NCBI GenBank assembly: GCA_000388065.2
Contig: KB932212.1
Length of the DNA: 15,796 nucleotides
Reading direction: 5' to 3' (one strand)
From: Fonticula alba ATCC 38817
Taxonomy: Eukaryota; Protista; Nucleariida
In this document: piece by piece, positions 1 to 15,796 of the stretch
Position numbering within the stretch: position 1 is the first letter of the stretch
How the letters are laid out: the number at the start of each line of letters is the position of its first letter
Notes under the pieces: model-generated
What the model was told of the DNA's origin: nothing
Seen by the model: the letters and a program-made list of their open reading frames with translations, nothing else
The model's database searches: none
Made by a program: the position numbers and the translations under genes

Positions 1-576
1 CCGATGAGCGGGGTGTCCAGTGCGGAGCCGGTGCCCTCATCGCCGAAGTCGCTGTCGAAGATCTTCTTCTTCTTGGAGTTGATGGCCGAGAAGTGGTGCA
101 GGATCTGCCCGTGCATGGCGACCGAGGCGTTGTCGGCATGCTTGTCCACCGACAGGGTGCCCCCCCCAGCGAGGGGGACCGTCTCGACCGAGTGGTCATC
201 CGAAGAGTGGCCGCCCTCCAGCTGCGAGGAGGACGTGTCGATCGAGGACAGCGAGTCGAGCGACATGCCGACCGGGGGAAGCTGATTCGGTTGGCGCGCG
301 CGCGCAAAAAGAGGGGGGGGGCGCGCGCGTCAGTGGCCGGAGCCGCCCTCAAGAGGAGAGCAGGGGATGGGCGAGGTCGATGCGCACCGTCTTGGGCGTG
401 GGGCCGGCGCCGGCGTCGGCGTACAGCGGCGCGTCGTTGAGCTTGGCCGACGAGTAGGCCGACACAAGGCTCTGGGAGGAGGGCGAGGTCTCCAGATAGT
501 CGGGGCTCTCCTCGGAGGAGGCCGGCTGACCAAGGTCAGGGATGGGGATGGCGGTGGCGGTGGCGGTGGTGCTCAT
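1..576 (-). CDS. N-terminal part of an unknown protein (exons 576-388 and 281-<1; continues beyond the left edge)
   Basis: ATG at 576. Exon 1 MSTTATATAIPIPDLGQPASSEESPDY...GPTPKT ends at a GTGCGC donor (387). The 106-nt intron has a CTGAC branch and ends TCAG at 282. Exon 2 is open to the edge (LPPVGMSLDSLSSIDT...HFSAINSKKKKIFDSDFGDEGTGSALDTPLIG) with GC3-rich codons. The plus-strand ORF 4..285 is its antisense shadow. Confidence 0.65.
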
Positions 577-1481
577 TTGCTCGGGAGAGGGGGGGAGCAG
601 GCGGCAGGGAGCAGGGGAGGGTGATGTGTGCGTGTGCGTGTGTGTGTGTGGGGGGGGGGTGCTCAGGAGGGAGGGGAGGAAGTTTTCGTCTTTCGGTCTC
701 CCTCCCTCGAGTGCGGCCCGGCCAATGTAACGGGGAGGCAGGCAGAGACACAGGTGGGGAGGGGAAAGAGGTGGAGTATGTGCGTGTGTGCGTGCGTGCG
801 TGCGTGTGTGCGGAGTAGAGCGGAGTGGTGGTGGGGGGAGGGGGTGAGGGGAAGAGGGGCGGTATGCGTGAAGGTGAACGAGCTGCTCGGCCGGCGGGTC
901 CCTACTCTTTAATCGGATGTCGGCCGGGGGGGGGGGGGGGGGGGGGATCTGCCGCCATGGCCGACTGCCGCGGCAGGGCCGGCTGAGGGCAGGGGAAGCG
1001 TGATCGCCACCCGATGCCAGGAGGGACGGCAATGGGGGGGGAGGGCGGGGGGGCGCGGCAGGTCGCCGGGAATGAGCAAGGACTGGCCGGATCCCGCCCA
1101 GGTCCACCGGCCGGTGTGTGCCGTGCGTCTTGCGCGAAAGGGCGGGGTGGGGGTGGAATGTGTCGGATCGCCTTTGCTCCTGCCGGGGGCTCTCTCTCTC
1201 TCTCTCGCGGCAGGGATGCCCGCGGCCGGTGGGAGCACACGCCATGTAAGCGTGCGATTGCTTATTCGTCTGCAAAGGTGTATATCTAAGAGCGTGGCCG
1301 GGGGGTGATCACAGAATGCAGGGAGCCGGGGGGGGGGGTGGACATGCCAGAGGGCCGGATCGCAGCTCTGCGGCGGCTCCGAGACGCGTCGCATCCGCAG
1401 GCAGCCAGGTCCCCTGAGCAAGCGCCCCGCCAGAGCGCCCGCCGGCCCGCGTTCTCCCATCCACACCGAGGCCGGGCGAGG

Positions 1482-2341
1482 NNNNNNNNNNNNNNNNNNN
1501 NNNNNNNNNNNNNNNNNNNNNNNNNNNNNNNNNNNNNNNNNNNNNNNNNNNNNNNNNNNNNNNNNNNNNNNNNNNNNNNNNNNNNNNNNNNNNNNNNNNN
1601 NNNNNNNNNNNNNNNNNNNNNNNNNNNNNNNNNNNNNNNNNNNNNNNNNNNNNNNNNNNNNNNNNNNNNNNNNNNNNNNNNNNNNNNNNNNNNNNNNNNN
1701 NNNNNNNNNNNNNNNNNNNNNNNNNNNNNNNNNNNNNNNNNNNNNNNNNNNNNNNNNNNNNNNNNNNNNNNNNNNNNNNNNNNNNNNNNNNNNNNNNNNN
1801 NNNNNNNNNNNNNNNNNNNNNNNNNNNNNNNNNNNNNNNNNNNNNNNNNNNNNNNNNNNNNNNNNNNNNNNNNNNNNNNNNNNNNNNNNNNNNNNNNNNN
1901 NNNNNNNNNNNNNNNNNNNNNNNNNNNNNNNNNNNNNNNNNNNNNNNNNNNNNNNNNNNNNNNNNNNNNNNNNNNNNNNNNNNNNNNNNNNNNNNNNNNN
2001 NNNNNNNNNNNNNNNNNNNNNNNNNNNNNNNNNNNNNNNNNNNNNNNNNNNNNNNNNNNNNNNNNNNNNNNNNNNNNNNNNNNNNNNNNNNNNNNNNNNN
2101 NNNNNNNNNNNNNNNNNNNNNNNNNNNNNNNNNNNNNNNNNNNNNNNNNNNNNNNNNNNNNNNNNNNNNNNNNNNNNNNNNNNNNNNNNNNNNNNNNNNN
2201 NNNNNNNNNNNNNNNNNNNNNNNNNNNNNNNNNNNNNNNNNNNNNNNNNNNNNNNNNNNNNNNNNNNNNNNNNNNNNNNNNNNNNNNNNNNNNNNNNNNN
2301 NNNNNNNNNNNNNNNNNNNNNNNNNNNNNNNNNNNNNNNNN
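1482..2341. other. Assembly gap (N-run)
   Basis: Continuous Ns; G/C-rich flanks. Confidence 0.99.
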
Positions 2342-4501
2342 CCCCCCCGCCCCCCCGCCCCCCACCTCGCCCACCACCGATAAGCACGCCACGGAGCAAC
2401 ACGCGCACAGGCTCCGCGGCGAAAGCCGGGCCGATCAACGTGTGCACATGTTTGCCCCGGTCAGGACGCCCGCGAGGCCCCCCTGCGGCACATGGGGACG
2501 GGGCCGCGGCGCGCACGGGGAGACCGGCCGCGGCGCCTCCGGTCCGACCAGAGTGCCCACACGCATATGGCGGCCGCGGCGCTGGCCCCCGGCCCTTGCC
2601 CGGGGAACGGGGGGCGTGCGCAGCCACCAGGATGCAGAGCCGCCCCTCGCCACGGGCAGAGGCGGCGACACGTTTGATGTCAGTAGCCTCGCGGGCCCCA
2701 GGCCCGGGGGGGGGGGGCGGGGGGGCCGGGAGCATATGGTGGGGCCGCCGGCATGCCTTGCCAGAGGGTCCGCACCGGCACCGGCTGGCATGTGGCGGTT
2801 TGGCCGCGGCGCCCCCACTGCCCCCCCGCGCGGCTGTGGACCTTAAAAAAAATGCCAGGCCCGAGGGCCGCCGCCAGGCATATGGTTCTCGGGGTGAGTT
2901 GGGCACGCGCGCGCGCGTACCGGTGCGCCTGGCACTCGGCACCAGGCACCATGGGCGGCCTGGTAGGCGCACACCGGGTCTCTGCGCCCTCTGGCGAGGG
3001 GCGCCTGCCGGGCCCCGCCGAGAAAGACCAGGCACCCCCATGCGGAGACCGGCCCCAGGCCACGCCCCTGCCCGGCCCCCGCCCCCCCCGCCCCTCGACA
3101 GCAGCCCACACGAGTGGGGGGAAACGTGCAACCGCCCGATGGCTGCCCTGGGCCCGCTACGACGCATGACCCACGCCGACACCATCTGCTAGGCGCCGCC
3201 GGCGCCAGATGATTCGCGCCGCCAACTGGCACATGTTGTTTATCAGGCAACTTCCGCGCCGCCGGTCATTCGGCGGGGCGTACAGGGCGAGAGGTGGCAA
3301 GACAAGCCGGACAGGGCGCGTCCGCCGGTGGCGGGCATCAGCTGTTGATTTGGGGGTGCCCCGCCGGCCCCCGCCCCCGCCCCCCGGCGCACACCATGCC
3401 GGCCCGGCGATCGCACGCACAACGCCGGGCCGGGGACGAGCCACAAGCCGCTGCTCCTGAAACAGGTAAATATCAGGCAATGGAGCGGGCTATCCCCGCC
3501 CCCCGCCCGTGCGGTGCTGACGCACGCGTTGCCGCCGCCGGTGCCTGGCCGCGAGGCCCGGACATGAGCTGATGTGCATCAGGCCATCCCCGCACCCGGG
3601 CATACGGCCCCCCCCCCCCCCCCCGGCTCGAGGGCGCCCGGAGACGCGCGGTGACAGCCGCGGCACAGGGGGTTGTGGTCGGACGCAGGTCCCTGCCCTT
3701 GTGCCTCCCCCTCGGGCCGATTCGCCAGCAATGGGTCTCTATTATTATTCTTGTCTATTTGGGAGAGGTGCACTCTCTTTTGCACATATGCCGGAGTAAT
3801 TCTCCGGGCGCTGGGCTCGGGCCAGGGGCCGGCCCCGGGGCTTCTCAGCCCACATCCGGCCAAGAAGAAGAAGACGGCCCAACGGGTGGGCATTGGTCGC
3901 GGCGCGCCCCCCCCCCCCCGACCACTGGCCGAGCCCCATCAGGCCACCCTTCCTTGCGGCGGGGCTTCTGCCGTTTCCCAGGCAGGGCAAGCCGGTGCCA
4001 TAGGCCGAGAAGCCACGCAAGGGGCACCCCCGGGGCTGGCGCTTGCTCCCTGGAGGGGCGGGGGACCCCATCTCCCAACCCTCCCCCTGCGGCATCTGGC
4101 ACAGATGGAAGGGGACCAGTCTCGGCTGCTGCCCCGCCGCCGGGCCCTTTTCCGCGGGGGGGGGGGAGAGCGGGGGAGGGGCGGACGGCGGGGCGCGCCG
4201 AGCACACCACCTAGCCCCGGCCGGTTGGTTGGCAAGTGGCCTTTCCTTCGTCGCCCCCCCCCCCCCCGCCGGGGGGGGATGGCAGCGGGGCGGGACGACC
4301 CGCACCCGAGCACGACCCGCAGCGGCGGGCGGCAATTGTCGCGAAGACCCCGCGGCGGCCCAGGCGCGTCGGCGCGCGCGTCGGGGCCGGTGACCGCACC
4401 CGCTTTGTTTGTCAGCTTCATCTTTCATGGGCTTACACACACGCAGAGACACACGTGCACCGCATGACGGGCTGACCGTGAGTCCCTGCCCCCGGGGGGG
4501 G

Positions 4502-4726
4502 NNNNNNNNNNNNNNNNNNNNNNNNNNNNNNNNNNNNNNNNNNNNNNNNNNNNNNNNNNNNNNNNNNNNNNNNNNNNNNNNNNNNNNNNNNNNNNNNNNN
4601 NNNNNNNNNNNNNNNNNNNNNNNNNNNNNNNNNNNNNNNNNNNNNNNNNNNNNNNNNNNNNNNNNNNNNNNNNNNNNNNNNNNNNNNNNNNNNNNNNNNN
4701 NNNNNNNNNNNNNNNNNNNNNNNNNN
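4502..4726. other. Assembly gap (N-run) flanked by poly-G/poly-C runs
   Basis: Continuous Ns; 4727-4851 consists mostly of G and C homopolymers. Confidence 0.99.
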
Positions 4727-5035
4727 GAGGGGCCCCCCCCCCCCCGCGACCACGCACCGATTGACGGGGGTGGCCCGGGGGGGGGGGGCGCCCCCCCCCC
4801 CCCCCCCCCCCCAAAAGGGGGCCCGGGGGCCCCCCCCCCCCCCCCCCCCCCGCCACGCCAGCCCATCCTAATCAAGGAGCCCGCAGGGCTGCGAGCGGTC
4901 ACCGTCCTCCGGTCGTAGGCCAGGCGCTGTTCCTCTCCAGGAGAGCGTTTGACCGGCGCCAGCGGCCCACAAGCACGCATGGACACCCACATATGCGTGC
5001 TTGCACATAGGGGGATCCCGCCCAGCTGAGGAGTG

Positions 5036-5036
<1 letters not shown>

Positions 5037-5066
<30 letters not shown>
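5037..5066. repeat. (CA)15 microsatellite; reads (UG)15 in the 3' UTR of the Gemin8-like gene
   Basis: Counted directly; begins 33 nt after the TAG at 5101-5099 on the minus strand. Confidence 0.97.
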
Positions 5067-5071
<5 letters not shown>

Positions 5072-5098
5072 AAGGACAGAAAGACACGAAGATTGTCC

Positions 5099-5952
5099 CT
5101 ATTCCAGCTCCAGCTGCGGCCAAGTGCACACCGCCCGGCCGCGGTGCTCGTCGAAGGCCGCGTCCAGTCGGGACTCCAAGTGGGAGATCCGCTCGGCCAG
5201 CGGCAAGTCCCCTCCACCGGGGGGAGGGGCAGCATCCCCGGCGAGGGGTCCGACATCTGCGGACTCGAGCCACGCCCGCCGCCGGCCGTGCCGGGCCTCG
5301 GCCAACTGCCGGACATGCTGCTGCTGCTGGCGCTCGGCACGGCGCGCCTCGGTCGCCGCGGACCGGGCCTTCTTAGCGCTCTCTGCTCGCATGCGCACGC
5401 ACGCACGCACGCACGCGCGCACGCGTACACGCCAGCCAGGCAAGTGACGATCGGCGAGAAAGCCCCCACCGCCGCCCCGCAAAGGACGAGAACGCACCAG
5501 CGTGCAAGGTCAGCAACACGCAGCACGGCGCAAACATCAGCAGAGGCAGCTCACGTACTGGAAAGGCGGTTGGCTTCGGATCGCTGGAGGAATGCCACTG
5601 CCGAGGGAGTCAGCTCAATGGCAAAGGACCCATCCTCGTCGGATGCCCCCTCGTCCGGCGCGTTCCCGACGGACAGGTCTCCCGATGGCCAAGCCGGCTT
5701 GGGGGACGTCGTGGCCACACTCGATGGACGGCCGGCCGGCGGCGAGGACGCGCCCGTCCCGCGCGACACTTGCGCATCTGGGTAGGCTACCCCATGCCAG
5801 GATCGCGCGTTCGACACGGCCACCCCGTGTGGAGCCCACACAGCTGGCGCATGTGCCCACTGCGGTGCACCCGTGCCCCCTCGCTGCCAGGGGAGGCACC
5901 GCTGCCCCTGTGGTCGGCGGTGGAAGTTGGCCAAGAAAAAAACGTGGCTCAT
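5099..5952 (-). CDS. GEMIN8: Gemin8-like SMN-complex subunit (exons 5952?-5559 and 5382-5099, about 225 aa; start codon uncertain)
   Basis: A phase-1 intron at 5558-5383 (GTACGT...GCAG) joins DEDGSFAIELTPSAVAFLQRSEANRLS to KSAKKARS...HVRQLAEARHG...LAERISHLESRLDAAFDEHRGRAVCTWPQLELE*. This follows the Gemin8 pattern as I recall it from the human protein: acidic patch + MEITEELRQYFAETERHR...EMKRLYG...[34 protein letters not shown]. The first ~15 codons could instead be an intron 3' end (CTGAC, T-run, CACAG). Confidence 0.75.
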
Positions 5953-5989
5953 GGTCAGCCGGCGGGACGAGACGCGTGAGGGAGGATAC

Positions 5990-6068
5990 GGCGGCAGCGG
6001 CGGCGGCGGAGGAGGAGGAGGAGGAGGAGGGCGAGGGGGAGGGGGAGGGGGAGGGGGAGGGGGGAGGG
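5990..6068. repeat. GGC/GGA/GGGGGA simple-repeat tract (polypyrimidine on minus) upstream of the Gemin8-like ATG
   Basis: Direct reading of 5990-6068. Confidence 0.9.
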
Positions 6069-6395
6069 CGTGTGTCGTTGTTTCGGTGCTGCACCACCCG
6101 GCCGGGTGGAGACGCGCACCCCGGCCGCACGCCCAAAAAAAGGCGCCCCGGGCAGGGTGCAATGGCTCGGCCCCAGCGTATGTGCCAGCGCACGCATGTG
6201 CCACCGGGGGCGTGATCCCGCGCATGGCGCACATTAGCTCTCCAGATCGGTTTCGCACGGAGGCCACCACCAGATGTTCTGGTTTCCGAGCGTTCTGGTC
6301 CCGCAGGCAGGGAGCCCCCCGCCCCGCGTACAGCGAAAGGGGTGCTGCTGCTTTGGATCCGGGGGCGCGGAGGTCTCCACGCTCGGGCATGCGCT

Positions 6396-6416
6396 TGCGT
6401 ACGTGCGTGCGTGCGT

Positions 6417-6456
<40 letters not shown>
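6396..6456. repeat. Compound (GTGC)n-(GT)n microsatellite; 61 nt of uninterrupted purine/pyrimidine alternation
   Basis: Direct reading; lies between the divergent Gemin8-like and porin-like genes. Confidence 0.95.
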
Positions 6457-6459
<3 letters not shown>

Positions 6460-6774
6460 TCCGGGTCCCTTGAAAGCTCAGGTCAATCGGACACACAGAT
6501 CTTGCTTTGGCCCGGACACCGGGGTGTGCGCACCCGCCAGGACCGATGCCTCGGTCGGCCAGGCAGGGCCTCGGTCCTCTCGCGCCCCGGGAGACACGAA
6601 GGGCGCGATCTCGGCGGGCTTTCTTTTCAGCCGCCCCGGGTGCCCAGCCCCCGGCCTCCGTCATCCTCCTTCCTTCCCCTCCCTCCCTCCCTCCTCGGCC
6701 CATGCCGGTCACTCGTCACCTTTGCCCGCCTGGTTTGCCAAAGCCCGCTTGATCCCTCTCTCTCTCTCTCTCCC

Positions 6775-6775
<1 letters not shown>

Positions 6776-6831
<56 letters not shown>

Positions 6832-6853
6832 NNNNNNNNNNNNNNNNNNNNNN

Positions 6854-6895
<42 letters not shown>
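6776..6895. repeat. Poly-C homopolymer (56 C + 22 N + 42 C)
   Basis: Direct count; internal gap 6832-6853, so the true length is unknown. Confidence 0.95.
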
Positions 6896-6944
6896 ATTCG
6901 CCGAGTAAGCCTCCCCTCTTCGCCGTCACTTAACTCTCAGCGTC

Positions 6945-7688
6945 ATGGGCGCCGCCGCCTCCCGACGCTCGGCCAAGGCCCTTGACTTGGAGGATCTCAT
7001 CCAGAGCCCCGAATGGGCCGGTGCGCGATAGCATGACTGTGCTTGCCTTTCTTCCCCCTTCCTCTTCTTCCTCTCCTTTCTCACCACCTCCTGCTTGCGC
7101 CCCCCAGTGCGCATGGCCTCCGACACGCACCAGCGCACCACCCCCGACCGGCCAACCACGCAGCCCTTCCTCGGAGAGCCACTGCGCCCGGGGTGGCCAC
7201 GCAACGCCGGGCACAGCCTCTTCCCGGCGCAGCCGCACCTGTTGCTGCCGGGCCCGGCCTTCTTGCGCCCGGTACAGGGGTCCTTCGCGCTGAACCTGGC
7301 CGATGACATCGAGGGCACCCCGTACCACTATTACTTGGGATCCTTCCTGCCGGGCGGGGCGCACTGGGCCAGTGTCCGGTACAGCGTCGGCTGGCAGCGA
7401 CACAGCCTGGCCCTGGGGACGCATGCCCTGGCCGGGCAGCTGCGTCTGCAAGACGACCGGGCGGTCTTTTCCTTTGGCGACGTGGTCCGCCGGCCGTTGA
7501 CCCTGGAGTGCTGGGCCACGACCGACATGCGCCCGGCGCTGGACCTCCTGGCCCACCTGGGCGCCGTGGGCCTGGACCGGTATCCGGGCTGGCGCCAGGG
7601 AACCGAGGGGGCCGTGTCGCGCTTTGTGGTCCCCTGCGAGGCGGGCATCAGCCTGACCTTGTCGACCGTCGGCGACGGGGCCAGCCCC

Positions 7689-7727
<39 letters not shown>

Positions 7728-8585
7728 AGTGGGACCGGCTCCGGCGGCCGGCGATCGGCCAACGCGGCCGGGCACCCTGCCGGAGCCGCGACCATCACCG
7801 TGCCCACCCTGGCCCAGCTCCGGGCCGCGTGGGACCGCATGGCCTCCACCACCCGGGTGGCCCTCTACACGGGCCAGCGCCTGGAGCCGATCAAGCGCAA
7901 GCGTCGGGTCGAGCCCCTGCGCCTGTCGCTGACTTTGTCACACGCCATCCACCCCTCGGAGGCGGTGACCCTCCTCGGGCAGGTGACCCTCGGGGGGCGC
8001 TTTGCCTCGCCCTACCATGTGCAGGCGGCCGACCCGGATCCGGCGGCCCTGGGCGGCGGGCCGCGCCTGGTCCGGGTGGCCACCGGCTACGAGCCCAATG
8101 GCGCATATGACATTCCCCCGCGCACGGCCGTCACCCTGGTCGGGGCCCTCGGGTGCCGGGTGTTCCTGCTGCCCTGGCTGTCGCTCAGCATGGCGGCCGA
8201 CACGCGCGCCCACCGGAAGGCGGTGCTGTCGTGGCGCGACGCGCCGGCCGGCGGGTCGGCCCACCTGGTTCTCAGCTCGGTGCCCCTGGTGCAGGGCCAC
8301 TCGCGTTTGCTGGCCGGCAGCCTGACTTACGAGGTGGAGAAGACCCTGCCCCTGAGTGGGGCCCTGCGGAGTCTGGTGGGGGAGACATCGGTCCCGGTTC
8401 GGGCCCGTGTGCGTGTGGACTCCGACCAGCGCATTGGCATTGCCCTTGAGACGTCGCTCTCCACGGCCCGGCGTGGGCCCTTCAACTCCTCGGCCAGCCG
8501 CCTGGTGGCGGGCTTCCGGTATGTGTATGCCCGGCACACTGGCCAGTCGCGTCTTGGCGTGGCTCTGCATCTGGGCGATCGGTGA
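6945..8585 (+). CDS. Divergent mitochondrial outer-membrane beta-barrel of the eukaryotic porin superfamily (Tom40/Mdm10/VDAC-like), 517 aa; exons 6945-7020 and 7108-8585
   Basis: The gene structure is well supported: a phase-1 intron at 7021-7107 (GTGCGC...pyrimidine tract...CCAG) and 1554 nt in frame. The protein starts MGAAAS (MGxxxS). It has many short amphipathic strand-like segments. The motif RARVRVDSDQRIGIALETSL resembles, from memory, Tom40 KGSVDSNWIVGATLEKKL and fungal Mdm10 KARVDQNWxIGxLWEG. The C-terminus RLGVALHL-GDR* fits the beta-signal Po-Hy-G-Hy-x-Hy-x-Hy. Confidence 0.7.
7689..7727 (+). repeat. GGT(GGC)12 trinucleotide repeat encoding poly-Gly13 within the beta-barrel CDS
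   Basis: Direct count; in frame with ORF 7095..8585. Confidence 0.95.
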
Positions 8586-8809
8586 TGGTGCTCCGGTGCA
8601 GGAGGGGGGGGGGGGGCGGGCGGCGGGCCGCATGGTGAAGCGGGAGGGAAATACAGCAACACATGAGCACAAGGCCGAGGAGGGCCAGCGCACTGCCGGA
8701 GGGGATGGGCCGGGCGGGCGAGGCAAGGAAAAGGGGGGAGGGGGGGGGGGCGCGGGAGTATATTTCGCATGGGTACAGGGACAGCCCGGTGGGAGTTGCC
8801 GGCCCATGA

Positions 8810-15796: not shown

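Follow-up and report, generated by a model that had tools for sequence, protein, structure and literature searches.

Within a window of 15,796 nucleotides of nuclear DNA (the whole stretch analysed here), the Fonticula alba scaffold KB932212.1 carries a transcribed and spliced orphan gene whose 517-residue product opens with a Met-Gly motif suited to N-myristoylation and displays a marked strand-type periodicity over most of its length. We tentatively favour the view that this product is a membrane beta-barrel of the mitochondrial type. The gene spans positions 6945-8585 on the plus strand and consists of two exons (1554 nt when joined). Translation of the joined exons gives a protein with N-terminus MGAAASRRSAK and with SRLGVALHLGDR directly before the stop codon. 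The protein is basic (pI about 10.4, net charge +17), and six residue types (L, A, G, R, V and S) account for 61% of it.

The gene structure is supported by transcript evidence. A single 728-nt contig of run X2 (organism A, 2012) skips the intron at a GT..AG joint (7019->7107), whereas that joint is absent from DNA run X1, which comes from the same organism and retains the intron; X2 can thus be taken as cDNA-like, with the gene both expressed and spliced. Moreover, this contig follows the genome unspliced across 6900-7019, so that the AG at 6940 is no acceptor in it, and an upstream exon spliced into that AG, which the original prediction had raised as a threat to its own reading, is excluded in this transcript. 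Since that acceptor is unused in the contig and an in-frame TAA lies upstream at 6906-6908, the protein begins MGAAASR. The 5' limit of the cDNA contig at 6900 lies directly downstream of a poly-C tract of ~130 nt with an internal assembly gap (6766-6896), and the mRNA may extend further 5'. The coding part itself has a GC content of 0.72/0.58/0.89 at the three codon positions, and absolute-frame GC3 holds at 0.89-0.93 in 300-nt bins from 7201 to 8400 with an even periodicity.

Across the gene the DNA of the window is identical to the scaffold in assembly GCA_000388065.2, which already calls a 517-residue product on the identical 1641-nt span and records no Pfam family for it. As such, the exon that had been described as missed was already part of the public annotation, and the transcript evidence confirms that public gene model. 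The predicted two-exon gene of 517 codons with its MGAAAS start was exact in its coordinates by translation, X2 contig and NCBI call alike, and the C-terminal end, penultimate motif and Gly13 insert read from the letters are all present in the sequence. We found no mention in the open literature of H696_05683, the probable locus tag.

The surroundings of the gene are summarized together with its own features in Table 1. A convergent neighbouring ORF on the minus strand (8953-11661) is 100% identical to the NCBI hypothetical protein H696_05684 of Fonticula alba, and about 225 nt separate the range of that gene from the focal stop codon. Homopolymer runs of C or G recur between the genes (about 4730-4855, 8603-8616 and 8735-8750), and reads of unrelated RNA runs pile on the G-runs; the raw-read RNA runs labelled organism B show this piling only and do not cover the focal gene. 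DNA nearly identical to 6900-8700 was found in soil, sediment and sludge metagenomes and in DNA runs labelled organism B (44-58% of words); it seems that Fonticula, or something very closely related to it, is either widespread or a common contaminant.

Table 1. Features of the focal gene, its product and the neighbouring genes, in positions of the window.
Feature	Position	Strand	Basis and remarks
225-aa product, no Pfam family	5099-5952 (L001 16309-17162)	-	NCBI call
5' UTR, minimal, as seen in RNA	6900..6944	+	cDNA-type contig and sequence reading; in-frame TAA, no ATG
Exon 1, coding part, 25 codons + 1 nt, MGAAASRRSAKALDLEDLIQSPEWA	6945..7020	+	ATG at 6945; same start in the NCBI gene call
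N-myristoylation consensus M-G-A-A-A-S-R (Gly2, Ser6, no Pro7), then basic R7, R8, K11	6945..6965	+	regex match; lipidation predicted
Intron, 87 nt, GT..AG, 3' part pyrimidine-rich	7021..7107	+	skipped in X2 contig, retained in DNA run X1
Exon 2, coding part, TGA at 8583-8585	7108..8585	+	open frame; GC3 0.89; RNA contigs collinear 7107-7679 and 7740-8609
Pro-rich segment, residues 27-82, no strand-like pattern	7110..7277	+	sequence reading; residues 1-82 without period-2 signal
First strand-rich block, residues 83-213, ~8 amphipathic segments	7278..7670	+	hydrophobicity autocorrelation, pattern scan
Gly/Ser/Ala-rich insert, residues 214-250	7671..7781	+	source of all spurious database matches
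Gly13 run, residues 220-232	7689-7727	+	sequence
Second strand-rich block, residues 251-517, ~11-14 amphipathic segments	7782..8582	+	period-2 z=3.7; low-confidence AF2 hairpins
Motif RVRVDSDQRIGIALE	8406-8450	+	sequence
RLGVALHL, residues 507-514, 3 residues before the C-terminus	8550..8573	+	match to Po-x-G-x-x-Hy-x-Hy
3' UTR start	8586..8609	+	RNA contig ends at G-run, 8609
H696_05684, 1002 aa, with introns	8810-12260 (ORF 8950-11661)	-	UniRef name: Mediator of RNA polymerase II transcription subunit; no Pfam domain
135-aa product, PIG-Y domain (PF15159), GPI-anchor biosynthesis subunit	about 13682-14213 (L001 8048-8579)	+	NCBI call

With its start thus fixed by the transcript contig and the upstream in-frame stop, the N-terminus is a good candidate for lipid attachment. 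MGAAASR satisfies the full PROSITE-type myristoylation pattern, G-{EDRKHPFYW}-x(2)-[STAGCN]-{P}, in a regex test and has a small residue at position 3. The earlier claim of a Met-Gly start suited to N-myristoylation accordingly stands as far as sequence and transcript go, and the product may be myristoylated in the cell. D14, E16 and D17 are acidic, which speaks against a matrix presequence, and reading the N-terminus directly revealed neither a hydrophobic signal-peptide core nor an acid-free presequence. The precedent invoked for a lipidated barrel was also found in the literature: human SAMM50 and TOMM40 are both N-myristoylated, and SAMM50 needs the lipid to be targeted properly (PMC6235283).

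The body of the protein is typified by an alternation of hydrophobic and polar character. Over residues 83-517, the hydrophobicity autocorrelation is negative at lags 1, 3 and 5 and positive at lags 2, 4 and 6, and the combined alternation statistic reaches z=4.3 when compared with global shuffles and z=4.2 with 15-residue block shuffles, values attained by 0 of 2000 shuffles. We calibrated this measure on 92 annotated proteins of Escherichia coli K-12, drawn from three stretches of its chromosome. The focal protein, at z 4.0 for the full length and up to 4.5 without the linker regions (two trimmed forms were scored), lies above 92 of these 92 controls, at the top of which stand beta-rich proteins (ompT 2.8, cusB 2.5, fepA 2.5, elfA and elfC 2.25, lpxD 2.1); the outer-membrane barrels bamA and ompF score 1.4 and 0.4. 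A value above all controls indicates that the protein body is built of amphipathic strands that are unusually regular and of fair length. In a pattern scan, 21 amphipathic segments of 9-15 residues were marked, which is compatible with the 19 strands that, with an N-terminal helix, make up a VDAC/Tom40 barrel, and is not to be taken as a strand count. A hydrophobicity scan found no strong alpha-helical transmembrane segment in the protein; residues 367-385 (VTLVGALGCRVFLLPWLSL) are borderline hydrophobic (mean Kyte-Doolittle 1.75) and may form a hairpin, or else a helix. An internal duplication of the two strand-rich blocks was considered and rejected, as BLASTP between them returned nothing.

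By sequence comparison the protein stands alone. All sequence searches used the exon translations separately, the exons being joined only for translation and statistics. At E<=10, no Pfam family was matched by the complete exon 2, by four sub-pieces of it or by exon 1, the Porin_3 and MDM10 profiles to which the original prediction had looked included, and NCBIfam likewise returned no family. Among PDB sequences compared with the whole of exon 2, the best 60 of 157 matches (E<=10) all fall on the Gly-rich insert; the C-terminal 267 residues matched nothing at E<=10, and the N-terminal 189 residues gave chance-level matches to glycogenin-1 and a serotonin receptor (E about 1-2). Word searching with the complete exon 2 found nothing, the Gly run having probably filled its candidate list, and with residues 245-491 it found nothing at E<=10. 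Exhaustive phmmer against 1.84 billion protein representatives produced three matches, to unrelated proteins, at E about 7e-4 and all on the Gly/Ala-rich insert, and no relative outside that insert; a metagenome scan found no encoded relative. On the strength of these searches together, the protein is an orphan by sequence, with no detectable relative and no detectable paralogue in Fonticula. Neither protein search returned the focal product itself, which is present in the gene-position index, and the neighbour's product is in the word-search collection; the absent self match therefore says nothing about annotation. The glycogenin-1 (GT8) alignment consists of two collinear pieces at E about 1, one at 7185-7241 ('RPGWPRNAGHSLFPAQP' to 'DPGWPDCFNSGVFVYQP') and one at 7440-7592 ('FSFGD...ECWATTDMRPAL'). 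A relationship to GT8 was set aside as probably chance, the spacing being off by 60 residues and no Pfam family being matched.

For the beta-signal of mitochondrial barrels we used the pattern Po-x-G-x-x-Hy-x-Hy, drawn from the original prediction and the general literature, and the last marked segment of the protein matches it, as do ~10% of shuffled sequences within their last 30 residues. In known barrels this conserved signal is located in the C-terminal strand (PMC11452307). By language-model features, the nearest clusters are unnamed, and the nearest named ones are apicomplexan Porin_3, chloroplast OEP24 and OEP37; 8 of the 10 best named matches share family or clan with the top match. 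Their scores lie at 0.88-0.91, with low recognition and 156-169 features in common; the tool grades this as a lead only, and these neighbours may be driven by composition. AlphaFold2 run without an alignment gave a mean pLDDT of 33 for exon 2 and of 38 for the last 235 residues, with no barrel in either model and values >50 only in a few hairpins at about residues 431-474. Foldseek comparison of the last-235-residue model with the PDB, with this low-pLDDT input, returned noise (best E 0.2, axonemal proteins). These predictions weigh neither for nor against a barrel.

Period-2 amphipathicity fits a membrane barrel and soluble beta folds alike, and is therefore not decisive between them. Indeed, the same alternation would be expected of sheets with a buried core, as illustrated by the high rank of lpxD, elfA and cusB among the controls. 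The product might accordingly be a soluble or peripheral beta-rich protein (a sandwich, a propeller, a beta-helix, or two beta domains linked by glycine) held on the cytosolic membrane face by its myristate and R7/R8/K11, and we regard this as a genuine possibility, though not as the expected outcome. The Gly-rich insert does divide the protein into two blocks, and its predicted N-terminal lipid and neighbouring basic residues resemble the combination of myristate and basic N-terminus that is a classic peripheral membrane anchor. No barrel family was matched in Pfam, NCBIfam or the PDB halves, and soluble beta folds greatly outnumber mitochondrial barrels. Against such a fold, every named language-model neighbour is a membrane pore of an organelle, the alternation stays coherent to lag 6, suggesting long strands, the beta-signal-like last strand lies at the very C-terminus, and the two blocks show no mutual similarity.

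We think it improbable that the gene is young or fast-evolving, has no stable conserved fold and owes its strand pattern to a reduced, GC-driven amino-acid alphabet. Such an origin would agree with the want of any relative among 1.84 billion representatives, with the extreme composition and with the lack of anything confident from AlphaFold. However, the gene is expressed and correctly spliced, its codon-position signal is strong and even across 1.4 kb, and block shuffles that preserve local composition do not reproduce the periodicity; moreover, the alpha-type product of the Fonticula neighbour, under the same GC bias, has no period-2 signal (z=-1.1).

Returning to the barrel, we propose the following picture. 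The orphan gene, transcribed and spliced, encodes a basic 517-residue protein whose Met-Gly-Ala-Ala-Ala-Ser-Arg N-terminus is a good substrate motif for N-myristoyltransferase, with a Pro-rich linker next to it. The remaining ~430 residues would form some 20 long amphipathic beta-strands, with a single Gly-rich loop breaking the series, and the myristoylated basic N-terminus would aid membrane targeting, as has been reported of human SAMM50. Gene, splice, N-terminus, want of relatives and strand-type periodicity are shown; the barrel fold, a place in the mitochondrial outer membrane, dependence on SAM and lipidation are the putative parts. Should the protein be a barrel, it would be confined to its lineage or else have diverged past sequence detection. 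The fuller version, in which it is an extra N-myristoylated, lineage-restricted outer-membrane barrel unlike Porin_3, Mdm10 and Omp85, whether as a new family or as the last remnant of Mdm10 after an apparent loss of ERMES, appears doubtful to us as a whole.

Few families of mitochondrial outer-membrane barrels are known, namely VDAC, Tom40, Mdm10 and Sam50, along with a handful restricted to particular lineages. If the barrel reading is true, a further barrel in this near relative of the fungi would lengthen this short list, and would provide a second instance, this time from outside the animals, in which to study how barrel import accommodates an N-terminal lipid. If the protein were an Mdm10 without ERMES, it would represent a natural separation of the role of Mdm10 in SAM from its role in tethering. 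If it is merely a peripheral beta-rich orphan, it is an ordinary hypothetical protein.

Set against the established families, the focal protein is not recognisable by sequence as a member of Porin_3 (VDAC/Tom40), MDM10 or Omp85/Sam50. Mdm10 (PF12519), a barrel of the ERMES and SAM systems in fungi and certain protists, is the most divergent barrel known, and solved Mdm10 structures exist. We know of no N-terminal Gly2 lipidation among the features of Mdm10; the focal segment FSFGDVVRRPLTLECW may resemble a conserved stretch of the fungal protein. The likeness that had been claimed holds for size (517 residues, against 56 kDa for yeast Mdm10; PMC11452307), and extends to the long internal loop, the predicted strand-rich body and the beta-signal-like last strand. 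Mdm10 is reported, going by the title of Flinner et al. 2013, to co-occur with ERMES. It fails at the profile, with no Pfam family and hence no MDM10 at E<=10, and at the PDB, where the best 60 of 157 matches sit on the Gly insert and those of the halves are at chance level. In an EukProt survey, the cells for Mmm1, Mmm2, Mdm12 and Mdm10 are blank for Fonticula alba, Mmm1 is the only ERMES subunit listed for its relative Parvularia atlantis, and most subunits are listed for fungi, Capsaspora and ichthyosporeans (PMC10648710 Table S2B). These blank cells and the missing profile match weaken the Mdm10 reading, although divergence could hide all four subunits. A highly diverged Mdm10 orthologue, acting as ERMES anchor and working with SAM, is a special case of the barrel reading and in our judgement a very improbable one.

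Sam50/SAMM50 (Omp85, PF01103) is comparable in length and offers, in its human form, the lipid-dependent targeting described above (PMC6235283). The focal protein differs in having no Pfam match and no [IV]RG[FY] loop-6 motif; as no Pfam family at all was matched, there is no POTRA or Omp85 profile match either.

The Tom40/VDAC family (Porin_3, PF01459) shares with the focal protein the beta-signal-like C-terminus and a weak language-model neighbour. Human TOMM40 has a Pro-rich N-terminal extension, and the focal protein, too, has a Met-Gly start followed by a Pro-rich stretch. Unlike Tom40 and VDAC, however, it is about 150-230 residues longer and has no Porin_3 match at E<=10; no PDB phmmer match to a solved VDAC or Tom40 sequence lies off the Gly insert (among the best 60 of 157) or, for the halves, above chance. 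Exhaustive phmmer detected no similarity to any paralogue of Fonticula, and together with the missing Porin_3 match this argues against a recent Tom40 or VDAC copy, leaving the suggested second Tom40 or porin paralogue unsupported.

The remaining suggestion, an undescribed lineage-specific barrel, retains the period-2 amphipathicity, the beta-signal-like end and the weak language-model neighbours in its favour, and has against it the absence of a porin-family profile match, an outcome that the original prediction had itself named as refuting. In mitochondria, few barrels fall outside the Porin_3 and Omp85 superfamilies. Additional outer-membrane barrels confined to one lineage have a precedent in OM47, OEP24 and OEP37, of which OM47 is a lineage-specific mitochondrial barrel of plants (PMC5100019). 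These are plant proteins, and Fonticula has no plastid. OEP24 and OEP37 are among the named language-model clusters nearest to the focal protein, with scores below 0.9 that leave homology unproven.
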